A model generated the notes under the pieces. It ran no database searches, had not been told where the DNA came from, and worked only from the letters and a program-made list of their open reading frames with translations. Made by a program: the position numbers and the translations under genes. From sequence record OR757453.1: DNA of 64,000 nucleotides; one strand, given 5' to 3'. How positions within the stretch are numbered: the stretch's first letter is position 1; every line of letters starts with the position of its first letter. Shown here in pieces: positions 1 to 64,000 of the stretch. Source of the DNA: Escherichia phage BYEP01.

Positions 1-58
1 TACTATCAAATACATATGACGAAGAATTATATAATTCGTTTTTTGCTGCAATAAATGA

Positions 59-847
<789 letters not shown>

Positions 848-907
848 CTGCTTATATATTCAAATGATATAATTATTTAACTTATTAATGAATTGAAAGG
901 AAAAATA

Positions 908-1423
908 ATGGCATACTTTAATGAATGTTCACAACTGATCGAAGGCGCTGATAAAGCTCAAAATGAATACTGGGATATTCTCGGTGATGAAAAAGACCCA
1001 CTACAGGTTATGCTTGATATGCAGAAATCTTTGCAGGTTCGTTTAGCAAATGACCGCGAATACTGCTATCATCCAGATAAATTAGAAACTGCCGGTGATG
1101 TTGTTTCTTGGATGCGTGAACAAAAAGACTGTATTGATGATGAATTCCGCGAACTTCTGACTTCTCTTGGTGAAATGTCACGTGGTGAAAAAGATGCATC
1201 GGCAGTTTGGAAAAAATGGAAAGCACGTTATATTGAAGCGCAAGAAAAACGCATTGATGAAATGTCCCCAGAAGATCAGCTCGAAATTAAATTTGAGCTT
1301 GTGGATATATTTCATTTCGTATTAAATATGTTTGCTGGCCTTGGAATGAATGCGGAAGAAATTTTTAAACTTTATTATTTGAAAAATAAACATAATTTTG
1401 AACGTCAAGATAATGGGTATTAA
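908..1423 (+). CDS. 56: dCTP pyrophosphatase (dCTPase) gp56
   Basis: 171 aa from ATG at 908 with upstream AAAGG; sequence matches T4 gp56 as remembered. Confidence 0.85.
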   Translation: MAYFNECSQLIEGADKAQNEYWDILGDEKDPLQVMLDMQKSLQVRLANDREYCYHPDKLETAGDVVSWMREQKDCIDDEFRELLTSLGEMSRGEKDASAVWKKWKARYIEAQEKRIDEMSPEDQLEIKFELVDIFHFVLNMFAGLGMNAEEIFKLYYLKNKHNFERQDNGY

Positions 1424-2087
1424 ACAAAAATTTTATAGAACATATATAGTAAAAGTTAGGACGCCGAAAGGCGTCTTTTGGTACGCTGGGAAACATGAAT
1501 CATTTATTGTAAATCCATATGATGATAAATATCCGGGTTCAGGCAAAATACTATGGAACATATATCGTAAGTATGGTTTTAATTATAAAATACGTTGGTC
1601 AAAATGCCATGGTTCTAGAGAAAAATCATATGAAGTTGAACGCGAGCTAATATCTGCATTAAAACGTAAACACCCAGATACTTGCATTAATATTTCTCCT
1701 GGTGGTCAGGGTGGAGAAGGAAGAAAATGGACTGAGCAACAACGATTAGAACATAAACTTAGATTAAACAACCCTGAAACAAAAACTCGGATGAAGAATT
1801 CACAACGTATAGCCCAAAATAGAGCAGAACGAAAAGCTCGGCAATCTGAAGTAATGAAAAAGTTTTATTCAAATGGCGGAAATAAAAAGATTTCAGAAGG
1901 AACTTCAAGGGCGCAAAGAAAAGCACCGCATTGGCATGAACCACTTAAAAGCGAAATACACGAGTTATGGGTTTCTTTAGGTAAACCAGCAACAGGCCCG
2001 GTTGTAAAGGCGCTTAAAGGAAAATATGATGTAACAAGTTCAGCTCTTAAGAATTTAATTTACTTATTCAGAAAAGAAGATGTATAA
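1413..2087 (+). CDS. segF: GIY-YIG-type homing endonuclease, SegF-like
   Basis: 224 aa; start overlaps 56 stop; sits between 56 and soc as T4 segF does; basic C-terminal half. Confidence 0.55.
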   Translation: MGIKQKFYRTYIVKVRTPKGVFWYAGKHESFIVNPYDDKYPGSGKILWNIYRKYGFNYKIRWSKCHGSREKSYEVERELISALKRKHPDTCINISPGGQGGEGRKWTEQQRLEHKLRLNNPETKTRMKNSQRIAQNRAERKARQSEVMKKFYSNGGNKKISEGTSRAQRKAPHWHEPLKSEIHELWVSLGKPATGPVVKALKGKYDVTSSALKNLIYLFRKEDV

Positions 2088-2090
2088 ATA
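2083..2090 (+). promoter_or_regulatory. T4 late promoter TATAAATA upstream of soc
   Basis: exact TATAAATA about 30 nt upstream of the soc ATG. Confidence 0.55.
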
Positions 2091-2120
2091 ATCATGTAAT
2101 TTAAATAAAAGGAGAATTAC

Positions 2121-2366
2121 ATGGCTAGTACTCGCGGTTATGTTAATATCAAAACATTTGAGCAGAAATTAGATGGAAATAAGAAAATTGAAGGAAAGGA
2201 AATTTCAGTAGCTTTCCCTCTTTATTCTGACGTTCACAAAATTTCTGGCGCTCATTACCAGACATTCCCTTCAGAAAAAGCAGCATATACTACTGTATAT
2301 GAAGAAAATCAGCGTACTGAATGGATTGCTGCAAACGAAGATTTGTGGAAAGTAACTGGCGGTTAA
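2121..2366 (+). CDS. soc: small outer capsid protein Soc
   Basis: 81 aa ORF matching T4 Soc as remembered. Confidence 0.9.
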   Translation: MASTRGYVNIKTFEQKLDGNKKIEGKEISVAFPLYSDVHKISGAHYQTFPSEKAAYTTVYEENQRTEWIAANEDLWKVTGG

Positions 2367-2374
2367 TAATTCAA

Positions 2375-2398
2375 GGACTCCTTCGGGAGTCCTTTTTT
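2375..2398 (+). terminator. rho-independent terminator (UUCG hairpin plus T-run)
   Basis: GGACTCC-TTCG-GGAGTCC followed by TTTTTT. Confidence 0.8.
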
Positions 2399-2408
2399 CA
2401 TTTTACCG

Positions 2409-2438
2409 GTTTACTTTCCAAAACAAGTATGGTATAAT
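2409..2438 (+). promoter_or_regulatory. early promoter (GTTTAC ... TATAAT)
   Basis: GTTTAC at 2409, TATAAT at 2433, 18-nt spacer. Confidence 0.6.
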
Positions 2439-2464
2439 AGAATTATCTTATAGAGGAGAGCACT

Positions 2465-2671
2465 ATGTTAAATCGTTGGATTAAACCAAATGAAGATTTA
2501 GATATTATCATTTCACGGCATGTAATGAAGAAATATGAACTACAGCCATGGTCTACAGAAGTTGTTGTGCATTCATTTATGATGTATGCAGATGGTTCTG
2601 TCGAATTTAATGCAGAGATTCGATATGATTATGGTGAGAAGCAAGTCGAATTCAAGAGAGGCTTTTTGTAA
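2465..2671 (+). CDS. hypothetical protein (mrh.2 position)
   Basis: 68 aa ORF directly after early promoter. Confidence 0.4.
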   Translation: MLNRWIKPNEDLDIIISRHVMKKYELQPWSTEVVVHSFMMYADGSVEFNAEIRYDYGEKQVEFKRGFL

Positions 2672-3012
2672 TGTTTATCTTTAATTGGTTTAAAAGTTTC
2701 TTTACGGATTTTTTCTCTACAACTCCCGGAGAAGGTGTAGTTCCTATTTCAAATGACTACCTTCCTTTAACTGTAGTTGAATATGTTTATATGGGAGATG
2801 GAACAGTAGAAGCAGTTACTATGACTTATGAAGAAGCCCAAGAATATTATAAAAATCCTTGGCGCTGGTCAACACCTGCTGCATCATCTAATACGCAGAA
2901 TACACAGTCTAGTTCTGATTCATATGACACTAATGTTCCTGTTCATGTATGGACGGGCGATTCGTGTGGAAGTTCTTGTGATTCTAGTTGTTCATCTGCA
3001 TCTTGTGATTGA
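2671..3012 (+). CDS. hypothetical protein with Cys/Ser-rich C-terminus
   Basis: 113 aa ORF; C-terminal [15 protein letters not shown]; start overlaps previous stop. Confidence 0.4.
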
Positions 3013-3020
3013 GGAAAATT

Positions 3021-3506
3021 ATGGAAGCGATTTTGTTTGAAATGTATATTAGCAGTAATAGTATGTCGTTTGCTAAAGACGTTCCAATTACTGTAGCAGT
3101 AATGATTGATAAGGGTTATTGTGACCCAATGTATCTTGTAGAAAATTTCGTTTCAATGCCAGTTCCAGAAGATGCTGAAATAAAACTTAAAAAGATCGGA
3201 ATTATTGAAACTGTACCAAATATTCCGTTTAGAGCAATTGAAGCATTTACTAAATCCGAATACATTAATGTTAGCGCAGAACAATATAATGATAAGCCTT
3301 TATCTTTTTATTCGTACGATTCACTATATAGTTGGAAAATAGATAAAGGAAATAAATTTATAATTGCAAGTGAAGATGCTTTATCATACTTTATTTCTTC
3401 TATATGGAATAGTTTACATCCAAATTTGCTAAAAATTCATGAATTTGATGATGCTCCTACTGTTGTTTTGGGTAAAGTAAATGAAAGTTCTGAAGAAAAT
3501 GTTTGA
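3021..3506 (+). CDS. mrh: Mrh-like protein (modifier of rpoH phenotype)
   Basis: 161 aa from ATG 3021 with GAGG RBS; position and length consistent with T4 mrh. Confidence 0.45.
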
Positions 3507-3684
3507 ATGGTTCAATAGACCAAACTCAATGTACATTGATGATGGTTGGGTTGAACAAGCAAATAAAGAAATGCAGAACGAACCAGAAGAATGGATGAAA
3601 TCAATGATTAGAATTGAGAAAGAAAAGAAATTAGAACGCTCAGCGCTTAAATTGATGAGAGACATCTATGGGGATAAATCATGA
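3481..3684 (+). CDS. hypothetical protein
   Basis: 67 aa ORF. Confidence 0.3.
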
Positions 3685-3845
3685 ACAGAGATATGACGTT
3701 AGAAGAGGCCAAGGCTAAAGCAAATGAAGCATTGGATTTGCTTCTCAAAATTGGCAGTAAAATGATGGAAGAAAATGAGAAATATATCCAGGAAAACAAA
3801 ATTCCTGACGGCCCATTAGTAGGCAAGAGGAAATCGCATGATTGA
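3681..3845 (+). CDS. hypothetical small protein
   Basis: 54 aa ORF read from sequence; ATGA overlap with previous ORF. Confidence 0.3.
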
Positions 3846-4308
3846 AGTAGCAAAACATTATTCAATAGAATTTATGTCTAAAGAAGGTAAATCAGTAAAT
3901 ACACTTGATAAAGAGTGCTCATTAATTATTCCTTTAGCAGAAAATCCGGATCTTTTAATTAAAGATATAAAAGAAAGAAAATATCCAGAAAATGTTATTC
4001 TAATTATAAAGCATACTGAAGATATTTTGCAGAATACTGATTCACCGTTTTCTTCTTCTGAAGCTTTAACTATTAAAGGCTATAAAAGAGCTCATGAATA
4101 TGGTCTTTTTGACCTGTTTGAAGACGATAAAGTTAAATTAGCGAGTCAACCTTCTAAAAGTAAAACATTCATTATTGAAGATATTAAAGATATAAATGCA
4201 TTTGTTAAGATGGTCTGGGCTCATTTTGATGTTGGACTACGCTGGAGAATGTCCGAAGAAGAAAGAAAGATTATTGAAACTAATCGTTATTTTGGTTTTT
4301 ATCGCTAG
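3838..4308 (+). CDS. hypothetical protein
   Basis: 156 aa ORF. Confidence 0.4.
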
Positions 4309-4316
4309 GAATTAAT

Positions 4317-4499
4317 ATGGATTTATTTGAGATGTTAGAAGATAATCATTCTACGAATATCCAGAATGATTCTAGTGATTATAAGAAAGAGTACCGTATA
4401 GTATTACAGAATTATGGAATTGAAGCCCCAGATGCTCTTCTAGAAGAACTAGCTTCATACCATCTTGACCCTCCGCCTTGGGCTCCCTGGGCAAAATAA
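4317..4499 (+). CDS. hypothetical protein
   Basis: 60 aa ORF. Confidence 0.3.
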   Translation: MDLFEMLEDNHSTNIQNDSSDYKKEYRIVLQNYGIEAPDALLEELASYHLDPPPWAPWAK

Positions 4500-4507
4500 T
4501 TCAAAAA

Positions 4508-4540
4508 GTTGTTTACTTTCCTTCCTAACAATGATATGAT
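4508..4540 (+). promoter_or_regulatory. early promoter
   Basis: GTTGTTTAC then TATGAT after about 17 nt. Confidence 0.55.
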
Positions 4541-4566
4541 AGCTTCTGAAGTATATGGAGGCTATC

Positions 4567-5190
4567 ATGATTATTAATCTTGCAGATGTTGAACAGTTAT
4601 CTATAAAAGCTGAAAGCGTTGATTTTCAATATGATATGTATAAAAAGGTCTGTGAAAAATTTACTGACTTTGAACAGTCAGTTCTTTGGCAATGCATGGA
4701 AGCCAAAAAGAATGAAGCTCTTCATCAGCAGTTGAATAAAATCGTTAAAAAGCATTTAACTAAATCGCCTTATCAGCTATATCGTGGTATATCAAAATCG
4801 ACAAAAGAACTCATTAAAGATTTACAAGTCGGAGAAGTGTTTTCAACGAACAGAGTAGATTCATTTACTACTAGTTTGCACACAGCATGTGGTTTTTCTT
4901 ATGTTGAGTATTTCACTGAAATAATATTTCGCTTAAAAACTGATAAAGCTTTTAATTATTCTGACCATATCAGCGATATTATACTTTCTTCTCCTAATAC
5001 TGAGTTTAAGTATACATATGAAGATACTGATGGATTAGATTCAGAACGTACTGATAACTTAATGATGATTGTGCGTGAACAAGAATGGATGATTCCAATT
5101 GGAAAGTATAAAATAACTTCTATTTCAAAAGAAAAATTACACGATTCATTTGGAACATTTAAAGTGTATGATATTGAGGTAGTTGAATGA
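4567..5190 (+). CDS. modB: ADP-ribosyltransferase ModB
   Basis: 207 aa from second ATG; R / S-T-x / E-Q-E ART motifs (YRG, STN, EQEWMIP). Confidence 0.7.
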   Translation: MIINLADVEQLSIKAESVDFQYDMYKKVCEKFTDFEQSVLWQCMEAKKNEALHQQLNKIVKKHLTKSPYQLYRGISKSTKELIKDLQVGEVFSTNRVDSFTTSLHTACGFSYVEYFTEIIFRLKTDKAFNYSDHISDIILSSPNTEFKYTYEDTDGLDSERTDNLMMIVREQEWMIPIGKYKITSISKEKLHDSFGTFKVYDIEVVE

Positions 5191-5789
5191 AATATTCAGC
5201 AATGCAATTAAAAGATTTTAAAATCAAATCAATGGATGCATCGGTGCGTGCTTCTATTCGTGAAGAATTACTTTCTGAAGGATTTAATTTATCTGAAATT
5301 GAACTTTTAATTCATTGTATTACTAATAAGCCAGACGATCATTCTTGGTTAAATGAAATAATCAAATCTCGTTTGGTTCCAAACGATAAACCTCTTTGGA
5401 GAGGTGTTCCAGTTGAGACTAAACAGGTGTTAAATCAAGGAATTGATATTATTACATTCGATAAAGTAGTATCAGCTTCATATGATAAAAATATAGCTCT
5501 GCATTTTGCTTCTGGATTAGAATACAACACACAAGTTATTTTTGAATTCAAAGCTCCTATGGTATTTAATTTTCAGGAGTATGCTATAAAAGCTCTACGT
5601 TGTAAAGAATATAGTCCGAGTTTTAAATTTCCAGATAGCCATCGCTATCGTAATATGGAATTAGTTTCAGATGAACAGGAAGTAATGATACCAGCTGGAA
5701 GTGTATTTAGAATTGCGGATAGATATGAATATAAAAAGTATTCAACATACACTATCTATACTCTTGATTTTGAAGGATTTAATCTATAA
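5187..5789 (+). CDS. modA: ADP-ribosyltransferase ModA
   Basis: 200 aa; ART motifs (WRG, SAS, EQEVMIP); paralog of the upstream ORF. Confidence 0.7.
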   Translation: MKYSAMQLKDFKIKSMDASVRASIREELLSEGFNLSEIELLIHCITNKPDDHSWLNEIIKSRLVPNDKPLWRGVPVETKQVLNQGIDIITFDKVVSASYDKNIALHFASGLEYNTQVIFEFKAPMVFNFQEYAIKALRCKEYSPSFKFPDSHRYRNMELVSDEQEVMIPAGSVFRIADRYEYKKYSTYTIYTLDFEGFNL

Positions 5790-5845
5790 TGGAAGGACTT
5801 AGATTCATTATACAATGAAAGTTTTAAAGCATTTTTCATAAAGTT

Positions 5846-5877
5846 GTTTACAAGCTGAAGTAAAAATGTTATAGTAT
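5846..5877 (+). promoter_or_regulatory. early promoter
   Basis: GTTTAC ... TATAGTAT. Confidence 0.55.
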
Positions 5878-5904
5878 AAGTAGTTAACCGTCCGTGAGAA
5901 AAAT

Positions 5905-6654
5905 ATGAAACTGTCTAAAAATCAAATTCGTAAAATTACACGTCGTCTAGAGCACACTCAGGCATCTGCTAAAAGACGCTCTAAAGATTTTAACTTAGAC
6001 TTCAATTACATTAAGAACATTTTAGATCAGAAAGTTTGCGCTTACTCGGGAGAACCTTTTGATAATCGTATTGAAGGAGAGAAATTATCATTAGAACGTT
6101 TTAATAACGATATCGGCTACATTAAAGGTAATGTTATCCCAGTTAAGAAAAAATATAACACGGCTCGTTCTGATTTAACATTAGAAGAACTTATTGAGAA
6201 ACGTGACGCTATTGCAAGACGTATTGCTAATCCTTCTGCTCGTAAAGTAGAGAAACTTAATCTCGACGAGAAGAAATGGGCCCAAATTAAAAAGGTTTAT
6301 GGTACTATTTTAAAAATCCGAGCAAAGCGTGAAAATCGTGTTAAGCATATGGCGAACATGATGAAAAATCAACCTTTATCTAACGAATCTAAACTTAAAA
6401 TTGTTGCTTTGAAAGCACGCATTAATGGCTCACATCAAGCAGAAGGCCATGAACTTACTAAACTCAACGTTCTTCTTAAAGGCTCTGATTGGAAAACTAA
6501 AACTAAATTAACTGACGCTGAATCGCTTTTCGATACATATGATAAAGTTATCAAAGGTCTGCAACGTTTTGAAAAGATTGGTTTCATTGGTAAATTAAAA
6601 TTGAAACGTGGCTTACCACTTAGTGCATCATTATTCCAACTGATTAAAGGTTAA
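5905..6654 (+). CDS. srd: Srd-like protein (sigma-related early protein)
   Basis: 249 aa ORF between modA and dda.1/dda; length and position fit T4 srd. Confidence 0.5.
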   Translation: MKLSKNQIRKITRRLEHTQASAKRRSKDFNLDFNYIKNILDQKVCAYSGEPFDNRIEGEKLSLERFNNDIGYIKGNVIPVKKKYNTARSDLTLEELIEKRDAIARRIANPSARKVEKLNLDEKKWAQIKKVYGTILKIRAKRENRVKHMANMMKNQPLSNESKLKIVALKARINGSHQAEGHELTKLNVLLKGSDWKTKTKLTDAESLFDTYDKVIKGLQRFEKIGFIGKLKLKRGLPLSASLFQLIKG

Positions 6655-6656
6655 TT

Positions 6657-6968
6657 ATGGTTTATGTATATGCAATAGTTTATCGAGATATGGAAGGATT
6701 TACTGTCCCGGTTCCGCTTGATGAGCATCGTCCTGCAGTATTTTTTAGAAAGGATATTGCAGATAAAGTTTTCGATACTTTGAAAACACAGTATAAAACA
6801 GATTTAAAAATGGGAGTTCTAAGAATGGTCGAAACTCCGCGTAAGTTCTGGTTTAATAAGCTTGAAATGAAACACGTTAAACTAGATGCGGAGACGCAAA
6901 GATTATATCGGCGAATTTTAGATACTGGGCGTATTGTTAGTATACCAATTGCAGGGAATTTACGATGA
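6657..6968 (+). CDS. hypothetical protein (dda.1 position)
   Basis: 103 aa ORF. Confidence 0.4.
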   Translation: MVYVYAIVYRDMEGFTVPVPLDEHRPAVFFRKDIADKVFDTLKTQYKTDLKMGVLRMVETPRKFWFNKLEMKHVKLDAETQRLYRRILDTGRIVSIPIAGNLR

Positions 6969-8284
6969 CATTTGATGATTTGACAGAAGGCCAGAAAAAT
7001 GCCTTTAACATCGTTATGAGGGCTATTAAAGAAAAGAAACATCATGTAACTATTAATGGACCTGCTGGTACTGGTAAAACTACTCTTACTAAGTTCATCA
7101 TTGAAGCCTTAATATCTACGGGCGAAACTGGCATTATTTTAGCAGCTCCTACTCATGCAGCTAAAAAGATTCTTTCAAAACTGTCAGGGAAAGAAGCGAG
7201 TACTATTCACAGTATTCTTAAAATTAACCCAGTAACATACGAAGAAAACGTTCTTTTTGAACAAAAAGAAGTACCGGATTTGGCTAAATGCAGAGTATTA
7301 ATCTGCGACGAAGTGTCAATGTACGATAGAAAGCTATTTAAAATTCTGCTTTCAACTATCCCGCCGTGGTGTACTATAATTGGAATAGGCGATAATAAGC
7401 AAATTAGACCTGTTGACCCAGGAGAAAACACTGCTTATATTAGTCCATTCTTTACACATAAAGATTTTTATCAGTGTGAACTCACTGAAGTTAAACGCAG
7501 TAATGCTCCTATTATTGATGTAGCTACTGATGTTCGTAATGGTAAGTGGATTTATGATAAAATTGTTGACGGACATGGAGTACGTGGATTTACTGGTGAT
7601 ACCGCTTTACGCGATTTTATGGTAAATTATTTTTCAATCGTAAAATCACTAGATGATTTGTTTGAAAATCGCGTAATGGCATTTACGAATAAATCTGTTG
7701 ATAAGTTAAATAGCATTATTCGTAAAAAGATTTTTGAAACTGATAAAGATTTTATTGTCGGTGAAATTATTGTAATGCAGGAACCATTAATTAAAACATA
7801 TAAAATTGATGGAAAGCCTGTGTCAGAAATTATTTTTAATAACGGACAATTAGTTCGTATTATAGAAGCAGAGTATACATCGACGTTTGTTAAAGCTCGT
7901 GGTGTTCCTGGAGAATATCTAATTCGTCATTGGGATTTAACAGTAGAAACTTACGGCGATGATGAATATTATCGTGAAAAGATTAAAATAATTTCATCTG
8001 ATGAAGAGCTATATAAGTTTAACTTATTTTTAGGTAAAACGGCAGAAACTTATAAGAACTGGAATAAAGGCGGAAAAGCTCCGTGGAGTGATTTTTGGGA
8101 TGCTAAATCACAGTTCAGTAAAGTGAAAGCACTTCCTGCATCAACATTCCATAAAGCTCAGGGTATGTCTGTAGACCGTGCTTTCATTTATACGCCTTGT
8201 ATTCATTATGCAGATGCTGAATTGGCCCAACAACTTCTTTATGTTGGTGTAACACGTGGTCGTTATGATGTATTTTATGTATGA
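6965..8284 (+). CDS. dda: Dda DNA helicase (SF1B)
   Basis: 439 aa; Walker A GPAGTGKTT; matches T4 Dda length. Confidence 0.9.
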   Translation: MTFDDLTEGQKNAFNIVMRAIKEKKHHVTINGPAGTGKTTLTKFIIEALISTGETGIILAAPTHAAKKILSKLSGKEASTIHSILKINPVTYEENVLFEQKEVPDLAKCRVLICDEVSMYDRKLFKILLSTIPPWCTIIGIGDNKQIRPVDPGENTAYISPFFTHKDFYQCELTEVKRSNAPIIDVATDVRNGKWIYDKIVDGHGVRGFTGDTALRDFMVNYFSIVKSLDDLFENRVMAFTNKSVDKLNSIIRKKIFETDKDFIVGEIIVMQEPLIKTYKIDGKPVSEIIFNNGQLVRIIEAEYTSTFVKARGVPGEYLIRHWDLTVETYGDDEYYREKIKIISSDEELYKFNLFLGKTAETYKNWNKGGKAPWSDFWDAKSQFSKVKALPASTFHKAQGMSVDRAFIYTPCIHYADAELAQQLLYVGVTRGRYDVFYV

Positions 8285-8305
8285 TTAAATTTGAGGAAGC
8301 TATTC

Positions 8306-8551
8306 GTGGAAATAACTAAAGATCAGTTTTATCTTCTTCAAGATAAAGTAAGCGAAATTTATGAAATTGCTCATGGTAAAAATCGTAAAACTGTAAAAAT
8401 TGAATCTAGTAAGTTGATGCTTCAATTAGAAGAAATTGAACGAGATTTAATTGCGTTAGAATTCTTTTGCGGTGAAGTGAAAACTGTTACAATCAATGAT
8501 TACGTTTTAGGCGAAATTAGCTATCTTTATGAGGCGATTATTAATGATTGA
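8306..8551 (+). CDS. hypothetical protein (dexA.2 position), paralog of next ORF
   Basis: GTG start with GAGGAAG RBS; about 81 aa. Confidence 0.4.
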   Translation: MEITKDQFYLLQDKVSEIYEIAHGKNRKTVKIESSKLMLQLEEIERDLIALEFFCGEVKTVTINDYVLGEISYLYEAIIND

Positions 8552-8786
8552 ATTAAGTTGGTGGCAGTTTAAATCTCTTATGACAAGTGTTAAAGATGTC
8601 ATTGAAGAAAATCCAGGTCCTGAAAATATTACTATTCGCGAAAAAGCTTCAAAGATAGTATACAGTCTTGAAGAGATACAAAAAGACATTGAATCTGTGG
8701 CAAAATTTATTGATGAGCCCATTAATAAAGTTTATATTCAAGACTATACTGTAGGTCAAATTCGCGATTTAGCAAGGAAAATTTAA
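8544..8786 (+). CDS. hypothetical protein (dexA.1 position), paralog of previous ORF
   Basis: about 80 aa; shared LEEI-x-(R/K)D and DY-x-(L/V)G-(E/Q)I motifs with 8306..8551. Confidence 0.4.
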   Translation: MIELSWWQFKSLMTSVKDVIEENPGPENITIREKASKIVYSLEEIQKDIESVAKFIDEPINKVYIQDYTVGQIRDLARKI

Positions 8787-9469
8787 TGTTTGATTTTATT
8801 ATAGATTTTGAAACAATGGGAAGTGGTGAAAAAGCAGCTGTTATTGATTTGGCTGTAATTGCTTTTGACCCTAATCCAGAAGTCGTTGAAACATTCGATG
8901 AATTAGTTTCACGTGGCATTAAAATCAAATTTGATTTAAAAAGCCAAAAAGGACATCGTCTTTTTACTAAAAGCACTATCGAATGGTGGAAGAATCAATC
9001 TCCTGAAGCTAGAAAAAATATTGCACCATCAGATGAAGATGTAAGCACTATCGATGGTATTGCAAAATTTAATGATTACATCAATGCACATAATATTGAT
9101 CCTTGGAAATCTCAAGGCTGGTGCCGTGGAATGTCGTTTGATTTTCCAATTTTAGTCGATCTCATTCGCGATATTCAACGTCTTAATGGCGTTTCTGAGA
9201 ATGAGCTTGATACGTTTAAGTTAGAACCATGTAAATTTTGGAATCAGCGTGATATTCGTACCAGAATTGAAGCACTTCTGCTTGTTCGTGATATGACCAC
9301 GTGTCCTCTTCCAAAAGGAACTTTAGATGGATTCGTTGCACATGATTCTATTCATGACTGTGCGAAAGACATCCTGATGATGAAGTATGCTTTGCGCTAT
9401 GCCATGGGTCTTGAAGATGCTCCGTCAGAGGAAGAATGCGATCCTCTATCTCTTCCAACAAAACGATAA
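8786..9469 (+). CDS. dexA: exonuclease A (DexA, DEDD-type)
   Basis: 227 aa; matches T4 DexA length and position. Confidence 0.8.
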   Translation: MFDFIIDFETMGSGEKAAVIDLAVIAFDPNPEVVETFDELVSRGIKIKFDLKSQKGHRLFTKSTIEWWKNQSPEARKNIAPSDEDVSTIDGIAKFNDYINAHNIDPWKSQGWCRGMSFDFPILVDLIRDIQRLNGVSENELDTFKLEPCKFWNQRDIRTRIEALLLVRDMTTCPLPKGTLDGFVAHDSIHDCAKDILMMKYALRYAMGLEDAPSEEECDPLSLPTKR

Positions 9470-9475
9470 AAAGTT

Positions 9476-9508
9476 GTTTACTTCCTCGGTTAGTTGTGGT
9501 ATTATAAC
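9476..9508 (+). promoter_or_regulatory. early promoter
   Basis: GTTTAC ... GGTATTATAAC. Confidence 0.5.
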
Positions 9509-9532
9509 ACCATAGCTACTGAGGATAATAAA

Positions 9533-9664
9533 ATGAAAATTTATCGTGTTGAATCATCGTTTAGTATTCTTGATTATGAAGATGGTGTTGAACTTCTGAA
9601 TGTTGTTCATGCAGGTGATTTTAGTGTAGTACCTCGTAGTGCAGTGGTAGCTATTTTGAATTAA
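9533..9664 (+). CDS. hypothetical small protein
   Basis: 43 aa ORF with GAGGATAAT RBS. Confidence 0.3.
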   Translation: MKIYRVESSFSILDYEDGVELLNVVHAGDFSVVPRSAVVAILN

Positions 9665-9666
9665 TA

Positions 9667-9696
9667 GTTTACAAACTCTTGGGACCAGAGTATAAT
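9667..9696 (+). promoter_or_regulatory. early promoter with -10 inside an inverted repeat
   Basis: GTTTAC, 18 nt, TATAAT; GGGACCA / TGGTCCC arms flank the -10. Confidence 0.55.
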
Positions 9697-9742
9697 GGTC
9701 CCTCGTGGAGTATAAAATCTTTTTAACAAGTGAGAGATAACT

Positions 9743-10231
9743 ATGATTATTAATATTGGCGAAATTGCTCGTGTATCTGATAAATCCCGCTCTAAAGCAG
9801 CAGGAAAATTGGTCGAAATTGTAAGCATTCAGCTTAAACATGGCGTTAAAGATGAAGATTCTGAAGTAAAAGTGCGTATCATTCCTAAAGATGGAAAGTC
9901 TAAACCTCAGTTTGGCTATGTTCGTGCGAAATTTCTTGAGTCTGCGTTTTTGAAAGCTGTTCCTGCTAAAGGAATTGAAACGATTGATACTTCGCATGTA
10001 GGTGTAGACTTTAAGTGGAAACTCGGTCAAGCTATCAAGTTCGTTGCTCCTTGTGAATTTAACTTTATCAAAGACGATGGAAGGGTTGTTTATACTCGTG
10101 CTATGTGTGGATACATTACCGATCAATGGGTAGAAGATGGTGTTAAGCTGTACAATGTGGTATTTTTAGGAACATACAAAGTCATTCCTGAAAGTTGGAT
10201 TAAACACTATAGCAATGCTCTCTATGCATAA
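9743..10231 (+). CDS. motB: MotB-like protein
   Basis: 162 aa; length and position fit T4 motB. Confidence 0.55.
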   Translation: MIINIGEIARVSDKSRSKAAGKLVEIVSIQLKHGVKDEDSEVKVRIIPKDGKSKPQFGYVRAKFLESAFLKAVPAKGIETIDTSHVGVDFKWKLGQAIKFVAPCEFNFIKDDGRVVYTRAMCGYITDQWVEDGVKLYNVVFLGTYKVIPESWIKHYSNALYA

Positions 10232-10401
10232 AGTTTAAATTTTTTCATAAAACTATATACATCAGTAGTTGATTATGGTACTATATCAATATCAACTACT
10301 GATACAGAAAACAACTTGGAGAATAAAATGGAAATTCGCTAAAGGTGTTGATACTCTTCTGAAACGTATCGCTCCACTGTTCAATTAATGAGGAAATTGT
10401 A

Positions 10402-10617
10402 ATGAAACGTAAAATTGTTCAGAACTGCACTAATGACGAATTTGAAGATGTATTATTCGATCCAGATTTAGTAGTGGTTCAAAAGGAACATACTGTTAAG
10501 TTTACTCACTTGACTTCGGTTTATGTGTATGAAAAGGTTGGTGATAAACAACCGATTTACGGTGTATTTCGTGAAATTACTGAAGATGGCACAACTTACT
10601 GGAAGGAAATTTATTAA
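10402..10617 (+). CDS. hypothetical protein (cef position)
   Basis: 71 aa ORF. Confidence 0.4.
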
Positions 10618-11036
10618 TGGCTATTAAATTTGAAGTTAATAAATGGTATCAATTTAAAAATAAACAAGCTCAAGAAAATTTTATTAAAGACCATACTGAT
10701 AACGGAATCTATGCACGACGTTTAGGTATGGAACCTTTTAAAATTTTAGATGTTGACTATTACGGGCGTCCTACTAAAATTGTGACATCTACTGGCACAA
10801 TTGGATATTCAACATGTGGTACAGTCATTGACGAAAACTTTATCTGGCTCTCTTCTAACGAAGCTGGGTTCTTTGATGAAGTTGAAAATCCATATCAGGC
10901 TGCTGAAGAACAAGAGCAGGAAGAGCAAGAACAAATAGAAGATTTCACAGAATTCCCGGTAATGAAAGTTACTATTGAAAATAATGAACAAGCATGGTCT
11001 TTGTATCAGATGTTGAAAGCTCACTTTAAGGAATAA
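10617..11036 (+). CDS. hypothetical acidic protein (goF position)
   Basis: 139 aa; [10 protein letters not shown] stretch. Confidence 0.4.
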
Positions 11037-11038
11037 TT

Positions 11039-11215
11039 ATGCCTCTTTATGATTATAAATGTCAATCCAAAGACTGCGCAAAAGAATACGAAAAAATCAA
11101 GAAAATTTCTGAAAGGGATACTGATGTATGTCCTGATTGTCATCGGATTGCTATTCGGTTAGTTTCCGCTCCTAAGCATGTGAATGGTGGATTTTACGAC
11201 TTACTTAAAGGGTAA
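11039..11215 (+). CDS. zinc-ribbon protein (FmdB-like CxxC...CxxC)
   Basis: 58 aa; MPLYDYKCQSKDC ... CPDCH. Confidence 0.45.
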   Translation: MPLYDYKCQSKDCAKEYEKIKKISERDTDVCPDCHRIAIRLVSAPKHVNGGFYDLLKG

Positions 11216-11217
11216 TT

Positions 11218-11589
11218 ATGTTTAAAATCGGTAAGAAATATCGTGTTCGCGAAGGTGAAGAAAAGAAATATCTGCTTTCTTCTATTTATAGGAATGGTTC
11301 TATTAATGCTGTAATATCTACAAGCGAATTTATCGTTGAAGATATGAAAGGCCATAATGTTACAATGATTAGTACCGCATCTGGAAATGATGGAAAAATT
11401 CTTCACAGTTTTCAGAGTAATGTTCTAATTTATGATGAAGAATTTGACTTCTTCGAAGAAGTTCCCGAAAATTTTGATTTTGGATGCACTATCACTATGA
11501 AATCTGGCGACCCTCTTTCTTTTACAGTTAAAGATGAAAGAAGTCGCTTGAGAATTATTAGTCTTCTTCAAGCCATTAAATTTAAGTGA
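11218..11589 (+). CDS. hypothetical protein
   Basis: 123 aa ORF. Confidence 0.4.
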   Translation: MFKIGKKYRVREGEEKKYLLSSIYRNGSINAVISTSEFIVEDMKGHNVTMISTASGNDGKILHSFQSNVLIYDEEFDFFEEVPENFDFGCTITMKSGDPLSFTVKDERSRLRIISLLQAIKFK

Positions 11590-11594
11590 AAATT

Positions 11595-11855
11595 ATGAAA
11601 TATGTTAATCGTTCTATCGCGGCGTTAGTATTAGCAGTATCTTTAGTAGGATGTACTGATGCTGATAATGCAACCAAAGTTTTGTCTTCGAGTGGTTTTA
11701 CTAATATTGAAATCACTGGATACAATTGGTTCGGTTGTTCTGAAAATGATTTCCAACATACTGGATTTCGTGCTATTGGACCTACCGGGCAGAAAGTAGA
11801 AGGAACAGTATGTTCTGGTCTATTCTTCAAGGATTCGACTATCCGTTTTAAATAA
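11595..11855 (+). CDS. putative lipoprotein
   Basis: signal peptide and lipobox LVGC (MKYVNRSIAALVLAVSLVGCTD). Confidence 0.45.
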   Translation: MKYVNRSIAALVLAVSLVGCTDADNATKVLSSSGFTNIEITGYNWFGCSENDFQHTGFRAIGPTGQKVEGTVCSGLFFKDSTIRFK

Positions 11856-11873
11856 AAGGCCTTCGGGCCTTTA
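11856..11873 (+). terminator. UUCG-loop hairpin terminator
   Basis: AAGGCC-TTCG-GGCCTT then TT. Confidence 0.6.
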
Positions 11874-11924
11874 GCTTTATGATTACCGGAGTATAATATT
11901 CCCGAAACCAAACGAGGATAAGTG

Positions 11925-13742
11925 ATGATTAAGAATGAAATTAAAATTCTGAGCGATATTGAACATATCAAAAAGCGTAGCGGCATGTACATTGGCTCTT
12001 CAGCTAATGAAATGCATGAGCGCTTTCTGTTTGGTAAATGGGAAAGTGTTCAGTATGTACCTGGTCTTGTTAAGCTTATTGATGAAATTATCGATAACTC
12101 AGTAGATGAAGGTATTCGTACTAAGTTTAAATTCGCAAATAAAATTAATGTTACCATTAAAAATAATCAGGTAACAGTTGAAGATAACGGTCGTGGTATT
12201 CCACAAGCGATGGTTAAAACACCTACCGGTGAAGAAATTCCTGGTCCTGTTGCTGCCTGGACTATTCCAAAAGCAGGTGGTAACTTTGGTGATGATAAAG
12301 AACGCGTCACCGGCGGTATGAATGGTGTTGGTTCTAGTTTAACTAACATTTTTTCTGTGATGTTTGTCGGTGAAACTGGCGACGGTCAAAATAATATTGT
12401 AGTTCGTTGTTCAAATGGCATGGAAAATAAATCATGGGAAACTATTCCTGGAAAATGGAAAGGAACTCGCGTTACTTTCATTCCTGATTTTATGTCATTT
12501 GAAACTAATGAGCTATCTCAGGTTTATCTTGACATTACACTGGATCGTCTCCAGACACTTGCAGTAGTTTATCCTGATATTCAATTTACCTTTAATGGTA
12601 AAAAGGTTCAGGGTAATTTTAAGAAATATGCACGTCAATATGATGAACATGCTATCGTTCAAGAACAAGAAAACTGTTCTATTGCGGTTGGTCGTTCGCC
12701 GGATGGTTTTCGTCAATTAACATACGTCAATAACATTCATACTAAGAATGGTGGCCATCACATTGACTGTGTTATGGATGATATTTGTGAAGACCTTATT
12801 CCACAAATCAAACGTAAATTTAAAATTGACGTAACTAAAGCACGTGTTAAAGAATGTTTGACTATCGTTATGTTTGTTCGTGATATGAAAAACATGCGAT
12901 TTGATTCTCAAACTAAAGAACGACTTACTTCTCCTTTTGGTGAAATTCGTAGTCATATTCAGCTTGATGCTAAAAAGATTTCACGTGCTATTTTAAATAA
13001 TGAAGCAATTTTAATGCCAATTATTGAAGCTGCCTTGGCTCGTAAATTGGCGGCAGAAAAAGCAGCAGAAACTAAAGCAGCTAAAAAGGCTTCTAAAGCT
13101 AAGGTTCATAAACATATTAAAGCGAATCTTTGCGGTAAAGATGCTGATACTACTCTTTTCTTGACTGAGGGTGATTCTGCTATCGGATATCTTATTGATG
13201 TTCGTGATAAAGAACTTCATGGTGGTTATCCATTGCGCGGTAAAGTTCTTAATAGCTGGGGTATGTCATATGCTGATATGCTTAAAAACAAAGAACTGTT
13301 TGATATTTGCGCAATCACTGGATTAGTTCTTGGCGAAAAGGCAGAGAATACGAACTATCGTAATATTGCAATTATGACTGACGCAGATCACGACGGTCTT
13401 GGAAGTATCTATCCGGCTTTGCTTGCTTTCTTTAGTAATTGGCCTGAATTGTTTGAACAAGGACGTATTCGCTTTGTTAAAACGCCTGTAATTATTGCAC
13501 AAATTGGCAAAACTCAAAAATGGTTTTATACTGTAGCTGAGTATGAAGAAGCTAAAGATGCTCTACCTAAGCATAGTATTCGATACATCAAGGGATTGGG
13601 CTCACTTCAGCGGGATGAATATAAAGAAATGATTCAAAACCCTGTGTACGACGTAGTTAAACTTCCTGAAAATTGGAAAGAACTATTTGAAATGCTCATG
13701 GGTAACGACCCTGAACTCCGTAAAGATTGGATGCTAGGATAA
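11925..13742 (+). CDS. 39: DNA topoisomerase II large subunit gp39, contiguous (no gene 60 split)
   Basis: 605 aa continuous ORF; GHKL ATPase N-terminus; Toprim-like region with DHDG; no internal stop or coding gap. Confidence 0.9.
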   Translation: MIKNEIKILSDIEHIKKRSGMYIGSSANEMHERFLFGKWESVQYVPGLVKLIDEIIDNSVDEGIRTKFKFANKINVTIKNNQVTVEDNGRGIPQAMVKTPTGEEIPGPVAAWTIPKAGGNFGDDKERVTGGMNGVGSSLTNIFSVMFVGETGDGQNNIVVRCSNGMENKSWETIPGKWKGTRVTFIPDFMSFETNELSQVYLDITLDRLQTLAVVYPDIQFTFNGKKVQGNFKKYARQYDEHAIVQEQENCSIAVGRSPDGFRQLTYVNNIHTKNGGHHIDCVMDDICEDLIPQIKRKFKIDVTKARVKECLTIVMFVRDMKNMRFDSQTKERLTSPFGEIRSHIQLDAKKISRAILNNEAILMPIIEAALARKLAAEKAAETKAAKKASKAKVHKHIKANLCGKDADTTLFLTEGDSAIGYLIDVRDKELHGGYPLRGKVLNSWGMSYADMLKNKELFDICAITGLVLGEKAENTNYRNIAIMTDADHDGLGSIYPALLAFFSNWPELFEQGRIRFVKTPVIIAQIGKTQKWFYTVAEYEEAKDALPKHSIRYIKGLGSLQRDEYKEMIQNPVYDVVKLPENWKELFEMLMGNDPELRKDWMLG

Positions 13743-14539
13743 TGAATTATCGTAAAATTTATGATAAACTTATCGCTGCGGCTAAAAACCGCAGCACTAT
13801 TCCTAATTATACTGAAACTCACCATATTTTGCCTAAATCTATGGGCGGGAGTAATGCTAAATCAAATCTAGTTAAAATGACCCCTAGAGAGCATTTTATC
13901 GCCCATTTATTGCTTTATAAAATTCATAAGAACCGTTCTATGCTTATGGCTATTAGAGCTTTTTACATGGGAGCTAGAAATTCTAGAGATTATGATTGGC
14001 TTAAACAAGAATTCTCTAAAGAGCACTCTAGATTTATGAAAGAATGGATTGCTAAAAATGGCAACCCATTTAAAGGTAAAAAACATACTAAAGCAACAAG
14101 AGAATTAATGTCACATATTGCTTCACAACGTATAGGCGAATTAAATCCATTTTATGGTAAAACTCATACGCAAGAAGCAATAGATAAAATAATACAGGCT
14201 AACAAGTTATCTTGGGAGAATGGGCGAAAAGCACCTGTAAAAACAAAAGAACACCAGGATAAAATAACTAAATCAAGAATGGAAACATTTAAAACAAAAG
14301 GATTTAAACCATACACTCCTAGGTCAGAAGAAACTAAAGCTAAGACTAGAGAGTTGTATAAATCTAAATATGAAAGAAGGCCTATAAGAATCACAAGTGT
14401 AAAAACAGGTGAAACTATTGATTTTAACTATCTTTATGAATTAAGGGAGTATTTAGATATAGGGTCTTCTAATATATTGAAAGCATTAAATAATCCTAAC
14501 AGAACCTGCAAAGGTTATAAAATGTGTTGGATGTCCTAA
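13742..14539 (+). CDS. HNH homing endonuclease (MobA-like, with NUMOD-like repeats)
   Basis: 265 aa; HNH core ETHHILPKSMGGSNAKSNLVKMTPREH; ATG overlaps the gene 39 stop (TAATG). Confidence 0.75.
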   Translation: MNYRKIYDKLIAAAKNRSTIPNYTETHHILPKSMGGSNAKSNLVKMTPREHFIAHLLLYKIHKNRSMLMAIRAFYMGARNSRDYDWLKQEFSKEHSRFMKEWIAKNGNPFKGKKHTKATRELMSHIASQRIGELNPFYGKTHTQEAIDKIIQANKLSWENGRKAPVKTKEHQDKITKSRMETFKTKGFKPYTPRSEETKAKTRELYKSKYERRPIRITSVKTGETIDFNYLYELREYLDIGSSNILKALNNPNRTCKGYKMCWMS

Positions 14540-14561
14540 GCTCCTTCGGGAGCTTCATTTT
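14539..14561 (+). terminator. UUCG-loop hairpin terminator
   Basis: AGCTCC-TTCG-GGAGCT then TCATTTT. Confidence 0.6.
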
Positions 14562-14656
14562 AATTTTAATAAGGCTTAATTATGAAAGTTATGTTTATCC
14601 CATCTCGTGCAGTCCCATTTAATCCTGACCTTCGTAAAGAATGGATGAGCCAATAG

Positions 14657-14685
14657 TTTACTTTACCACAAGGATGTGGTATAAT
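14657..14685 (+). promoter_or_regulatory. early promoter
   Basis: GTTTAC, 17-nt spacer, TATAAT. Confidence 0.65.
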
Positions 14686-14710
14686 TAATTGGGCAAATGA
14701 GGATATTGAA

Positions 14711-14914
14711 ATGAAATCATATAGAGTAAATTTAGAACTTTTTGATAAAGCAGTTCATCGAGAATATAGAATCATTCAACGCTTTTTCGATATGGGAGAA
14801 GCCGAAGAGTTTAAAAACCGCTTTAAGGATATTAGAGATAAAATTCAATCCGACACTGCAACTAAAGACGAACTACTAGAAGTTGCTGAAGTTATTAAGC
14901 GTAATATGAATTAA
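14711..14914 (+). CDS. hypothetical protein (rIIA.1 position)
   Basis: 67 aa ORF. Confidence 0.4.
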
Positions 14915-14924
14915 TGAGGAAATT

Positions 14925-17102
14925 ATGATTATCACCACTGAAAAAGAAACAATTCTTGGTAATGGTTCTAAATCAAAAGCATTTAGCATCACAGCATCTC
15001 CTAAAGTATTTAAAATTCTATCATCTGATTTGTATACAAACAAGATTCGCGCAGTAGTCCGTGAATTGATTACTAATATGATTGATGCCCATGCTCTTAA
15101 TGGAAATCCTGAAAAATTTATCATTCAAGTTCCTGGACGTTTAGATCCACGATTTGTTTGCCGAGATTTTGGTCCGGGTATGAGTGATTTTGATATTCAG
15201 GGTGATGATAATTCTCCTGGTTTGTATAATTCATACTTCAGTTCATCTAAGGCTGAATCTAACGATTTCATTGGCGGATTTGGTTTAGGTTCTAAATCTC
15301 CGTTTAGTTATACTGATACATTTAGTATTACTTCATATCATAAAGGTGAAATTCGTGGTTATGTAGCTTACATGGATGGTGACGGTCCACAGATTAAACC
15401 TACATTCGTAAAAGAAATGGGTCCAAATGATAAAACTGGTATTGAAATCGTAGTTCCAGTTGAAGAAAAAGACTTTAGAAACTTTGCTTATGAAGTTTCT
15501 TATATCATGCGACCATTCAAAGATTTGGCTATCATTAATGGTCTTGACCGCGAAATTGATTATTTTCCGGATTTTGATGACTATTACGGTGTAAATCCAG
15601 AAAGATACTGGCCAGATCGCGGTGGATTATATGCTATCTATGGTGGTATTGTTTATCCTATCGATGGCGTTATTAGAGACCGTAACTGGTTAAGCATCCG
15701 CAATGAAGTGAATTACATTAAGTTTCCAATGGGTTCACTTGATATTGCCCCATCGCGTGAGGCTCTTTCATTAGATGATCGTACTCGTAAAAATATTATT
15801 GAGCGTGTTAAAGAGCTCAGTGAGCAGGCATTTAATGAAGATGTAAAACGATTTAAAGAATCTACATCTCCTCGTCATACATATCGCGAATTAATGAAGA
15901 TGGGATATTCTGCTCGAGATTATATGATTAGTAATTCAGTCAAATTCACGACTAAAAATCTGTCATATAAGAAGATGCAAAGCATGTTTGAACCTGACAG
16001 TAAGTTATGCAATGCAGGGGTTGTGTATGAAGTAAATCTTGACCCTCGACTGAAACGCATTAAGCAAAGCCATGAAACTTCAGCCGTTGCATCAAGTTAT
16101 CGTCTGTTTGGTATTAATACGACAAAAATTAATATTGTTATTGATAATACTAAAAATCGTGTTAATATTGTCCGTGGATTAGCACGTGCATTAGATGATA
16201 GCGAATTTAATAACACCTTAAATATTCATCACAATGAGCGGCTTCTGTTTATTAATCCAGAAGTAGAATCGCAGATTGATTTGCTTCCTGATATTATGGC
16301 AATGTTTGAAAGTGATGAAGTTAACATTCATTATTTGTCAGAAATCGAAGCTTTAGTTAAAAGTTATATTCCAAAGGCAGTAAAAAGTACAGCTCCTCGT
16401 CCTAAAACTGCTACTGCATTTAAGTTTGAAATTAAAGACGGGCGCTGGGAAAAAGAGGAATTGTTTACACTTACGTCAGAAGCAGATGAAATTACTGGTT
16501 ATGTAGCATACATGCATCGTTCTGATATTTTCTCTATGGATGGTACTACATCGCTTTGTCATCCATCTACGAATATTTTGATTCGTATGGCTAATCTTAT
16601 TGGCATTAATGAATTTTATGTTATTCGTCCACTTTTACAGAAAAAGGTAAAAGAACTTGGTCAGTGCCAATGTATTTTTGAAACTTTGCGTGATTTATAT
16701 GTAGATGCTTTTGATGATGTAGATTATGATAAGTATGTAGGTTATTCAAGTTCAGCTAAACGATATATTGATAAAATTATCAAGTATCCTGAGTTAGATT
16801 TTATGATGAAGTACTTCAGTGTAGATGAAGTTTCTGAAGAATATACACGACTCGCTAATATGGTTAGTTCATTACAGGGTGTATATTTTAATGGTGGAAA
16901 AGGTACCATTGGTCATGACATCTGGACAGTAACTAATCTTTTTGAAACACTATCATATAATGCTTCAAAAAACAGTGATAAAATGGTTGCTGAGTTTACC
17001 AAGAAATTCCGTATTGTTTCCGACTTCATCGGTTATCGCAATTCTTTAAGTGATGATGAAGTTTCCCAAATCGCTAAAACTATGAAGGCCCTTGCGGCCT
17101 AA
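14925..17102 (+). CDS. rIIA: rIIA protein
   Basis: 725 aa; GHKL-type ATPase-like N-terminus; length matches T4 rIIA. Confidence 0.9.
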
Positions 17103-17113
17103 TAAGGAAAATT

Positions 17114-18053
17114 ATGTACAATATTAAATGCCTGACCAAAAACGAACAAGCTGAAATTGTCAAACTGTATTCAAGTGGTAATTACACCCAACAGGAATTG
17201 GCTGATTGGCAAGGTGTATCGGTGGACACAATCCGTCGTGTTTTGAAAAATGCTGAAGAAGCTGAGCGCTCCAAAGTTACCATTAGCGGTGACATTACAG
17301 TTACAGTTAAGAGCGATGCAGCTATTGCTCCAGTTGCTAAATCTGACATTATTTGGAATGCATCTAAAAAATTCATTTCAATTACTGTTGACGGTGTAAC
17401 TTATAACGCAACTCCTAATACTCATTCAAACTTCCAAGAAATTCTTAATCTGCTTGTTGCAGATAAATTGGAAGAAGCGGCGCAAAAAATTAACGTTCGT
17501 CGCGCTGTTGAAAAATATATTTCCGGTGATGTTCGAATTGAAGGTGGAAGCTTGTTCTATCAAAATATTGAATTGCGGTCTGGTTTAGTTGATCGTATTC
17601 TCGATTCGATGGAAAAAGGTGAAAACTTTGAATTTTATTTTCCGTTCCTGGAAAATCTGTTAGAAAACCCAAGCCAAAAAGCGGTAATCTCGACTCTTTG
17701 ATTTCTTGGTAGCAAACGATATTGAAATTACAGAAGACGGTTACTTCTATGCTTGGAAAGTAGTTCGCAGTAATTACTTTGACTGCCATTCAAATACTTT
17801 TGATAACAGTCCTGGTAAAGTAGTTAAAATGCCACGTACTCGTGTGAATGACGATGATACACAAACTTGTTCTCGTGGTCTGCATGTGTGTTCTAAATCT
17901 TATATTCGTCACTTTGGCAGTTCAACCAGCCGAGTTGTAAAAGTTAAAGTACATCCTCGCGATGTAGTATCAATTCCGATTGATTACAACGATGCTAAAA
18001 TGCGTACCTGCCAATACGAAGTAGTTGAAGACGTTACTGAACAATTCAAATAA
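17114..18053 (+). pseudogene. rIIB: rIIB interrupted by an apparent +1 frameshift (ORFs 17114..17701 and 17706..18053)
   Basis: 195 aa and 115 aa ORFs in adjacent frames; joining the frames near 17686 gives exactly 312 aa, the T4 rIIB length. Confidence 0.7.
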
Positions 18054-18066
18054 GGGCTTCGGCCCT
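18053..18066 (+). other. UUCG-loop RNA hairpin (no T-run)
   Basis: AGGGC-TTCG-GCCCT directly after the rIIB stop. Confidence 0.5.
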
Positions 18067-18081
18067 TAACTAAGGAAAATT

Positions 18082-18276
18082 ATGTTAGGTTATCAAGCAC
18101 GAGTAAAAGAAGAATACGATCAATTAATGCTCAAAATTAATGCACTGAGCAAATTTTTAGAAAGCACAAAGTTTCTAACGATTAATGAAGTCGAGCAAGA
18201 ATTACTGCTTTCACAGTTCATCTCAATGAAATCTTACGCAGATTGTTTAGAGAAAAGAATTGCACAATTCAAATAA
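18082..18276 (+). CDS. hypothetical protein
   Basis: 64 aa ORF flanked by two near-identical hairpins. Confidence 0.4.
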   Translation: MLGYQARVKEEYDQLMLKINALSKFLESTKFLTINEVEQELLLSQFISMKSYADCLEKRIAQFK

Positions 18277-18280
18277 AATA

Positions 18281-18304
18281 AAGGGCTTCGGCCCTTTTGT
18301 TTTA
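18281..18304 (+). terminator. UUCG-loop hairpin terminator
   Basis: AAGGGC-TTCG-GCCCTT then TTGTTTT. Confidence 0.7.
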
Positions 18305-18362
18305 AGGGAAACTATGATTTATTATATTAACATCAGTGATTCCGACGTAAAAGGAAAGTTTA

Positions 18363-18920
18363 ATGCAGAAAACGAATCCGGGTTTACAGAGACTATTTCA
18401 GATTCCGACATTTACCCTATCGAACAGTGACTTGACTAGTGAAATGAAGGTCAAAATTGCTGATACAGCAAGATACTCTTTAAAACAAAATCCAAATCAG
18501 GATAAAGCAGAAGTTATCGAAAGATGCCGTATCGCGGTGTACGCAGAGTTTTTTGTAGCAGATTGGCTAAGCGGGTATGTTAACAAAGGCCAAGAGGATG
18601 TTAATGACCCGTATACATACGCATGGGATGTATTGGCGCATCCAAGATATTGCGGGCTTCGTGTAGAAGTTAAGACACACCAAACTGACTCACGTTGGAT
18701 TTCGGTAACAACCGGATGCAGCGGAGAGTATCCATACGGTTCTGGAATAAATCTAGGGCCCATTCTGAATCACCAAGTCGCTGACTGTATAATTATATTC
18801 AACACTAAAGAAATTCATCCAGGTGTCATCCAGTACACTCCGAAGTTCATCGGTGATAGAGAAGACCTTCGTAAGGTTGTAAGAAAAAGCAACTACAACG
18901 GATGGTATCTTTCCATTTAA
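18363..18920 (+). CDS. denB: endonuclease IV DenB
   Basis: 185 aa; length and position match T4 denB. Confidence 0.75.
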   Translation: MQKTNPGLQRLFQIPTFTLSNSDLTSEMKVKIADTARYSLKQNPNQDKAEVIERCRIAVYAEFFVADWLSGYVNKGQEDVNDPYTYAWDVLAHPRYCGLRVEVKTHQTDSRWISVTTGCSGEYPYGSGINLGPILNHQVADCIIIFNTKEIHPGVIQYTPKFIGDREDLRKVVRKSNYNGWYLSI

Positions 18921-18936
18921 AAATTTTCATAAAACG

Positions 18937-18967
18937 GTTTACATACCACAAGGACTGTGGTACTATA
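18937..18967 (+). promoter_or_regulatory. early promoter
   Basis: GTTTAC ... TGTGGTACTAT. Confidence 0.55.
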
Positions 18968-19000
18968 CAACTATCAACTGATACAGATTTGGAGAATAAA

Positions 19001-19207
19001 ATGTTTACTACAGCTGAATTAAAACGAGCAAAAGCTAAGAAAGGGCAAGGAAAATATAAAGCTGAATTAGTCAAAGAACTTCAGTTTGCTGAGGCTGAAT
19101 TGAATTCAATGATTATTCAAAATGCCCCAGAAACTGAAATTGCTCTTAAGCGTATTGCGAATAAGTGTCTTCGTGATGCAATCGTCGATCTTTTAGCGGA
19201 TTATTGA
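19001..19207 (+). CDS. hypothetical protein
   Basis: 68 aa from ATG with GGAGAATAAA RBS. Confidence 0.4.
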   Translation: MFTTAELKRAKAKKGQGKYKAELVKELQFAEAELNSMIIQNAPETEIALKRIANKCLRDAIVDLLADY

Positions 19208-19476
19208 GTAAAATGAAATTTAAATTTTATTACGCTAAACATAAAATAACTGATGAGTTTGTGTCAGTTGAATATTCTAGCGATGATGAAGGTATGATTT
19301 ATACTCGCTTGGGACTATCGCATTGGGAGTCTGATACGCCTTATTTTTCAACTCCCGAAGAAATTACACGTTTAGTTAATGGTCATATGAATGACCACTG
19401 GAATGTAATTCTTTCAGATAGTCTTAAAGCGGCTATTAATAGTAATGAAATGAAAATCGCTGAGATTGAACTATGA
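19204..19476 (+). CDS. hypothetical protein
   Basis: 90 aa ORF. Confidence 0.4.
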   Translation: MSKMKFKFYYAKHKITDEFVSVEYSSDDEGMIYTRLGLSHWESDTPYFSTPEEITRLVNGHMNDHWNVILSDSLKAAINSNEMKIAEIEL

Positions 19477-19661
19477 GTTCATTATGGTGGTGTTTTGTTT
19501 GGTTAATTAGTATTCCATTAATTTGTTTAGTATTTACTTTTGTGATGAGGTTATTATGAAAATTTTGAATTCTGTACTTATTGCTTGTGCATGGTGGGTT
19601 GCGCAAGTTTCAGCAGTAGTAGTTGGTATTCACATTTATTACGAATATTTTTAAAAAAGTT

Positions 19662-19691
19662 GTTTACAAGACTGTTCCTCTGTGGTATTAT
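19662..19691 (+). promoter_or_regulatory. early promoter
   Basis: GTTTAC ... TGTGGTATTAT. Confidence 0.55.
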
Positions 19692-19719
19692 TACCCTATC
19701 AACTACGGAGGAACAGAAA

Positions 19720-19833
19720 ATGAAAAAGATTGTTAAAGCTATATGGAATGTAGTTATAATACTAATAGTTTTGAGTATATTCCCAATCGTTTTAATGATT
19801 GATGTATTAAACGCTTACTTTGGATTTATGTGA
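19720..19833 (+). CDS. small hydrophobic membrane peptide
   Basis: 37 aa; single predicted transmembrane helix. Confidence 0.35.
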   Translation: MKKIVKAIWNVVIILIVLSIFPIVLMIDVLNAYFGFM

Positions 19834-19840
19834 GGAAAAT

Positions 19841-20038
19841 ATGAAGCGTAAACGCAGTGCTTTTACATTTATGGAATGGTTTTTCGATAATATTTTTCCA
19901 GCTTTATTCATTTTCATGCTGATTTTCGCCTTGGGTTCAGTTGTGGTTGGAATCTATTTGATGGCAGTTGTCGGAATGGATATTCACCAAAATGGTTTGA
20001 AATCTGTGGTTGAAACAATTTGGAATGGCGTAAAATGA
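19841..20038 (+). CDS. small membrane protein
   Basis: 65 aa with hydrophobic core; GAGGAAAAT RBS. Confidence 0.4.
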   Translation: MKRKRSAFTFMEWFFDNIFPALFIFMLIFALGSVVVGIYLMAVVGMDIHQNGLKSVVETIWNGVK

Positions 20039-20153
20039 TGAATTTGCTGAGTGGTTGGTTTTATATTCTTATGTTTTACATTGGCGCAAATTTCCCATAT
20101 TGGATGGGATGGTCAACAACTGCATTTGGATTTTATACTCCTTGAGGTGAATT

Positions 20154-20369
20154 ATGAAAATCTTTAAAGATGTAAAAGTTGGTGAAATTTTTTGCTTAGA
20201 TAGCGGTGATCAGTTAATTCGTATTTCACCTCTTAAGAGCACTAGCGAGAAAATGACAGTTAATGCTACTTTAGCAAACAATAGCAATGAACGTTTCTGT
20301 ATTGAAAATGATACTGAAACTTATACTGTAGAAGAGTTCTGGGAATTAAGCGTCGACTGCGACGATTAA
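20154..20369 (+). CDS. hypothetical protein
   Basis: 71 aa ORF. Confidence 0.35.
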   Translation: MKIFKDVKVGEIFCLDSGDQLIRISPLKSTSEKMTVNATLANNSNERFCIENDTETYTVEEFWELSVDCDD

Positions 20370-20429
20370 TTTAATGGCCGTGTGTATTCATGCGGCCTTG
20401 GAGTAGAAAATAATTTAGAGGAAATTAAT

Positions 20430-20888
20430 ATGAAATATATGACTGTTACTGATCTGAACAATGCAGGCGCTACCGTTATTGGTACAATCAAGAACGGTGA
20501 ATGGGTTTTTGGAACTCCACATAAAGACATTTTGTCTAACCCTGGATTTTACTTTTTAGTAGGTAAATTAGATGGTCGTCTATTTAGTAATCCATGTGTG
20601 TCTGCACGATTTTATGTAGGTAATCAACGTTCTAAGCAAGGATTCAGCGCAGTTCTAAGTCATATTCGTCAACGTCGGTCTCAGCTTGCGCGTACTATTG
20701 CAAATAACAATGTTCCATACGCGGTATTTTATTTACCTGCTTCTAAGATGAAACCTCTGACGACGGGATTTGGAAAAGGTCAGTTAGCTTTGGCGTTTAC
20801 TCGTAATCATCATTCTGAGTATCAAACGCTTGAAGAAATGAATCGTATGTTGGCTGATAACTTTAAATTTGTTTTGCAGGCATACTAA
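20430..20888 (+). CDS. ndd: nucleoid disruption protein Ndd
   Basis: 152 aa from ATG after GAGGAAATTAAT; length and position fit T4 ndd. Confidence 0.6.
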
Positions 20889-20968
20889 TGAGTAATTTCC
20901 ATAACGAACATGTAATGCAGTTTTATCGTAACAATCTTAAAACTAAAGGCGTCTTCGGACGCCAGTGA
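20888..20968 (+). CDS. stp: Stp peptide
   Basis: 26 aa ORF ([26 protein letters not shown]); start overlaps the ndd stop. Confidence 0.6.
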
Positions 20969-20975
20969 GGAAAAT

Positions 20976-21134
20976 ATGAATATTGCAAAACTATTAGGAG
21001 TTATTTCATTTATTTGTTGGATAGTAGCATGTGTTTTAACTATCTGTATCGATGTTAGCAGTGTGTTTTCACAAGCTTTAGCCCAGGGTATGTGTGCATA
21101 TTTAACATTTGTGTTGTTATCTACCAATGATTAA
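20976..21134 (+). CDS. ac: Ac-like small membrane protein (acriflavine sensitivity)
   Basis: 52 aa hydrophobic ORF. Confidence 0.45.
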   Translation: MNIAKLLGVISFICWIVACVLTICIDVSSVFSQALAQGMCAYLTFVLLSTND

Positions 21135-21271
21135 GAAAATCTTGGGCTATTCATTAGCCCTTGCTACTTTATTGGTAGCGTTATATTATGGAGTAATGTT
21201 CGGATTAATTCAAGTCGTGCTTTTCATTTCTGATGTTATTATGGCACTACATTCACTAGTATGGTAAATTT

Positions 21272-22600
21272 ATGCAACTGAATAATCGCGATTTAAAAAG
21301 TATCATTGATAATGAAGCACTGGCTTATGCTATGTACACGGTTGAAAATCGTGCTATTCCAAATATGATTGATGGATTTAAGCCAGTCCAACGATTTGTT
21401 ATTGCTCGAGCTCTTGATTTGGCGCGAGGAAATAAAGATAAGTTTCACAAACTCGCTTCTATTGCAGGCGGTGTAGCTGACCTTGGATATCATCATGGTG
21501 AAAACTCTGCGCAAGACGCGGGGGCTTTGATGGCTAATACTTGGAATAATAACTTTCCTCTGTTAGATGGTCAAGGAAACTTTGGTTCTCGTACCGTTCA
21601 AAAAGCAGCGGCAAGTCGTTATATTTTTGCTCGTGTAAGTAAAAATTTCTATAACGTATATAAAGATACTGAATATGCTCCGGTACATCAAGATAAAGAA
21701 CACATTCCGCCTGCTTTCTATTTGCCTATTATTCCTACCGTTCTTCTTAATGGTGTTTCCGGTATTGCAACTGGTTATGCAACTTACATTCTTCCTCATA
21801 GTGTTTCTTCTGTCAAGAAAGCTGTACTACAAGCTCTTCAAGGAAAGAAAGTAACTAAACCGAAGGTAGAATTCCCAGAATTTCGTGGTGAAGTCGTTGA
21901 AATTGATGGACAATATGAAATTCGTGGAACATATAAGTTTACTTCACGAACTCAAATGCATATCACTGAGATTCCGTATAAGTATGATCGTGAAACTTAT
22001 GTGAGTAAAATCTTAGACCCACTTGAAGATAAAGGCTTCATTACATGGGATGATGCTTGTGGTGAGCATGGTTTTGGCTTTAAAGTTAAATTCCGTAAAG
22101 AATATTCTTTGAGCGATAATGAAGAAGAACGCCATGCAAAAATTATGAAAGACTTCGGGTTGATTGAGCGTCGTTCCCAGAATATTACCGTTATTAATGA
22201 GAAAGGAAAGCTACAAGTTTACGATAACGTAGTTGATTTAATCAAAGACTTCGTTGAAGTTCGTAAAACTTATGTCCAAAAACGAATTGATAACAAAATC
22301 AAAGAAACTGAGTCAGCTTTTCGTTTAGCCTTTGCCAAGGCACATTTCATTAAGAAAGTAATTTCAGGTGAAATTGTTGTACAGGGTAAAACTCGTAAAG
22401 AACTGACCGAAGAACTTTCTAAAATTGAGATGTATTCTTCTTATGTTGATAAACTAGTCGGTATGAATATTTTTCATATGACTTCTGATGAAGCAAAGAA
22501 ACTTGCTGAAGAAGCTAAAGCTAAGAAAGAAGAAAACGAATATTGGAAAACTACTGATGTAGTTACCGAATACACCAAAGATTTAGAGGAAATCAAATGA
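21272..22600 (+). CDS. 52: DNA topoisomerase II medium subunit gp52 (GyrA-like)
   Basis: 442 aa; matches T4 gp52 N-terminus and length. Confidence 0.9.
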   Translation: MQLNNRDLKSIIDNEALAYAMYTVENRAIPNMIDGFKPVQRFVIARALDLARGNKDKFHKLASIAGGVADLGYHHGENSAQDAGALMANTWNNNFPLLDGQGNFGSRTVQKAAASRYIFARVSKNFYNVYKDTEYAPVHQDKEHIPPAFYLPIIPTVLLNGVSGIATGYATYILPHSVSSVKKAVLQALQGKKVTKPKVEFPEFRGEVVEIDGQYEIRGTYKFTSRTQMHITEIPYKYDRETYVSKILDPLEDKGFITWDDACGEHGFGFKVKFRKEYSLSDNEEERHAKIMKDFGLIERRSQNITVINEKGKLQVYDNVVDLIKDFVEVRKTYVQKRIDNKIKETESAFRLAFAKAHFIKKVISGEIVVQGKTRKELTEELSKIEMYSSYVDKLVGMNIFHMTSDEAKKLAEEAKAKKEENEYWKTTDVVTEYTKDLEEIK

Positions 22601-22746
22601 GTCCATTCATTGGTATTACAAGCGCGGCGTTAGTATCTGGCGGCATTTTACTAGCGGGTTTAGGTGTTGTTCCAGCCGTAGCAGGAGGTCTTCTTGCGTT
22701 CGGCATTCAACGCGTTATCATGACAGTTATCACAGTCATGCAGTAA
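22597..22746 (+). CDS. small membrane protein
   Basis: 49 aa Gly/Ala-rich hydrophobic ORF; ATGA overlap with gene 52. Confidence 0.35.
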   Translation: MSPFIGITSAALVSGGILLAGLGVVPAVAGGLLAFGIQRVIMTVITVMQ

Positions 22747-22751
22747 TTTTA

Positions 22752-22779
22752 GGGAGAGCCTCGGCTCTCCCTTTTTTAT
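22752..22779 (+). terminator. rho-independent terminator
   Basis: GGGAGAGCC-TCG-GCTCTCCC then TTTTTT. Confidence 0.8.
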
Positions 22780-22831
22780 TTCAAAAATTTTTTCACAAAA
22801 ACTACTGATACAGAATTACGGAGATTAGAAA

Positions 22832-23467
22832 ATGTCTAAAGTAACTTACATCATCAAAGCTTCTAACGATGTTCTGAATGAAAAAACTGCTGCGATTTTA
22901 ATTACCATTGCTAAGAAAGATTTCATTACAGCTGCAGAAGTTCGTGAGGTGCATCCAGATTTAGGTAATGCAGTAGTTAATAGTAATATTGGGGTATTGA
23001 TTAAAAAAGGCCTGGTGGAGAAATCTGGTGATGGATTAATCATTACTGGTGAAGCTCAGGATATTATTTCAAATGCAGCAACTTTATACGCACAGGAAAA
23101 CGCTCCGGAACTGCTGAAAAAACGAGCAACTCGTAAAGCTCGCGAGATTACTTCTGATATGGAAGAAGATAAAGACTTCATGTTAAAACTTTTAGATGAA
23201 AATGGATTTGTTCTTAAAAAGGTTGAAACTTATCGTAGTAACTATCTCGCTATTTTAGAAAAACGCACTCACGGAATTCGTAATTTTGAAATTAACAACA
23301 ATGGAAATATGCGAATTTTTGGATACAAAATGATGGAACATCATATTCAGAAATTTACTGATATCGGAATGTCATGTAAAATCGCTAAAAATGGTAATGT
23401 GTATCTTGACATTAAACGCTCAGCAGAAAACATTGAAGCTGTAATTACTGTAGCATCTGAACTGTGA
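22832..23467 (+). CDS. motA: middle transcription activator MotA
   Basis: 211 aa; matches T4 MotA. Confidence 0.85.
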   Translation: MSKVTYIIKASNDVLNEKTAAILITIAKKDFITAAEVREVHPDLGNAVVNSNIGVLIKKGLVEKSGDGLIITGEAQDIISNAATLYAQENAPELLKKRATRKAREITSDMEEDKDFMLKLLDENGFVLKKVETYRSNYLAILEKRTHGIRNFEINNNGNMRIFGYKMMEHHIQKFTDIGMSCKIAKNGNVYLDIKRSAENIEAVITVASEL

Positions 23468-23477
23468 GGAATAAATA

Positions 23478-23807
23478 ATGAACAAGTTAGAAATTGTTAA
23501 TGAACTTCGTCGTTGTGCAGAACCCACTCAAGAGGGGTGGGACATCTGGTACCATGGAGCTTATCTTGGAACTATCGTAAAGATTAAGACTAGTAAATAC
23601 ATGATTATTCGTGAAAGTAAAGATGCTCCAGTAGGTATTCGCAATAATTTCATGGCAGCGATAAGTTCCTTTACAGATTCAGCTTACGAAATTTACCTTG
23701 CTGATTATAAAGAATTCCAGGAATCTCAACCGGTTATTCGCTCAATTGGTGTTAACAAAGCTCAACAGAAAACTTTGTGGCAACGTATTAAAGGATGGTT
23801 TAAATGA
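23478..23807 (+). CDS. hypothetical protein
   Basis: 109 aa ORF. Confidence 0.4.
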
Positions 23808-24265
23808 ACCCATTTATTAATCGTTTAAAAATGCTGAATGTTCCTTTATCTCGTGAAACTCCAGAAAGTCTTGTTGAAAAATTTAAAGCGCATGGTTATA
23901 AATGCACAGAAGAAGATATTCTAAAAGAAGTTCCTGAAATCTGTTGGCAGTCTGCATACTGGGATGAAAACCAAAAGTATCAACGACGAATTGTTTGTGC
24001 AGCCAACCGTTTTAAATTAAAAGATGGACGAACTCTTGTTATTCCAGGTGCTCGTCATTATTCTAAAGATATGGCAGCAGTTTTAGATGTAGTTAAACCA
24101 CAATTAGTTACTCAACAAGTTTGTGATGATGACCAAGGGTTTATTGACCAATATAGTAATTATTGGACACGTGAAGAAGCAATGATTATTGCAACTTACG
24201 CTGGACAAGTACGTATTGAACGTGGTGGTAGTGAAAAAGAACTTTACTCTGAGGACCTTTACTAA
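23804..24265 (+). CDS. hypothetical protein
   Basis: 153 aa ORF. Confidence 0.4.
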
Positions 24266-24561
24266 TGAATATTAAAAAGTTTCAAATTGATGGAATTACG
24301 AATCAAATTAAGGCATTGGAATATGCTAATAAAATGATGTCAACTAATTGGGGAATTTATACCAATGAGCCGGGATTTAAGTTCTGCGATATGGAATTCG
24401 CCAAAAAGCTTGTAGGAAAAGATTATGTATGCCCATTTAGTTCTCCGGTAAATGGAATGCTAAAACCTGCTCTACGCGATCTTTATATTGCGATGAACGA
24501 AGAGATGATAAAAGAGCTAAAACGTCAACTGAAGGTGATTCAATTTGGCCAGGGAAATTAA
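24265..24561 (+). CDS. hypothetical protein
   Basis: 98 aa ORF. Confidence 0.4.
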   Translation: MNIKKFQIDGITNQIKALEYANKMMSTNWGIYTNEPGFKFCDMEFAKKLVGKDYVCPFSSPVNGMLKPALRDLYIAMNEEMIKELKRQLKVIQFGQGN

Positions 24562-24763
24562 TTCAAAATCCGATTATTTTAATTCTCTCAATGATAAAGA
24601 TAAAAATCTAATACGGCATTTTATCGTTGAGATGGGATATACTGATACACGTGATTTAAGAGAACATATATTTGAATGTGGTGTAGCTAAAAAGTTTTCA
24701 TTCACATGCAAATGTTTAAGAGAGGTAATTCAGCACTATGAACAATTTAGTCGCAAAACATAA
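24545..24763 (+). CDS. hypothetical protein
   Basis: 72 aa ORF. Confidence 0.35.
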   Translation: MAREINSKSDYFNSLNDKDKNLIRHFIVEMGYTDTRDLREHIFECGVAKKFSFTCKCLREVIQHYEQFSRKT

Positions 24764-24846
24764 TTTTAATAAAGCTTCTGTTCATAAAGATAAGAAGAAA
24801 GCGTTTAAAGAATCTAATCGCAAACAGAAACATAAGGGGAAGGTCT

Positions 24847-25125
24847 ATGATTATTGATTCTCAATCTGTGGTTCAATACACAATCAAAATTGATATTCTA
24901 GAAAAGCTATATAAGTTTCTACCAAATTTATACCACTCAATTGTCAATGAATTAGTTGAAGAACTACATCTTGAGAATAATGATTTCTTGATTGGAACTT
25001 ATAAAGACCTCTCAAAAGCAGGATATTTTTACGTAATTCCAGCTCCAGGAAAAAGTATTGATGATGTATTAAAAACTATAATGATTTATGTCCATGATTA
25101 TGAAATTGAAGATTATTTCGAATGA
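24847..25125 (+). CDS. arn: Arn-like anti-restriction protein (McrBC inhibitor)
   Basis: 92 aa acidic ORF; four small ORFs lie between it and motA and one before asiA, as in T4. Confidence 0.5.
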   Translation: MIIDSQSVVQYTIKIDILEKLYKFLPNLYHSIVNELVEELHLENNDFLIGTYKDLSKAGYFYVIPAPGKSIDDVLKTIMIYVHDYEIEDYFE

Positions 25126-25286
25126 GTCATAATCTTGAAAAGGTAATCGAGCATAATGTAGCTCAGGAACGTGAGTCGTTCAAAGAATTCGTAGAAAAAA
25201 TTTTTGAAGAAAATAACACAGACCAGTTTACAAATCAAGCGTCTGATGATATTATAATAAAGTCAACTAATTGAGTGGTATAGTTA

Positions 25287-25559
25287 ATGAATAAAAACAT
25301 TGATACAGTTCGTGAAATTATTACTGTTGCGTCTATTTTGATTAAATTTTCCAGAGAAGATATTGTTGAAAATCGTGCTAATTTTATTGCATTTCTGAAT
25401 GAGATTGGAGTAACGCATGAAGGTAGAAAATTAAATCAGAATTCATTCCGTAAAATTGTTTCTGAATTAACTCAAGAAGATAAGAAAACCCTCATCGACG
25501 AATTCAACGAGGGTTTTGAGGGTGTATATCGATATCTAGAGATGTATACGAACAAATAA
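25287..25559 (+). CDS. asiA: anti-sigma-70 factor AsiA
   Basis: 90 aa; matches T4 AsiA. Confidence 0.85.
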   Translation: MNKNIDTVREIITVASILIKFSREDIVENRANFIAFLNEIGVTHEGRKLNQNSFRKIVSELTQEDKKTLIDEFNEGFEGVYRYLEMYTNK

Positions 25560-26216
25560 TTATTTAGCCCTTCCTAATATTCTGGCCGCCTGAGCACATA
25601 TTGATTCAAGGCGGTCATTACTTATATGATCATTTCTATACCAGTACATGGTTATTGTTCCAGCATAGATATTATCCAAATTGAAATATGGACAACTGTA
25701 CATGTAATTTATTTCGGGAGTAGGCTTTTTGGTTGGTAAAAAAGCAAATTTTGAGTTGGAATAATAATGACGTCCATTTAAATGAACTGCATATTCATCC
25801 ATAGTTTTATCAACAGGATATCCTCCAAGTGATTTTTCACTTATTGTTGAAGGTAATCTTCCTTCGTATGCTATAATATCAACAAAATAGTTTAAGTTTT
25901 TAGGGCGGAAAGAATACACCGCACTAAAGTCTGCCTCAGATGATATATGAACTATCTGGAGTTGTTCCAGGGCGACAGATTCAAAGCGTGCATTTCTTTC
26001 CTTTTCAATAATTTCACTGTATGTTTCATACTTTGATTGCTTATAGTACTCAAAGAAACTATCTCCCCTATACCAAACAATCGCCATCATAAACAAAAGA
26101 ATTACGACAGCTACCCGGGAAGCAAGAACTTTCCCGGTAGCGTTATCTTTGAACACGCGATCTAGAACACCCAACAGAATATCAGAGGGCGAAAATGATA
26201 TTCTAGGTGCTGCCAT
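25560..26216 (-). CDS. t: holin T
   Basis: 218 aa; N-terminal transmembrane segment; matches T4 holin length. Confidence 0.85.
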   Translation of the reverse strand: MAAPRISFSPSDILLGVLDRVFKDNATGKVLASRVAVVILLFMMAIVWYRGDSFFEYYKQSKYETYSEIIEKERNARFESVALEQLQIVHISSEADFSAVYSFRPKNLNYFVDIIAYEGRLPSTISEKSLGGYPVDKTMDEYAVHLNGRHYYSNSKFAFLPTKKPTPEINYMYSCPYFNLDNIYAGTITMYWYRNDHISNDRLESICAQAARILGRAK

Positions 26217-26234
26217 AGACCCTCCTTTTTAAGA

Positions 26235-26242
26235 TATTTATA
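26235..26242 (-). promoter_or_regulatory. late promoter TATAAATA upstream of t
   Basis: TATTTATA on plus strand, 19 nt upstream of the t start. Confidence 0.5.
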
Positions 26243-26789
26243 CGTAATGCTTGAATAAACGCTTATACCAAGGCTTCCGTTCTTTTTCAGGCCATGCAGG
26301 GAATTCACCACCTAAATGCTCATGCTTTTCTAAAAGAGCAAAGAACCGTTTAAGGTTTTGATAATAGAATTTTTCCTTTTTATTTGCAGCTGAAGCTTCG
26401 ATCATATTACTCAATACTTGGAATTCTTTATATAATTCTTCAATTTTTCTATTACGAATTAAAACCCGTTTATATGTTTCATCTTCTTTCCAACCATCAT
26501 CAGTCCATATATCAAATTCGCCAGGCTCATCAAAAGTTATACCAACTGGGCTTCCAATGTCATTTATAAAAATTTCTTCTTTATTAAAAGTCCATGCCCG
26601 TTTGCCGCGATGGTCTTCTTCATAAACCCAATCCTGAATACGTTCATCAAATACAACTGCGTATCCTTCTTTAGGTTCTAAAGGTTTTTTAACTGTTGAA
26701 TGAGCAGGAAGACCGAGACCTTTAACCGGTTTGTAATTTTCTTCTTTGTAAAATTCTTTAGTGTCAAAATAATAATGATAGATTTTCAT
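26238..26789 (-). CDS. 38: gp38, T4-type tail fiber assembly factor
   Basis: 183 aa; matches T4 gp38. Confidence 0.8.
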   Translation of the reverse strand: MKIYHYYFDTKEFYKEENYKPVKGLGLPAHSTVKKPLEPKEGYAVVFDERIQDWVYEEDHRGKRAWTFNKEEIFINDIGSPVGITFDEPGEFDIWTDDGWKEDETYKRVLIRNRKIEELYKEFQVLSNMIEASAANKKEKFYYQNLKRFFALLEKHEHLGGEFPAWPEKERKPWYKRLFKHYV

Positions 26790-26816
26790 ATTTAGAAGGG
26801 GCCGAAGCCCCTCTCC

Positions 26817-29800
26817 TTATGCTAAACGAACGATATAGTTAAAAGCAATGTTTTTAACCGTGTTTTCTGTATTACCTGTACTATTTACAGTGATAGTATG
26901 ACCATGCGAACCAATCGCTACCGTGTGGGTATGAGCACCAATACCTACAGAGTGGGAATGGTTACCAGCATCGCTTGTAGTACCAGACCATGTGTGTGTA
27001 TGGTTACCAGTTGTGTTAGTGTTAGGGAACTTGTTATCACGTCTGTCAAGCCAGTCAAGTGTTCTAGGCAGACTGTTGCCAACGGTTGTATACCCGTACA
27101 AAGCATCACCGCCGTTAACTAATAGTAGACCTAAGTGATGAGCGTGGTTACCAGCAGCACTTGTTGTACCACTTACAGAGTGAGTGTGAGCACCAGTACT
27201 ATTAGTGTTCTTCGTACCATAGTCAAAGCTTGATGTGGTTTTAGTGCCTAAGTCAGTACTTGAAGCAGATGCACTATGGCTATGAGCCTTAACACCATCT
27301 TCTTCTGTGCTCAAAACAGCACGACCACTTGGTTTACCTTTGATAGTTTGCCCGCGCATATCTGGAATAACACCGCTAGGATATGCAACAGCTAGCTTTG
27401 GATATGCAGACTTATCAAAGGTCTGACCTTCCATAATAGCGTAACCGTTAGGAGGAGTATCTGTAGGCCATGGAATTGGAGCTCCAATAGGATAACTTGA
27501 AACAATATCAGTTTTAAGTGATTCAATTGTACTGTTTAAGTTAGCAAAATTACCAGAACCACCAGTAATATTACCATCAGTGCCAAGAGTGGCAGCGCCG
27601 GCAATAATTTTACCTGCCGCGCGGAAATCGCCTGTGCGACGGAATTCCCAACTCAAATCTACTCCATTGGTGCTAGTTCCCTGGTGATAATGGACGCGGA
27701 AGTCTCCCTGAGAAATCAAGGTACCAATAGAATAAGTACTATCTCCTTGAACGTAACGTTGCTTCAAAATTGGAATATAAGTACTATTATCACCACGGTC
27801 GATATTCATATAGAACGGTGCACGAACATTTTCGTTATTCTGTGAAGCAAACGAACCAGCACCTGCCGGGCGAACAGAGTTAGTGCATTCAACATCAATA
27901 TAAGACGAGTGGCCTATTTGCATGCGGAAATTAGGGCTTAATCTGGTATTAGAAGTTATCACAACAAGTTTACTATCATTATCAATAGTAACCATATTGC
28001 CGCCTAATCCATCGTCGCCTAATGTAACCGAATGACGCATTTGTACCATACCATTATTAAGACTAATACTTAATGGGCGGAGATTACTTATTCCACCACT
28101 TTCACCAGCATCTTTAGGAGTCGGGATAATATGTAATGCTGCTTCTGAACGACGGAAAATAGCACCGTATTCAGCATTCCAAATTCTCAATGCATCAGCT
28201 GTTCCACCAATTTTTACTTGGCCTGTAATAGAAGAACTCCCAGTTAAATTAAGCCCATTGCTCATTGTAACTGCGCCGACTAAAGTGCTCAATCCATTAA
28301 CTTTAAGATTTCCTGCAGTGCTAATAGAGCCGTTAGCATTAACTGGTCCATTGAACTGGGTTACAACGGGCCCAACAGTTTCAGAACCTTCTGGGCGCTG
28401 GCGTTGTGAATAAAAATAATAACCTTGTGAATCATATACTTCAAATACAGTTTCTCTAATACCGGGAACTGAGTTAAAGGCATTACCCCATGCTTTAATT
28501 GAAACAGTATTTTTATTCTGTCCGTTACGAGTGCCTGCATCCCAGTTAATAGTTTTGGTACCATCTACACCGGAAGGAGCTTTAAACGATAAAGCATTAG
28601 TATTATCATCACCATTTAAAAACAAGCCCGTACGCATAGAAATACGTTGGGTTGAGTCAAATGTACCATCTGCTCTAATAGCAACTCTATTAGACCCAGT
28701 TTTAATATCTAAAATACCTGGCTCAACAAGAAGTCCATCGCCCATGCTAACAGACATACGACCCGTGCCACGGAAATAGTGATACATTTTAGAATTACTG
28801 TTATAACCGATATGAGTTTGCCCATCACCGTTATTATTGCCATCAACATCAGTACGCGCAGTAAACATTGCTTGGTTGTTATTTGGGAAAACCCAAGTAG
28901 AACCGGAATCTCGACTATAACCAACCATCAATTTTTTAGTACTGTTAATACCATTATTAATAATAGTCGCCGCAGAAATACCGTTAGCCATTAGGTCATA
29001 AACACCGTCACGGACCCATTTAATACCGGTATCGTTATCGCCAATTGCAATACCAATGGAAATGGCAGACTCTAAAGGATAACGCCCATTTGTACCATTA
29101 TCAGGAAGACCTACTGAAATAGATTTACCTGCGGTAATACGTCCAGAGTTATCAAACGCCCACTGGAAAGATGAAGGTCCTACGCCGGTCCACCAAGAAA
29201 TTTCTTGCGGCTTACCTTTTCGACAATCGGCAATTTCATGGAAAATACTTGATGCACTTGATGCACGTAATTTACGCAAATAGTTCAATCCATTTGTAGT
29301 ATTGTCGGAACCATCAGCCGGTGGGTTATAAACCCAGGTAGGTAAAGAAACAATGTCATAACCCGTGTCATTATTCGGTATAAAGGTTTTAGAACTCAGG
29401 TTAATATTTTTTGTATTGACGCGCGGTGCAGAAACAAATCCAGTTGCCGAGTTAATATTACCTGAAGCCGAAATATTACCTGCACGGACTTCAATACTGC
29501 CAGAATCTACAATAAAATTACCGTTACGGTTAAAGACCCAGTGTTTAGAATTGTCTGGAGCTGTAGAATCAATGTAATGAACTCTAAATGAGCCTTCGCT
29601 TACTAATGTACCTACTGAAAAAGTACCGTCTTTATAACGTTGCTTAATCAAAGGGTGGTATTCAGAAGTTGAAGTAGTTGAACTCAAATCGGTAAAGATA
29701 GGAGCTTTATTTTTATGTTGGTTTGCCCAAGCACCATTACCCGCGGTTTTAGGCAGGAATTCAATATATTTACCAGCATAAACAAACTGGTTTCCATTAA

Positions 29801-30026
29801 GATTATATGTTCCATTTTGTAAATAATCACCAGTTTGAGTGATATTTCCACTGATATTACCGCCAGCGGAAATACTTAAATCAATGATATTTCCTGAATC
29901 ATCTTTAGTAAAAATTGTTCTATCTTTTAAGTTTATAGCCAATTCACCTTCGGCTAATACTGAAGCAGCAGGACGTGCACCTGCGGTTTTGCTTCTTTTA
30001 AATTGTATTTGTTTTAAAGTAGCCAT
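26817..30026 (-). CDS. 37: long tail fiber distal subunit gp37 (receptor recognition)
   Basis: 1069 aa; C-terminal His-x-His boxes ([27 protein letters not shown]). Confidence 0.9.
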
Positions 30027-30034
30027 AAGTCCTC

Positions 30035-30700
30035 TTAATAATAGCCGAAATCTTGAACAGAATCCTTAATTACGATTTGGTCAAATCGTGGAACATGTGA
30101 AGGTTGAGATGCGGGATTCTGCGAGAAAAAGTTTGGCGCGGTTAAATTACCTGTCATAGTGTCGCCAGAACGCAACACTCTAGAGTTCGCATTTGCTGTA
30201 ACAGTATTTATTGCTCCATCAACATAGTCCTTTCTAGTAAGGTCATTTGCTGATACAGGAGAAACTGCATTACTTCTTATTTGACCTACTGCTGTCACAA
30301 CGCCTTTTGTACTAATATCACCATTACGTGCATTAATTACAACATTTCGTTCCGCTGAACCTTGTGATGATTTAAAACCAATACCATTCCACGAAACAAT
30401 ATCAATATTTGCTACAGCAAAAGTAGCATTATCACCGTTACCTGGATAAATACCGCATTGGTTTGTGTTGTTTATAGCATACGGAACTTGTACGCCACCG
30501 TTAAATGTTACCTTTGATGCATAAGTACCACCATTAGCTTTAGAAACGAAATCGTTATCAGTTGCCTGTGGTTTATTATATTCTGAATATATTTTAAATG
30601 ATTTATAGAGTACATCGTCACCGGCTGGATTCAATGGAAAATTTCCTTGATGCCAAATGACAGAGCCTCCGGTTGTTGAACCTACTTTTAAATCAGCCAT
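30035..30700 (-). CDS. 36: long tail fiber distal connector gp36
   Basis: 221 aa. Confidence 0.8.
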
Positions 30701-30723
30701 TGTATGCCCCTTTATTTTAATAG

Positions 30724-30731
30724 TATTTATA
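30724..30731 (-). promoter_or_regulatory. late promoter TATAAATA upstream of gene 36
   Basis: TATTTATA on plus strand, just upstream of the minus-strand gene 36 start. Confidence 0.55.
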
Positions 30732-30740
30732 AAGAAAAAG

Positions 30741-30758
30741 GGAGCCCGAAGGCTCCCT
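30741..30758 (-). terminator. hairpin terminator after gene 35
   Basis: GGGAGCC-CGAA-GGCTCCC with T-run on the minus strand. Confidence 0.6.
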
Positions 30759-30762
30759 CAAT

Positions 30763-31878
30763 TTATACTTCTCTAAATTCTTGTCCAAACACTTTACCAG
30801 TTTTAGACGATGCTTGTGTAGGAAGTACCATTATATCCGGAGGTGAAGCGGATTCACAGATATAATTAACACGAATACCATTGACGCCAAATTCAGCAGG
30901 TTTCGAAATGCCGCCATTTCTTGATACTTCAGAAAAGCTTAAATTTCTCATGCCACCTTGGCCAGCTTGTGCAGTTCTTTGTGCATATATCGTAAATCCT
31001 ACTGCGTTTTCTGGAACAACTACATAATCTTCCTTTAATTCCCATGACCCAGCTTGCCCAGTAAATTCAGCCTGCGTTGAAGAAATATATCTGTTAGATG
31101 CATCATAAAATCGAATGGATATATTCGTAGTTCCAAGAGCAAGTAAATCAGCATCGGCGTATAGCTGTGTTTTAAGATAAAGAACATCACCAGGAATTAA
31201 ATTATAATCAGAGAGTTTACTTATTGCAGCCGAAGTTGGTAAACGCGCGATTTCGTTATTAGTTCCACCAACCGCTGACATAAATTGCTCAACGCTTTCA
31301 TACGTTCTTCTTGGAAACCCGGTAGCTCCAACATCTTCTAAACTGTCAAATACAACATCTAAAATAGTTTGATAATCATCTGTGCTTTTTCTATTACTCA
31401 GTTTAACATGCTCTAATGCAATAGCTCTTTTAGAAGAAGTATAAAAAGCAGCATATGATACGTCAAATCTTGACAATATAGAGTCAGATGGAAAAGCAGA
31501 CGTTCCTGCGGTTCTTAACCAAGATACTACTTCAGGAGGAAAATTAACCTTTCCGTTAGTTAATATAGCAACAAGTCTATTGCTTGAAATAGAATTCATG
31601 AAGCTAACAAAAGCGGCAGATGTAGTATCATTTGAAGTCGAAAAAGCATATGACTTACTATCAACTAATGCTCCGGTGGAAGGGTCAAAAACTCTTAAAT
31701 GAAGGCCTGCGCTAAATGTTTGATTTCCGATAGGATTATCCTGAAATTTAACGTATGGTCCTGCTGTAGAAAGCGGGCAAGAACCCGCTATGCTTATTTT
31801 GTATCTTACTGAATTGCTTTCCGATAAAAATGGCGTTTGGACATATCCTTGTCCAAACTCTGCCATAAATTTTTCCAT
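30763..31878 (-). CDS. 35: long tail fiber hinge protein gp35
   Basis: 371 aa. Confidence 0.8.
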   Translation of the reverse strand: MEKFMAEFGQGYVQTPFLSESNSVRYKISIAGSCPLSTAGPYVKFQDNPIGNQTFSAGLHLRVFDPSTGALVDSKSYAFSTSNDTTSAAFVSFMNSISSNRLVAILTNGKVNFPPEVVSWLRTAGTSAFPSDSILSRFDVSYAAFYTSSKRAIALEHVKLSNRKSTDDYQTILDVVFDSLEDVGATGFPRRTYESVEQFMSAVGGTNNEIARLPTSAAISKLSDYNLIPGDVLYLKTQLYADADLLALGTTNISIRFYDASNRYISSTQAEFTGQAGSWELKEDYVVVPENAVGFTIYAQRTAQAGQGGMRNLSFSEVSRNGGISKPAEFGVNGIRVNYICESASPPDIMVLPTQASSKTGKVFGQEFREV

Positions 31879-31886
31879 AATACCTC

Positions 31887-34800
31887 TTATTCAACCCATT
31901 CAAATTTAACAGATTTATTCACTGGGTCAGGAACAATGCGAACATTACCAATTCGTAAGAAATCACGAATAGTAAGATTCCCCATTGTAGCATTATCAGA
32001 TGGTAAAGCACCGATATCAGATGGTTGAGGAGGGTTACCTCCATCAAATACCTGAACAAAACTCGACCAAGAGTTTTTGGTTTTCTGCCATGTACGTGTC
32101 CAACGGGTTGTACGTGCTTCTGGAGTTGTTGGATAAGTAATCCAATCTTGGTAAAGCGAATCAAGTGTGTTACCAAACTGAGTCAGTGTACCAGGAGATT
32201 TAACTTCTTCGCCACGTTCTAAGTATGGAAGCCCAGTCACTTCATTAGTTTTTTCAACCATTTTAAAATAACCCGGGAACTGGTTATAAGTGGCCGAATC
32301 GTTAATATCAATTGACCAGAATCCTACAGTATCAGATGTTGGTGCACGGGTATATAAATCAGATGTTTTATTACCCTGAGAACGAATTCTCGAGTTAACA
32401 GTTAAGCCACCTGAGTTTATAGTAACACCTTTGGCAACGATTAAGCCTTCACCAATCGTTACTTGACCAGATGCATTGTTAATAGCTAAAGGACGTAATC
32501 CATTAAATCCGCCAGTCTGATCACCAGATGTAGTGAGCATAAAATATGTGCTCACGCCATCATTCCTGATAAAGAATCCATAATTACCATTTATTGCTCT
32601 AAAGGCATTTGCTGATTTACTGGTGAATTCGCCATTAGCAGTAACTGAACGACCGAATGTTGCAACGCCATTCACATTCATCAAACCGGAAGCATTAATA
32701 TTTATTGGCATTACAGTACCATTAATGCTAAACGCTATATTCCCGTCTTTATTACGTTGAGAATAAAAGTGATAAGATGTTTCATCACCAACTTCAAATA
32801 CAGTAGAACGTGCTGTATCTGATCCGCCACCAAACTGATTTCCCCAAACTTTGATAGCCATCGTCTGCGCTGGGTTAGTTCCAGTCTGAGGTCCTTTCTC
32901 AAAAATCAGACGAGTTGCCGTTCCAGTATTAGAAATAGTTAATGTACTATTTGCCGAAACTGATCCACCAAACGTAGCAGTACTAAATGATACAAGAGGG
33001 GCACTCAGATTCATTTGTTGGGTTAAGGTTAGTGAACCATTAACCGTCTGTGCAATATCCCTACGAATGAACTGAGATGAATCTAGACCATCCAATAAAT
33101 TTGTATCAGCAGCTTTTGCTTTTAACGGCAAATAATTTGCTAATACACGGTTTAATTCATATGGTGATACCGCATAGCTATTTTTCTCATATGATTCTAA
33201 TGGCTGTGTTGAACCTACCGTATCATTACCAACGAATGTAATTGAACCAGATGAAGTTTTAACAAAACCTCTTATCGCAGTAGTAGCTGCCCAGGTAGGT
33301 TCACTCTGCACAATCCATTTTAAATTTTTTGGAGATACAGCAGTATTTGCTGACGTTCCAGTCACAGTTTCAGACTGAGTTGCAACTTTAATAACACCTT
33401 CTTGTGCTTCAGTAGATTTAGTACCTAAAAGCTTTTTAGGAGTTATTAAAACATTATCTAATTTTCCTGCAGCAGCTTCAACTTGTGTAGCTACGCGAAG
33501 TGTACCACGCTGTGTCTCATTTGCTTCAAGAATATTAAGTGTATAATGGTCCCAGAGAGTTCCTGATTCAACTAATCCAGATAGAGCAACAACAGAAGTA
33601 CGATCAGTACTATTAAATCTGGTTTTAATTTTTAATGGTGTAGAGATACGAGTATCGTCGACGCCTGCGTCGAATTCAACTTGTGTAGCAATTTCAGCTA
33701 TACCGCTTAAACTTTCAGTTGCTTTACGGTCATTTAAAGTTTTAGGAGTGACTGCACGAGTATAATCAGTTCCTGTATTAACTTCACTTTGCGTAGCAAT
33801 TTCAATTAAACCAATTCTTCCATCAGTTGATGTCTTTTTATGTAACGTTTCTGGCGTTACAACAGCATTTGCCCATCCTTGCTGACTTTGTCCAGCAATT
33901 ACTTCACTTTCAACTGCTAAAATTACTGCACCTTGCTGTGTTGGAGTAGCTTTATACTGATCCAAAGCTTTAGGTGAAACAACTAAATTATTAGTGTTTT
34001 TATTATAAACATTCGTACCATTTAATTCACGGCTAGAAGCTGGAGTAGCACCTGCAGTAGATACAAAAGTTACAATACCAGATAATGATTCAGAACCTTG
34101 ACGAGCTTGAAGCTTTTTAGGAGTGATGATTGTAGTATCATCAGTACCTGCGTTAGTTTCTTGCTGCGTCGCAATTTCAGCAACACCTCTGCGAGTTTCT
34201 GTAGCAGTTCTTTCATTCAGCTTTTTAGGAGTAATGATAAGATCATCAGCAAAAGAGAATGTGGTGTTCTGATTCACTTGAGCAGTAGTTGCTATTCTTG
34301 CAATACCTCTACGAGTTTCAGTAGCAGTACGATTAGCTAACGTTTCTGGAGTAATTGCTAATTCTTTTTGTGGAGAATTTTCTAAATCGACATTAGCTTG
34401 AGCTTGTGTAGCTAAAGCAATTACGCCTAATCTCGCTCTAGTAGAATCATTTAAAGAATCAACTCTTTCTACGGTTGGAACGTTTTGCTGTACTACCCAG
34501 TATTTTCCGTCAGAATCTTCTATATAAGCAAGCTCTAAAACTGGAACATAATTAGTTTCACCGTTAAAAACTAATTCTTGAACAGTTACCCATTCAGCTT
34601 CAGGTGGATATTCTGAACGTTTTGGGAATTGCAGCAATTGAACTGAAGAAGCAATTTTATCTTCACCGGCAGCTTTGATTTTAACTGTTTGTCCTTTTCT
34701 CATGTAATTCATGGAAATTTTAACAGTATCACCAACAGAAATATTAGTTGGAAGCTTAAGCTCAATTGTCTGAGCTGTTCCGTTATTCGCACCAAATACC

Positions 34801-35756
34801 ATAACTTCTTCATTTGGACGAATATTTGAATTAGTTGTTATAATACGTAAACGTGCTTTATTATCCCCGTCAAACAATCTCCACAATTTTTCATTATCAT
34901 CAAACATCAAGAAACCGTCAATCGTTGTACGGCCTTCAATGGAATGAGTTCCAACTTCTTGTATTGAAGTCGTTTCATCGTATGTAGTAACAATTGTATG
35001 ATAAAGCGGATTTAGTTTATCTAAATCGACGAAATTAATAATATCGCCATGATTAGCAAATCTTGGAAGTTTAACATTAATTGGTGCAGCAGAAGTAAAT
35101 CTACGCACGATAAAATCGTTGGATTGCGCTTGATAAGTATTCGCTGGTGTTACAACTACAGCTTCTCTACTATAATCAGCAACATACATTTGCCACAGAC
35201 GATTACTAAAAATTAAAACTATCTGCGATTTTGGATGAGTCATTAGTACTGAACGTACTTGCTCGCCTCTAAAGTTTACAATACTTTGCACTGGAGCTAC
35301 AATTAAAACTTGGTTAACTCCAGGTTTTCCTCCAATATCTTGGAGAATGATAGTATCACCATCAATTGGGGTAGATGGCAAAGTAAATGTAATATCATTA
35401 CCAGCTGCAGTGTTAACCGAAATAGCTTCACCAGATTTTAATTGATATGAACCAGATGAAACTGTAATCCAGTTAGCATCAGTACGCAATGCTCTCCAGC
35501 GTCCGCTATTAAAAGCTCCTGCCGGTTTTGGAATATCATTTATAGCAGCCCAAAAGCGGTTATCATAAATGATTACAAAATCTTTTAAATATCCACGAGT
35601 TGGATCATATTGTTGAACTGTGTTTTCTTGAATTAAGTAATCAACGTTAACACCGTCAGTTCCTACGGTACGATCAGCTAAAGCTACGTTGATTATTTTA
35701 TCGCCACCTGCGTCCAGACCATCTTCTGCTCTGAACTTTCTTTTAATCTCGGCCAT
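31887..35756 (-). CDS. 34: long tail fiber proximal subunit gp34
   Basis: 1289 aa, the same length as T4 gp34; internal sequence repeats. Confidence 0.9.
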   Translation of the reverse strand: MAEIKRKFRAEDGLDAGGDKIINVALADRTVGTDGVNVDYLIQENTVQQYDPTRGYLKDFVIIYDNRFWAAINDIPKPAGAFNSGRWRALRTDANWITVSSGSYQLKSGEAISVNTAAGNDITFTLPSTPIDGDTIILQDIGGKPGVNQVLIVAPVQSIVNFRGEQVRSVLMTHPKSQIVLIFSNRLWQMYVADYSREAVVVTPANTYQAQSNDFIVRRFTSAAPINVKLPRFANHGDIINFVDLDKLNPLYHTIVTTYDETTSIQEVGTHSIEGRTTIDGFLMFDDNEKLWRLFDGDNKARLRIITTNSNIRPNEEVMVFGANNGTAQTIELKLPTNISVGDTVKISMNYMRKGQTVKIKAAGEDKIASSVQLLQFPKRSEYPPEAEWVTVQELVFNGETNYVPVLELAYIEDSDGKYWVVQQNVPTVERVDSLNDSTRARLGVIALATQAQANVDLENSPQKELAITPETLANRTATETRRGIARIATTAQVNQNTTFSFADDLIITPKKLNERTATETRRGVAEIATQQETNAGTDDTTIITPKKLQARQGSESLSGIVTFVSTAGATPASSRELNGTNVYNKNTNNLVVSPKALDQYKATPTQQGAVILAVESEVIAGQSQQGWANAVVTPETLHKKTSTDGRIGLIEIATQSEVNTGTDYTRAVTPKTLNDRKATESLSGIAEIATQVEFDAGVDDTRISTPLKIKTRFNSTDRTSVVALSGLVESGTLWDHYTLNILEANETQRGTLRVATQVEAAAGKLDNVLITPKKLLGTKSTEAQEGVIKVATQSETVTGTSANTAVSPKNLKWIVQSEPTWAATTAIRGFVKTSSGSITFVGNDTVGSTQPLESYEKNSYAVSPYELNRVLANYLPLKAKAADTNLLDGLDSSQFIRRDIAQTVNGSLTLTQQMNLSAPLVSFSTATFGGSVSANSTLTISNTGTATRLIFEKGPQTGTNPAQTMAIKVWGNQFGGGSDTARSTVFEVGDETSYHFYSQRNKDGNIAFSINGTVMPININASGLMNVNGVATFGRSVTANGEFTSKSANAFRAINGNYGFFIRNDGVSTYFMLTTSGDQTGGFNGLRPLAINNASGQVTIGEGLIVAKGVTINSGGLTVNSRIRSQGNKTSDLYTRAPTSDTVGFWSIDINDSATYNQFPGYFKMVEKTNEVTGLPYLERGEEVKSPGTLTQFGNTLDSLYQDWITYPTTPEARTTRWTRTWQKTKNSWSSFVQVFDGGNPPQPSDIGALPSDNATMGNLTIRDFLRIGNVRIVPDPVNKSVKFEWVE

Positions 35757-35790
35757 TCTCCCGGGCTCCTATTGTGTTTTCAATAATAAG

Positions 35791-35798
35791 TATTTATA
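35791..35798 (-). promoter_or_regulatory. late promoter TATAAATA upstream of gene 34
   Basis: TATTTATA on plus strand, about 35 nt upstream of the gene 34 start. Confidence 0.55.
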
Positions 35799-35801
35799 CT
35801 T

Positions 35802-35829
35802 GTTTACTTTAAGATTTGGATGGTATAAT
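35802..35829 (+). promoter_or_regulatory. early promoter for rnh
   Basis: GTTTAC ... TATAAT. Confidence 0.6.
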
Positions 35830-35858
35830 AGAAATCTCACTAATTGAACGAGGTTCAT

Positions 35859-36776
35859 ATGGATTTAGAAATGATGCTGGATGAAGATTACAAAGAAGGA
35901 ATCTGCTTAATTGACTTTAGTCAAATTGCGCTTTCAACTGCTCTGGTAAACTTCCCAGATAAAGAAAAAATTAATTTATCAATGGTTCGTCATTTGATAT
36001 TGAACTCAATTAAGTTTAATGTCAAAAAAGCAAAAACTCTTGGATACACTAAGATTGTATTGTGTATTGATAACGCGAAATCTGGATACTGGCGTCGTGA
36101 TTTCGCTTATTATTATAAGAAAAACCGTGGAAAAGCACGAGAAGAATCTACTTGGGACTGGGAAGGTTATTTTGAATCCAGTCATAAAGTTATAGATGAA
36201 TTGAAAGCTTATATGCCATACATTGTTATGGATATTGATAAGTATGAAGCAGATGACCATATTGCCGTGCTTGTTAAAAAGTTCTCCTTAGAAGGACATA
36301 AAATTTTAATCATTTCATCGGATGGTGACTTTACTCAACTTCACAAATATCCAAATGTTAAGCAATGGTCACCGATGCACAAGAAATGGGTTAAAATTAA
36401 AAGCGGTTCTGCTGAAATTGACTGTATGACTAAAATCCTTAAAGGCGACAAAAAGGATAACGTTGCTTCAGTTAAAGTACGATCTGACTTTTGGTTTACC
36501 AGAGTTGAAGGTGAACGAACTCCTTCAATGAAAACCTCTATTGTTGAAGCTATTGCTAATGACCGCGAGCAAGCTAAGGTGCTTCTCACTGAATCTGAAT
36601 ATAATCGATATAAAGAAAATTTAGTTCTAATTGATTTTGATTATATTCCTGATAATATTGCTTCAAACATTGTGAATTACTATAATTCATATAAATTACC
36701 ACCGCGTGGCAAAATTTATTCATATTTTGTAAAAGCGGGTCTTTCTAAATTAACTAATAGCATTAACGAATTTTGA
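35859..36776 (+). CDS. rnh: RNase H (5'-3' exonuclease, FEN family)
   Basis: 305 aa from MDLEMMLDEDYKEG; matches T4 RNase H. Confidence 0.85.
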   Translation: MDLEMMLDEDYKEGICLIDFSQIALSTALVNFPDKEKINLSMVRHLILNSIKFNVKKAKTLGYTKIVLCIDNAKSGYWRRDFAYYYKKNRGKAREESTWDWEGYFESSHKVIDELKAYMPYIVMDIDKYEADDHIAVLVKKFSLEGHKILIISSDGDFTQLHKYPNVKQWSPMHKKWVKIKSGSAEIDCMTKILKGDKKDNVASVKVRSDFWFTRVEGERTPSMKTSIVEAIANDREQAKVLLTESEYNRYKENLVLIDFDYIPDNIASNIVNYYNSYKLPPRGKIYSYFVKAGLSKLTNSINEF

Positions 36777-36784
36777 GGTGAATA

Positions 36785-37054
36785 ATGGCTAAAAAAGAAA
36801 TGGTTGAATTTGATGAAGCTATCCACGGCGAAGATTTAGCTAAATTTATTAAAGAAGCATCTGACCATAAACTGAAAATTTCTGGTTATAATGAATTGAT
36901 TAAAGATATTCGAATTCGTGCCAAAGATGAACTTGGTGTTGATGGCAAGATGTTTAATCGTTTGTTAGCTTTGTATCATAAAGATAACCGTGATGTGTTT
37001 GAAGCTGAAACTGAAGAGGTAGTTGAACTTTATGACACAGTTTTCTCTAAATGA
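36785..37054 (+). CDS. dsbA: double-stranded DNA binding protein DsbA
   Basis: 89 aa. Confidence 0.7.
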   Translation: MAKKEMVEFDEAIHGEDLAKFIKEASDHKLKISGYNELIKDIRIRAKDELGVDGKMFNRLLALYHKDNRDVFEAETEEVVELYDTVFSK

Positions 37055-37370
37055 TATTCGTCCGGTCGATGAGACCGGTCTTTCAGAAAAAGAACTTTCA
37101 ATTAAGAAAGAAAAGGATGAAATAGCAAAACTTCTTGACCGCCAAGAAAATGGATTTATTATTGAAAAAATGGTAGAAGAGTTTGGAATGAGTTATCTTG
37201 AAGCTACAACAGCATTCTTAGAAGAAAATTCTATTCCTGAAACTCAATTTGCTAAATTTATTCCTTCAGGTATAATTGAAAAAATTCAGTCAGAAGCTAT
37301 TGACGAAAATCTTTTACGTCCTTCTGTTGTTCGTTGTGAAAAAACTAATACATTAGATTTTCTACTATGA
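37032..37370 (+). CDS. 33: late transcription co-activator gp33
   Basis: 112 aa from MTQFSLNDIRP. Confidence 0.7.
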   Translation: MTQFSLNDIRPVDETGLSEKELSIKKEKDEIAKLLDRQENGFIIEKMVEEFGMSYLEATTAFLEENSIPETQFAKFIPSGIIEKIQSEAIDENLLRPSVVRCEKTNTLDFLL

Positions 37371-38020
37371 TTAAACTCCGCATGCCTGCTGGTGGTGAAA
37401 GATACATTGATGGTAAATCAGTTTATAAATTATACTTAATGATAAAACAACATATGAATGGAAAGTATGATGTAATTAAGTATAATTGGTGCATGCGGGT
37501 GTCTGATGCCGCTTATCAAAAGCGAAGGGATAAGTATTTTTTCCAGAAGTTATCAGAAAAATATAAATTAAAGGAACTTGCTTTAATCTTTATAAGCAAT
37601 CTTGTTGCTAACCAAGATGCTTGGATTGGTGACATCTCTGACGCTGATGCACTTGTGTTTTATCGTGAATATATCGGACGCTTAAAGCAAATTAAATTTA
37701 AGTTTGAAGAAGATATTCGCAACATTTATTATTTTAGTAAAAAAGTTGAAGTTTCTGCTTTTAAAGAAATTTTTGAATATAATCCAAAAGTTCAATCAAG
37801 TTATATTTTTAAACTACTTCAATCGAATATAATTTCGTTTGAGACGTTTATCTTGCTTGATTCGTTTTTAAATATAATTGATAAACATGATGAACAGACT
37901 GATAATTTAGTCTGGAATAATTATTCTATAAAGTTAAAAGCTTATAGAAAAATTTTAAATATTGATTCACAGAAAGCTAAAAGTGTTTTTATTGAAACTG
38001 TGAAATCTTGTAAGTACTAA
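37367..38020 (+). CDS. 59: helicase loader gp59
   Basis: 217 aa. Confidence 0.8.
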   Translation: MIKLRMPAGGERYIDGKSVYKLYLMIKQHMNGKYDVIKYNWCMRVSDAAYQKRRDKYFFQKLSEKYKLKELALIFISNLVANQDAWIGDISDADALVFYREYIGRLKQIKFKFEEDIRNIYYFSKKVEVSAFKEIFEYNPKVQSSYIFKLLQSNIISFETFILLDSFLNIIDKHDEQTDNLVWNNYSIKLKAYRKILNIDSQKAKSVFIETVKSCKY

Positions 38021-38119
38021 TTGCTTATTATAAATAGATTATAATTATCTCACTGACCAGCTATGAGGTCATACATCGTCATAGCACCAACTGTTAATTA
38101 AATTAAAAAGGAAATAAAA
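38009..38119 (+). promoter_or_regulatory. gene 32 control region: MotA-box middle promoter, late promoter, translational operator pseudoknot and A/U-rich tract
   Basis: AATTGCTT box; TATAAATA at 38018; pseudoknot TGACCAGCTATGAGGTCATACATCGTCATAGCA; TTAATTAAATTAAAAAGG before the ATG. Confidence 0.8.
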
Positions 38120-39265
38120 ATGTTTAAACGTAAATCTACTGCTGAACTCGCTGCACAAATGGCTAAACTGGCTGGAAATAAAGGTGGTTTTTCTTCTGAA
38201 GATAAAGGCGAGTGGAAACTGAAACTCGATAATGCGGGTAACGGTCAAGCAGTAATTCGTTTTCTTCCGTCTAAAAATGATGAACAAGCACCATTCGCAC
38301 TTCTTGTAAATCACGGTTTCAAGAAAAATGGTAAATGGTATATTGAAACATGCTCATCTACCTACGGTGATTACGATTCTTGCCCAGTATGTCAGTACAT
38401 CAGTAAAAATGATTTGTATAACACTGACAATAAAGAGTACGGTCTTGTTAAACGTAAAACTTCTTACTGGGCTAACATTCTTGTAGTAAAAGACCCAGCT
38501 GCTCCAGAAAATGAAGGTAAAGTATTTAAATACCGTTTCGGTAAGAAAATCTGGGATAAAATCAATGCAATGATTGCAGTTGATGTTGAAATGGGTGAAA
38601 CTCCGGTTGATGTAACTTGTCCGTGGGAAGGTGCTAACTTTGTACTGAAAGTTAAACAGGTTTCTGGATTTAGTAACTACGATGAATCTAAATTCCTGAA
38701 TCAATCTGCGATTCCAAACATTGACGATAAATCTTTCCAGAAAGAACTGTTCGAACAAATGGTTGACCTTTCTGAAATGACTTCTAAAGATAAATTCAAA
38801 TCATTTGAAGAACTGAGCACTAAATTCGGTCAAGTCATGGGAACTGCTGTGATGGGCGGTGCCGCTGCAACTGCTGCTAAGAAAGCTGATAAAGTTGCTG
38901 ATGATTTGGATGCATTCAATGTTGATGACTTCAAAACAAAAACTGAAGATGATTTTATGAGCTCAAGCTCTGGCAGTTCATCTAGTGCTGATGACACGGA
39001 CCTGGCAATACTGCTGATAGTTAAAGAGGAAAATAATATGGCTAAAGTTGATATTGACATCGTTGATTTTGAATATATTGAAGAAATTATTCGTAATCGT
39101 TATCCTGAACTTAGTATCACAAGCGTGCAAGATTCTAAGTTTTGGAGTATTCAAATCGTTATTGAAGGTCCTCTTGAAGACCTCACCCGTTTTATGGCTA
39201 ATGAATATTGTGATGGCATGGATTCTGAAGACGCAGAATTTTACATGGGACTGATTGAACAATAA
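38120..39265 (+). CDS. 32: ssDNA-binding protein gp32; ORF has no stop at the expected end and continues in frame into the next ORF
   Basis: first 295 aa match T4 gp32; after SSADDTDL the frame reads [11 protein letters not shown] and continues through an RBS and ATG at 39038. Confidence 0.8.
39038..39265 (+). CDS. hypothetical acidic protein (frd.3 position), in frame with gene 32
   Basis: 75 aa from ATG preceded by AAAGAGGAAAAT. Confidence 0.45.
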
Positions 39266-39310
39266 TTATCAAGGGGCTATTAAGCCCCTATTAAAATGAG
39301 GAAAATCAAA

Positions 39311-39697
39311 ATGGAAATCGGCAAAAAATATGAGTTAAATCCACACCGTATTAAATCTTTCATTGATATTAGTTCATCAAATGCTAGTATGGTCGGCATC
39401 ATTCAAGAAAATGGTGGTTGGTTTGAAGTTAAATCAATATCAAGTTTAGATGGCTTTGATTATGTAACCGAAATCATTTGTGCTAACGGTGAAATCTATA
39501 ATGATGATGGTATGGGTGATGATTATTTTGAACTTAGTGAAGAAGAGTTTTATTGTTTCCGCGAATATAAAGAACCGACTTCTGAAGAGGATGAAGTTAA
39601 AGACAAGGTTTCTGGCGTAACAAAAATTCACTGCATTGTTGACGAAAACAATGTAGATGAAATCATTGAACTTTTGCGAAAAACTTTTAAGGCCTAA
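39311..39697 (+). CDS. hypothetical protein
   Basis: 128 aa from ATG after GAGGAAAATCAAA. Confidence 0.4.
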   Translation: MEIGKKYELNPHRIKSFIDISSSNASMVGIIQENGGWFEVKSISSLDGFDYVTEIICANGEIYNDDGMGDDYFELSEEEFYCFREYKEPTSEEDEVKDKVSGVTKIHCIVDENNVDEIIELLRKTFKA

Positions 39698-39698
39698 T

Positions 39699-39959
39699 AT
39701 GACTAAAGATGATTTCCTGGATGCGGTAGAAAAAGCTAGTGAGAAATTTGAAGTGATGGGTGTACGGGTCCATAAAGACAGAAATTACGGGCTCGATATT
39801 CAAACGTATTCGTTATGGCTTGTGGGTGAACACAGTCTTGTAACCAGTTTAGTTATGGGTGTCGATACCTATCCTCTATTGGTTAAGTTCAGAAGTATGG
39901 AAAAGGCTACTAAAGAAATGATTAAGCTTGGTAAGTGGCTCGATAAAATTCAAAAATAA
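39699..39959 (+). CDS. hypothetical protein
   Basis: 86 aa ORF. Confidence 0.35.
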   Translation: MTKDDFLDAVEKASEKFEVMGVRVHKDRNYGLDIQTYSLWLVGEHSLVTSLVMGVDTYPLLVKFRSMEKATKEMIKLGKWLDKIQK

Positions 39960-39961
39960 TT

Positions 39962-39991
39962 GTTTACAACAGGCTATGGTAGTGATACTAT
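39962..39991 (+). promoter_or_regulatory. early promoter with inverted repeat around -10
   Basis: GTTTAC; AGGCTAT / ATAGCCT arms. Confidence 0.5.
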
Positions 39992-40016
39992 AGCCTTATC
40001 AACTAAGGAGAATAAA

Positions 40017-40259
40017 ATGAGATTACAACGTCAGAGCATTAAAGATTCAGAAGTTAGAGGTAAATGGTATTTTAATATCATCGGTAAAGATTCTGAACTT
40101 GTTGAAAAAGCTGAACATCTTTTACGTGGTATGGGATGGGAAGATGAATGTGATGGATGCCCTCTTTATGAGGATGGAGAAAGCGCAGGATTCTGGATTT
40201 ACCATTCTGACGTTGAACAGTTTAAAGCTGATTGGAAAATTGTGAAAAGGTCTGTTTAA
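40017..40259 (+). CDS. hypothetical protein
   Basis: 80 aa with AAGGAGAATAAA RBS. Confidence 0.4.
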   Translation: MRLQRQSIKDSEVRGKWYFNIIGKDSELVEKAEHLLRGMGWEDECDGCPLYEDGESAGFWIYHSDVEQFKADWKIVKRSV

Positions 40260-40269
40260 GGAAAATAAT

Positions 40270-41298
<1,029 letters not shown>

Positions 41299-41299
<1 letters not shown>

Positions 41300-41847
41300 T
41301 GAAACAATACCAATTTTTAATTAAAGATATCCTGGAAAATGGCTATGAAACTGATGATCGAACAGGCACAGGAACAATTGCTCTGTTCGGTACTAAATTA
41401 CGCTGGGATTTAACTAAAGGTTTTCCTGCAGTAACGACTAAGAAGCTCGCCTGGAAAGCTTGTATTGCTGAGCTCCTTTGGTTTTTATCAGGAAGTACTA
41501 ACGTAAATGATTTACGATTAATTCAGCATAATTCATTAATTCAAGGTAAAACAGTCTGGGATGAAAATTACGAAAACCAAGCAAAAGATTTAGGATATCA
41601 TAGTGGTGAACTTGGTCCAATTTATGGAAAACAATGGCGTGATTTTGGTGGTGTAGATCAAATTGTAGAAGTTATTGATCGTATTAAAAAACTACCAAAT
41701 GATAGGCGTCAAATCGTTTCAGCATGGAATCCAGCTGAACTTAAATATATGGCATTACCGCCCTGTCATATGTTCTATCAGTTTAATGTGCGTAATGGTT
41801 ATCTTGACCTTCAGTGGTATCAACGATCAGTAGATGTTTTCTTGGGT
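41299..41847 (+). CDS. td: thymidylate synthase, exon 1
   Basis: 183 codons ending FLG at the group I 5' splice site. Confidence 0.9.
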
Positions 41848-42110
41848 TAATTGAGGCCTGAGTATAAGGTGACTTATACTTGTAATCTATCTAAACGGGG
41901 GACCTCTCTAGTAGACAATCCCGTGCTAAATGTGTAGGACTTTGGTTCTACCTAAATGCCTAACGACTATCCCTTTAGGGAGTAGGGTCAAGTGACTCGA
42001 AACGATAGACATCTTGCTTCATCAAGATGGAGATATAGTCTGATCTGTATGGTGACATGCAGCTGGATATAATTCCGGGATAAGATTAACGACCTTATCT
42101 GAACATAATG
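41848..42110 (+). ncRNA. group I self-splicing intron in td, compact, no endonuclease ORF
   Basis: starts TAATTGAGGCCTGAGTATAAGG, contains GGGTCAAGTGACTCGAAACGATAGACA core, ends ACATAATG; 263 nt. Confidence 0.85.
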
Positions 42111-42422
42111 CTTCCATTTAATATTGCATCATATGCTGCATTAGTTCATATTGTAGCTAAGATGTGTAATCTTATTCCAGGAGATTTGATATTTTCTGGC
42201 GGTAATACTCATATCTATATGAATCACGTAGAACAATGTAAAGAAATTTTGCGTCGTGAACCTAAAGAGCTTTGTGAACTGGTAATAGGCGGATTGCCTT
42301 ATAAATTCCGCTATCTTTCTACTAAAGAACAATTGGAATATGTTCTTAAACTCAGGCCTAAAGATTTCGTTCTTAAAGGTTACGAATCACACCCTCCTAT
42401 TAAAGGAAAAATGGCGGTGTAA
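42111..42422 (+). CDS. td: thymidylate synthase, exon 2
   Basis: in frame after splicing: ...FLG|LPFNIASYAALV... Confidence 0.9.
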   Translation, partial: LPFNIASYAALVHIVAKMCNLIPGDLIFSGGNTHIYMNHVEQCKEILRREPKELCELVIGGLPYKFRYLSTKEQLEYVLKLRPKDFVLKGYESHPPIKGKMAV

Positions 42423-42445
42423 TTAATTATTAATTGTGAGGATAT

Positions 42446-42709
42446 ATGATTTTACGATTTAAGGATACTTCTGGCGTCGTTCTTTTTACACTTCCTAATC
42501 CAAGTGAGTTAGAAGTTCCAGGACCAGAACAGCCTATTATTATTTATGGCAAAAAATATTATACTCATAAAATGACTCGTGAGTATTTTGATAATAAAAT
42601 TTCCACAGTTAAAACTTCTTCTGATTGTTATTATGATATTACTGTTTTAACGGAAAAACAATATGACGAACTATTACCGCGCGGGCCGTCTATGCCGGGT
42701 AGTGAATAA
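42446..42709 (+). CDS. hypothetical protein (nrdA.2 position)
   Basis: 87 aa ORF. Confidence 0.4.
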
Positions 42710-42989
42710 ATATAAATCCGACTTTGATGTTAATATTCACCGTGGTACATTTTGGGGAAATTACGTCGGTAAAGATGCTGGCAGCCGGGAGGCTGCCATT
42801 GAATTATTCAAAAAAGATTTTATACGTCGAATTAAATCCGGAGAAATAACTAAAGCACATTTAGAGCCTTTACGTGGAATGAGGCTAGGATGCACATGTA
42901 AACCAAAGCCGTGTCATGGTGATATAATAGCTCATATAGTTAACCGATTGTTTAAAGACGATTTTCAAGTTGAGGACTTATGCAATTAA
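42663..42989 (+). CDS. hypothetical protein, possibly DUF4326-like (nrdA.1 position)
   Basis: 108 aa; C-terminal [12 protein letters not shown] motif. Confidence 0.4.
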
Positions 42990-44413
42990 TTAATGTTATC
43001 AAAAGTAGTGGTGTTTCTCAGAGCTTTGACCCACAAAAAATTATTAAAGTTTTATCTTGGGCAGCTGAAGGAACATCTGTAGATCCTTATGAATTATATG
43101 AAAATATTAAATCATATCTCCGTGATGGAATGACCACTGATGACATTCAGACTATTGTCATTAAGGCTGCTGCGAATTCTATTTCGGTTGAAGAGCCTGA
43201 TTATCAATATGTAGCTGCACGCTGTTTAATGTTTGCTCTTCGTAAGCATGTTTACGGGCAATATGAACCACGTTCATTTATTGACCATATTTCTTACTGC
43301 GTAAATGAAGGTAAATATGACCCTGAATTGTTGTCAAAATATTCAGCAGAAGAAATTACATTTTTAGAATCAAAAATTAAGCACGAGCGGGATATGGAAT
43401 TTACTTATTCCGGGGCGATGCAATTAAAAGAAAAATATCTAGTTAAAGATAAAACCACTGGTCAAATTTATGAAACTCCACAGTTTGCATTTATGGCTAT
43501 TGGAATGGCACTGCATCAAGATGAACCTGTTGATAGATTAAAACATGTCATTCGTTTTTATGAAGCAGTATCTACTCGACAGATTTCATTGCCAACTCCT
43601 ATTATGGCTGGTTGTCGTACTCCAACTCGACAGTTTAGTTCATGCGTTGTTATTGAAGCAGGTGATTCGCTGAAGTCTATCAATAAGGCTTCTGCTTCAA
43701 TTGTTGAGTATATTTCTAAACGAGCTGGAATTGGCATTAACGTTGGTATGATTCGTGCCGAAGGTTCTAAGATTAGCACAGGTGAAGTGCGTCATACTGG
43801 TGTTATTCCTTTTTGGAAACATTTTCAGACTGCAGTTAAATCATGCTCACAGGGTGGAATTCGTGGCGGCGCTGCTACTGCTTATTATCCTATTTGGCAT
43901 TTGGAAGTTGAAAATCTTCTCGTTTTGAAAAATAACAAAGGCGTAGAAGAAAACCGTATTCGTCATATGGATTATGGCGTCCAGCTGAATGATTTGATGA
44001 TGGAACGTTTTGGAAAGAACGACTACATTACTTTGTTCAGTCCACATGAAATGGGTGGTGAGCTTTATTATTCTTATTTTAAAGACCAAGACCGTTTCCG
44101 TGAATTATATGAAGCCGCAGAAAAAGACCCTAATATTCGTAAAAAGCGTATTAAAGCCCGTGAACTGTTTGAATTGCTCATGACTGAACGATCAGGAACA
44201 GCAAGGATTTATGTACAGTTCATAGATAATACGAATAACTATACTCCGTTTATTCGTGAAAAGGCACCTATTCGTCAGAGCAACTTGTGTTGTGAAATTG
44301 CTATTCCAACAAATGATGTGAATAGTCAACAAACCCGTTTAATCAAAATTAAGAAGTCGGATGTAGCTAAGTTTTATGAAGCTAATCCTGGCGGTATAAT
44401 TCAAAGCAAATAA
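42980..44413 (+). CDS. nrdA: ribonucleotide reductase large subunit, N-terminal fragment
   Basis: ATP cone; active-site NLCCEIAIPT; ends 28 aa after PTNDVNS in non-NrdA sequence. Confidence 0.85.
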   Translation: MQLINVIKSSGVSQSFDPQKIIKVLSWAAEGTSVDPYELYENIKSYLRDGMTTDDIQTIVIKAAANSISVEEPDYQYVAARCLMFALRKHVYGQYEPRSFIDHISYCVNEGKYDPELLSKYSAEEITFLESKIKHERDMEFTYSGAMQLKEKYLVKDKTTGQIYETPQFAFMAIGMALHQDEPVDRLKHVIRFYEAVSTRQISLPTPIMAGCRTPTRQFSSCVVIEAGDSLKSINKASASIVEYISKRAGIGINVGMIRAEGSKISTGEVRHTGVIPFWKHFQTAVKSCSQGGIRGGAATAYYPIWHLEVENLLVLKNNKGVEENRIRHMDYGVQLNDLMMERFGKNDYITLFSPHEMGGELYYSYFKDQDRFRELYEAAEKDPNIRKKRIKARELFELLMTERSGTARIYVQFIDNTNNYTPFIREKAPIRQSNLCCEIAIPTNDVNSQQTRLIKIKKSDVAKFYEANPGGIIQSK

Positions 44414-45227
44414 AGTACACAGACCGTTAATAATAAATAATCCATAACAAGAGGAAAAGTTATGGATTATTCTAAAATTTACAATAACCTTATTTCTAAA
44501 GCTAAGAATAGAAAATTAGATTGCTATACCGAATCACACCATATTATACCTCTGTGTATTGGCGGTTCTGATACAAAAGAAAACCTGGTAGATTTGACAC
44601 CAGAAGAGCATTACATAGCTCATCAATTATTAGTAAAGATATATCCAGATAATCATAAATTGATATTTGCCGCTAATATGATGTGTGTTTATTCTGAAGA
44701 TAATATTGAACGAAAGAACACCAATAAACGTCATGGGTGGCTTAGAAGAAAATTGGCTATTTCTGTATCTGAAAATAATAAAGGCAAACCGGCTTGGAAC
44801 AAAGGTATTCCTATGTCTCCAGAAGTTAAATCTCGACTTCAAACATCTTGGGTGTTTACATTTCCGGATGGTCATGAGGAAATTCATCGAGGTCTTAACG
44901 AATTTTGTAAAGAGCATAATTTAAATGCATCTGCGATGTCAGCCGTTTGTAAAGGTAAACGGGCGCATCACAAAGGATTTAAGTGTAAGAAATTGGATAA
45001 GATTTCAGAGCTTGATAATTTAGTTTTCGTCAGTAAACCTCATCCAAAGGGATTAAAACCCCATAACTTAATTGCTGTAAAAATAAACGGTATAGAATAT
45101 CAATCAATACATCGAGCATCTAAAGCTTTAGGAATTACTAGAAAAAAGGTAGAAGAATTAAATGAATATTGATTATGAATTTGTAGATGAATTTTACGAA
45201 GATGATGAGTATACTACAATAGAAGTT
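44327..45227 (+). mobile_element. homing endonuclease insertion splitting nrdA
   Basis: about 900 nt between NrdA-homologous segments; contains the HNH ORF; no group I core motifs; stops in all continuing frames. Confidence 0.7.
44462..45172 (+). CDS. HNH homing endonuclease (MobE-like)
   Basis: 236 aa; HNH core ESHHIIPLCIGGSDTKENLVDLTPEEH; AGAGGA RBS. Confidence 0.75.
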   Translation: MDYSKIYNNLISKAKNRKLDCYTESHHIIPLCIGGSDTKENLVDLTPEEHYIAHQLLVKIYPDNHKLIFAANMMCVYSEDNIERKNTNKRHGWLRRKLAISVSENNKGKPAWNKGIPMSPEVKSRLQTSWVFTFPDGHEEIHRGLNEFCKEHNLNASAMSAVCKGKRAHHKGFKCKKLDKISELDNLVFVSKPHPKGLKPHNLIAVKINGIEYQSIHRASKALGITRKKVEELNEY

Positions 45228-46151
45228 ATTGAAAACAGGGGAGAAGTGGGGCTTTGTACCCTTAGCGCATTTGTGTTGGATAACTTCGATTGGCAAGACC
45301 AAGACAAAATTAATGAATTAGCAGAAGTTCAAGTTCGTGCTCTTGATAATCTTTTGGACTACCAAGGATATCCAGTTCCTGAAGCAGAAAAAGCTAAAAA
45401 GCGTCGAAACCTTGGCGTAGGTGTTACTAACTATGCAGCTTGGCTGGCAAGTAACTTTGCTTCTTATGAAGATGCTAACGATTTAACACATGAACTATTT
45501 GAGAGATTGCAGTATGGACTCATTAAAGCATCCATTAAGCTCGCCAAAGAAAAAGGACCTTGCGAATATTATTCAGACACTCGTTGGTCTCGAGGCGAAT
45601 TACCTATCGACTGGTACAATAAAAAGATTGACCAAATCGCAGCTCCAAAATACGTTTGTGATTGGGACGAACTTCGATCTGAACTCAAACAGCATGGAAT
45701 TCGAAATTCTACTTTATCCGCGTTGATGCCGTGTGAATCATCCAGTCAGGTATCTAACAGTACAAACGGTATCGAGCCTCCACGTGGACCAGTCTCTGTT
45801 AAAGAATCAAAAGAGGGTTCCTTTAATCAAGTCGTGCCCAATATTGAGCATAACATAGACCTCTATGATTATACGTGGAAATTAGCTAAGAAAGGTAATA
45901 AACCTTATCTTACGCAGGTAGCTATTATGCTGAAATGGGTATGTCAATCAGCTTCAGCGAATACATATTATGACCCGCAGATTTTTCCAAAAGGAAAGGT
46001 TCCAATGTCTGTAATGATTGATGACATGCTATACGGATGGTATTATGGCATTAAAAACTTCTATTATCATAATACCCGTGATGGTTCTGGTACTGATGAT
46101 TATGAAATAGAAACTCCCAAAGCTGAAGATTGTTCATCCTGTAAATTATGA
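45162..46151 (+). CDS. nrdA: ribonucleotide reductase large subunit, C-terminal fragment
   Basis: aligns with E. coli NrdA from GEVGLCTLSAF to C-terminal CSSCKL; own ATG overlaps the HNH ORF end. Confidence 0.85.
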   Translation: MNIDYEFVDEFYEDDEYTTIEVIENRGEVGLCTLSAFVLDNFDWQDQDKINELAEVQVRALDNLLDYQGYPVPEAEKAKKRRNLGVGVTNYAAWLASNFASYEDANDLTHELFERLQYGLIKASIKLAKEKGPCEYYSDTRWSRGELPIDWYNKKIDQIAAPKYVCDWDELRSELKQHGIRNSTLSALMPCESSSQVSNSTNGIEPPRGPVSVKESKEGSFNQVVPNIEHNIDLYDYTWKLAKKGNKPYLTQVAIMLKWVCQSASANTYYDPQIFPKGKVPMSVMIDDMLYGWYYGIKNFYYHNTRDGSGTDDYEIETPKAEDCSSCKL

Positions 46152-46202
46152 TATAATTTGACTCATGGACGAGTCACCAACTATTAACTAAGTGGAAAAT
46201 TT

Positions 46203-46878
46203 ATGAGCACAGTTTTTAATACAAATCCAGTTGATGTTTTAACAGAACCTATGTTCTTCGGTTCAGGTCTTGGAATTGCACGTTATGATATTCAACGACA
46301 TAAGGTATTTGAAGAACTTATTGAACGTTCGCTCTCGTTTTTCTGGCGGCCTGAAGAAGTAAACTTAATGATGGATGCTGCACAATTTAACAAGCTCCCA
46401 GAACACCAAAAATCTATATTTATCAATAACTTAAAATACCAGTCATTGTTAGACTCCATCCAGGGGCGTGCACCATCTGCGGTACTTATGCCATTGCTTT
46501 CAGATCCAAGCCTTGATACATGGGTAGCAACATGGACTTTTAGCGAAACTATTCACAGTCGTTCATATACCCATATCATGCGTAACTTGTTCAATGACCC
46601 TGCTAAGGTATTTGATGAGATTGTACTAGATGAAGCTATCATGAAACGTGCTGAATCTATCGGTCGCTATTATGATGATGTTCTGACTAAAACCCGTGAA
46701 TGGGAAAATGCTAAAGAATTTACAGAACTAGCTAAAGAATCTCCTGATGCTGTTTTTCGTTTAAATCGAGCTATTAAACAAGAAGCCGAAGCTAAACGTG
46801 CTTTAATGAAATCTCTTTACCTCTGTTTGCACGTTATTAATGCCTTAGAAGCTATTCGTTTTTATGTATCTTTTGCGT
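46203..46878 (+). CDS. nrdB: ribonucleotide reductase small subunit, exon 1
   Basis: ends ...RFYVSFA plus one nt at the 5' splice site. Confidence 0.85.
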
Positions 46879-47182
46879 AAAATGCGCCTTTAAACGGTAA
46901 CGTTTATCGAAAACTCCTTTAATTGCTGGAAAGTCCTTTATAGGAAAACTAGCAGCCAAGGTTTTGCTTGCACCTTTAATTAGCATAATATAAATGATTA
47001 TACTTTTAAGAGGATGCACAATTGCAAAGCAAGGTTCAACGACTAGTCTTCGGACGTAGGGTCAAGCGACTCGAAATGGGGAGAATCCCTCTGGGATTGT
47101 GATATAGTCTGGTCTGCATAGTAATATGTAGCAGTTCATAAGAGAACGGGTTGAGAATTAGCGAGCTCAATCGAACATAACG
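46879..47182 (+). ncRNA. group I self-splicing intron in nrdB, compact, no endonuclease ORF
   Basis: 304 nt; core GGGTCAAGCGACTCGAAATGGGGAGAATCCC; ends with G; splicing restores FYVSFACTFNFHKNMEIMEGNAKI. Confidence 0.8.
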
Positions 47183-47685
47183 GTACCTTTAACTTCCATA
47201 AGAACATGGAAATCATGGAAGGTAATGCCAAGATTATGAAGTTCATTGCACGTGATGAGCAGCTTCACCTTAAAGGCACCCAATATATTATTCGTCAACT
47301 TCAATCCGGTACTGATGGCGATGAATGGGTTAAAATTGCTCAAGAGTGTGAACAAGAAGCAGTTGATATTTTCATGGAAGTTAACCGCCAAGAAAAAGAC
47401 TGGGCAGTTCATTTATTTAAAGATGGCGATGTTCCTGGATTAAATACAAATAGCATGTGGAGCTTTATTGATTACTTAACTGTATCTCGTATGAAACAGT
47501 GCGGTCTTCCATGCCCAATTACCGATGCTCCGGTTAAACATCCGTATCCTTGGATTCGTGAATACCTTAATTCTGATAATGTTCAATCCGCGCCACAAGA
47601 AGTAGAACTGTCATCTTACCTTGTTGCACAGATTGATAATGATGTTGATGATAAAGTTATGATGAGTTTTAAAAAATACTTTTAA
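47183..47685 (+). CDS. nrdB: ribonucleotide reductase small subunit, exon 2
   Basis: in-frame continuation; joined product about 392 aa. Confidence 0.85.
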
Positions 47686-47689
47686 GGAG

Positions 47690-47710
47690 TGGGCCGCAAG
47701 GCCCATTTTA
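47690..47710 (+). terminator. hairpin terminator
   Basis: TGGGCC-GCAA-GGCCCA then TTTTATT. Confidence 0.6.
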
Positions 47711-47712
47711 TT

Positions 47713-49300
<1,588 letters not shown>

Positions 49301-49303
49301 GCT

Positions 49304-49357
49304 GTTTACAAGTCCCTCATGTTGTGTTACAGTAGTCTTACTGACATAACATGAGGA
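49304..49357 (+). promoter_or_regulatory. early promoter within a long imperfect inverted repeat; second copy at 62898..62951
   Basis: GTTTACAAGTCCCTCATGTTGTGTTACAGTAGTCTTACTGACATAACATGAGGA. Confidence 0.55.
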
Positions 49358-49364
49358 CTTTATG

Positions 49365-49868
49365 ATGGATTTACAGCTTATTACTACTGAAATGGTCGTT
49401 GAAGCATACGGTGATACTACAGATGGGATTTTTGTATTTAAAGGAAATCGTCGAGTTGGATATATCACCGATCTTAAGAAAGATTTAGCTAAGCAAGTCA
49501 AGCGGAAAACGACCATTAAAGAATATCGAAATCGTCGTCTTGAGCAAGCCCGTGATATGCTTCCTGATGCAGTTGAGGAGATGAAAGTCTTTTTAGAAAA
49601 TCAGCTTGCGAAATATGATTGTGATGTGTTCATTAATCAGACTCAACCTAATGTTCATATCAATAATTGTAAATGCTACATCATCGTTAATCCTTTGACG
49701 GGAAAACATCGTCTTGGAATCAGTAATCCAAATCGTAGCGCATCGGATATGGCAGAAGATGTTGAGGCATGCTTTAAAATTTCTAAATCTCCTGCTGAAC
49801 ATCATATTTTAATTAACGGTCTTTCTCAAGACGATATTATAGAGGTTATTAAAACTTTATGCAATTAA
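49365..49868 (+). CDS. alc: Alc transcription terminator protein
   Basis: 167 aa; position between gene 63 and the pseT ORFs. Confidence 0.65.
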   Translation: MDLQLITTEMVVEAYGDTTDGIFVFKGNRRVGYITDLKKDLAKQVKRKTTIKEYRNRRLEQARDMLPDAVEEMKVFLENQLAKYDCDVFINQTQPNVHINNCKCYIIVNPLTGKHRLGISNPNRSASDMAEDVEACFKISKSPAEHHILINGLSQDDIIEVIKTLCN

Positions 49869-50212
49869 GTAATACGACAGCAGGCTTGCTATTAATTGTA
49901 ATTGCATTGGGCGGAACTTCTTTAATTTTAAAAAATAAAATTGAAAGATTAGAAACGTCTGTTGTAGAAATTACAAAAACGGCCAATGAAAACGCTTTAG
50001 CATTAAATAATTTGCGAATTCAGTATAATTATATTGATGCGATGAATAATAAAAATCGTGAGGCAATTGCTGCTATTGAGCGTGAAAATGAAAAACTGCG
50101 CAAAGACGCAAAGAAGGCGGATGTGGTGGCTCATAAGCCAGGATTGGTTGAAAAACAAATCAACAACTCCTTCAACAAGTTCGCAGAAGACATCCAGGAC
50201 CTTTCTAAATGA
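49859..50212 (+). CDS. i-spanin (pseT.3-like)
   Basis: 117 aa; N-terminal transmembrane helix then coiled-coil-like region. Confidence 0.55.
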   Translation: MQLSNTTAGLLLIVIALGGTSLILKNKIERLETSVVEITKTANENALALNNLRIQYNYIDAMNNKNREAIAAIERENEKLRKDAKKADVVAHKPGLVEKQINNSFNKFAEDIQDLSK

Positions 50213-50508
50213 TTAGACTATCAGCAGTAATATTATCTATTGGTCTTCTAGTTGGTTGTTCGACAAAGCCTCTAGAAGTAAAGAAAGAAACAGTTCATCC
50301 TAATTGGCCTGTACAAATAAAGTCATATGATGAAGCTAAACTATCTTGGCAAGTTAAAGTTATTGATGGTAAAGCTTGGGTTGGTATGCCATTTGAAGAT
50401 TCCCAGGAATTTCGTATTTGGCTTAATGATGTAAAACGATATGTACATGATCAGAAAACTATGATATGTTATTATCGCCAAGAGTTAAAAGAGGATAAAT
50501 GCAAATGA
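50209..50508 (+). CDS. o-spanin lipoprotein (pseT.2-like)
   Basis: 99 aa; signal peptide with lipobox LVGC. Confidence 0.6.
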   Translation: MIRLSAVILSIGLLVGCSTKPLEVKKETVHPNWPVQIKSYDEAKLSWQVKVIDGKAWVGMPFEDSQEFRIWLNDVKRYVHDQKTMICYYRQELKEDKCK

Positions 50509-50731
50509 TTTCATGGCATCAATTTGAACATCTCAAAGGATTGATTTATGAATCCGAGATGGCTGCAATGATTTATGGACGCCAGATTCAACGATTAGAA
50601 TCTTTACCTCCAACCAATGATGTTTTATTAGCTCAATCACGTGCTAATCTTAAAAATGAATATCAAAATAAGTGGGGTAAAGCATCTAAAGACCTGCATG
50701 ATTATATTCAATCATTAGTTGAGAAAAATAA

Positions 50732-50735
<4 letters not shown>
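50499..50735 (+). CDS. hypothetical protein
   Basis: 78 aa ORF. Confidence 0.4.
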
Positions 50736-51947
<1,212 letters not shown>

Positions 51948-51948
<1 letters not shown>

Positions 51949-52145
51949 TGGCTTTACATCATGAAACTTGGGCTATTATTATTGTAAATAGTGGTTTAGT
52001 TGGTACTAGTAATGGGCAATTTTGTGTATTCACTAGTGAAATCAGAGCTTGGGAGGAATGCCTTAAATTAAGAGAAAAGAATCCTGATGTTGAACTAACA
52101 GTAAAGAAAACTAAACTGCCTTTACCATGGAAAACTTATGAATAA
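51948..52145 (+). CDS. hypothetical protein
   Basis: 65 aa ORF. Confidence 0.35.
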
Positions 52146-52338
52146 CATAGAAAAGATTTATCAACTTTGCGATAAAATTGAAAAAGAAAAGAAATATCTA
52201 TTTTGTTTATGGCCTATTGTTGATGGAAGAATAGACTTAGATATTCTTGATTATGAAACAGAAGACATAGTAGATGGTTCAACTTTTGATAATGCGTTGG
52301 ATGTTATTAATTGGCTTGAAGAAAATTATGTGGGGTGA
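52138..52338 (+). CDS. hypothetical protein
   Basis: 66 aa ORF. Confidence 0.35.
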   Translation: MNNIEKIYQLCDKIEKEKKYLFCLWPIVDGRIDLDILDYETEDIVDGSTFDNALDVINWLEENYVG

Positions 52339-52616
52339 ATATGTTTCCGACTTATTCTAAAATCGTAGAAGTAGTGTTTAGTCAAATTATCGCTAATAAT
52401 ATGTTTGAAAAGCTTGATAACGCAGCCGAGCTTCGAATTCATGCTCAAGTGACTCATGTATTGAACACTTTGCTTCCAGACCAGGTGGATTCTATTGCAA
52501 TTACGCTGTATCCGGGTTCCGCGCATATCATTGTCGTATTTGGTCTTGATGCTGAGCTAGTCATCAAAGGCGATATTCGCTTTGAATCACAGACATCAGA
52601 ATTCAAAGCAATTTAA
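52335..52616 (+). CDS. hypothetical protein
   Basis: 93 aa ORF. Confidence 0.4.
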   Translation: MNMFPTYSKIVEVVFSQIIANNMFEKLDNAAELRIHAQVTHVLNTLLPDQVDSIAITLYPGSAHIIVVFGLDAELVIKGDIRFESQTSEFKAI

Positions 52617-52618
52617 TG

Positions 52619-52657
52619 GTTTACTTTATGGTAGAGTTGTGATATTATAGCTCTACC
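52619..52657 (+). promoter_or_regulatory. early promoter with inverted repeat around -10
   Basis: GTTTAC; GGTAGAG / CTCTACC arms around GATATTATAG. Confidence 0.5.
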
Positions 52658-52678
52658 AAAACAAATGAGGAAAACAAA

Positions 52679-52913
52679 ATGCTAAGTGAAAACCAATTAC
52701 TGTTAAAGAATTCCAAGAAAAAGTTAAACTATTTGCTCAGGAATTGGTAAATAAGGTTTCTGAACGATTTCCAGAAACATCGGTTCGTGTTATTACCGAA
52801 ACTCCTCGTTCAGTATTAGTAATTGTGAATCCAGGTGATGGTGACCAAATAACACATCTCAAATTGGATTTTGATGGATTAGTTGAAGCACAAAGGGTGT
52901 ATGGCGTACTATG
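52679..52913 (+). pseudogene. small gene with apparent 1-nt frameshift in an A-run
   Basis: ATG with GAGGAAAA RBS opens a frame that stops after 23 codons; adjacent frame has a 75-codon open frame with no start, ending in ATGA overlap with the next gene. Confidence 0.5.
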
Positions 52914-53249
52914 ATGAATTTAACTGATATAATTGATAATTGTCTTGAAAATGATACTGGCGATCATAGAGCGCTTGATTCTGAAACAGCACAGTTCATT
53001 AGAATAACTTTAATGAATGATACTCTAGTGAATAGTATTCATCCTTCTGTGTATGATGCTATTATTGTGACGAAGTATCCAGTTGAGCTTCACAAAAAGA
53101 TGGTTGGTGCAATTTTTATTGATAAGAAAAACCGCTTTAAAGATGGGCAGAATATAATTAGTTCTGTTATTAAAAGTATAACTAAACTTCGTCACGAAAT
53201 TTATCGTGTTGAAACTGCTAAATCTGCTTATCTGGTGATTATGAAATGA
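52911..53249 (+). CDS. hypothetical protein
   Basis: 112 aa ORF. Confidence 0.4.
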   Translation: MMNLTDIIDNCLENDTGDHRALDSETAQFIRITLMNDTLVNSIHPSVYDAIIVTKYPVELHKKMVGAIFIDKKNRFKDGQNIISSVIKSITKLRHEIYRVETAKSAYLVIMK

Positions 53250-53827
53250 AAGCGAGTACAGTACTTCAAATTGCATATTTAGTATCACAAGAATCCAAAT
53301 GTTGCTCCTGGAAGGTAGGAGCAGTAATTGAAAAGAATGGACGTATTATTTCTACCGGATATAATGGTTCACCTGCAGGTGGTGTGAACTGCTGTGATTA
53401 TGCTGCTGAGCAAGGTTGGTTGCTGAATAAGCCTAAACATACTATCATTCAAGGTCATAAGCCTGAATGTGTATCGTTTGGTTCAACTGATCGTTTTGTT
53501 TTGGCGAAAGAACACCGTAGTGCTCACTCTGAATGGTCGTCTAAAAATGAAATTCATGCTGAACTAAATGCGATTTTGTTTGCTGCGCGAAATGGTTCTT
53601 CAATTGAAGGTGCTACTATGTATGTAACACTTTCTCCTTGCCCAGATTGTGCAAAAGCGATAGCTCAATCTGGAATTAAAAAGTTGGTTTATTGCGAAAC
53701 ATACGATAAAAATAAACCTGGCTGGGATGATATTCTGCGAAATGCGGGTATTGAAGTGTTTAATGTTCCTAAGAAAAACTTGAATAAGTTAAACTGGGAA
53801 AATATCAACGAATTCTGTGGTGAATAA
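53246..53827 (+). CDS. cd: dCMP deaminase
   Basis: 193 aa; zinc-binding HAELNA and SPCPDCAK motifs. Confidence 0.9.
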   Translation: MKASTVLQIAYLVSQESKCCSWKVGAVIEKNGRIISTGYNGSPAGGVNCCDYAAEQGWLLNKPKHTIIQGHKPECVSFGSTDRFVLAKEHRSAHSEWSSKNEIHAELNAILFAARNGSSIEGATMYVTLSPCPDCAKAIAQSGIKKLVYCETYDKNKPGWDDILRNAGIEVFNVPKKNLNKLNWENINEFCGE

Positions 53828-54063
53828 TGAAATTTCGTTTGGTACAGCTCACAGCAATTAGTTCTTATTCCAACGAGAATATTTCATTTGCTGTAGAGTA
53901 TAAGAAGTATTTTTTCTCTAAATGGAAGCAGTATTATAAGTCAAACTGGGTTTGTATTGATAGACCGCATAGTTGGAAATCTGATTTAGAAAAATGCCAA
54001 AAATTGCTTTCCACTCTTAAAGAACGTGGAACAACCCATATTAAAACTGTGATAGGTAAATAA
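53827..54063 (+). CDS. hypothetical protein
   Basis: 78 aa ORF. Confidence 0.35.
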   Translation: MKFRLVQLTAISSYSNENISFAVEYKKYFFSKWKQYYKSNWVCIDRPHSWKSDLEKCQKLLSTLKERGTTHIKTVIGK

Positions 54064-54372
54064 ATGAAACTGACGACTGAACAAAAAGTAGCAATTCGTG
54101 AAATTTTGAAAACTAAATTGTCCATGGGTATTTCAAACGTGGTTTTTGAAAAGTCTGATGGTACTATTCGTACCATGAAAGGCACTCGTGATGCAGACTT
54201 TATGCCAACCATGCAAACTGGTAAATTGACTGAATCTACTCGGAAAGAATCTACTGATATGATTCCAGTATTTGATGTTGAGCTTGGTGCATGGCGAGGT
54301 TTTTCTATTGACAAATTGATTTCCGTTAATGGTATGAAAGTTGAGCATTTGCTTCAATTTATTGGTAAATAA
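54064..54372 (+). CDS. hypothetical protein
   Basis: 102 aa ORF. Confidence 0.4.
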   Translation: MKLTTEQKVAIREILKTKLSMGISNVVFEKSDGTIRTMKGTRDADFMPTMQTGKLTESTRKESTDMIPVFDVELGAWRGFSIDKLISVNGMKVEHLLQFIGK

Positions 54373-54428
54373 ATGCTTTAAGAATTATTTGTTATTATTA
54401 ATTTATCTGTTAACAAAAAGGAAAAACG

Positions 54429-54764
54429 ATGTCTGAAGTACAACAGCTACCAATTCGTGCTGTCGGTGAATATGTTATTTTAGTTTCTGAACCTGCACAA
54501 GCCGGTGATGAAGAAGTTACAGAATCAGGACTTATTATCGGTAAACGCGTTCAAGGTGAAGTTCCTGAACTGTGTGTAATTCACTCTGTCGGTCCTGATG
54601 TTCCTGAAGGTTTTTGTGAAGTTGGTGATTTGACTTCTCTTCCAGTTGGTCAAATTCGAAATGTTCCGCATCCTTTTGTAGCTCTGGGTCTTAAGCAGCC
54701 AAAAGAAATTAAACAAAAATTTGTTACCTGTCACTATAAAGCTATTCCGTGTCTTTATAAGTGA
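54429..54764 (+). CDS. 31: co-chaperonin gp31 (GroES analogue)
   Basis: 111 aa; matches T4 gp31. Confidence 0.85.
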
Positions 54765-54772
54765 TATAAATA
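54765..54772 (+). promoter_or_regulatory. late promoter TATAAATA
   Basis: exact TATAAATA immediately after the gene 31 stop, upstream of rIII. Confidence 0.5.
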
Positions 54773-54911
54773 ATAATATGAATTGGGTGTCGGAATAATA
54801 AGTTAACCGAACAATTCTATGTGGTAGTCTACAACTGAGAGATCTGTCGAAAGAAGATGAAATTCAGAAGAACGTGACTACCGAGTTTTAATCTCTAACG
54901 AGAATTTTTAA

Positions 54912-55160
54912 ATGATTAAACAATTACAACACGCTCTTGAACTGCAACGAAACGCATGGAATAATGGTCACGAAAACTATGGCGCATCTATTGATGTTGA
55001 AGCCGAAGCTCTTGAAATCCTGCGTTATTTCAAACATCTGAATCCTGCTCAAACTGCATTAGCTGCTGAGCTTCAGGAAAAAGATGAACTTAAATATGCT
55101 AAGCCTTTGGCTTCTGCTGCACGAAAAGCAGTTCGTCACTTTGTGGTAACACTGAAGTAA
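54912..55160 (+). CDS. rIII: rIII lysis inhibition accessory protein
   Basis: 82 aa; length and position fit T4 rIII. Confidence 0.65.
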   Translation: MIKQLQHALELQRNAWNNGHENYGASIDVEAEALEILRYFKHLNPAQTALAAELQEKDELKYAKPLASAARKAVRHFVVTLK

Positions 55161-55405
55161 TTTACTGGAGATTCACTGCCTTAGTGTGAGCTAAAATCGA
55201 GGAGCCGTCGAACTGTCTGATTAATGATTTGCGAATCATTATAGTTTTAAGACCCCGGCAGTTTTACGGTGTACCTCTTGAATGTGAATGATGACGGGTT
55301 TATGGTTATCCTGGTCGTTAAATATCCAAAAACCTATGTTCCCCTTGAGGGCTTGCGCAGGCAATGCCAATAAGTCCTGCATTTTCATTTAAAAGAGAAT
55401 TTATA

Positions 55406-55582
55406 ATGGCAAAACAAGCTAAAGCAAAGAAAGCAGTTGAAAAGAAAGTTGGTGATTCTAAACGCGCTGGCTACAAGCGTGGGTCGAACTCTCGTATCAA
55501 TCAAACTGTTGAGAAGATCATGCGCCGAGCACGTGCGGTTCTTCGAGATGATGCTTCTCGTTTTGGTAAGCAGAAAGCATAA
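55406..55582 (+). CDS. hypothetical basic protein
   Basis: 58 aa Lys/Arg-rich ORF. Confidence 0.35.
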   Translation: MAKQAKAKKAVEKKVGDSKRAGYKRGSNSRINQTVEKIMRRARAVLRDDASRFGKQKA

Positions 55583-55586
55583 GTTA

Positions 55587-55613
55587 AGGACTCCCGAAGG
55601 AGTCCTTTTTTAT
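55587..55613 (+). terminator. rho-independent terminator
   Basis: AGGACTCC-CGAA-GGAGTCCT then TTTTTT. Confidence 0.8.
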
Positions 55614-55635
55614 TTTCCAAAGATTGCACAAAGTT

Positions 55636-55668
55636 GTTTACAGTATGGTTCCTTTGTGATAGTATTAT
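55636..55668 (+). promoter_or_regulatory. early promoter
   Basis: GTTTAC ... GATAGTATTAT. Confidence 0.5.
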
Positions 55669-55692
55669 CTTACACAAACAAAGGAGAATAAA

Positions 55693-56025
55693 ATGAAAAC
55701 GATTAATCTGAACGCCACAGTTAAAACTAAATGCTTCAATGGTAAATATGATGAAACTATGTGGTTCTTAATGGCAGTTGAAGGTGATATTATTGAAGTA
55801 GAAACAACAGAAGGTATGGGAACAGATTTCACCTTTACAATTCAAGTTCATAATTTCTTTACTGGTTGGATTTATGAATTGAATACAGTAATCGTTGGAA
55901 AAATTGAACAAAATGAATTAGGCGAATGGTATTATGTTACAGCTCGCCAACGTGCCGAACGCTTAATTAAGAAGATGAAAAAAGTTGGTAAACTTGACAT
56001 GCAGCATTGGAAAGTAGTAAAATAA
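55693..56025 (+). CDS. hypothetical protein
   Basis: 110 aa ORF. Confidence 0.4.
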   Translation: MKTINLNATVKTKCFNGKYDETMWFLMAVEGDIIEVETTEGMGTDFTFTIQVHNFFTGWIYELNTVIVGKIEQNELGEWYYVTARQRAERLIKKMKKVGKLDMQHWKVVK

Positions 56026-56027
56026 TT

Positions 56028-56067
56028 GTTTACTTTGGTACAGGATATGATATTATATACCTGTACC
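56028..56067 (+). promoter_or_regulatory. early promoter with inverted repeat around -10
   Basis: GTTTAC, 17 nt, TATTAT; GGTACAGG / CCTGTACC arms. Confidence 0.55.
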
Positions 56068-56092
56068 GTAATTAAACATCTTGGAGAATAAA

Positions 56093-56458
56093 ATGAACTA
56101 CATTAACTTTGAACGTAAATATGTTTCTAATGGTATTGCAGGTTCTATTGATACTATTTGCCTTTGGAAACATCAAAACGGATCAGTATGCGAAATCGAT
56201 CAGTATATGACTCCTAACTACGTTTATATGCGATTTGAAAATGGCATCACGGTTTCAATCACGATGGAAGGTTCCAACTTCAAAATCGCTCTGGATGATG
56301 ATTTCCGTCAACGCGATTTAGGGACTCATCCTTGCTGGAATGGTGCTAATCGTAAACTCTTAGTTAAAACTTGGATTCGTCATATTCTGAGTAACAGAGC
56401 TAAACCTGAGCATCTTGAAGCAATCTTTGATGTAGTTCTTAACGAATTTGATATTTAA
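56093..56458 (+). CDS. hypothetical protein
   Basis: 121 aa from ATG after GGAGAATAAA. Confidence 0.4.
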   Translation: MNYINFERKYVSNGIAGSIDTICLWKHQNGSVCEIDQYMTPNYVYMRFENGITVSITMEGSNFKIALDDDFRQRDLGTHPCWNGANRKLLVKTWIRHILSNRAKPEHLEAIFDVVLNEFDI

Positions 56459-56499
56459 AATAAAAATGAGGGGCTTCGGCCCCTATTGAGGAAAATATT

Positions 56500-56787
56500 A
56501 TGTTTATGACTACTTATTTTGATACCCGCAAAAATTTCTGTGAAGTTGTTTTCTCTAAGGCGCCTAAAGACCTTCCTGCACATTTGCAACCTACTAGCGA
56601 ATCGATTAAAAACTACGTTGATGTGGTTTGTCCTTTAGAGTTTCGTACTGTAAATGGGCGCGATACTTTAGCTATCACTAAACTCAATCGTGAAATTGAC
56701 ATTGACCCTTCAATTGCGCGCGAAATTAATATCTCTGATATTGGTGGCGGTAATGTTAAATCGCACGGTTTTCAGATGAGGTTCTAA
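56500..56787 (+). CDS. hypothetical protein
   Basis: 95 aa ORF. Confidence 0.4.
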   Translation: MFMTTYFDTRKNFCEVVFSKAPKDLPAHLQPTSESIKNYVDVVCPLEFRTVNGRDTLAITKLNREIDIDPSIAREINISDIGGGNVKSHGFQMRF

Positions 56788-56984
56788 TGAAATTCTTTTT
56801 AGGTCAAACTGTTGAATTAAAGGGAGTTGGTATACCTGGATTAATTTCTAAGGTTCTACCTCCATTTAAATGGAGTGGTATTCAAATAAAAGAGGCTTAT
56901 ATTGTTTCCTGGGTAGATGGAAATGAAGACCTTCGTATGGGTGATGAATTATCTCCTATCTACGGATTAAAGGAATTAGTATGA
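56787..56984 (+). CDS. hypothetical protein
   Basis: 65 aa ORF. Confidence 0.35.
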   Translation: MKFFLGQTVELKGVGIPGLISKVLPPFKWSGIQIKEAYIVSWVDGNEDLRMGDELSPIYGLKELV

Positions 56985-57187
56985 ATATAATTAATAAGAT
57001 TTTTGGAATTCAGTACATTAAGGTCACATATAAAGTAACAGATAAAAATCCATATACTGATGAACATGAAGAACCACGAGTTGAGTCTATTATATTAGAA
57101 AAGGACCCTAACTGGCCAGTTGAATTTCGTCTTCCTTGCTATGGTCATTGGGCTGATGTTGAAATTATAAGCATTGAAAATGTCTGA
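56981..57187 (+). CDS. hypothetical protein
   Basis: 68 aa ORF. Confidence 0.35.
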   Translation: MNIINKIFGIQYIKVTYKVTDKNPYTDEHEEPRVESIILEKDPNWPVEFRLPCYGHWADVEIISIENV

Positions 57188-57638
57188 GTTAGAGATTAGA
57201 AGCAATTTTAGGTGGCCATCATGTGCATTAAGTAATTTCGCCCAATGGCCTTTCGTTATGGATGGTATTCAATTTGGAGGTCTTGAAGGATTCCTCCAAG
57301 GATGCAAGGTGAAAAACGTTGAACAACAACGTCGTATATTTGGGTTATCTGGGCTTGCCGCTCAACAAGCTGGAAGGTCTTATGCTAGAGCTCAGGACCG
57401 TGGGACCCTCTTCTGGCTTGGAGTTCCGTTTTCAAGATACTCCCCGGCGTGGAAAGAATTATACACAAATGCATATTTTGAAGCAGCGTTCCAAAACAAG
57501 GGTTTTCGCGATGCATTACAAGCCTCGAAAGGAAAAGTTTTGAAGCACAGCATGGCTAGTGGTCTAACAAAAGATGATACAATACTAACCGAAGCTGAAT
57601 TTATTGATGTGTTAAACCTATTAAGAGACTCTCTATGA
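57180..57638 (+). CDS. NADAR / YbiA-like (DUF1768) domain protein
   Basis: 152 aa; ALSNFAQWPFVMDGIQFGGLEGFLQGCK resembles the YbiA FSNFA...SEHYFQA signature. Confidence 0.45.
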   Translation: MSELEIRSNFRWPSCALSNFAQWPFVMDGIQFGGLEGFLQGCKVKNVEQQRRIFGLSGLAAQQAGRSYARAQDRGTLFWLGVPFSRYSPAWKELYTNAYFEAAFQNKGFRDALQASKGKVLKHSMASGLTKDDTILTEAEFIDVLNLLRDSL

Positions 57639-58522
57639 AGCCTACTATTTTAACTGATATTGATGGAGTATGTTTAAGCTGGCAATCAGGCCTTCCTTAT
57701 TTTGCTCAGAAATATAATCTTCCGTTAGAACATATTTTAAAAATGATCCAAGATGAGAAATTTATTTCTCCAGGTAAACTCTTTAATTGTGATGAAGAAC
57801 TTGGCGTCAAGTTAATTGAAAAATACAATCGTTCAGATTTTATTCGTTACTTGTCTCCGTATAAAGATGCCCTGTGTGTAATTAACAAATTAAAAGAAGA
57901 TTATAATTTTGTAGCTGTTACAGCATTGGGTGATTCTATTGACGCTCTGTTGAATCGTCAATTTAATTTGAATGCTCTTTTTCCTGGTGCCTTCTCAGAA
58001 GTAATGATGTGTGGCCATGATTCTTCAAAAGAAGAGTTGTTTAAAAAGGCAAAAGAGAAATATAACGTAATTTGTTATATTGACGATCTCGCTCACCACT
58101 GTGACCACGCGAGTGAAATATTAAATGTTCCGGTTTATTGGATGGCTCGAGGAGAGCGTGACAATATTCCAAAAACTGCGCAGCGAGTTTATACATGGAA
58201 TGATGTAGAAAATAAGCTTTTTTCACCAAAGGAAAATAAAGAAAGTTTTGATAGTGAAAAAGCTATAAAAGATGTAATTGAGAAGATGGTTAAAAACGAT
58301 TCTTTTCGTTGGAACACTACCTGGAGAACTCCTGGATTTAATCCGTATAATCCATATTATACACATCCATATAATCCATATTATACACATCCATATAATC
58401 CATATTATACACACCCGTATCATATGAATCCATTCCATACGTGGAGTTATACCAAGCCTGGCGATGCAGGGTATTTTAATAGATTTACTAGTGGTGATAA
58501 TATTTTCCAAGGAGCATTCTAA
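57635..58522 (+). CDS. HAD-superfamily phosphatase-like protein with C-terminal tandem repeats
   Basis: 295 aa; N-terminal DIDGV motif; three 24-nt repeats encoding NPYYTHPY. Confidence 0.5.
   Translation: MKPTILTDIDGVCLSWQSGLPYFAQKYNLPLEHILKMIQDEKFISPGKLFNCDEELGVKLIEKYNRSDFIRYLSPYKDALCVINKLKEDYNFVAVTALGDSIDALLNRQFNLNALFPGAFSEVMMCGHDSSKEELFKKAKEKYNVICYIDDLAHHCDHASEILNVPVYWMARGERDNIPKTAQRVYTWNDVENKLFSPKENKESFDSEKAIKDVIEKMVKNDSFRWNTTWRTPGFNPYNPYYTHPYNPYYTHPYNPYYTHPYHMNPFHTWSYTKPGDAGYFNRFTSGDNIFQGAF
58342..58420 (+). repeat. tandem 24-nt repeat, 3 copies
   Basis: CCATATAATCCATATTATACACAT repeated three times inside the coding sequence. Confidence 0.8.
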
Positions 58523-58788
58523 TGTTTGTCGTTCACACTATTTATGAAAATGAAGGTAATACTACACGTGATTACGGTCACGTAAATCAATTTTTTAGAT
58601 GCAATCCAGAATTCCGAGCTCAAAAAGACGAACGAATTTTTAAAAAATGTGTAGAGCAAGGTTTCATTTACGTCAAGCACTGGATGCAAGGAAATAAAGT
58701 TAGAACTACATATCATAAGTCTTTGCCTGAGCTTAATGATGAATTGATTTATAATAGAGCTGTAAACCAAACTCTGAAGGATGAATAA
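58522..58788 (+). CDS. hypothetical protein
   Basis: 88 aa ORF. Confidence 0.4.
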   Translation: MFVVHTIYENEGNTTRDYGHVNQFFRCNPEFRAQKDERIFKKCVEQGFIYVKHWMQGNKVRTTYHKSLPELNDELIYNRAVNQTLKDE

Positions 58789-60251
58789 TGATTCTTAAAA
58801 TTCTGAATGAAATAGCATCTATTGGTTCAACTAAGCAGAAGCAAGCAATTCTTGAAAAGAATAAAGATAATGAATTGCTTAAACGAGTATATCGTCTGAC
58901 TTATTCTCGTGGGTTGCAGTATTATATCAAGAAATGGCCTAAACCTGGTATTGCTACCCAGAGTTTTGGAATGCTGACCATTATCGATATGCTTGACTTC
59001 ATTGAATTCACGTTAGCTACTCGGAAATTGACTGGAAATGCTGCAATTGAGGAATTGACTGGATATATCACCGATGGTAAAAAGGATGATGTTGAAGTTT
59101 TGCGTCGAGTTATGATGCGAGACCTTGAATGCGGTGCTTCAGTATCTATTGCAAACAAAGTTTGGCCAGGTTTAATTCCTGAACAACCTCAAATGCTGGC
59201 AAGTTCTTATGATGAAAAAGGCATTAGTAAGAATATCAAGTTTCCAGCTTTTGCACAGTTAAAAGCAGATGGAGCTCGGTGTTTTGCTGAAGTCCGAGGT
59301 GATGAATTAGATGATGTTCGTCTTTTATCACGAGCTGGTAATGAATATCTAGGATTAGATCTTCTTAAGGAAGAATTAATCAAAATGACTGCTGAAGCCC
59401 GCCAGATTCATCCAGAAGGTGTGTTAATTGATGGCGAATTGGTATACCATGAGCAAGTTAAAAAGGAACCAGAAGGACTAGATTTTCTTTTTGATGCTTA
59501 TCCTGAAATTAGTAAAGCTAAAGAATTCGCCGAAGTAGCGGAATCTCGTACTACTTCTAATGGAATCGCCAATAAATCCTTAAAAGGAACCATTTCTGAA
59601 AAAGAAGCTCAATGTATGAAGTTTCAGGTCTGGGATTATGTCCCGTTGGTAGAAATATACGGTCTTCCGGCGTTTCGTTTAAAATATGATGTACGTTTTT
59701 CTAAACTAGAACAAATGACATCAGGATATGATAAAGTAATTTTAATTGAAAACCAGGTAGTAAATAACCTAGATGAAGCTAAGGTAATTTATAAAAAGTA
59801 TATTGACCAAGGTCTTGAAGGTATTATTCTCAAAAATATCGATGGATTATGGGAAAATGCTCGTTCAAAAAATCTCTATAAATTTAAAGAAGTAATTGAT
59901 GTTGATTTAAAAATTGTAGGAATTTATCCTCACCGTAAAGACCCTACTAAAGCAGGTGGATTTATTCTTGAGTCAGAGTGTGGAAAAATTAAGGTAAATG
60001 CTGGTTCAGGCTTAAAAGATAAAGCCGGTGTAAAATCGCATGAACTTGACCGTACTCGCATTATGGAAAACCAAAATTATTATATTGGAAAAATTCTAGA
60101 GTGCGAATGCAATGGTTGGTTAAAATCTGATGGCCGCACTGATTACGTTAAATTATTTCTTCCGATTGCGATTCGTTTACGTGAAGATAAAACTAAAGCT
60201 AATACGTTCGAAGATGTATTTGGCGATTTTCATGAGGTAACTGGTCTATGA
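58788..60251 (+). CDS. 30: ATP-dependent DNA ligase gp30
   Basis: 487 aa; KADGAR adenylation motif. Confidence 0.9.
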   Translation: MILKILNEIASIGSTKQKQAILEKNKDNELLKRVYRLTYSRGLQYYIKKWPKPGIATQSFGMLTIIDMLDFIEFTLATRKLTGNAAIEELTGYITDGKKDDVEVLRRVMMRDLECGASVSIANKVWPGLIPEQPQMLASSYDEKGISKNIKFPAFAQLKADGARCFAEVRGDELDDVRLLSRAGNEYLGLDLLKEELIKMTAEARQIHPEGVLIDGELVYHEQVKKEPEGLDFLFDAYPEISKAKEFAEVAESRTTSNGIANKSLKGTISEKEAQCMKFQVWDYVPLVEIYGLPAFRLKYDVRFSKLEQMTSGYDKVILIENQVVNNLDEAKVIYKKYIDQGLEGIILKNIDGLWENARSKNLYKFKEVIDVDLKIVGIYPHRKDPTKAGGFILESECGKIKVNAGSGLKDKAGVKSHELDRTRIMENQNYYIGKILECECNGWLKSDGRTDYVKLFLPIAIRLREDKTKANTFEDVFGDFHEVTGL

Positions 60252-60436
60252 AAGCTTACTTAGAAACAATTGTCGTGGCTCAAAAAGAAGGTGGAGATGT
60301 TTCTACTTCTGTATCACAAGTCATTCTCGAATTTGTAGATGCATACGCTTATAATAAATTTACAGAAACATTTGATGCTTATGAAAAAGGTCCAAAGTTT
60401 GAAATATATCGTACTCTCTTACCTATAGATTATTAA
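60248..60436 (+). CDS. hypothetical protein
   Basis: 62 aa ORF. Confidence 0.35.
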   Translation: MKAYLETIVVAQKEGGDVSTSVSQVILEFVDAYAYNKFTETFDAYEKGPKFEIYRTLLPIDY

Positions 60437-60456
60437 AGGCCTTCGGGCCTTTAATT
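60435..60456 (+). terminator. UUCG-loop hairpin terminator
   Basis: AAAGGCC-TTCG-GGCCTTT then AATTTTAT. Confidence 0.65.
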
Positions 60457-60457
60457 T

Positions 60458-60465
60458 TATAAATA
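60458..60465 (+). promoter_or_regulatory. late promoter TATAAATA upstream of alt
   Basis: exact TATAAATA about 25 nt upstream of the alt start. Confidence 0.55.
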
Positions 60466-60488
60466 GAATAAACACTAGAGAGGATATG

Positions 60489-62537
60489 ATGGAACTAATT
60501 ACAGAATTATTTGACGAAGATACTACTCTTCCGATTACAAACTTAAATCCAAAGAAGAAAATACCACAAATTTTTTCAGTTCATGTTGATGACGCAATTG
60601 AACAACCAGGCTTTCGTTTATGTACCTATACATCTGGAGGTGATACTAATCGTGATTTAAAGATGGGCGATAAAATGATGCACATTGTTCCTTTTACATT
60701 AACTGCTAAAGGTTCAATTGCTAAATTGAAAGGTCTTGGTCCAAGCCCAATTAATTATATCAATTCAGTTTTTACTGTTGCAATGCAAACAATGCGTCAG
60801 TATAAAATTGATGCCTGCATGCTTCGTATTCTTAAGTCTAAAACCGCTGGTCAAGCTCGACAAATTCAAGTTATTGCTGATAGACTTATCCGTAGTCGTT
60901 CAGGTGGCAGATACGTCCTTCTTAAGGAACTCTGGGATTATGATAAAAAGTATGCATATATTCTTATACATCGCAAAAATGTATCACTAGAAGACATTCC
61001 AGGAGTTCCGGAAATTAGTACCGAGCTCTTTACTAAAGTTGAATCGAAGGTCGGTGATGTTTATATCAATAAAGATACTGGAGCTCAAGTAACTAAAAAT
61101 GAGGCAATTGCAGCATCTATTGCGCAAGAAAACGATAAACGTTCTGACCAAGCTGTAATCGTTAAAGTTAAAATTTCCCGTAGAGCAATTGCACAAAGTC
61201 AGTCATTGGAATCTTCTAGATTTGAAACACCGATGTTTCAAAAATTTGAGGCTTCAGCGGCAGAATTAAATAAACCAGCGGACGCGCCTTTAATTTCTGA
61301 TTCTAATGAATTAACGGTAATTTCTACTTCAGGATTTGCACTAGAGAATGCTCTTAATAGTGTTACAGCTGGGATGGCATTCAGAGAAGCTTCTATAATT
61401 CCTGAAGATAAAGAATCTGATGTTAATGCAGAAATAAAAAATAAAGCTTTAGAAAGATTACGAAAAGAATCTATTACTTCAATAAAAACTTTAGAAACTA
61501 TTGCTTCTATCGTCGATGATACTTTAGAAAAATATAAAGGTGCTTGGTTTGAAAGAAATATTAACAGACATTCGCATTTAAACCAAGATGCTGCAAATGA
61601 GTTAGTACAAAATTCTTGGAATGCAATAAAAACAAAGATTATTCGAAGAGAATTACGTGGATATGCTCTTACCGCTGGATGGTCATTACATCCTATAGTC
61701 GAAAATAAAGATTCATCTAAATACACACCAGCGCAAAAACGCGGAATTCGTGAATATGTAGGTTCAGGATATGTAGACATAAATAATGCTCTTTTGGGAT
61801 TATATAATCCAGATGAGCGTACAAGTATTTTAACAGCACCTGAAATAGAACAAGCCATTGATAATTTAGATTCAGCCTTTAAAAATGGTGAACGATTACC
61901 AAAAGGTATTACTTTGTATCGTTCACAACGAATGTTACCTTCAATATATGAAGCAATGGTAAAAAATCGAGTTTTTTATTTTAGAAACTTTGTGTCAACA
62001 TCATTATATCCAAATATTTTTGGTACTTGGATGACTGATTCATCTATAGGTGTTTTACCAGACGAAAAGCGTCTAAGTGTTTCTATTGATAAAACTGATG
62101 AAGGGCTTGTTAATTCTAGCGATAATTTAGTCGGAATTGGATGGGTTATTACTGGGGCTGATAAGGTCAATGTTGTTTTACCCGGTGGAAGTTTAGCGCC
62201 TTCAAATGAAATGGAAGTCATTTTGCCACGTGGATTAATGGTCAAAGTTAATAAAATAACCGATGCATCTTACAACGATGGAACAGTTAGAACTAACAAC
62301 AAGCTTATTCAAGCTGAAGTTATGACTACAGAAGAACTCACCGAATCGGTAATTTATGACGGTGACCGTTTAATGGAAACTGGTGAATTGGTTACAATGA
62401 CAGGTGATATAGAAGATAGAGTTGACTTTGCATCATTTGTTTCATCAAATGTTAAACAGAAAGTAGAATCATCTCTTGGAATTATTGCGTCTTGCATAGA
62501 TATTGCAAACATGCCTTACAAGTTCGTTCAAGGATAA
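60489..62537 (+). CDS. alt: ADP-ribosyltransferase Alt
   Basis: 682 aa from second ATG; matches T4 Alt length and N-terminus. Confidence 0.85.
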   Translation: MELITELFDEDTTLPITNLNPKKKIPQIFSVHVDDAIEQPGFRLCTYTSGGDTNRDLKMGDKMMHIVPFTLTAKGSIAKLKGLGPSPINYINSVFTVAMQTMRQYKIDACMLRILKSKTAGQARQIQVIADRLIRSRSGGRYVLLKELWDYDKKYAYILIHRKNVSLEDIPGVPEISTELFTKVESKVGDVYINKDTGAQVTKNEAIAASIAQENDKRSDQAVIVKVKISRRAIAQSQSLESSRFETPMFQKFEASAAELNKPADAPLISDSNELTVISTSGFALENALNSVTAGMAFREASIIPEDKESDVNAEIKNKALERLRKESITSIKTLETIASIVDDTLEKYKGAWFERNINRHSHLNQDAANELVQNSWNAIKTKIIRRELRGYALTAGWSLHPIVENKDSSKYTPAQKRGIREYVGSGYVDINNALLGLYNPDERTSILTAPEIEQAIDNLDSAFKNGERLPKGITLYRSQRMLPSIYEAMVKNRVFYFRNFVSTSLYPNIFGTWMTDSSIGVLPDEKRLSVSIDKTDEGLVNSSDNLVGIGWVITGADKVNVVLPGGSLAPSNEMEVILPRGLMVKVNKITDASYNDGTVRTNNKLIQAEVMTTEELTESVIYDGDRLMETGELVTMTGDIEDRVDFASFVSSNVKQKVESSLGIIASCIDIANMPYKFVQG

Positions 62538-62540
62538 ATC

Positions 62541-62926
62541 ATGGAACTTATTACATAATTATTTGACGGCGCTTCGGCGCCGGTTGTTAACTTAAATCCT
62601 AAGCATAAAATACCACAAATTTTTGCTATTCAAGCCGGCGAAGAAAGCGTGCTTCCTGGATTTAGATTTTGTACATACACCTCTGGCGGTGATACAGATA
62701 AAACGTTAAACCAGGCGACAAAATGATGCATATCGTAATGATAGGTGTTAATGAGAAACTATCATTAGTTAAGCTTAAAAACTTGGGTGGAAATCCAATT
62801 GGTGTCATTAATGCTGTTTTTGATACTGCTCTTCAAACAATGAAACAGTATAAAATCGACGCATGCCTATTACGCGTACTAAAAAGTTCAAAATGTAGTT
62901 TACAAGTCCCTCGTGTTGTGTTATAG
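62541..62926 (+). pseudogene. decayed partial duplicate of the alt 5' region
   Basis: DNA homology to alt codons 1-130; nonsense at codon 6 (MELIT*), at least one frameshift; residual 67-aa ORF 62723..62926. Confidence 0.7.
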
Positions 62927-62951
62927 TAGTCTTACTGACATAACATGAGGA
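62898..62951 (+). promoter_or_regulatory. early promoter, second copy of the 49304..49357 element
   Basis: about 52 of 54 nt identical to the element upstream of alc. Confidence 0.55.
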
Positions 62952-62958
62952 ACACAAA

Positions 62959-63249
62959 ATGAAATCTTCTTTACGCTTTTTAGGTCAAGAACTTGTAGTT
63001 GAAGGCGTTATTCCTGCTGATAATGCTTTTAATGAAGCAGTTTATGATGAATTTATCAAAATTTTCGGAACAGATAAAAAGTTTGGAATTTTTCCTTCTG
63101 AAAATTTTTCAAAGCCAGAACAGACTGAAAGTATTTTTCAGGGTGTAGTAACAGGTAAATTTGAGTCAGAAGCTCCGGTAAAAATTGAAGTTTATATTGA
63201 AGACAGTTTAGTTGCTTCAGTTGCTGCTTTCATTTCATTCCGTAAATAA
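62959..63249 (+). CDS. hypothetical protein
   Basis: 96 aa ORF. Confidence 0.4.
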   Translation: MKSSLRFLGQELVVEGVIPADNAFNEAVYDEFIKIFGTDKKFGIFPSENFSKPEQTESIFQGVVTGKFESEAPVKIEVYIEDSLVASVAAFISFRK

Positions 63250-63256
63250 AAATATG

Positions 63257-63274
63257 GGGACCGAAAGGTCCCCG
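63257..63274. terminator. hairpin between convergent genes
   Basis: GGGGACC-GAAA-GGTCCCC; T-rich flank on the minus strand. Confidence 0.6.
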
Positions 63275-63321
63275 TTGTTATATTGCTCCTAATATTTTAC
63301 TCTGCGAATTGACAATCCCTG

Positions 63322-64000
63322 TCATAGTATACTAATATTTGAAATGCTTCCTGAGGTTCCTCCTAGTCTACTAAGTCGTGAAAGCGAATTAGATAGTCCA
63401 GTAACACCTCCACTATTTCCGAGAACGCTTTGAATACCATTTATAGCAGCAGATTCAAGCCATTCAAGCGCAGCTTGCCTATCAACTGCTCCAGCCTGCA
63501 TCACTCTGTACGCAAAAGTAACATCAAATGTAGTTATTTGGTTATCTCCATCATATGATAGCTCAGGAGCGCTCACTGATATTGGAATGCATCCGGTGAA
63601 CATCACCGCAGTATGAGGCAATCCATTGCGAGAATGAAGATTAACCTGAATATCTGCCTCGACATCTTGTGGCAAAGCACGTAATCCAGTTACTGGGTCT
63701 TGAACGGAGTTAACCCAGTCTTGCATTGCACGATAGTTACAAGCTTCTGAATCCATTCTAAATGAAATAACCAAAGGGTCTAATTCTCTCCCAGTTATAC
63801 GAATATTAGGAGAATTATAGTTCCAGTCAGTTTCATAGGATAATCTATTCTCTGGCATTTTTACAGAATATATCATCAATCCAGATGAGTTATATGCCAT
63901 GTTAAAGAAGTCAATTAAATATGTACCAACCGTAAATGAGCCTAATAAACTTTGAACTGTGCGTTGACTCATGGCACCAATAAGATATTTACTGACTCCT
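63322..64000 (-). CDS. baseplate / tail-tube family structural protein (gp54/gp48-like), 5' end beyond window
   Basis: frame remains open upstream of Met at 63972 to the window edge; C-terminal region resembles the tail-tube fold ending; Gly/Ser-rich tail. Confidence 0.45.
   Translation of the reverse strand, partial: GVSKYLIGAMSQRTVQSLLGSFTVGTYLIDFFNMAYNSSGLMIYSVKMPENRLSYETDWNYNSPNIRITGRELDPLVISFRMDSEACNYRAMQDWVNSVQDPVTGLRALPQDVEADIQVNLHSRNGLPHTAVMFTGCIPISVSAPELSYDGDNQITTFDVTFAYRVMQAGAVDRQAALEWLESAAINGIQSVLGNSGGVTGLSNSLSRLSRLGGTSGSISNISIL

Follow-up and report, generated by a model that had tools for sequence, protein, structure and literature searches.

Escherichia phage BYEP01 carries, at the 3' end of its topoisomerase large-subunit gene (gene 39), an ORF that reads as an HNH endonuclease. 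T4 has its MobA element in the same gene, which raises the question of whether the BYEP01 endonuclease is MobA in another place or something else, and how it came to sit there. We examined a 64,000-nt stretch of the BYEP01 genome (sequence record OR757453.1), called the window below. All positions are counted from its first base, and all features described lie on the + strand.

Gene 39 is a single unsplit reading frame

Gene 39, encoding the topoisomerase II large subunit, runs from the ATG at 11925 to the TAA at 13740-13742 (11925..13742; 605 aa). Its product aligns without gaps to aa 1-473 of T4 gp39 (98% identity) and to aa 27-158 of T4 gp60 (84% identity), and therefore the gp60-equivalent region is present and continuous. 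The Pfam domains HATPase_c, DNA_gyraseB, Toprim and TOPRIM_C all fall within this one ORF, and NCBIfam GyrB/ParE models cover gp39 aa 4-603. A sequence-only reading of this DNA had described gene 39 as one 605-aa ORF without a coding gap, and the ORF, its domains and the alignments to T4 gp39 and gp60 bear this out. It had also proposed aligning the gene with T4 gene 60 as a check on the gp60-equivalent region, which proved not to be missing. With ATPase, transducer and complete TOPRIM in one polypeptide of ~605 aa, the protein is an unsplit large subunit like those of T2 and T6, whose two-subunit topoisomerase has been described (PMC11461880).

The MobA insert is located between Topo2L nt 1399-1419 and D490/G491 (Manning & Atkins). 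The corresponding place in the window, 13343..13397, was recognised from the break in homology with T4 and phage CJY920, which is interrupted between 13342 and 13406. Here the sequence is continuous across 13343-13397, and both the MobA insert and the 50-nt bypass are absent from gene 39. The features that define the MobA mobile element, namely a TOPRIM-region insertion (Topo2L nt ~1399-1473), extension peptides and the 50-nt bypass, are thus not those of this locus.

A predicted HNH homing endonuclease gene overlaps the gene 39 stop codon

The second gene (13742..14539; 265 aa) begins at the ATG at 13742, which shares one base with the gene 39 stop in the sequence TAATG, and ends at the TAA at 14537-14539. 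ORF analysis, profile matches, comparison with MobA and a structural model together identify it as a predicted Mob-like HNH homing endonuclease gene. The protein comprises an HNH domain (aa ~20-60), NUMOD3 repeats (~105-200) and a C-terminal HTH-like domain (~210-263). It matches PHROG 655, "homing endonuclease", with E=1e-55, and the Pfam NUMOD3 model scores 36.5 bits in two stretches against a cut-off of 20.4. A TIGR01453 match at aa 109-253 (E=2e-8) is below that model's cut-off. In 27 GenBank/RefSeq records this ORF carries a homing endonuclease annotation. PHROG 655, NUMOD3 and these records establish that the ORF is a real gene and not a chance reading frame. The intact 265-aa ORF with NUMOD-like repeats, starting at TAATG over the gene 39 stop, is therefore as the sequence-only reading described it. 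Our literature search found no paper on this 265-aa protein.

Three residues, N42, H51 and H55, are invariant among 39 homologues, and two more, H27 and H28, nearly so. The AlphaFold model (mean pLDDT 86.6) has a beta-beta-alpha core made of strands 25-28 and 43-46 and helix 48-62, and the C-terminal beta-beta-alpha-alpha-beta fold is modelled at pLDDT 86-95. A sequence search of the PDB returned a single weak match, to the McrA HNH motif (E=0.38), and a structure comparison was needed because of this. Its top PDB match was I-HmuI (PDB 1U3E; Foldseek probability 1.0), and HNH domains were matched as well. The protein thus has the beta-beta-alpha-metal core of an HNH (His-Me finger) nuclease, with Pfam HNH models at 16-16.7 bits, under their curated cut-offs of 21.4-27.5. 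It also has a NUMOD-type modular DNA-binding region with a C-terminal helix-turn-helix, the latter assigned more weakly, from a sub-threshold PF22083 match of relative P0004 only. Given the conserved catalytic residues, the modelled core, the I-HmuI match and PHROG 655, the enzyme looks intact.

Expression of the gene is predicted to be low. A weak Shine-Dalgarno sequence (AGGA) lies only 2 nt before the ATG, so expression of the HNH gene may be very low. As for a promoter of its own, the T4 late promoter TATAAATA was not found anywhere near the gene, and sigma-70-like matches between 11500 and 15000 were no more frequent than chance (12 found, 13.8 expected). An RNA hairpin over the Shine-Dalgarno sequence and AUG is suggestive at most (z-score -1.98; 7/200 shuffles fold equally well). 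The HNH gene would share the gene 39 transcript, and coupling at TAATG would give it a low level of translation.

The insert replaces the last codons of gene 39

Among Mosigviruses the HNH insert is an 800-bp segment flanked by TGGATG and placed two codons before the gene 39 stop; gene 39 is therefore not split. RB69 and NHEP36 have empty sites, without the 800 bp that carriers hold between the TGGATG copies. Comparison with these sites puts the left copy at 13728..13733 and the right copy at 14528..14533 in the window. What follows from the right copy onward, W M S * at the close of the HNH ORF, is the ancestral end of Mosigvirus gene 39, stop codon included. Relative to HNH-less phages, the cassette has altered the gp39 C-terminus from EWMS* to DWMLG*: the insert gives gp39 its new end, LG*, with the HNH start over the new stop, and the HNH ORF is completed by what had been the end of gene 39, its codons WMS*, stop and terminator, all three being RB69's own. 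The endonuclease had been read as sitting beside the topoisomerase gene rather than inside it. This is right in that gene 39 is unsplit, but the cassette entered within the last codons of the gene.

The terminator, detected by a terminator scan at 14538..14565, is the intrinsic hairpin AAGCTCC-TTCG-GGAGCTT followed by a T-run. The same hairpin stands directly 3' of the RB69 gene 39 stop and is an annotated terminator in fPS-90. What was the Mosigvirus gene 39 terminator is now the predicted end of the gene 39-HNH transcript.

Gene 39 is a mosaic with element-linked 3' alleles

Gene 39 of BYEP01 consists of three parts: it is Tequatrovirus-type to ~13409, RB69-like Mosigvirus-type at ~13478-13597, and an element-linked tract at 13598-13742. 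The left homologous crossover between Tequatrovirus recipient and Mosigvirus-type donor falls in the interval 13410..13477, bounded by the last Tequatrovirus-specific site (13409) and the first Mosigvirus-specific site (13478). Its position varies among HNH-carrying Tequatroviruses and is ~13551-13575 in CJY920. A block of ~1.2 kb, from about 13400/13478 to 14630, is 98-100% identical to HNH-carrying Mosigviruses such as phi25-307. Outside it, the window and phi25-307 are 62-90% identical in the remainder of gene 39 and 70% identical in rIIA.1. This block, centred on the HNH gene, is the sole one of ~100% identity in the region. Patchiness as such is not confined to carriers, since the HNH-less phage SP21535 is patchy in the gene 39 region too.

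Foreign gene 39 sequence of ~140-180 bp always accompanies the insert. phi25-307 is 97-100% identical to RB69 up to gene 39 nt ~1617 and 84-89% identical from there on. The substitutions form two clusters. Region A (13604..13626) has 12 differences from RB69 in 23 bp and changes gp39 to LQRDEYKE from the LEKSEYRE of naive phages. Region B (13685..13727), defined by allele comparison, lies just upstream of the insertion point; gp39 has GNDPELRKD here and GDNADLRKE or GDDSELRKE in naive phages. No more than 36 phage records hold the region A allele, of which 27 carry the HNH gene and 9 lack it; the 34 records with the region B allele are made up of 27 HNH carriers, 6 scar alleles and NHEP36. We considered whether the element-linked 3' tract could simply be gene 39 sequence native to a third lineage and rejected this, as its alleles are almost confined to phages that have the HNH gene or footprints of it. 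Region A is a candidate cleavage-immunity or target region.

The right junction is illegitimate

Downstream of the terminator lies a 24-codon ORF, MKVMFIPSRAVPFNPDLRKEWMSQ* (14582..14656), which comparison with Mosigvirus and Tequatrovirus shows to be chimeric. Mosigvirus ORF003c supplied, with its 5' end, the first 16 codons, and the last 8 codons and stop are the displaced original end of Tequatrovirus gene 39. The two meet at a microhomology, TAAT(C/G)CTGACC (14620..14630), shared by ORF003c and the Tequatrovirus gene 39 3' end; naive Tequatrovirus homology begins at 14620, and from there onward the window is 97-99% Tequatrovirus-type. The displaced original 3' end is the 37 bp at 14620-14656, now 0.9 kb downstream, and the part beyond the microhomology (14631..14656; last codons and stop, TTCGTAAAGAATGGATGAGCCAATAG) is identical to the ends of SP21535, T4 and IME537. 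The native downstream neighbour, rIIA.1, follows at 14711..14914 (PF24210, E=2e-33). Only HNH-carrying Tequatroviruses, 7 records in all, show this chimeric junction.

The small ORF after the HNH gene was also considered as a mini "gene 60" and rejected, its 5' part being the start of Mosigvirus ORF003c. We did not use TCGTAAAGA as a breakpoint common to this remnant and that of metagenomic locus L025; it is ambiguous, as the HNH ORF of L025 may natively end in these bases. The retained naive end (14620-14656) also bears on homing, and against it, in that a target wholly inside this sequence would mean self-cutting.

Sequence comparison thus shows that the cassette passed once from a Mosigvirus-like donor into Tequatrovirus. 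Its left side was joined by homologous exchange inside gene 39 and its right side by the 11-bp microhomology between ORF003c and the gene 39 end. It then spread among Tequatroviruses, which differ in their left crossovers, the BYEP01 window being one such case.

Distribution, decay and distant relatives

The HNH gene is found in 27 of the 724 records that hold gene 39, and it is present in some close relatives and absent from others. The DNA is nearly uniform, with at most 12 variable sites in 890 bp (11 loci). LF82-4, OLB35 and four other phages have a 16-bp scar in place of the HNH gene. Of the 27 copies, 25 are intact and two have a frameshift, both in one A-run. Scar alleles and frameshifted copies together make a life cycle of gain, decay and loss visible at this locus. 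The two frameshifts could be homopolymer sequencing errors.

The only full-length distant relatives, at 41-45% identity, all lie directly after an unsplit gene 39. They come from contigs of divergent T4-like phages with gp39 79, 73 and 44% identical, which points to an old link between the HNH gene and gene 39. An IMG/VR scan with the HNH protein gave one close copy (a duplicate of phiE142) and distant partial relatives, and these were of no help for the boundaries.

This distribution bears on whether the protein has been domesticated for a phage function, for example competitor exclusion or topoisomerase-linked DNA metabolism. The gene is tightly, translationally coupled to an essential replication gene, and localised marker exclusion of T2 is a known effect of the homing endonucleases of T4 (reviewed in PMC2988022). 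Even so, we regard domestication as very improbable: more than 95% of related phages do without the gene, the scar alleles show that it is readily lost, and the architecture is that of a typical modular homing endonuclease. Marker exclusion, moreover, is the same mechanism viewed from the phage side.

Homing is a more probable account than passive spread

Given how readily T-even phages recombine, some of the mosaic could have formed with no nuclease involved. The HNH gene might then be an inactive passenger, carried along when co-infecting Mosigvirus and Tequatrovirus phages exchanged the shared block through ordinary homologous recombination. Patchwork is a feature of whole T-even genomes, as SP21535 illustrates at this very locus, and both the two frameshifted copies and the lack of detected expression signals of the gene's own would fit. 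We nonetheless judge a passenger unlikely. Against it stand the centring of the region's only ~100% identical block on the HNH gene, the 25 of 27 copies that are intact with conserved catalytic residues, and the unchanged position after gene 39 in distant relatives whose gp39 is as little as 44% identical. One junction, in addition, needed illegitimate joining, which fits break repair better than a routine crossover.

The 265-aa ORF thus probably encodes an HNH homing endonuclease of the Mob family, as a free-standing gene that has specialised on the 3' end of the topoisomerase large-subunit gene. During mixed infection, the enzyme would nick or cut HNH-less gene 39 alleles near their 3' ends, and recombinational repair off HNH-carrying genomes would transfer the gene, flanks included, to the cut genome. 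Carriers would be protected both by their insertion and by the clustered substitutions of regions A and B. The near-identity of the block across genera and the co-conversion of its flanks are indirect evidence for nicking and over-inheritance of this kind.

The relation to MobA is limited to the nuclease domain

Over 71 aa, the N-terminal nuclease domain and the intact MobA of phage CJY920 share 61% identity. Beyond aa 71, no significant similarity to MobA was detected in the remaining ~195 aa (aa 72-265), and with similarity confined to aa 1-71 the two proteins are not full-length orthologues. The HNH protein is 58% identical to a MobE-like protein over 65 aligned columns and 36% identical to MobD over 202 aligned columns. 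Its layout, a Mob-type N-terminal HNH with a distinct C-terminal DNA-binding region, is that of the T-even Mob family, and it is encoded by a free-standing gene (no intron or intein) at a conserved gene, patchily among close relatives. An HNH ORF unrelated to MobA-family enzymes, which would have counted against the sequence-only reading, is accordingly not what is seen: the nuclease domain is related to MobA, and the DNA-binding remainder is not.

Could the enzyme still be a relocated MobA orthologue that recognises MobA's TOPRIM-region site (~13343-13397) while residing ~350 bp downstream? The identity of the nuclease domains would agree with this, and no more than 13-80 bp separate the MobA insertion site from the start of the imported tract (crossover interval 13410-13477). 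Free-standing endonucleases such as SegF and SegG can cut hundreds of bp away from their own genes. The dissimilar DNA-binding part speaks against it, as do the variable left boundary, which in CJY920 lies well downstream of the MobA site, and the Mosigvirus foreign tract, which begins only ~140-180 bp upstream of the insert. CJY920, furthermore, holds both the MobA/bypass insert and the HNH gene, so the two elements coexist. We give relocation very little credence. The protein instead belongs to the T-even Mob family through its nuclease domain only, as a separate homing-endonuclease lineage.

Significance of the locus

The HNH cassette is a clean, fairly ordinary case of an already known type of mobile element, and none of these findings overturns current understanding. 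It does represent a second, independent homing-endonuclease lineage in the gene of T4's MobA/bypass element, with a simpler way to spare the host gene. At this one locus a well-resolved natural series extends from naive alleles through carriers and frameshifted copies to a scar and to an exact empty site whose flanks are converted, and a transfer between two phage genera can be read to the nucleotide at both junctions. This makes the locus convenient for testing target choice by free-standing endonucleases at gene ends, the origin of immunity alleles and the movement of essential-gene sequence across genera by such elements. That gene 39 of BYEP01 is a three-way mosaic matters for phylogeny and annotation.

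A wider reading is conceivable, though on balance we doubt it. An old HNH lineage may be dedicated to the last ~150 bp of the topoisomerase gene by a "terminal-codon swap", with the scars and region A/B substitutions as immunity alleles and the Tequatrovirus junction as a cross-genus invasion. Such a swap would involve entry in the final codons of an essential gene, a substitute C-terminus, and takeover of the stop codon and terminator; unlike MobA, an element of this kind would need neither to split the gene nor to rely on ribosomal bypass. In HNH-less phages, the 16-bp scars and region A/B substitutions would then protect much as T4's bypass insert does against MobA, and the Tequatrovirus junction would record an invasion in which repair was homologous on the left and used microhomology on the right.

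Comparison with known homing endonucleases

I-HmuI of Bacillus phage SPO1, an HNH nicking homing endonuclease that nicks one strand, is likewise elongated and modular, with an HNH followed by helical DNA-binding modules and a C-terminal HTH. It differs in being intron-encoded, and its sequence identity to the HNH protein is 18% over 88 aligned columns. The HNH subtype is HH...N...H...H here, whereas that of I-HmuI is of the DH...N type. SegF and SegG of T4 resemble the present gene as free-standing endonuclease genes beside a conserved gene, with co-converted flanking polymorphisms and carrier alleles thought to be protected by sequence differences. They are, however, GIY-YIG enzymes that make double-strand breaks at experimentally mapped sites, whereas the target of the HNH protein is a predicted one near the 3' end of gene 39.

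MobE (between nrdA and nrdB in T4; splitting nrdA in Aeh1) and MobD are likewise free-standing, promoter-less Mob-family cassettes that overlap an upstream essential gene and are probably translated by coupling, and MobD has the nuclease domain and NUMOD3 region in common with the HNH protein. Their host genes and targets are different, and they sit between genes or split one, whereas the HNH cassette rewrites the last codons of its host gene. MobA and MobE nick alleles that lack the endonuclease gene and are over-inherited in crosses (PMC2988022; bioRxiv 10.1101/2022.08.31.505936); the mobA of T4 itself is a pseudogene (bioRxiv 10.1101/2022.08.31.505936).

The MobA element of T4 (gene 39/mobA/gene 60) shares with the HNH cassette a Mob-type HNH nuclease, a home in a T4-like topoisomerase large-subunit gene and a scattered occurrence among close relatives. 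Its insert also brings replacement coding sequence for the host protein, and its ORF overlaps the end of the upstream topoisomerase ORF. Its DNA-binding region, by contrast, is unrelated to that of the HNH protein. The HNH insertion point lies ~340-350 bp further downstream, two codons before the gene 39 stop, where the cassette needs no C- or N-terminal extension peptides and no bypass.

Gene 39 and the Insertion at Its 3′ End

In the window, gene 39 is one ORF of 605 codons (ATG at 11925, TAA at 13740–13742) with HATPase_c, DNA_gyraseB, Toprim and TOPRIM_C domains (Pfam). Its product aligns without gaps to T4 gp39 residues 1–473 (98% identity) and T4 gp60 residues 27–158 (84%), so this is the unsplit, T2/T6-type subunit. 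The MobA insert and the 50-nt coding gap are both absent, and the site of the ~1.1-kb MobA element in T4 and CJY920 (window 13343–13397) is uninterrupted. An HNH ORF of 265 codons (ATG at 13742, TAA at 14537–14539) overlaps gene 39 at TAATG. rIIA.1 (14711–14914; PF24210, E = 2e-33) and rIIA (14925–17102) follow in the T4 gene order. The window belongs to a Tequatrovirus; no database record is identical to it, and many share 94–96% identity over 20 kb. The sequence-only reading had described a continuous 605-aa gene 39 encoding the whole subunit and an HNH ORF starting over its stop, and these observations hold.

The insertion geometry is tidy, and the history of the HNH cassette can be reconstructed unusually well. 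In RB69, which lacks the HNH gene, gene 39 ends in ...CGTAAAGAATGGATGTCCTAA, followed directly by the hairpin GCTCCTTCGGGAGC and the ATG of ORF003c (366 aa). In Mosigvirus carriers, gene 39 ends in ...CGTAAAGATTGGATGCTAGGATAATG... and the HNH ORF in ...TGTTGGATGTCCTAA, after which the RB69-type hairpin appears. Compared with HNH-less phage NHEP36 (gene 39 end ...GATTGGATGTCCTAA), carriers have exactly 800 bp more, with TGGATG on both flanks of this insert (window 13728–13733 and 14528–14533), so that the insertion point falls two codons short of the stop of gene 39. The gp39 C-terminus changes from ...EWMS* to ...DWMLG*; the HNH ORF ends in the former gene 39 codons W-M-S-stop, and its terminator was likewise that of gene 39. 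The earlier interpretation that the endonuclease sits beside the topoisomerase gene rather than inside it is therefore partly supported: gene 39 is unsplit, but the insertion lies within its last codons.

The insert is accompanied by divergent gene 39 sequence. Mosigvirus carrier phi25-307 is 97–100% identical to RB69 over gene 39 nt 133–1617 and only 84–89% identical over the last ~200 nt. Single-base comparison placed this foreign tract at window ~13598–13727, with dense substitution clusters at 13604–13626 (region A) and 13685–13727 (region B). Across the whole collection, 27 of 36 records with the region A allele and 27 of 34 with the region B allele carry the HNH gene, so the tract is linked to the element. 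This co-occurrence rules out a native sequence of another sampled lineage as its source.

Distribution and Transfer between Genera

The HNH gene is present at the gene 39 end in 27 of the 724 phage records that matched gene 39 by megablast (21 distinct isolates after removal of GenBank/RefSeq duplicates), most of which annotate it as a homing endonuclease. Five isolates are Tequatroviruses (F1, FN, fPS-90, FL12 and CJY920). The rest follow the Mosigvirus pattern, and the ones examined among them (phi25-307, AV115, a20 and AV118) are classified as Mosigvirus. HNH protein identity is at least 98.9% throughout the 27 records, and over 890 bp compared at 11 loci the HNH DNA varies at no more than 12 sites. 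Gene 39 DNA is only ~86% identical overall between Tequatrovirus and Mosigvirus carriers.

The window is 98–100% identical to phi25-307 over ~13400–14630, compared with 62–90% upstream and 70% in rIIA.1. Gene 39 is of Tequatrovirus type to 13409 and RB69-like from 13478, which puts the left crossover within 13410–13477; a small Tequatrovirus patch lies at 13560–13565. The RB69-like stretch (13478–13597) indicates that native Mosigvirus gene 39 was carried along with the element-linked tract (13598–13742). Past the HNH stop, Mosigvirus sequence spans the terminator and then 16 codons from the start of ORF003c (ATG 14582), which meets the last Tequatrovirus gene 39 codons at the microhomology TAAT(C/G)CTGACC (14620–14630), yielding a chimeric 24-codon ORF, MKVMFIPSRAVPFNPDLRKEWMSQ*. 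The displaced original gene 39 end, ...TTCGTAAAGAATGGATGAGCCAATAG, has its stop at 14654–14656 and is followed by normal Tequatrovirus sequence (97–99% identity).

This chimeric right junction is confined to the seven HNH-carrying Tequatrovirus records. The left crossover varies among such phages, lying at 13364–13383 in FL12, upstream of 13338 in fPS-90 and at ~13551–13575 in CJY920. We read this pattern as a single founding Mosigvirus-to-Tequatrovirus transfer, followed by spread or erosion via homologous exchange. General recombination could account for part of the mosaic.

HNH-carrying Tequatroviruses also acquired the Mosigvirus intrinsic terminator (window 14538–14565) between gene 39 and rIIA.1; none was found in the ~55-bp gap between these genes in naive Tequatroviruses. 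It could alter read-through into rIIA.1 and rIIA. A promoter-like site for rIIA.1 (14657–14685) is kept in the window.

Footprints and Decay

Six Mosigvirus records without the HNH gene (LF82-4, OLB35, phiEC1, TH12, TH58 and CCU7) have a scar allele, ...GATTGGATGCTTGGTTAATTGATAGATGTCCTAA, that retains the new gp39 end DWMLG* and 16 bp from the two ends of the insert; neither the HNH ORF nor its Shine–Dalgarno (SD) sequence and ATG survive. NHEP36 has an exact empty site, yet regions A and B are present, and SP21535 and JM17 have region A without region B. The HNH gene is frameshifted in AV118 (+1 A) and ECO111 5-P (−1 A), both in one A-run near window 14077 (~14071–14083), which could reflect slippage-prone decay or homopolymer sequencing error. 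Together, the alignments show a cassette structure, cross-genus spread, converted flanks and stages of gain, decay and loss.

The HNH Protein and Its Relatives

The protein matched PHROG 655 (homing endonuclease, E = 1e-55) and, above the Pfam threshold, NUMOD3, bearing out the NUMOD-like repeats noticed earlier; Pfam HNH models matched below threshold. Alignment of 39 homologues showed N42, H51 and H55 to be invariant, with H27 and H28 almost invariant. AlphaFold (mean pLDDT 86.6) predicted a beta-beta-alpha core (strands 25–28 and 43–46, helix 48–62), then a helix run and a C-terminal beta-beta-alpha-alpha-beta module. The top PDB structural match was I-HmuI, a nicking homing endonuclease (probability 1.0, E = 4e-3), with other HNH domains ranking below.

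The suspected kinship with MobA-family enzymes was confirmed by 61% identity over residues 1–71 to the intact MobA of CJY920 (272 aa, GTG start). Beyond residue 71 there was no significant similarity to that protein, which rules out a MobA orthologue. A MobE-like protein is 58% identical over 65 aligned columns and MobD 36% over 202. Together, these matches indicate a member of the Mob family whose DNA-binding half is its own. CJY920 (locus L005) has both the MobA/bypass insert, with MobA at 4029–4847 splitting gene 39/60, and the HNH gene 3′ of gene 60 (5360–6157), so the two elements are compatible in one topoisomerase locus.

Among 5.8 billion proteins searched, the only full-length distant relatives were metagenomic proteins P0002, P0003 and P0004 (45%, 45% and 41% identity). 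All three genes lie directly 3′ of an unsplit 606–607-aa gene 39 on T4-like contigs whose gp39 is 79%, 73% and 44% identical to that of the window. On metagenomic contig L025, gene 39 and the HNH ORF overlap at the gene 39 stop, and a remnant resembling a gene 39 end (...CGTAAAGAGTGGATGAATCAATAG) again follows the HNH ORF, the exact junction being ambiguous. The association of this lineage with gene 39 is old. It may reach past enterobacterial T4-like phages. In Shewanella phage Thanatos-1 (match H128), a full-length homologue (89018–89761, 30% identity) adjoins the topoisomerase large-subunit gene.

Some phages have an additional ORF overlapping or abutting the gene 39 start: a 227-aa hypothetical protein in AV115 (L021, 672–1355), a 135-aa ORF at the same place in AV118 (L023, 948–1355) and a 235-aa Endonuclease_7 protein on L025 (1144–1851). 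Where this ORF is a nuclease, nuclease genes bracket gene 39 on both sides. A second Mob-like HNH ORF in the window (44462–45172, 236 aa), whose N-terminus shares 54% identity with the HNH protein at gene 39, lies inside nrdA (42980–46151), splitting it into a 477-aa N-part (42980–44413) and a 329-aa C-part (45162–46151), an arrangement resembling the "genes in pieces" ribonucleotide reductase of the Aeh1 type.

Expression and Proposed Mechanism

A promoter search found no late promoter near the HNH gene and no excess of sigma-70-like sites around it. Upstream is the promoter of gene 39, and a terminator follows the HNH gene, whose SD and ATG are 2 nt apart. The HNH start overlaps the upstream stop; a hairpin over the SD and AUG is weakly supported (z = −1.98). 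These predicted signals fit a promoter-less cassette, a layout that, with an SD near the ATG and a start over the upstream stop, is typical of T4 free-standing endonuclease genes (PMC2988022).

The literature collection searched yielded no paper dealing with an endonuclease at the 3′ end of gene 39. We consider the gene, on its sequence features, to be a previously uncharacterised, already database-annotated Mob-family free-standing homing endonuclease. By analogy with MobA and MobE, the enzyme would cut close to the 3′ end of naive gene 39, and repair off the carrier genome would copy the HNH gene and its flanks into the cut genome; protection of the carrier would come from regions A and B together with the insertion itself. 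Since 37 bp of the naive gene 39 end are kept in the window, the predicted target cannot lie wholly within those bases. MobA and MobE themselves nick alleles lacking the endonuclease gene and are over-inherited in crosses (PMC2988022; bioRxiv 10.1101/2022.08.31.505936).

Follow-up and report, generated by a model that had tools for sequence, protein, structure and literature searches.

One extra A splits rIIB in the deposited genome of the T4-like phage BYEP01

Results

rIIB is present as two open reading frames

The window analysed here, 64,000 nucleotides of Escherichia phage BYEP01 (sequence record OR757453.1), carries rIIA (14925–17102), rIIB (17114–18053), denB.1 (18082–18276) and denB (18363–18920), in the same order as in phages IME339 and sutha. 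The rIIA gene, on the plus strand directly 5′ of rIIB, is intact and encodes 725 aa. The rIIB gene of this T4-like phage, on the same strand, is split in two pieces by one extra A; it is 940 nt long, compared with 939 nt normally, and is described here as a disrupted copy, either a pseudogene or a null allele.

The 5′ open reading frame (ORF; 17114–17701, plus strand, 195 aa, stop codon TGA at 17699–17701) comprises RIIB residues 1–191 followed by four out-of-frame residues, ISTL, and then the stop. After a gap of 4 nt, the 3′ ORF (17706–18053, plus strand, 115 aa, TTG start) runs in the +1 frame and comprises residues 198–312, the conserved C-terminal domain. A first-pass annotation, made from the sequence alone, had described rIIB as two adjacent-frame ORFs separated by 4 nt and had proposed that a frameshift at 17681–17692 cuts RIIB at 195 aa. 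Both ORFs are present as described, and the frameshift is a one-base insertion of A at 17686/17687, inside the proposed interval.

Alignment to reference rIIB genes, which the annotation had suggested as a check, placed the insertion precisely. Aligned from end to end with IME339 rIIB, the disrupted gene is 99.5% identical in DNA and shows one gap column; when Nami and EcNP1 are added, the alignment of the four sequences again contains just one gap column (column 573), where the window reads GGTAATC at 17683–17689 and the three relatives read GGTATC. The extra A therefore lies in an AA pair (17686–17687, plus strand) that is a single A in relatives; either of the two could be the inserted base, and they are indistinguishable. 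As a deterministic feature of the sequence, the insertion raises no issue of chance. As the first-pass annotation had also pointed out, the site is no long homopolymer, being an AA dinucleotide only. Positions 17675–17701 of the window read CAA AAA GCG GTA ATC TCG ACT CTT TGA. In the native (downstream) frame the inserted A makes a TAA at 17685–17687 (plus strand), so the downstream rIIB frame is open only from 17688.

Deleting one A in silico gave a product reading ...QKAVSRLFDFLVANDIEI..., which was exactly 312 aa, as had been predicted for the removal of one base. This is the normal, T4-type length of RIIB (cluster P0002, 312 aa, has 534 members). The gene in the window differs from that of IME339 by four substitutions, all of them synonymous, so the restored RIIB is identical to IME339 RIIB.

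The frame change interrupts the most conserved RIIB block

Both ORFs belong to one family profile: the 5′ ORF matched phrog_609, ‘RIIB lysis inhibitor’, over profile positions 751–928 (E = 6e-43) and the 3′ ORF over the adjoining positions 935–1049 (E = 1.5e-56). The Pfam family PF26926 (Phage_T4_rIIB) appears only among the precomputed annotations of protein P0001; the local Pfam-A copy returned weak helix-turn-helix families alone for restored RIIB. PHROG 36818, ‘RIIB’, with a profile length of 163, covers the last residues of the 5′ ORF together with the 3′ ORF, that is, C-terminal RIIB.

We aligned 35 full-length RIIB homologues of 291–340 aa, which are 54–99% identical to the T4-type sequence. 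The break sits in the most conserved block of this alignment, PFLENLLENPSxKAVxRLFDFLVANDIEIT, in which A190, V191, R193, L194, F195, D196, F197 and L198 are invariant; the 5′ ORF instead reads AV, then ISTL, then stop. The gene thus has the whole-length homology of the RIIB family and its position between rIIA and denB.1/denB. The family has a single ORF of about 300–340 aa where the window has ORFs of 195 and 115 aa. Because both the single ORF and the invariant block are lost, we regard this rIIB as a disrupted copy and not as a functional member of the family.

An AlphaFold model of RIIB (m911dc2bc9c45; P0002, 97% identical to the 5′ ORF of the window; built on the 35-sequence alignment) had a mean pLDDT of 75. 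It consists of an N-terminal helix-turn-helix (residues 9–50), a disordered linker (52–76), a mixed middle domain (79–200) and a C-terminal beta-rich domain (about 211–306), the last having the highest confidence and lying in the best-predicted part of the model (201–312). The frameshift position falls inside a predicted helix, 188–200. In Foldseek searches against the PDB, only the N-terminal helix-turn-helix gave high-probability matches, to DeoR-type DNA-binding domains; residues 79–312 gave nothing at E ≤ 0.001, and a sequence search of the PDB with RIIB gave no match.

On this sequence and model evidence, the 195-aa product, which would lack the whole conserved C-terminal domain, almost certainly represents a null allele. 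In classical work, mutations of rII were located all along the B cistron past its dispensable start, which fits such a reading. Complementation between the two RIIB fragments would be unlikely, since the break is predicted to be inside a conserved helix. We also considered separate expression of the C-terminal ORF and set it aside as improbable: the TTG at 17706 has neither a purine-rich element nor a Shine–Dalgarno sequence upstream.

The inserted form is private among the records compared

A 943-nt rIIB stretch matched 624 phage records; among the top matches listed, those spanning the entire query have alignments of 942 nt and carry the annotation rIIB. The first-pass annotation would have taken a two-ORF structure shared by close relatives as refuting its reading. 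At this site, neither that structure nor the extra A was found in any of the 519 phage records that match a 55-nt probe across it (a phage collection in which BYEP01 itself is absent): no match reached 99% identity, and the best was 54/55 with one gap. An exact-pattern search for the inserted form likewise returned no copy from IMG/VR, JGI metagenome contigs or GTDB genome contigs. For the wider background, 25-kb pieces of the window had best matches that were 94–96% identical, to mosaic Tequatrovirus genomes.

As a control for this uniqueness test, we used a +2 difference in gene 54 relative to phage fPS-2, which the same approach recognised as a common allele: the short form was at 100% in nine of the ten records listed, among them HY03, SG1, F1, JEP6, FN and BYEP02, and 11 records were at 99% or above. 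The control shows that the uniqueness test discriminates. In the window, gene 54 (63322–63345, minus strand) ends 14 codons earlier than in fPS-2 through this 2-nt difference; judged by its distribution among relatives, the short end is best taken as a natural allele. A templated origin of the rIIB insertion from a nearby repeat was also considered and set aside, there being no second exact copy of CGGTAATCTC, with near-matches at chance level.

The lesion is present in the deposited genome. In a protein search, the 5′ ORF was 100% identical over 100% of its length to WPK17760.1, a "hypothetical protein" of Escherichia phage BYEP01, and the 3′ ORF is exactly WPK17761.1, also a "hypothetical protein" of BYEP01; the two ORFs are therefore the deposited proteins, and the frameshift is in the BYEP01 genome as submitted.

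Because r plaques of rII mutants appear on E. coli B-type hosts only, the small plaques reported for BYEP01, which lend no support to its being an r mutant, do not speak against it either. The phage was isolated from swine wastewater on E. coli BYEC01, was plaque-purified for at least three rounds and was sequenced on an Illumina NovaSeq (PE150) with assembly in SPAdes 3.15.5 (PMC12951479). On its own host it makes small (0.4 mm), clear plaques, with a latent period lasting 10 min and a burst of about 70, and the paper mentions neither rII nor plating on a lysogen (PMC12951479).

A genuine insertion or an artefact of sequencing

The first-pass annotation had left the choice between an rII frameshift allele and a base-calling error. 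That pair of explanations is upheld; the further evidence is not decisive, but it leads us to favour a genuine one-base insertion in the sequenced BYEP01 stock as the probable one. The competing explanation, which we consider unlikely although it deserves weight, is that rIIB of the phage is intact, encoding 312 aa, and that the extra A came from base calling, from a minority variant or from consensus building. The change is, after all, a single base that is unique among 519 relatives, and an intact gene with one error in it would present the same picture, the only other differences from IME339 being synonymous. The published genome size of 169,509 bp (PMC12951479), compared with 169,215 bp on the record, hints in addition at some post-processing.

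The nature of the site argues against such an error. Illumina sequencing with SPAdes assembly has a low rate of indel errors, and a consensus made in this way rarely contains an indel at a non-homopolymer site such as this AA. A homopolymer-type error would sit in a run of at least four identical bases, would recur several times in a genome and would come from an error-prone platform; none of these features is seen here. When ORFs of at least 60 aa from sutha and fPS-2 were compared with the window by tblastn, no other annotated gene in the 64 kb had a frame break; the other items flagged were ORFs that are antisense or intergenic, a region whose sequence is replaced in BYEP01 and a stretch that fPS-2 annotates as a pseudogene. 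A priori, one random error would be unlikely to strike just the 939 nt that rIIB occupies, the site of the one frame break among the annotated genes tested. We therefore rejected a generally error-prone assembly: no further annotated gene is broken, and the gene 54 difference is of the natural kind described above.

The assembly does contain one other private lesion. A deletion of 137 bp sets the window apart from fPS-2 and LH2: gene 32 (single-stranded DNA-binding protein) loses its stop and the seven codons before it, its hairpin terminator and the early promoter of frd.3 are gone, and gp32 is joined in frame to Frd.3 as a 381-aa fusion (38120–39265, junction at about 39001–39005). No match listed among 495 records has the deletion; each of them aligns as two segments separated by about 387 nt. 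Either an essential protein has, surprisingly, tolerated a real fusion or the assembly is at fault, and the lesion can be read on both sides of the present question. A second odd private lesion could signal an imperfect assembly; against that, a deletion of 137 bp is not a type of base-calling error. Base calling cannot account for this second private lesion, which shows that the rIIB insertion is not the only private change in the stock, or in the assembly at the least.

A point against a real mutation is that, among spontaneous frameshifts, the duplication of one base away from a run is not the most frequent type. If genuine, as we think probable, the rIIB lesion would be recent, because the rest of the gene has no decay, its substitutions being synonymous and its restored protein identical to that of a relative.

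Other features of the window

Several further differences from related phages were seen. Ahead of rIIA.1, a 270-aa ORF (13727–14539) contains an HNH-like sequence and a NUMOD3 motif (E = 5e-9); it overlaps the gene for the 606-aa topoisomerase large subunit (11922–13742) at the end of that gene. It is absent at the equivalent place in phage sutha and, from its motifs and placement, is probably a mobile homing-endonuclease insertion. At about 9494–9661 of the window, two ORFs that follow dexA in sutha (L004 10531–11031 and 11034–11573) match by their outer ends only, and the greater part of each seems to have been lost or replaced. A short Alt-like ORF 3′ of alt (62649–62923) matches the window in two different frames and is labelled a ‘putative pseudogene’ in fPS-2.

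The premature stop resembles a slippery stop but lacks its stimulators

The premature stop is the TGA of CTT TGA (17696–17701, plus strand), which follows a Leu codon (CUU), is followed by T (17702) and has the same hexamer as prfB. We therefore asked how well the site would support translational rescue, in which a +1 slip at CUU-UGA would yield a 312-aa RIIB with ISTL in place of SRLF, and the allele would be leaky and not null. CUU UGA is exactly the slippery-stop hexamer of prfB, which encodes RF2 (PMC10798248). Restoration of the frame is confined to 17688–17699, because the TAA at 17685–17687 and the TGA at 17699–17701 bound the region, and within these 12 nt CUU_U (17696–17699) is the sole place at which +1 re-pairing could occur. 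The slip product would be exactly 312 aa, with the junction peptide AVISTLDFLVANDIEITEDGYFYAWK.

The remaining features of the site make rescue very improbable. In prfB, substitutions in the Shine–Dalgarno element "nearly eliminate" frameshifting, and a C after UGA weakens the stop (PMC10798248). The rIIB site has no Shine–Dalgarno sequence 3 nt upstream; within the 20 nt upstream, the strongest anti-Shine–Dalgarno pairing has an energy of −3.3 kcal/mol and its centre at GGU (17683–17685), 10 nt away, compared with −10.7 for prfB. The stop context is UGA U and not the weakening UGA C, the two-frame arrangement has no counterpart among the 519 relatives, and the product would still replace the invariant residues R193, L194 and F195. 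Of the features of an RF2-type site, the slippery CUU_U with UGA is present, and the Shine–Dalgarno element, the weak stop context and conservation are missing; because three of the four defining features fail, we conclude that this is not a programmed frameshift site. The BYEP01 site therefore has the CUU UGA hexamer and the +1 direction of shift in common with prfB but, unlike prfB, is without a Shine–Dalgarno stimulator, has a strong UGA-U stop, is unconserved and exists only through the insertion. Transcriptional slippage in the upstream A5 run was considered separately and rejected, since translation of a transcript lacking an A from that run would meet the TAA at 17685–17687.

Discussion

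We propose that an A was duplicated in codon 192 of rIIB and was fixed in the plaque-purified BYEP01 stock. Translation would leave the native frame after V191, read four wrong codons (ISTL) and end at TGA, giving a truncated RIIB that would keep the N-terminal helix-turn-helix and the middle domain and lose the entire conserved C-terminal beta-rich domain, together with half of a conserved helix. BYEP01 would then be expected to behave as an rIIB null, growing normally where Rex-type exclusion is lacking and failing on lambda lysogens, and it may escape defence systems that are triggered by RIIB.

rIIB is the best-known mutational target in phage genetics, and a single-base frameshift is the textbook mutation. 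T4 rIIB frameshift mutants are reportedly those of Benzer and of Crick, Barnett, Brenner and Watts-Tobin (1961), the triplet-code work being said to have used the dispensable N-terminal B1 segment. The BYEP01 lesion resembles the classical mutants in its gene, in being a single-base addition and in meeting an out-of-frame stop (a ‘barrier’) a few codons on, and the expected growth on a permissive host with exclusion by lambda RexAB would be the same. It differs in belonging to the deposited genome of a fresh environmental isolate and not to a selected laboratory mutant, and in lying in the conserved distal codon 192, not at an A-run hotspot, whereas the triplet-code mutants lay in the N-terminal B1 segment. 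It is a known kind of mutation in a known gene, and no new biology is involved.

More recent work places rIIB among the genes that both counter and provoke host defences. T4 lines that have lost rII cease to grow on a lambda lysogen, and plasmid-borne rIIA and rIIB partly rescue them (PMC9391042). RIIB is also the trigger of a bacterial (Lysobacter) gasdermin/CARD defence, and all six of six T6 escapers of that defence had a frameshift or stop in rIIB and were RexAB-sensitive (bioRxiv 10.1101/2023.05.28.542683). Those escapers resemble BYEP01 in being viable with a loss-of-function frameshift or stop, in their case confined to rIIB; their mutations, however, lay near the start of the gene and were obtained by a defined selection, and no such selection is known for BYEP01. 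rIIB is thus dispensable except against exclusion systems.

Broken rIIB genes also recur in public assemblies. In GenBank, rIIB is split in vB_Eco_EH2 (157 + 147 aa) and T4_ev240 (140 + 166 aa), and two more phages, together with several anonymous contigs, have a broken or shortened gene. Five Logan assemblies from different runs (L007–L011) have −1 frameshifts in rIIB 6–23 nt upstream of the BYEP01 site, in an A4 run in L007, L009 and L010 and in an A5 run in L008 and L011 (corresponding to 17664–17667 and 17676–17680 of the window). Some of the Logan contigs have further rIIB lesions, and rIIA is fragmented in L007. These Logan splits are either real pseudogenes or homopolymer errors. Like BYEP01, all of these named genomes and contigs have two or truncated rIIB ORFs, with the breaks elsewhere, and the BYEP01 insertion differs from the Logan breaks in being private and at a non-run site. 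rIIB knock-outs are viable and recurrent and, because broken rIIB genes recur publicly in this way, a private, recent knock-out in a plaque-purified isolate is unremarkable.

Such a knock-out may have been carried through the purification bottleneck by neutral drift, or it may have been selected. We can imagine more specific histories, in which BYEP01 is leaky through an accidental shifty stop with partial protection against Rex, or in which the knock-out was selected by an RIIB-triggered sensor, and regard them as a long shot. Were the former true, low-level +1 slippage at CUU-UGA would be a case of a natural frameshift mutation rescued by an accidental shifty stop; were the latter true, an abortive-infection sensor of the gasdermin/CARD kind would have acted in nature or on the isolation host.

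For the record itself, the two adjacent "hypothetical proteins" of BYEP01 in GenBank are the halves of rIIB, and the annotation should say so. BYEP01 is a proposed therapeutic phage and, if the lesion is real, RexAB lysogens of the lambda type should exclude it, and it might evade RIIB-sensing defences; exclusion and evasion both bear on host range. Together with the other broken rIIB genes in public assemblies, BYEP01 illustrates the repeated loss of an anti-defence gene.

Follow-up and report, generated by a model that had tools for sequence, protein, structure and literature searches.

We analyzed a window of 64,000 nucleotides from Escherichia phage BYEP01 (OR757453.1), in which the ORF listing places a single plus-strand frame of 381 aa at 38120..39265, spanning both gene 32 and frd.3. 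The features of this locus, all on the plus strand, are as follows.

37367..38020, +: gene 59 (helicase loader), the upstream neighbour, intact (217 aa; Pfam T4_Gp59_N and T4_Gp59_C)
38021..38119, +: gene 32 5' leader (translational operator region), unchanged, with 0 window-unique nt against 13 relatives
38120..39004, +: gp32-derived part, codons 1-295 (T4 residues 1-294), from the ORF, Pfam and alignment
39003..39006, +: deletion junction ...GGACCT[GG]CAATAC, from alignments, with BLAST blocks overlapping at 39004-39005
39005..39037, +: 11-aa linker, the translated former 5' UTR of frd.3; the same UTR is untranslated in relatives
39026-39029, +: frd.3 Shine-Dalgarno sequence GAGG, inside the linker
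39038..39265, +: intact coding sequence of frd.3 (75 aa, 8.8 kDa), which has its own ATG and Shine-Dalgarno sequence (Pfam PF05798, LH2 identity)
39272..39289, +: 7-bp hairpin AGGGGCT-ATTA-AGCCCCT past frd.3, lacking a T-run
39311..39697, +: frd.2, the downstream neighbour, intact (Pfam FRD2, E=7e-39)

In the 381-aa frame, gp32 residues 1-295 are followed by the 11-aa linker and the 75 aa of Frd.3. Codon 295 is CTG (Leu, 39002-39004), and there are no in-frame stop codons between it and the frd.3 ATG at 39038-39040. The ORF listing, the sequence and Pfam thus bear out the initial annotation, which had gene 32 running without a stop and in frame into the next small gene to give 381 aa, and which bracketed the junction correctly at 38996-39040. 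Two Pfam families match within this one frame, gp32 (PF08804, E=6e-66 (6.1e-66), residues 40-240, profile 1-208/208) and Phage_FRD3 (PF05798, E=1e-38, residues 307-381, full profile 1-75/75); Frd.3, with its own ATG and GAGG, also gives a full-length profile match (1-75/75) at E=8e-40. The gp32 part is 97-98% identical to LH2 and GRNsp7-type gp32, and Frd.3 is 100% identical to LH2 Frd.3. The N-terminal basic cooperativity segment (MFKRKST...), the core OB-fold/zinc domain matched by PF08804 and the partner-binding helix (T4 residues 248-270, at window residue 249) are all retained; DDLLNDL is not. Immediately upstream, the exact gene 59 protein is recorded in 1180 blocks of the searched collection. 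In relatives frd.3 is a separate cistron of 75-83 aa that lies past the gene 32 terminator and has its own early promoter, whereas in the window the upstream stop codon, the terminator and the promoter are all absent. The 381-aa ORF is no product of chance and marks a specific difference in structure between the window and all comparable records.

One contiguous deletion suffices to explain this arrangement, contrary to the earlier statement that no single indel could. Alignment with LH2 leaves one gap of ~137 nt (135-139 nt against other relatives); the GG at 39004-39005, a microhomology of 2 nt, allows 3 positions for the breakpoint. When a 601-nt junction query was used, all records among the matches listed aligned as two pieces, with a span in the record that was ~135-140 nt longer. 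The flanks are ordinary: identity to LH2 is 99.3%, and just 1 nucleotide (38419) in the 984 nt of gene 32 plus its leader is unique to the window compared to 13 relatives, which disposes of the suggestion that the junction is merely diverged. A mutation and a local sequence error, also raised in the initial annotation, both stay live as sources of the ~137-nt deletion to which the junction has now been traced. Missing from the window are the last 7 codons of gene 32 (DDLLNDL) with the stop codon, the gene 32 intrinsic terminator (GGGGACC...GGTCCCC and its T-run) with the A/T-rich upstream tract, and the complete frd.3 early promoter (GTTTACA-N17-TACTAT) through +1. In relatives, gp32 ends in ...ADDTDLDDLLNDL followed by a stop, in agreement with the DDLLNDL end previously given for T4, and the normal junction reads ...GGACCTGGATGACCTTTTGAATGACCTTTAA, then hairpin and promoter. 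The alignments show TAA and then TAG at the end of gene 32 in these genomes, and the genes are separate in 20 of the 20 intact relatives whose junction was read (L001, L002, L005-L012, L029, L030 and 8 gp59 loci).

The deleted block takes in a single PeSL cassette, with terminator and promoter, and 24 nt of coding sequence. PeSLs (promoter-early stem-loops) are mobile regulatory cassettes of T4-type phages (Arbiol et al. 2010, PMC2839356; Comeau et al. 2014, PMC4122927) with the consensus TTTACW-N17-TAYWAT (PMC4122927). As found in relatives, the block fits this description in having a stem-loop, an A/T-rich tract, a TTTACW-N17-TAYWAT promoter and several dispersed copies; the cassette is absent from the gene 32 locus of the window. 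In LH2 the deleted position holds one strong terminator and a TG-extended early promoter, whereas a scan of 37900..40400 in the window found 0 terminator-like sites, so that gene 32 transcripts should, from the sequence, run through into the downstream genes. No relocated copy of the deleted segment was found elsewhere in the window, and Rfam gave no family match over 37300-40300. The predicted single-stranded DNA fold of the wild-type region pairs GGAC/GGATG in gene 32 with CATCC/GTCC at the -35/spacer (z=-3.4); in this model the fold would enclose the terminator and draw the recurrent deletion endpoints together.

The exact 24-nt junction was absent from IMG/VR, the JGI metagenomes and the GTDB genomes and was unique among the sequences searched, and exact-protein look-ups gave no match for the fusion, frd.2, gp34, gp37 or rIIA. 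A gapped pattern for any shortened junction had 0 matches in IMG/VR, which holds only one wild-type contig plus ZN18 and is of no use as a denominator; the 10 matches to this pattern in metagenomes and genomes were all chance occurrences in unrelated sequence. Deletions at the gene 32-frd.3 junction are nonetheless found in at least 12 other public Tequatrovirus genomes, which fall into two sets.

In-frame fusions: phiC600P9 (MZ681930), CrRp10 (MG775043), GEP001 (PV173775), vB_Eco-B1.1 (ON871820) and IME537 (MT179807)
Altered short gp32 tails: ZN18, Sfk20, EO1, 11B_SA_NWU, TB004, SP21535 and ZCEC15

All 12 genomes, like the window, are missing DDLLNDL along with the stop codon and terminator of gene 32. 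Of the 12, 11 have the left breakpoint GGACC^T (...GATGACACGGACC^T), the exception being ZCEC15, and the window junction GGACCT[GG]CAATAC has it too; this breakpoint falls within unique coding sequence, with the hairpin ~54 nt further downstream. The window allele is a newly found member of a recurrent deletion class. Its right breakpoint differs from that of the class: the 12 other genomes are cut just past the -35 hexamer and keep the extended -10 (TGGTACTAT) and ~30 nt of cassette, whereas the window alone is deleted to the 3' edge of the cassette (...ACAACTATC), leaving frd.3 without a promoter of its own and no promoter-like site upstream of it in the window. Class members also differ from one another in right breakpoint and in promoter-spacer alleles, which argues for independent events. 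At least six named countries are represented among the laboratories that supplied them, and their recorded hosts include Citrobacter, Yersinia, Shigella and E. coli O157/O177. Short forms occur in recent isolate records and not, among the matches listed, in the T4, T2 and RB-series references. The count of 86 records at ≥80% coverage in a translated search was rejected as the size of the class, as these are mostly ~492-nt wild-type junctions in gapped alignment.

A second lesion in the window affects another copy of the same cassette, and a third copy serves as an internal control.

22777..22805, +: second cassette lesion, upstream of motA, with 42 nt missing (alignments)
18937..18971, +: third, more diverged cassette copy, past denB, intact (sequence)

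The sequence lost near motA, ACGGTTTACAACCAAAGCATACTGTGGTACTATACAACTATC, makes up the complete early promoter, -35 through +1; the hairpin, the T-run and the A/T tract (approximately the first 31 nt of the repeat) are kept, and the right breakpoint is again at the 3' edge of the cassette, as at gene 32. The motA cassette is likewise shortened in most other class members, which lose a different part, from the T-run to the -35. None of the 12 matches listed for the motA query shares the deletion of the window; all align as two pieces with 42-43 extra nt, and 9 of the 12 are 100% identical in the aligned pieces. In the wild-type stretches examined, the shared cassette segment has two near-identical copies ~15 kb apart. 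Among the matches listed, the gene 32 end is aberrant in every one of the 10 phages whose motA cassette is short, compared to a coincidence of ~0.15 genomes expected for two independent ~2% variants. The association is asymmetric: in two phages (EO1 and 11B_SA_NWU) gene 32 is deleted while the motA cassette is intact, and the reverse combination was seen in no phage. The more diverged third cassette is intact wherever it was found. These linked lesions point to a genome-level cause, either biological or technical. The window also carries a +1 frameshift in rIIB, the only split ORF among those comparable with LH2, and a ~907-nt deletion; the exact forms of the motA, rIIB and ~907-nt lesions occur in no other record among the matches listed. 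The 'sip' suppressors of rII may map to motA. A review supports only the statement that motA first came to light through selection for higher rIIA synthesis.

What gp32 loses is three acidic residues and the terminal LDDLLxxL motif. In 115 of 117 gp32 homologues the motif [LIV]-D-x-[LI]-L-x-x-[LMFI] stands at the C-terminus, and the lost tail is, on this comparison, the best-conserved part of the gp32 C-terminus. A typical gp32 would have ~290-308 aa and this motif at a free C-terminus, whereas the window protein reads ...DTDL and continues into the linker and Frd.3. The initial annotation held that the acidic C-terminus mediates gp32 interactions, which applies here only in part: the extreme tail motif is lost, but the mapped contact is kept. 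In the Dda complex the partner-binding helix of gp32 is T4 residues 248-270 (PMC11551737), and the extreme tip was rejected as the mapped Dda-binding site on this evidence. Two C-tail lesions described by Pant et al. 2018 (PMC5892887) leave the core and this helix intact, as does the window. The first is the T4 mutant strain deltaPR201 (Hurley et al. 1993, as cited there), which by that account has a 15-nt in-frame deletion and lacks residues 292-296 (T292-D-L-D-D296). The second, gp32(1-295), was characterised as a purified protein only; it binds with a Kss ~3 times that of wild type and ~15-fold below that of the tail-less *I form. The window protein, which keeps residues 1-294 in T4 numbering, lacks almost the same residues as gp32(1-295). 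Both gp32(1-295), in vitro, and deltaPR201 have intermediate biochemical effects only (PMC5892887), and the earlier expectation that a fusion would matter is only partly borne out. By analogy with gp32(1-295), window gp32 would be expected to bind ssDNA/dsDNA with moderately raised affinity and to have its kinetic block partly relieved rather than to lose function.

In our alignment, and taking deltaPR201 as it is described in Pant et al. 2018, the mutant and the window are deleted at the same site. The bases removed in deltaPR201, ACGGACCTGGATGAC between GATGAC repeats, include the left breakpoint of the window, and the GGACC^T breakpoint of the class thus falls inside the 15-nt deletion. The alleles themselves differ. 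In the mutant, LLNDL and the stop codon remain, as do terminator and promoter, whereas the window keeps codons to L295 (L294 in T4) and loses ~137 nt downstream of them. With these go the entire terminal motif and the cassette between the genes, and gp32 is prolonged by 86 aa.

The least probable account of the fused frame is that it is a functional, evolved two-domain protein or that gp32 of normal size is made through recoding or alternative termination, and we consider both highly improbable. Six records annotate or encode an in-frame gp32-Frd.3, five of them (the in-frame class members other than the window) as annotated fusions of 392-402 aa, and a 391-column PHROGs family (phrog_1764) matches the whole fusion. 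However, the frame is open in only 6 of 13 cases with the window included, 3 of those 6 being one shared junction, which is near the 1/3 expected by chance, and this proportion makes the fusion look incidental rather than selected, judged from the sequences; the feature common to the class is that tail and terminator are lost. The other 7 members are out of frame and end in unrelated short tails, the linker is translated 5' UTR that differs between phages, and all 20 intact relatives mentioned above keep separate genes. Recoding fares no better, as the junction has neither a conserved stop nor a slippery site, there is no in-frame stop to read through, and the nearby stops (TGA and TAG in CTGATAG, TAA in GTTAAA) lie in the other two frames of an ordinary UTR. 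The initial annotation had allowed that relatives might have the same junction and a gp32 of normal size through alternative termination; relatives with similar junctions instead encode altered or fused proteins.

An assembly or consensus artefact is less likely than a genuine deletion but quite possible. In this account the true junction is normal, the 381-aa ORF does not exist in the phage, and at both the gene 32 and motA loci an A/T-rich, hairpin-bearing, two-copy cassette went missing or was wrongly joined when the reads were assembled, scaffolded or polished or when a reference-guided consensus was called. It would explain why both copies of a segment that has just two copies in the wild-type stretches are damaged together far more often than coincidence predicts, why the diverged third copy is spared where found, why short forms are confined to recent isolates among the matches listed, and how a nearly invariant gp32 motif could appear to be lost. 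The piece of cassette kept is ~29-32 nt at most junctions and ~31 nt at motA in the window, which we infer to be close to k-1 for the common k-mer sizes of 31-33, but the same figure fits 'just after the -35 hexamer' equally well. Moreover, a concrete assembler mechanism that would yield the same GGACC^T breakpoint (within 1-3 nt) in 11 records from different labs is hard to name; EO1 and 11B_SA_NWU retain an intact motA cassette; neither of the two window junctions matches any of the others; the window is clean elsewhere, as is the remainder of the phiC600P9 locus (21 kb); and in vivo deletion at this site is independently known from deltaPR201, as reported in PMC5892887. The co-occurrence could also be biological. 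We think it rather doubtful that a site-specific process or directed selection repeatedly removes both shared cassette copies and the gp32 motif, candidate causes being a nuclease or defence acting on cassette DNA or the gp32 tail, or gp32 truncation that destabilises hairpin-bearing cassettes; if it did, LDDLLxxL would be dispensable or counter-selected on some hosts, and two distant regulatory cassettes would evolve in concert. A real deletion favoured by sequence-directed pressure on the shared cassette segment or the gp32 tail we regard as unlikely. Such pressure could come from cleavage by a nuclease or homing endonuclease, from host defence aimed at cassette DNA or the gp32 C-terminus, or from adaptation of early transcription to non-K-12 hosts, and in one variant gp32 truncation comes first and then promotes or requires the second deletion. 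Near-perfect co-occurrence at loci 15 kb apart with junctions that differ between phages, gene 32 deletion alone in two phages and motA deletion alone in none, the range of hosts in the class, and the altered DNA binding of gp32(1-295) (PMC5892887) are all consistent with it. Nuclease and defence are, however, purely candidates, the artefact accounts for the same pattern, and the deletions of the window differ in form from those of the class in also removing the -10 and +1 region.

Our preferred reading, with a probability of about one half, is that the deletion is genuine and present in the phage DNA. We judge it the likeliest because GGACC^T recurs in 11 records and lies inside the deltaPR201 deletion; in addition, one gap explains the whole locus, the flanks are ordinary, the allele belongs to a recurrent class, deltaPR201 is a precedent for tolerance, and with rIIB as its only split ORF among those comparable with LH2 the window looks well assembled in other respects. 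Weighing against it are the three other lesions in the window, which are unusual for a clean wild isolate; the terminal motif, whose presence in 115 of 117 homologues implies that its loss from an essential protein should be costly; the paired damage to near-identical repeat copies, which is the expected signature of a repeat-related assembly problem; and the facts that the T4/T2/RB references have no short forms among the matches listed and that the exact junction occurs nowhere else. If the deletion is genuine, the ~137 nt would have been lost through recombination of an illegitimate or slippage type at a structured site prone to deletion, and a 42.7-kDa gp32(1-295)-linker-Frd.3 protein would replace the 33.5-kDa gp32, probably keeping cooperative ssDNA binding and the mapped partner-binding helix. 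As frd.3 retains its own Shine-Dalgarno sequence and ATG, it can still be translated alone, and native Frd.3 may still be made. With both terminator and promoter lost, frd.3, frd.2 and the genes downstream would be transcribed by read-through from the gene 32 promoters.

Fusion of cistrons by deletion has a parallel in the T4 rII region, where deletion r1589 reportedly joined rIIA to rIIB by removing the stop codon and intergenic region and is said to yield one polypeptide whose downstream part is functional; other genes are involved here, and the upstream partner in the window is essential. PeSLs have been reported beside insertions and deletions, with whole-PeSL loss invoked for one locus (PMC4122927). 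In the published PeSL events recombination between two cassettes excises or swaps intervening genes in hyperplastic regions (PMC2839356, PMC4122927), whereas in the window the loss affects a single cassette and the end of an essential core gene, and the microhomology at the junction is only 2 nt long.

Whether the deletion is real or an artefact, the 381-aa 'SSB' is not to be accepted at face value. If it is real, the phage of the window and at least 12 isolates grow without the most conserved element of the gp32 C-terminal tail, some of them with 86-101 extra residues on gp32, the in vivo role of the terminal motif becomes directly testable with natural variants, and the classical deltaPR201 site is a deletion hotspot with a linked change at the motA copy of the cassette. 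If it is an artefact, it is a reproducible one that is already in the RefSeq exemplar genomes CrRp10, IME537 and ZN18 and from which a PHROG family for the fusion (phrog_1764) has arisen; the mis-annotation of Frd.3 as 'ssDNA-binding protein' would probably have the same cause, and the matter would concern curators and assemblers of T4-like genomes.

Two substitutions in gp32, H82Y and E204K, were suspected to be unusual and were rejected as such, both being DNA-level alleles common to close relatives. Elsewhere in the window, a 2-nt indel at 35823 is a natural polymorphism common to two relatives (L007 and L009).

The window's gene 32 runs in frame into frd.3, within a 59-32-frd.3-frd.2 cluster of T4-type gene order, and the resulting 381-aa ORF probably arose by a ~137-nt deletion of a PeSL ('promoter-early stem-loop') cassette and the last seven codons of gene 32. 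In this ORF both domains are complete, that of gp32 (PF08804, E=6e-66) and that of Frd.3 (PF05798, residues 307-381, profile positions 1-75 of 75). These Pfam matches, with the ORF list and the bases read across the junction, demonstrate that the initial annotation was correct in describing the in-frame continuation and in placing it at 38996-39040.

37367..38020, + strand: gp59 (ORF and Pfam)
38120..39265, + strand: fused gp32-Frd.3 ORF, 381 aa
39002-39004, + strand: codon 295, CTG (base reading)
39005-39037, + strand: linker of eleven codons between the gp32 part and Frd.3 (base reading)
39038, + strand: frd.3 ATG, with GAGG upstream at 39026-39029
39296..39697, + strand: Frd.2 (ORF and Pfam)

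The fusion has a calculated mass of 42.7 kDa, against 33.5 kDa for a wild-type-like gp32 and 8.8 kDa for Frd.3 alone. Frd.3 retains its own SD and ATG, so separate synthesis is still possible; its transcription must now be read-through from gene 32 promoters, since neither the frd.3 promoter nor the terminator between the two genes remains.

The phage records listed as covering the junction all matched in two pieces, with ~136 extra bases in the record (494 of 549 records had ≥80% query coverage). Alignment against LH2, G10400 and eight loci encoding the window's exact gp59 protein gave one contiguous gap, of 137 nt relative to LH2 and 135-139 nt relative to the others, contrary to the annotation's claim that no single indel could explain the difference. 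The suggested diverged junction was not borne out either: the flanks are 99.3% identical to LH2, and the leader plus gene 32 (984 nt) has one window-unique nucleotide compared to 13 relatives. Such ordinary flanks point to one recent event, or else to one error. Across the junction the sequence is ...GACACGGACCT[GG]CAATACTG..., where GG (39004-39005) is a 2-nt microhomology. In relatives, the missing block comprises GAT GAC CTT TTG AAT GAC CTT TAA (DDLLNDL and stop), an A/T-rich spacer after the gene 32 stop, the hairpin GGGGACC(C/T)..GGTCCCC followed by a T-run, ATTTCAAAAATTTTTTCACAAAAC, the promoter GTTTACA-N17-TACTAT with a TG extension, and ACAACTATC. The frd.3 promoter varies in its spacer among relatives, with constant -35 and -10 elements. 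The hairpin and T-run form the sole terminator-like site in the LH2 stretch scanned; a scan of window positions 37900..40400 found none, and a search of the window found no relocated copy of the deleted segment.

A C-terminal [LIV]-D-x-[LI]-L-x-x-[LMFI] motif ends 115 of 117 gp32 homologues (down to ~58% identity), the two exceptions being proteins of 221 and 262 aa, one source-labelled partial; the preceding Ser/Asp-rich stretch varies in length and sequence. The window retains just the first Leu of this motif. The Dda-binding helix, mapped structurally to T4 gp32 residues 248-270 (PMC11551737), is intact, and acidic residues 273-301 are proposed to act mainly in intramolecular regulation of ssDNA binding (PMC11551737). 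In the T4 mutant strain deltaPR201, 15 nt are deleted in frame, which removes residues 292-296 (T-D-L-D-D) (PMC5892887). By our alignment its missing bases are ACGGACCTGGATGAC, between GATGAC repeats, and include the window's breakpoint, a direct precedent at the same site. As a purified protein, gp32(1-295) binds ssDNA with a constant ~3 times the wild-type value and ~15-fold below that of the tail-less *I form, and its dsDNA affinity is 1.5-2 times that of wild type (PMC5892887). By analogy with deltaPR201 and gp32(1-295), and setting aside effects of the 86-residue extension on partner binding, we expect the fused protein's gp32 moiety to be functional, with its 'kinetic block' partly relieved.

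The block deleted at gene 32 is a PeSL element, as described for T4-type phages (PMC2839356); the T4/PST consensus is TTTACW-N17-TAYWAT, with insertions and deletions reported nearby (PMC4122927). The same terminator-promoter layout follows motA.1, upstream of motA, and a more diverged copy follows denB. In the wild-type stretches examined, the segment common to the gene 32 and motA cassettes has two near-identical copies and no more; the third copy, the diverged one after denB, was undamaged in all variant phages where it was located. At gene 32 the window's right breakpoint coincides with the 3' boundary of what the cassette copies have in common (...ACAACTATC), allowing for 0-2 nt of ambiguity from the GG microhomology. 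Among relatives, the gene 32 terminator hairpin is either GGGGACCTCTAGGGTCCCC (LH2, G10400) or its exact reverse complement GGGGACCCTAGAGGTCCCC (others), a hairpin-flip polymorphism (positions 1852-1870 of locus L001 compared to loci L005-L012). In some wild-type phages (PinkRuby, ECO78 and SH-2), the promoter spacer of the gene 32 cassette is likewise of the motA type (CAAAGCATACTG), making their two cassettes identical over an estimated ~85 nt; phiC600P9, CrRp10, GEP001, vB_Eco-B1.1 and TB004 appear to derive from genomes of this kind.

The window's exact junction was absent among 480 matching phage records and was not found in IMG/VR, JGI metagenomes or GTDB genomes, and its exact 381-aa protein had no match on record. 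A search of 5.8 billion proteins returned one other full-length fusion, of 392 aa, in phage phiC600P9. Translated searching of the phage collection, using a junction-spanning peptide as query, extended the class, and following the motA cassette added four further genomes, for at least 12 besides the window.

Gene 32 junctions in the class (slash, junction; final entry, gp32 ORF)
Window: GGACCT[GG]/CAATAC; 381 aa, fused
phiC600P9: GGACCT/CAAAGCATACTG; 392 aa, fused
CrRp10, GEP001, vB_Eco-B1.1: GGACC/CCAAAGC; 392 aa, fused
IME537: GGACC/CATTTTTTTTTTTCAC; 402 aa, fused
ZN18: GGACCT/ATTCCAAAAAA; 301 aa, end ...DLFQKIFS
Sfk20: GGACCT/ACAACAAGG; 311 aa
EO1: GGACCT/CCTTGTCC; 310 aa
11B_SA_NWU: GGACCT/CCCTGTTC; 310 aa
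TB004: GGACC/ACCAAAGC; 311 aa
SP21535: GGACCT/CTCTGTTC; 311 aa
ZCEC15: larger deletion, other left breakpoint; 277 aa

The deletion in the window extends a recurrent class, already in public genome records and reference families, by a member whose junction is unique and more extensive; the papers searched contain no description of this class, and none of them names both Frd.3 and gp32. Eleven of the 12 other members share the window's left breakpoint within 1-3 nt. Most of the deletions must be independent events, given their different right breakpoints and promoter-spacer alleles; source countries of the phages include France, China, India, South Africa, Malaysia and Poland. Within the class of 13, the window alone has lost the gene 32 cassette completely, and the others retain the extended -10 and ~30 nt of it. 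The gp32-Frd.3 fusion is in frame in 6/13 genomes (three of the six with one common junction), close to the one-in-three chance expectation, suggesting that the fusion itself is probably incidental; the feature common to the class is loss of the gp32 tail and terminator. In ZCEC15 (L050, PQ871103.1), gp32 ends in ...KKADKVADD followed by FATRTMVLYNYRQYC and a stop, and the deletion reaches into the mapped Dda-binding helix, a lesion that, if real, would be far more damaging than the window's allele. The 391-column PHROGs v4 family phrog_1764 matches the whole fusion (831 bits), with Frd.3 aligned to columns 317-391, and phage F26 has a 75-aa Frd.3 (L030, 28767..28994, F26_0239) annotated 'ssDNA-binding protein'; fused records thus seem to have contaminated the reference family and downstream annotation.

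Upstream of motA, a further 42 nt are missing from the window (junction ~22800, 22777-22805), comprising the whole early promoter (-35 to +1) through ...ACAACTATC; this deletion spares the terminator hairpin and T-run, and its right breakpoint falls at the same cassette 3' edge as at gene 32. No other phage record among the matches listed has this deletion. Other class members have a different shortening that removes the T-run, A/T tract and -35: ZN18, Sfk20 and phiC600P9 have the junction GGCTCTCC/AAAGC, CrRp10 has the same 85-nt gap (98.1% full-length match to the short-form junction query), and the junctions of IME537 and TB004 are variants; the motA cassette is intact in EO1 and 11B_SA_NWU. 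The junction-specific query (~431 records matched) recovered nine distinct short-form phages among the matches listed: SP21535, GEP001, vB_Eco-B1.1, ZCEC15, CrRp10 (locus L040), ZN18 (L016), Sfk20 (L042), IME537 (L041) and TB004 (L045). A tenth, phiC600P9 (L046), was missed because of a mismatch. All ten have an aberrant gene 32 3' end, 15 kb away, whereas coincidence of two independent ~2% variants would be expected in ~0.15 genomes, which argues that something acts on both copies within a genome. Biological causes could be targeting of the common segment by a nuclease or defence system, a second event that compensates for the first, or a truncated gp32 acting as a mutator; a technical cause could be faulty assembly or consensus calling at repeats or hairpins.

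We consider a genuine deletion the best explanation for the window, with a probability of about 0.5. Structure-mediated slippage may have produced it: in an ssDNA fold predicted for one wild-type spacer allele (z=-3.4), GGAC/GGATG of gene 32 pairs with CATCC/GTCC at the -35/spacer, enclosing the terminator and bringing the recurrent endpoints close together. An assembly artefact is a possible but less probable source. Lesions at both copies of a two-copy repeat are the signature expected of it, the retained pieces of ~30 nt are near k-1 for k=31-33, short forms are confined to recent isolate records among those listed, and loss of an almost invariant gp32 motif would be costly. However, we can name no assembler mechanism for a left breakpoint common to eleven independent records within 1-3 nt, this breakpoint sits in unique coding sequence ~54 nt upstream of the hairpin, two phages have the gene 32 lesion alone, the surrounding sequence is clean, and the same site is deleted in deltaPR201. 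A real deletion with some specific selection or targeting process behind it seems improbable.

At 17686, rIIB has one extra A (GCGGTAATCTCG compared to GCGGTATCTCG), outside any long homopolymer, which splits the 312-aa homologue of relatives into ORFs 17114..17701 and 17706..18053. None of the matches listed carries this insertion: they span 80 record bases for the 81-base query, and the best identity in 487 matching records is 97.5%. Among ORFs comparable with LH2, rIIB is the only split one, so the window's assembly is not noisy overall. Compared to LH2, ~907 nt are deleted between 8-bp direct repeats TGAAGATG (9577-9584), and the first 34 codons of the post-dexA ORF now form a 56-aa ORF (9494..9664) with the final 28 codons of a motB-like gene; the exact junction of this deletion is in no record among the matches listed, and the locus is naturally variable, with different short forms in CrRp10, F13076 and others. 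rII mutants are easily acquired during plaque isolation. motA was first identified by selection for increased rIIA synthesis (PMC2988021), and we speculate that the combined lesions could be biologically coherent.

An insert of ~750-930 nt splits nrdA (42980..44413 and 45162..46151); F26 has an annotated HNH endonuclease between two nrdA pieces at the same place, so the insert is probably a natural mobile element. At td (41941), the window lacks a ~754-nt intron/I-TevI insert present in LH2, sutha and F26, and its gene 39 (11922..13742) is a single 606-aa ORF that an inserted HNH endonuclease gene splits in LH2; both differences are ordinary mosaic variation.

Follow-up and report, generated by a model that had tools for sequence, protein, structure and literature searches.

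The td intron of phage T4, together with its endonuclease I-TevI, is the textbook bacterial mobile intron, and a natural allele that lacks the endonuclease records the 'loss' stage of the homing cycle for exactly this pair. The canonical td intron measures 1017 nt in T4 (NC_000866.4), which agrees with the length of about 1 kb given in an initial annotation of the DNA analysed here, and 1016 nt in most relatives. A review assigns the final 20 nt of the I-TevI ORF to P6a and P7 (PMC3073962), and a conflict between translation into P6a/P7 and the function of the ribozyme has been described for T4 (PMC2988022). Furthermore, engineered td introns with a shortened P6a have been found to self-splice in vitro (PMC2729099). 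We focus here on the td intron of Escherichia phage BYEP01 (OR757453.1), which is probably the orthologue of the T4 td intron, with an intact core, from which the endonuclease gene was lost by deletion of the whole P6a loop.

The window, by which we mean the whole 64-kb stretch (64,000 nucleotides) that was analysed, is a segment of a Tequatrovirus (T4-like) genome, with an identity of about 95% to many deposited phages and a perfect match to none. The gene order at the locus is frd, a small ORF, td, nrdA.2-like and nrdA.1-like ORFs, nrdA and nrdB, and td is interrupted at the FLG|LPFN site with the same splice junctions as in T4, T6, RB3 and others (Table 1). Read directly, the intron begins with TAATTGAGGCC at 41848 and ends with ...GAACATAATG at 42110; its two ends, TAATTGAGGCC and ACATAATG, match those of the T4 td intron exactly. 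The last codons of exon 1, GTT TTC TTG GGT, run up to 41847, and the frame then meets a TAA at the first bases of the intron, while joining 41299-41847 to 42111-42422 in silico gives an uninterrupted Td of 286 aa, 274 of which are identical to those of T4 Td. No ORF of at least 32 aa is present on the + strand inside the 263-nt intron, and a tblastn search with T4 I-TevI as the query found no I-TevI coding sequence in the whole 64-kb window (best E = 0.34); the intron-encoded endonuclease gene by which a homing intron is recognised is absent from this td intron. The initial annotation had placed an intron of 263 nt at the FLG|LPFN site and had seen in it a td-type 5' end and catalytic core and no I-TevI-type ORF. 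These boundaries (41848-42110) hold to the base, the core is corroborated by ends that match T4, by a match to the Rfam model RF00028 and by a full set of helices, and the lack of an endonuclease ORF is borne out by both searches.

Table 1. Coordinates of the td gene of the window, its intron and the elements within the intron.
Feature	Position	Strand	Description
td (thymidylate synthase) exon 1	41299..41847	+	ends ...VDVFLG
P1	41842..41861	+	exon UUGGGU (41842-41847) with internal guide GCCUGA (41856-41861); Rfam alignment, manual structure
Group I intron, td-type, assigned to IA2	41848..42110	+	263 nt, no endonuclease ORF; Rfam, MFE fold, covariation
P3	41886..42009	+	41886-41891 with 42004-42009; encloses P4, P5, P6, P6a, P7.1 and P7.2
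Extra G relative to the 262-nt alleles (PD112, CE1, 215Ecol030PP)	41932..41932	+	predicted pair with C41952
P6a hairpin	41934..41951	+	GUAGGAC-UUUG-GUUCUAC; alignment to T4, WL-3 and RPN226; hairpin fold
I-TevI frame remnant, 22 nt	41942..41963	+	T TGG TTC TAC CTA AAT GCC TAA = ..W F Y L N A stop
P7, guanosine-binding helix	41965..42040	+	41965-41969 with 42036-42040; pseudoknot with P3; 100% in 19 sequences
Terminal G (omega G) of the intron at the 3' splice site	42110..42110	+	...ACATAATG conserved in all td alleles
td exon 2	42111..42422	+	LPFN... through the stop codon; first codons CTT CCA TTT AAT

The sequence marks the intron as the orthologue of the group I intron (subgroup IA2) in T4 td and as a complete ribozyme that is predicted to splice. 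RF00028 matches 41838-42062 over model positions 1-253 of 253 with 64.1 bits (E = 6e-14), well above the gathering score of 50, a positive answer to the covariance-model check that the initial annotation had proposed. The model ends at P9, and the last 48 nt of the intron (P9.1, P9.2 and the 3' end) were placed by hand. When the published architecture of the T4 td intron (P1-P6, P6a, P7, P7.1, P7.2, P8, P9, P9.1 and P9.2) is mapped onto the window, every base pair is a standard pair and all helices are intact, and an unconstrained minimum-free-energy fold gives back all of the nested helices, P2-P9.2. The 5' splice site lies at a wobble pair in P1, U41847-G41856, and the P7.1 and P7.2 hairpins read UCCC-UUUA-GGGA and GGGUC-AAGU-GACUC, respectively.

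This structure was also examined in an alignment of 19 natural ORF-less relatives, consisting of seven td alleles from deposited phages and 12 introns from viral and metagenomic contigs. There, 91.8% of the cells pair, as against 34-44% when the partners are slid by 1-3 columns, and changes on both sides are seen in 51 of the 76 pairs (five of six in P3); the observed values were reached by none of 500 shuffles. P3, P4, P6, P7, P9 and P9.2 are each 100% paired, P7.1 reaches 97% and P7.2 96% in one part and 90% in the other; the lower figures for P1, P6a and P9.1 (64-84% for P9.1, where the hairpin is probably poorly aligned) are to be read as poor alignment of hairpins of unequal length. One could still regard the intron as a decayed relic that has lost splicing, with td a pseudogene in this phage, given that the base of P6a is altered by the G added at 41932 and by the replacement of A by C at 41952. 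We consider this very unlikely, with every helix in place, both the U-G pair at the 5' splice site and the terminal G present, a P6/P6a hairpin that is still able to fold (-8.5 kcal/mol), and two open exons that keep 96% identity to T4 Td and contain no frameshift or stop.

The difference in length from the canonical intron lies in P6a. In the canonical intron, the segment flanked by the invariant GTGCTAAAT and TAAATGCC is TGTAGGACT-[754 nt]-TTGGTTCTACA; its counterpart in the window is GTGTAGGACT-TTGGTTCTACC. What is missing from the window is exactly the P6a loop, that is, 754 nt comprising the promoters/operator of I-TevI, its ribosome-binding-site hairpin and codons 1-239. The alignment to the T4 td intron that the initial annotation had called for thus puts the end points of the deletion exactly at the P6a loop, with the junction between 41941 and 41942, and P6a is now closed by a UUUG tetraloop (41941-41944). 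The 22 nt of the I-TevI frame that remain do so because they double as the 3' strands of P6a and P6 and contribute to J6/7, and this structural role is now the only one that they have. Within them, the P6a 3' strand TGG TTC TAC encodes W240-F241-Y242 of I-TevI. What the deletion has left is a perfect loop of 4 nt in which nothing of the 5' part of the insert survives. Its end points have no more than 1 nt in common, in contrast to those of the 315- and 445-nt classes described below; no simple slippage mechanism therefore accounts for it, and slipped mispairing between direct repeats is not supported as its route. At the base of P6a, position 41952 is C in the window and A in T4. We considered G41932 as a compensation for this A-to-C change, which it is at most weakly, the gain in energy being only 0.3 kcal/mol.

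The initial annotation had named two possibilities without choosing between them, an intron that is naturally without an ORF and one left over from the deletion of an endonuclease gene. The retained I-TevI codons and the identity of the core favour the second, and loss of I-TevI, as against an intron that was never invaded, is very probably what the comparison of sequences records. First of all, the core is 99% identical to that of an ORF-containing allele, the WL-3 intron, from which it differs at 2 of 242 nt; it is identical to the T4 td intron at 233 of 242 nt, with nine differences. Second, and most tellingly, the 3' strand of P6a, TGGTTCTAC, consists of codons for I-TevI residues that are conserved across the family, also in free-standing homologues; a never-invaded intron is not expected to carry such codons, and loss is therefore favoured. 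The Pfam family PF20987, the DNA-binding domain of I-TevI, covers I-TevI residues 192-242, and the aromatic motif of the I-TevI tail is kept in homologues down to 35% identity; three free-standing homologues, whose genes neighbour uninterrupted td genes, end in ..HWNWFYYEDD.. (TGG AAT TGG TTT TAT), ..KYNYEYIV-stop and ..KFPEFKFI-stop, and the argument from conserved residues assumes that such free-standing homologues are not descended from intron-borne copies. Third, in ORF-bearing relatives the 5' strand of P6a is complementary to the last codons of each endonuclease's own gene, as in L082, where UAUGAAAAUAU pairs with GAA UAU UUU UAU AUA, and in L081, where UGUAU(C)GGCC pairs with GG UCA UAC A. 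Finally, the P6a hairpins of 67 unrelated ORF-less introns that have the same flanking core come in 45 different sequences, completely different from that of the window, and identity to the I-TevI frame by chance is very unlikely.

It is against these points that we weigh a primordial td intron which was never invaded, I-TevI having entered the P6a tetraloop later, in the T4 lineage, so that the window would represent the 'empty site'. Such a site would also show a clean loop of exactly 4 nt, no remnant of an insert and microhomology of at most 1 nt, and we count these features against deletion. Short-P6a ORF-less relatives are moreover the rule in viral metagenomes, as the 67 matches with their 45 hairpins illustrate, other clean td alleles have P6a stems unrelated to that of the window, and group I introns are ancestrally ORF-less in published views (PMC3073962). 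Faced with a 3' strand that spells conserved I-TevI residues and with a core so close to that of an ORF-containing allele, we nevertheless regard a never-invaded intron as unlikely and retain loss of I-TevI as the preferred reading.

The ORF-less introns of viral contigs offer several observations of their own. The 67 introns share the motif CCCGUGCUAAAU-hairpin-UAAAUGCCNAACGAC and come from 60 viral loci of IMG/VR (L012-L071); some contigs (e.g. L048 and L026) hold three or four copies of the motif within about 3.5 kb or less, with four within 1.5 kb in L048, and among the motif-bearing introns of these loci only that of L040 lies in a td gene. In L040 (the same as L072-L074), L080 and L081, an intron 77% identical to the td intron occupies a second td site, 18 nt upstream (..QQR|SVDVFLG..), with an I-TevI-like ORF in L080 and L081 and without an ORF in L040, where it is 265 nt long. 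The P6a of L040, UGUAGAAA-GCUU-UUUCUACA, still spells TTC TAC ATA AAT GCC TAA, and we read L040 as a parallel loss of the endonuclease in which the last codons were retained. A scan of IMG/VR and JGI for short-loop P6a hairpins with a T4-type UGUAG...CUAC base, a pattern that covers the form of the window, returned only this L040-type intron, at its different td site, and the junction of the window was not found in IMG/VR or in the JGI metagenomes.

At three loci (L077, L078 and L079), free-standing GIY-YIG genes of the I-TevI family lie immediately beside uninterrupted thymidylate synthase genes, an arrangement in keeping with the proposal that mobile introns arise when a free-standing endonuclease combines with an ORF-less intron. 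No group I motifs were found near td at these loci, where the tblastn matches to Td are single and uninterrupted. A scan at the Rfam gathering threshold is unreliable as a test for the absence of an intron: RF00028 missed the real L040 intron, which has all core motifs, and the lack of an RF00028 match is therefore not proof that an intron is absent. For this reason, the absence of an intron at the three loci rested on tblastn and on the missing core motifs.

Shortened td introns are also found in deposited phages. With the intron as the query, 39 phage records had both halves close together, and 36 of these 39 rows, representing about 30 isolates, are td introns of 250-446 nt; the comparison set comprised about 259 records with a td-type intron match at an identity of at least 90%. 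The shortened introns sort into seven classes. The junction of the window, GGACT|TTGG, with its UUUG loop, is present in introns of 262 nt in the Escherichia phages vB_vPM_PD112, vB_EcoM_CE1 and 215Ecol030PP. Two classes of 254 nt have either the unrelated P6a GTTC-TTTT-GAAC (N2, 236Ecol005PP, HMD-9 and CJY920) or CAGC-AGTA-GCTG (GRNsp7), and a class of 250 nt has GTTC-GAAA-GAAC (SEA1, a Gelderlandvirus). The remaining three, of 315 nt (Klebsiella phage EI, with a deletion between GGAAT repeats), about 320 nt (HP3 and some 14 others) and about 445 nt (e11/2, G28, F1, FN and FL18, with a deletion between CATTTTAAA repeats), keep fragments of I-TevI, and two of them end in short direct repeats. 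With three such partial-deletion classes, loss of the endonuclease gene in the P6a loop is therefore recurrent, which also favours loss of I-TevI in the intron of the window.

The allele of the window is new in sequence, its best match being 97% identical, and it is a mosaic, with a P6a like that of the 262-nt class and a P8/P9 variant like that of N2, GRNsp7 and the ORF-containing WL-3. It is a new allele of a kind that deposited genomes already contain, apparently without remark. The records of PD112, CE1 and 215Ecol030PP annotate td only as two CDS, and a reminder for annotation is that td in such phages is one spliced gene and not two CDS. In a full-text literature search of incomplete coverage, no paper explicitly described a td intron that is naturally ORF-less, which is no proof that such introns have gone undescribed. 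ORF-deleted td introns are common in vectors, and in one phage record the annotation of the td intron rests on its similarity to a ClosTron plasmid, which might raise the suspicion of an artefact of assembly or of the laboratory, either a chimera with a vector-derived, ORF-deleted td intron or a collapsed assembly. The same junction in three independently isolated phages, the nine core positions that differ from T4, a contiguous phage context about 95% identical to many isolates and a search of a plasmid collection for a vector-derived copy, which gave no match, all speak against such an origin, which we regard as extremely unlikely.

The shared junction raises a further question, namely how often the deletion arose. 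An identical junction occurs in three contexts at the base of P6a, U..A in PD112, U..C in 215Ecol030PP and GU..C in the window, as read at 41932 and 41952 of the window and in L001, L003 and L084-L087, and a single recent deletion needs extra steps to explain this. A GU..C base is normal in the ORF-containing td introns of Gelderlandvirus/Karamvirus (Melville, ABTNLPp2, EcL8g and Ursula); it is these introns, and not the ORF-containing ones of Tequatrovirus, that the state of the window, an extra G together with C, matches. Among about 230 records, no ORF-containing parent with the exact 3' arm of the window, GGTTCTACC, was found. The simplest reading of the sequences would be one deletion, followed within the ORF-less lineage by the A-to-C change at 41952 and then by the insertion of G at 41932; alternatively, patchy gene conversion or recurrent deletion may lie behind the shared junction.

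Several other elements of the window deserve mention. A second group I intron lies in nrdB at 46879-47182 (Rfam match 46862-47131, 68.7 bits); by splice-site reading it is 304 nt long, and joining the exons restores a NrdB of 392 aa. It is without the region of the truncated I-TevIII ORF of T4, whose nrdB intron is 598 nt long, so that neither of these two introns of the window has an endonuclease gene. In its P9.2 and at its 3' end, the nrdB intron is almost the same as the td intron of SEA1. Furthermore, nrdA is in two pieces (42980-46151), with residues 1-449 of T4 NrdA at 42980-44326 and residues 452-754 at 45240-46148. The insert between them (about 44327-45239) holds an HNH/NUMOD ORF of 236 aa (44462-45172), 45% identical to the N-terminal part of T4 MobE, and a search for a group I intron in this insertion gave nothing relevant, even at E values of up to 1; the insert looks like a free-standing homing endonuclease that splits nrdA at the active-site region. 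We take this split to be similar to the split nrdA of Aeromonas phage Aeh1, and two nrdA CDS are annotated in several deposited Tequatrovirus genomes. Between frd and td, which abut directly in T4, there is an ORF of 68 aa (41093-41299) with no Pfam match; extra small ORFs at this place are also present in 215Ecol030PP and Melville. Finally, a 144-aa ORF with a weak GIY-YIG match (47689-48123) follows immediately on nrdB, where T4 has denA (endonuclease II), and is probably an ordinary gene.

On the basis of what is established for group I splicing and for homing by I-TevI (PMC2988022, PMC5009752), we infer that the intron self-splices in two guanosine-initiated steps and is spliced in vivo. 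The td pre-mRNA would fold into P1-P9.2, guanosine would attack after U41847, which forms the U-G wobble in P1, and the freed exon 1 would then attack after G42110. The ligated exons would encode a normal thymidylate synthase of 286 aa, and their junction is expected to read ...TTCTTGGGT|CTTCCATTT. Without I-TevI, the intron would be unable to home by itself and would be inherited vertically or by ordinary recombination, and ribosomes would no longer translate into its P6a and P7. The intron still splits the recognition site of I-TevI, and the td allele of the window should therefore be immune to the I-TevI of co-infecting phages.

Read in this way, the window intron represents the step of 'degeneration and deletion' that is predicted for the homing cycle; it is confirmatory and leaves current understanding unchanged. 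The mildly new point is that codons derived from the endonuclease persist in a structural strand although the gene to which they belonged has been lost. At least three other clean ORF-less alleles coexist with the window allele in Tequatrovirus populations, which suggests long-lived residence. With a little less than even confidence, we propose that the ribozyme has permanently adopted endonuclease codons as P6a structure, the opposite of the published 'core creep' idea, and that ORF-less td introns are long-lived residents and not brief intermediates of decay; perhaps they are kept for the immunity to I-TevI that they would confer. Full-length introns, three partial deletions and four clean ORF-less forms together make up a natural series, which could be used to test the rate and route of endonuclease gene loss, a possible retention of ORF-less introns through blocked I-TevI cleavage, and any gain in splicing once translation leaves the ribozyme.

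Compared with the known systems, the intron of the window shares with the I-TevI-encoding T4 td intron the host gene, the FLG|LPFN site, the helices P1-P9.2, including P7.1 and P7.2, and the P6a stem. It differs from it in being without the 754 nt of the P6a loop, and with them I-TevI, its promoters/operator and the means of homing, and in two changes to the base of P6a, the extra G (41932) and C in place of A (41952). The introns of PD112, CE1 and 215Ecol030PP have the same junction and UUUG loop and are 96-97% identical to it overall; they are, on the other hand, 1 nt shorter, with a T4-like P8 and P9, and PD112 keeps the A at the base of P6a. The other shortened td introns, of 250 to about 445 nt, have the site and core of the window intron, and I-TevI is absent from them or truncated; the 250- and 254-nt alleles differ in their 4-bp P6a stems, which are unrelated to that of the window, and the 315-445-nt alleles in retaining fragments of the I-TevI gene. 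Engineered ORF-deleted td introns have a shortened P6a loop, as the window does, but these were man-made from T4, whereas the intron of the window is natural and diverged. The nrdB intron of T4, with its defective I-TevIII remnant, is likewise an intron that has outlived its endonuclease (PMC2988022, PMC5009752); it keeps a truncated ORF, whereas in the td intron of the window the loss is complete except for the 22 nt that double as ribozyme structure.

Follow-up and report, generated by a model that had tools for sequence, protein, structure and literature searches.

A ribonucleotide reductase gene that is interrupted next to its active site raises the question of whether a working enzyme is still made from it, and of how the interruption arose. 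In Escherichia phage BYEP01 (sequence record OR757453.1), nrdA consists of two open reading frames on either side of an intact HNH homing-endonuclease gene. All positions refer to the window, the whole 64,000-nucleotide stretch of DNA that was analysed. A preliminary description of this DNA had placed the two reading frames at 42980..44413 and 45162..46151, and these coordinates were reproduced exactly. The reading preferred here, with a probability of roughly 0.85, is that of an Aeh1-type "genes-in-pieces" ribonucleotide reductase (RNR), in which a mobile cassette occupies the loop between NLCCEI and GLCTLSAF, the NrdA halves would be translated separately and reassemble, and the cassette would home as a unit. 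The features of the locus are the following:

42980..44413, plus strand: nrdA N fragment (nrdA-a), 477 aa, from the ORF list, Pfam and the comparison with W143
44326..44413, plus strand: N tail, 28 cassette-derived codons (QQTRLIKIKKSDVAKFYEANPGGIIQSK) and the stop, from junction mapping
44414..44461, plus strand: spacer of 48 nt, from the sequence
44432..44439, plus strand: late-promoter-like box AATAAATA, within the spacer
44436..44471, plus strand: predicted RNA hairpin with a perfect 13-bp stem, 44436..44448 with 44459..44471
44462..45172, plus strand: free-standing HNH homing endonuclease gene, 236 aa, from Pfam, PHROG and AlphaFold/Foldseek
45146..45155, plus strand: AAGGTAGAAG, Shine-Dalgarno-like, ahead of the C-head ATG
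45162..46151, plus strand: nrdA C fragment (nrdA-b), 329 aa, from the ORF list, Pfam and the comparison with W143
45162..45248, plus strand: C head, 29 codons (MNIDYEFVDEFYEDDEYTTIEVIENRGEV), from the ORF list and junction mapping
45249..45266, plus strand: six native codons of NrdA (GLCTLS), the C462 equivalent among them, from the comparison with W143

The N fragment contains the ATP-cone, the all-alpha domain and the barrel's first half (Pfam), and it keeps the equivalents of E. coli C225, N437, C439 and E441 in the segments FSSCVV and SNLCCEI. The rest of the barrel is found in the C fragment, which includes the C462 equivalent, the tyrosines of radical transfer (FYY) and, at its C terminus, the CSSC redox pair. 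The gene is broken between the NLCCEI thiyl-Cys loop (E. coli C439) and GLCTLSAF (the C462 strand), where the preliminary description had put it, as both the split of the Pfam profile and the junction mapping indicate. Since the RNR barrel profile is matched at positions 1-221 by nrdA-a and 220-523 by nrdA-b (Pfam), the fragments abut and nothing is missing. The exact junctions, whose mapping had been proposed earlier, were obtained by alignment to the uninterrupted nrdA allele of W143. Homology on the left covers 42980..44325 (97.8% identical) and on the right 45267..46151 (94.6%), and the 941 nt in between (44326..45266) stand in place of 34 nt in the W143 allele. As had been noted before, the N fragment runs 28 insert codons past NDVNS, and the C fragment begins at an insert ATG, 29 codons ahead of GLCTLSAF, which overlaps the end of the HNH reading frame by 11 nt. 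The GLCTLS codons differ from W143 at 10 of 18 nt, every change being synonymous; donor-type DNA therefore reaches slightly into the C exon, and these codons appear to form the right-hand co-conversion end of the cassette. They are identical in F2, which has an RB69-type background, and hybrid in HY01/AV111. In uninterrupted T4-type and RB69-type nrdA, AATAGCCCTGATGCTGAAATTGGATTGTGCACG is the candidate cleavage region of the endonuclease. Chance or an assembly artefact is excluded, because the same split arrangement is found in 32 phage records representing about 26 distinct Tequatrovirus/Mosigvirus phages.

The protein encoded in the gap, described beforehand as an intact 236-aa HNH endonuclease, is identified as such by concordant Pfam, PHROG and structure-model matches. 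It matches Pfam I-HmuI_NUMOD-like (PF22083, E 8.7e-10) and PHROG 655 (E 8.9e-59), together with weaker matches to Pfam HNH (E 0.0028, under the gathering score) and McrA HNH (E 0.0034). Of the beta-beta-alpha-metal motif, H26, H27 and N41 are invariant and H50 and H54 near-invariant among 25 sequences. The AlphaFold model (pLDDT 87) finds I-HmuI (1U3E) as its best PDB match in Foldseek, with E 1.4e-4 and a probability of 1.0 over only 84 aligned columns. With 44.5% identity to Aeh1 MobE over 227 aa (full length, E 2e-57), the protein is an I-HmuI-like enzyme and an orthologue of MobE. Its reading frame is intact and, judging from a dN/dS of 0.12-0.16 between cassette variants, under purifying selection. 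An identification with T4 mobE proper was considered and rejected, as the gene sits inside nrdA and can be aligned with genes of the intergenic position over no more than its first ~100 aa (residues 1-99 are 51% identical to the KAW1E185 gene at that position). The window itself has no gene at the mobE position, the gap from nrdA-b to nrdB being 51 nt, and the metagenomic variants L100, L102 and L103 carry both the split-nrdA cassette and an intergenic mobE-type element. STML-198 and KAW1E185, taken as further candidates for a split nrdA owing to an overlap of the HNH match with the annotated nrdA, were likewise rejected, their genes lying at the ordinary intergenic mobE position.

The sequences that the cassette adds to the two NrdA fragments are of opposite charge. 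The N tail is basic (pI 10.0, net +4) and the C head strongly acidic (pI 4.1, net -10), and the pattern holds in 10/10 variants, with net charges of +3 to +7 and -7 to -14, respectively. Both are homologous to their counterparts in Aeh1, the N tail to the NrdA-a tail (0/5000 shuffles, z 5.9) and the C head to the NrdA-b head (0/5000 shuffles, z 7.6), and the N tail is also homologous to those of 8 other variants; tblastn with the tail peptides was weakened by low-complexity masking. The stop codon, the start codon and the Shine-Dalgarno of the C fragment are conserved among the variants, with a Shine-Dalgarno-like element 5' of the nrdA-b start in 10/10. The tail codons have a pN/pS of 0.16-0.48 with synonymous sites near saturation, and are thus under purifying selection at the codon level. 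In Aeh1, the tails were shown biochemically to be required for a working (NrdA-a/NrdA-b)2-NrdB2 enzyme (PMC3045599). On that precedent, their deletion would lower activity about 1000-fold.

These properties of the tails bear directly on the possibility that a self-splicing intron (group I or group II) with a homing-endonuclease reading frame makes up the insert, the mRNA then being spliced to encode a continuous NrdA, as in T4 td/I-TevI and nrdB/I-TevIII. Introns are classically found in the RNR genes of T-even phages, group I introns lie in td and nrdB within the same window, and the insertion into a conserved active-site region is typical of intron homing sites. However, the covariance-model search proposed in the preliminary description, which had seen no group I core, was run with Rfam and gave no group I or group II (domain V/VI, D1-D4) match in the insert alone at E<=10. 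When 40500..49000 was searched, RF00028 was found in td (64 bits) and nrdB (69 bits), the two flanking introns serving as positive controls, and not in the insert. Furthermore, the would-be intronic sequence is conserved as protein in the exon frames of 10 variants, with conserved stop and start codons and Shine-Dalgarno, and the mature Aeh1 proteins contain both tails by mass spectrometry (PMC3045599), so that an intron is hardly credible. Splicing at the protein level, with the tails as N- and C-intein halves of a "fractured gene" that join the NrdA fragments in trans, has a precedent in fractured nrdA genes with a split intein and a free-standing endonuclease, such as L038 (PMC2677866). The charge complementarity of the halves also recalls split inteins, and a degenerate-intein origin was raised by Crona et al. 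This reading can be given next to no weight, as the tails are just 28-29 aa long and the N tail is followed by a stop codon. The tail's first residue is not Cys, Ser or Thr, no HN precedes a +1 nucleophile, and neither NrdA fragment matches the Hint, Intein_splicing or PT-HINT domains (Pfam, E<=0.01), although both intein halves of L038 are recognised with that library. The retention of the tails in the mature Aeh1 proteins (PMC3045599) argues in the same direction, and the earlier view that this is not an intein, the frame being broken by stops, thus stands. Finally, the insertion may simply have inactivated nrdA, leaving decaying pseudogene halves and a phage that depends on host NrdAB. T4 nrd mutants remain viable when the host RNR is active and T4 nrdA is dispensable in the laboratory; essentiality can therefore not be assumed, and the argument rests on dN/dS. 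Some annotations, moreover, omit the fragments or list them as hypothetical (HY01, SH-2). Decay is nevertheless quite improbable, since the fragments are intact with all catalytic residues kept, dN/dS between interrupted nrdA alleles is 0.01-0.11, the frames remain open in 10 lineages down to 51% NrdA identity, the tails are under purifying selection, and the Aeh1 homologue has full specific activity (PMC3045599).

A different alternative concerns the history of the cassette, which might be ancient and strictly vertical, lost from most T4-like lineages and carrying an endonuclease that no longer homes. The arrangement also occurs in 7 divergent metagenomic lineages; the intermediate HNH homologues whose context was examined all lie inside a split nrdA (7/7) and form a graded series toward Aeh1 MobE. 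Across this family HNH identity tracks NrdA identity (67/76, 58/74, 53/64 and 44/51%), as vertical descent predicts, and because the two co-vary at deep divergence, much of the family history may be vertical rather than the result of homing. Between T4-type and RB69-type backgrounds, however, the cassette is far younger than the gene. Identity is 77-80% in the nrdA cores but rises to 98.9% in the N tail (flanks 77%), 98-100% in the spacer and 88-91% in the HNH gene, and dS is 0.34-0.41 for the cassette compared to 1.2-2.6 for nrdA. The identity boundaries are sharp with a variable right-hand co-conversion end, each of two HNH variants is present in both backgrounds, and both backgrounds have uninterrupted alleles with flanks 97-98% identical. 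Together with the intact and selected HNH frame, this makes strictly vertical inheritance unlikely, and sequence comparison shows that the tails and the HEG of the cassette were transferred together, as a single tail–HEG–tail unit, from one nrdA lineage to another. In an IMG/VR scan, by HNH alignment and with the C-head motif as degenerate DNA, only Aeh1 was recovered as a full-length relative, and the conserved C-head motif, as degenerate DNA, had zero matches in JGI metagenome contigs. In the literature searched, no account of a split nrdA in coliphages was found.

The spacer may account for the control of endonuclease expression. It contains the HNH-gene Shine-Dalgarno AAGAGGA, in line with the earlier statement that the gene has its own ribosome-binding site, and it is 98-100% identical across the E. 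coli-phage cassettes despite ~10% HNH divergence. The box AATAAATA is a 7/8 match to TATAAATA, which occurs in perfect form at the equivalent place in variants L103, L099 and L102. The hairpin, with an MFE of -13.8 kcal/mol (z -3.9), holds the Shine-Dalgarno in its loop and the HNH AUG (44462..44464) in its 3' arm. It is found in most variants and shows covariation, with 3 compensatory pairs and 92% of cells paired versus 29-46% in slid controls. The endonuclease AUG is thus buried by a covarying hairpin that includes a late-promoter box, and the same late-promoter-in-hairpin design is known for I-TevI and Aeh1 mobE (PMC2988022). No enrichment emerged from a simple, generic scan for sigma-70 promoters and terminators, nor did the cassette contain a convincing site.

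Under the Aeh1-type reading, the cassette comprises, in order, the basic N tail, the stop, the promoter/hairpin spacer, the HNH gene and the acidic C head. Both NrdA halves would be translated separately from one mRNA and then reassemble non-covalently, the oppositely charged tails being needed for a working (NrdA-a/NrdA-b)2-NrdB2 enzyme if the Aeh1 precedent holds. The AUG-burying hairpin may silence the endonuclease on early and middle read-through transcripts, and the enzyme is probably expressed late from the promoter in the 5' arm of the hairpin. The cassette would home as a single unit, bringing its tails into short-loop nrdA alleles.

Several observations go beyond the preliminary description: the tails belong to the element and are conserved with it, the element is found widely and has moved recently, and a continuous NrdA loop is related to it. 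In at least 66 records of T4-like phages of Acinetobacter, NrdA is unsplit and has a long, continuous loop of ~55 aa at the exact split site, and the N tail is homologous, in register, to the first 33 residues of this loop. Between L105 and ZZ1, whose NrdA has such a loop, the NrdA core is 74% identical. For the C head and the second half of this loop, HMM scores fall within those of shuffles, pairwise z values are 0.4-2.7, and the hhalign alignment is limited to the final 10 residues (P 0.037), which is not significant; loop homology is therefore claimed for the N half only. The balance tips slightly toward a mobile unit that is a tail-HEG-tail module carrying its own protein-level antidote, namely a small loop domain of NrdA in two halves. 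Either the endonuclease entered a pre-existing loop domain whose halves could associate, and these were later exported to short-loop alleles such as that of T4, or the Acinetobacter loop is the in-frame remnant of an endonuclease-gene deletion. On both options the tails would not be random foreign DNA, contrary to the proposal made for Aeh1. If true, homing elements would have, in addition to introns and inteins, a third way of neutralising their insertion in essential genes, and an evolutionary path would link split and continuous forms of NrdA.

Until now, the split RNR of Aeh1 has been an isolated oddity of an Aeromonas phage that does not lend itself readily to manipulation. The same element is present in T4-type coliphages with near-isogenic uninterrupted relatives (98% flanks), so that whole-module homing, the position of the cut, the sufficiency of the tails for rescue of a split RNR and the origin of the tails become testable by T4/E. 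coli genetics. The tails may also represent a naturally evolved example of two short peptides of complementary charge through which a split radical enzyme is put back together. An annotation problem is flagged as well, with several deposited genomes omitting the fragments or naming them hypothetical.

Among known systems, T4 mobE, a free-standing HNH gene between nrdA and nrdB (Wilson and Edgell 2009, PMC2790892), likewise belongs to PHROG 655, has a similar HNH nuclease domain at its N terminus and is associated with the nrd operon. As the preliminary description had stated, it leaves nrdA intact; it targets nrdB, and its C-terminal DNA-binding part is not alignable with that of the BYEP01 enzyme. 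The T4 topoisomerase genes 39/60, split by mobA, provide another example of an HNH homing endonuclease gene that splits an essential enzyme gene, and their fragments have tail-like extensions with a similar charge pattern (PMC3045599), although the gene differs from nrdA and gene 60 additionally uses translational bypassing. The fractured genes with split inteins (Dassa et al. 2009, PMC2677866; L038) share with BYEP01 the two nrdA reading frames, the endonuclease gene between them and the insertion at the active site. They are, however, broken at NLC|C, have recognisable intein halves and a GIY-YIG enzyme, and are expected to undergo protein trans-splicing, whereas BYEP01 has no intein signal and its fragments are predicted to stay separate. 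In T-even phages, the group I introns of td, nrdB and nrdD also place a mobile endonuclease in a nucleotide-metabolism gene and use the same late-promoter-in-hairpin control (PMC2988022), but the BYEP01 cassette has no ribozyme and its disruption would be neutralised at the protein instead of the RNA level.

The closest parallel is the nrdA-a/mobE/nrdA-b system of Aeh1 (Friedrich et al. 2007; Crona et al. 2011, PMC3045599), which has the same insertion site and gene order. The lengths of N fragment, spacer, endonuclease, overlap and C fragment are 477 aa/48 nt/236 aa/11 nt/329 aa in BYEP01 compared to 473/46/237/14/323 in Aeh1. The basic NrdA-a tail, the acidic NrdA-b head and the overlap of the endonuclease gene with nrdA-b are common to both, and a hairpin covers the start of endonuclease translation in each, burying the AUG in BYEP01 and the Shine-Dalgarno in Aeh1. 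The resemblance recognised in the preliminary description is thus true homology and not analogy alone. The hosts of the element differ, with E. coli Tequatrovirus/Mosigvirus here and Cinqassovirus for Aeh1, and in BYEP01, unlike in Aeh1, nrdA lies in the td-nrdA-nrdB block of T4. The Aeh1 element is known from biochemistry and was described as a unique transposition-like event, a one-off with tails of unknown origin and without database match, whereas that of BYEP01, known from sequence, belongs to a multi-lineage and recently transferred family.

The window is a segment of a T4-like (Tequatrovirus) genome with the gene order td, nrdA, nrdB, denA, rnlA. The features concerned, the ORFs of nrdA being taken from the ORF listing and the sequence, are:

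41287..42422, td, with a short group I intron (41838..42062; RF00028, 64 bits) in which an endonuclease ORF is absent
42980..44413, nrdA N fragment (nrdA-a), 477 aa
44436..44448 with 44459..44471, RNA hairpin, perfect 13-bp stem, with the Shine-Dalgarno sequence (SD) in the loop and the HNH AUG in the 3' arm
44462..45172, intact middle ORF, 236 aa, with AAGAGGA just upstream
45162..46151, nrdA C fragment (nrdA-b), 329 aa, its ATG overlapping the middle-ORF end by 11 nt
46203..47685, nrdB, with a short ORF-less group I intron (46862..47131; RF00028, 69 bits)

According to Pfam, the N fragment holds the ATP-cone, the all-alpha domain and positions 1-221 of the barrel profile, and the C fragment holds barrel positions 220-523; nrdA is cleanly cut, with no part missing. 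This bears out the preliminary description, which had read the gene as two ORFs around an intact HNH gene with its own ribosome-binding site and had seen the C-fragment ATG overlap the end of that gene. The exact junctions were mapped by alignment to the nrdA of phage W143, which is uninterrupted: left homology (97.8%) ends at 44325 and right homology (94.6%) restarts at 45267, 34 nt of W143 being replaced by 941 nt with loss of the short native loop PDAEI. As had been claimed, the N fragment ends 28 codons into insert-derived sequence; the C fragment starts 29 codons upstream of GLCTLSAF, and the GLCTLS codons (45249..45266) differ from W143 at 10 of 18 nt, all synonymously.

The middle ORF matches PHROG 655 'homing endonuclease' (8.9e-59) and Pfam I-HmuI_NUMOD-like (8.7e-10), with a weak match to HNH, and sequence searches of the PDB pair it with I-HmuI and the HNH motif of McrA. 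An alignment of 25 sequences shows H26, H27 and N41 to be invariant, with near-invariance at H50 and H54. The top PDB match of the AlphaFold model built from this alignment (mean pLDDT 87) is I-HmuI 1U3E (E 1.4e-4, probability 1.0) over just 84 columns, as would be expected for an extended multi-domain protein. The dN/dS of 0.12-0.16 indicates that the endonuclease gene is under maintenance.

The favoured reading, with a probability of roughly 0.85, is an Aeh1-type split ribonucleotide reductase (RNR), Aeh1 being an Aeromonas phage with an nrdA-a/mobE/nrdA-b arrangement. The NrdA halves would stay two polypeptides, brought together by tails borne on a mobile cassette that consists of the N tail, a spacer, the homing endonuclease gene (HEG) and the C head. 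Anatomy, homology, selection, the signature of transfer and conservation of the hairpin are demonstrated by the sequence comparisons; RNR activity, tail dependence and absence of splicing are expected by analogy with Aeh1 biochemistry, and the cleavage target of the endonuclease is a prediction from sequence.

An intron in the insert would have to escape an Rfam scan of 40500..49000 (E<=1) that detects the group I introns of td and nrdB at 64 and 69 bits and returns zero intron matches in the insert; scanned alone at E<=10, the insert gives just chance-level matches, far under gathering scores. A group I or II intron is thus very unlikely. The same holds for an intein, since Pfam finds no intein or Hint domain in either fragment, while the same library detects both split-intein halves of a metagenomic nrdA (L038). 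The covariance-model check and the Pfam search agree with the earlier statement that the insert lacks a group I core and is not an intein. The same arrangement occurs in 32 phage records, or about 26 distinct isolates after removal of RefSeq/GenBank duplicates, which excludes an assembly error.

The likeness to the mobE-split nrdA of Aeh1 noted earlier proves to be homology. The order of 473 aa, 46-nt gap, 237 aa, 14-nt overlap and 323 aa in Aeh1 corresponds to 477 aa, 48-nt gap, 236 aa, 11-nt overlap and 329 aa in the window, and the HNH proteins share 44.5% identity over 227 residues (E 2e-57). For the tails, window RLIKIKKSDVAKF aligns with Aeh1 MLFKVKKSEVDKF and window EFYEDDEYTTIEV with Aeh1 EVYEDEEYTTVEI; each pair scores higher than every one of 5000 shuffles that preserve composition (z 5.9 and 7.6), and on this sequence comparison the tails are homologous. 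In the work of Crona et al., the Aeh1 tails gave no database match and 0 of 1200 nrdA sequences were split (PMC3045599).

Among 5.8 billion proteins searched, the HNH query picks out graded full-length relatives at 99, 82, 79, 67, 66, 62, 58, 55, 55, 54, 53 and 49% identity, followed by Aeh1 MobE (44%). Genomic context was examined for seven of them, and each of the seven sits within an nrdA split in the same geometry as in the window. Ten variants give the consensus xPLGxxKKTL[IV]KI[KR]KSDVxKFxKxYG... for the N tail, basic in every case (net +3 to +7), and M..EYEIVxEFYED[DE]EYTT[ILV]E[IV]....GE[IV] for the C head, always strongly acidic (-7 to -14). Over the 34 best-conserved tail codons pS is 0.46-0.86 (near saturation) and pN 0.12-0.28; the ratio of 0.16-0.48 shows that the tails are translated and constrained as protein, a further argument against an intron. 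A GAGG/AAGG/GGAG element lies 8-13 nt 5' of the C-fragment ATG in every variant. A (T)GTACA(C/T)A motif right after the N-fragment stop, 5' of the late-promoter box (window 44415..44422), is conserved in all ten and could be a processing site, operator or promoter element.

The hairpin has a folding energy of -13.8 kcal/mol (z -3.9), and a comparable one is present in most variants. A six-sequence alignment has three pairs with changes in both partners and leaves every core pair intact; 92% of all cells are paired, against 29-46% with slid partners. The 5' arm carries a T4 late-promoter box, perfect (TATAAATA) in the cassette variants L103, L099 and L102; the window has AATAAATA (44432..44439) there. 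The same design is described for I-TevI, segB and Aeh1 mobE, in which the hairpin blocks translation on early/middle read-through transcripts and late transcripts starting inside it free translation (PMC2988022), although the published Aeh1 hairpin covers the SD itself. The window endonuclease is thus probably expressed late. Relative to four E. coli-phage cassettes (236Ecol005PP, HY01, F2, AV111), three extra nucleotides (AAT, 44428..44430) stand just 5' of the box in the window, the spacer being otherwise invariant.

The cassette is found in two nrdA lineages, T4-type (window, HY01, 236Ecol005PP) and RB69-type (AV111, F2), whose nrdA cores are 77-80% identical, equal to the window versus uninterrupted RB69. 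Between lineages, the N tail (98.9%), spacer (98-100%), C head (94-98%) and HNH gene (88-91%) are much closer, with sharp boundaries; synonymous divergence is 0.34-0.41 for HNH versus 1.2-2.6 for nrdA. Each lineage has uninterrupted alleles (W143, RB69) with flanks 97-98% identical, and there are two HNH variants, both of which turn up in both backgrounds. At its right-hand end the donor-type stretch differs between phages: F2 has it complete, and HY01 and AV111 have a hybrid. Homing that co-converts the entire tail-HEG-tail unit would be expected to leave this pattern. At greater depth HNH identity co-varies with NrdA identity, suggesting that the two share a long history with intervening transfers.

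The continuous 803-aa NrdA of the Acinetobacter T4-like phage ZZ1 (L006, 1211..3622) carries a loop of about 55 aa exactly at the cassette site. Such active-site loops occur in 66 Acinetobacter T4-like phage records (L009-L012 among them), diverging to about 50% identity; literature searches not aimed at the loop met no description of it. The N tails are homologous, in register, to loop residues 1-33: the N tail of variant L104 scores 66 against the ZZ1 loop (z 11.8, 0 of 5000 shuffles), hhalign of tails only with loops only matches columns 2-33 to columns 2-33 (P 1e-6), and the N-tail HMM gives 14.4 bits on ZZ1 versus a maximum of 9.5 among 2000 shuffles. By HMM and hhalign, the acidic part of the C head has no demonstrable relationship to the loop's second half, and the loop shows far less charge asymmetry than the tails do. 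The N tail of variant L105 is the longest and resembles ZZ1 most, and this variant is also the nearest to ZZ1 in its NrdA core (74%). Either the loop would have been there first, to be invaded by the endonuclease, or loss of the endonuclease would have left the Acinetobacter loop as a scar; under both readings, the Aeh1-era view of the tails as arbitrary foreign DNA needs revision.

With the introns of td and nrdB, all three adjacent nucleotide-metabolism genes are interrupted, by two kinds of element. The td intron of T4 carries I-TevI. T4 mobE is intergenic, whereas the window has only a 51-nt gap between nrdA-b and nrdB (46152..46202), and intergenic mobE is therefore absent. Three metagenomic variants combine the intragenic cassette with a further gene between nrdA and nrdB, L100 (4669..5310), L102 (2219..2995) and L103 (4729..5493), endonuclease identity being shown only for that of L100 (PHROG 655). 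In L103, the cassette-bearing nrdA (1107..4687) also has a full intein at NLC|C in its N fragment (614-aa product, PT-HINT/Intein_splicing), so that a single gene holds two different mobile elements separated by about 12 codons. In another metagenomic nrdA (L035, 257..2944) the break falls at the barrel position used here (Pfam 220/223), and the ORF that splits it is a different one of 235 aa with a GIY-YIG-like N-terminus and no Pfam match; the 53-aa N tail of this nrdA is unrelated to the cassette family, and an intein C-terminal half lies upstream in the gene. This suggests that the NrdA loop has repeatedly served as an insertion site.

Some records leave the fragments unannotated or hypothetical (KF925357, HY01; PQ642267, SH-2; PQ642266, SH-1), the split gene having been overlooked by annotation pipelines. 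GenBank annotations of the coliphage split nrdA exist, and no paper discussing it was found in the literature searched. In viral contigs L036, L038-L040, L042 and L043 (e.g. L038, 30..2957), nrdA is fractured at NLC|C by a split intein and a free-standing GIY-YIG gene, and an HNH gene lies downstream of nrdA, the 'fractured gene' type of Dassa et al. The kind described here is already known from Aeh1, to which the coliphage members add a tractable host and family-level observations.
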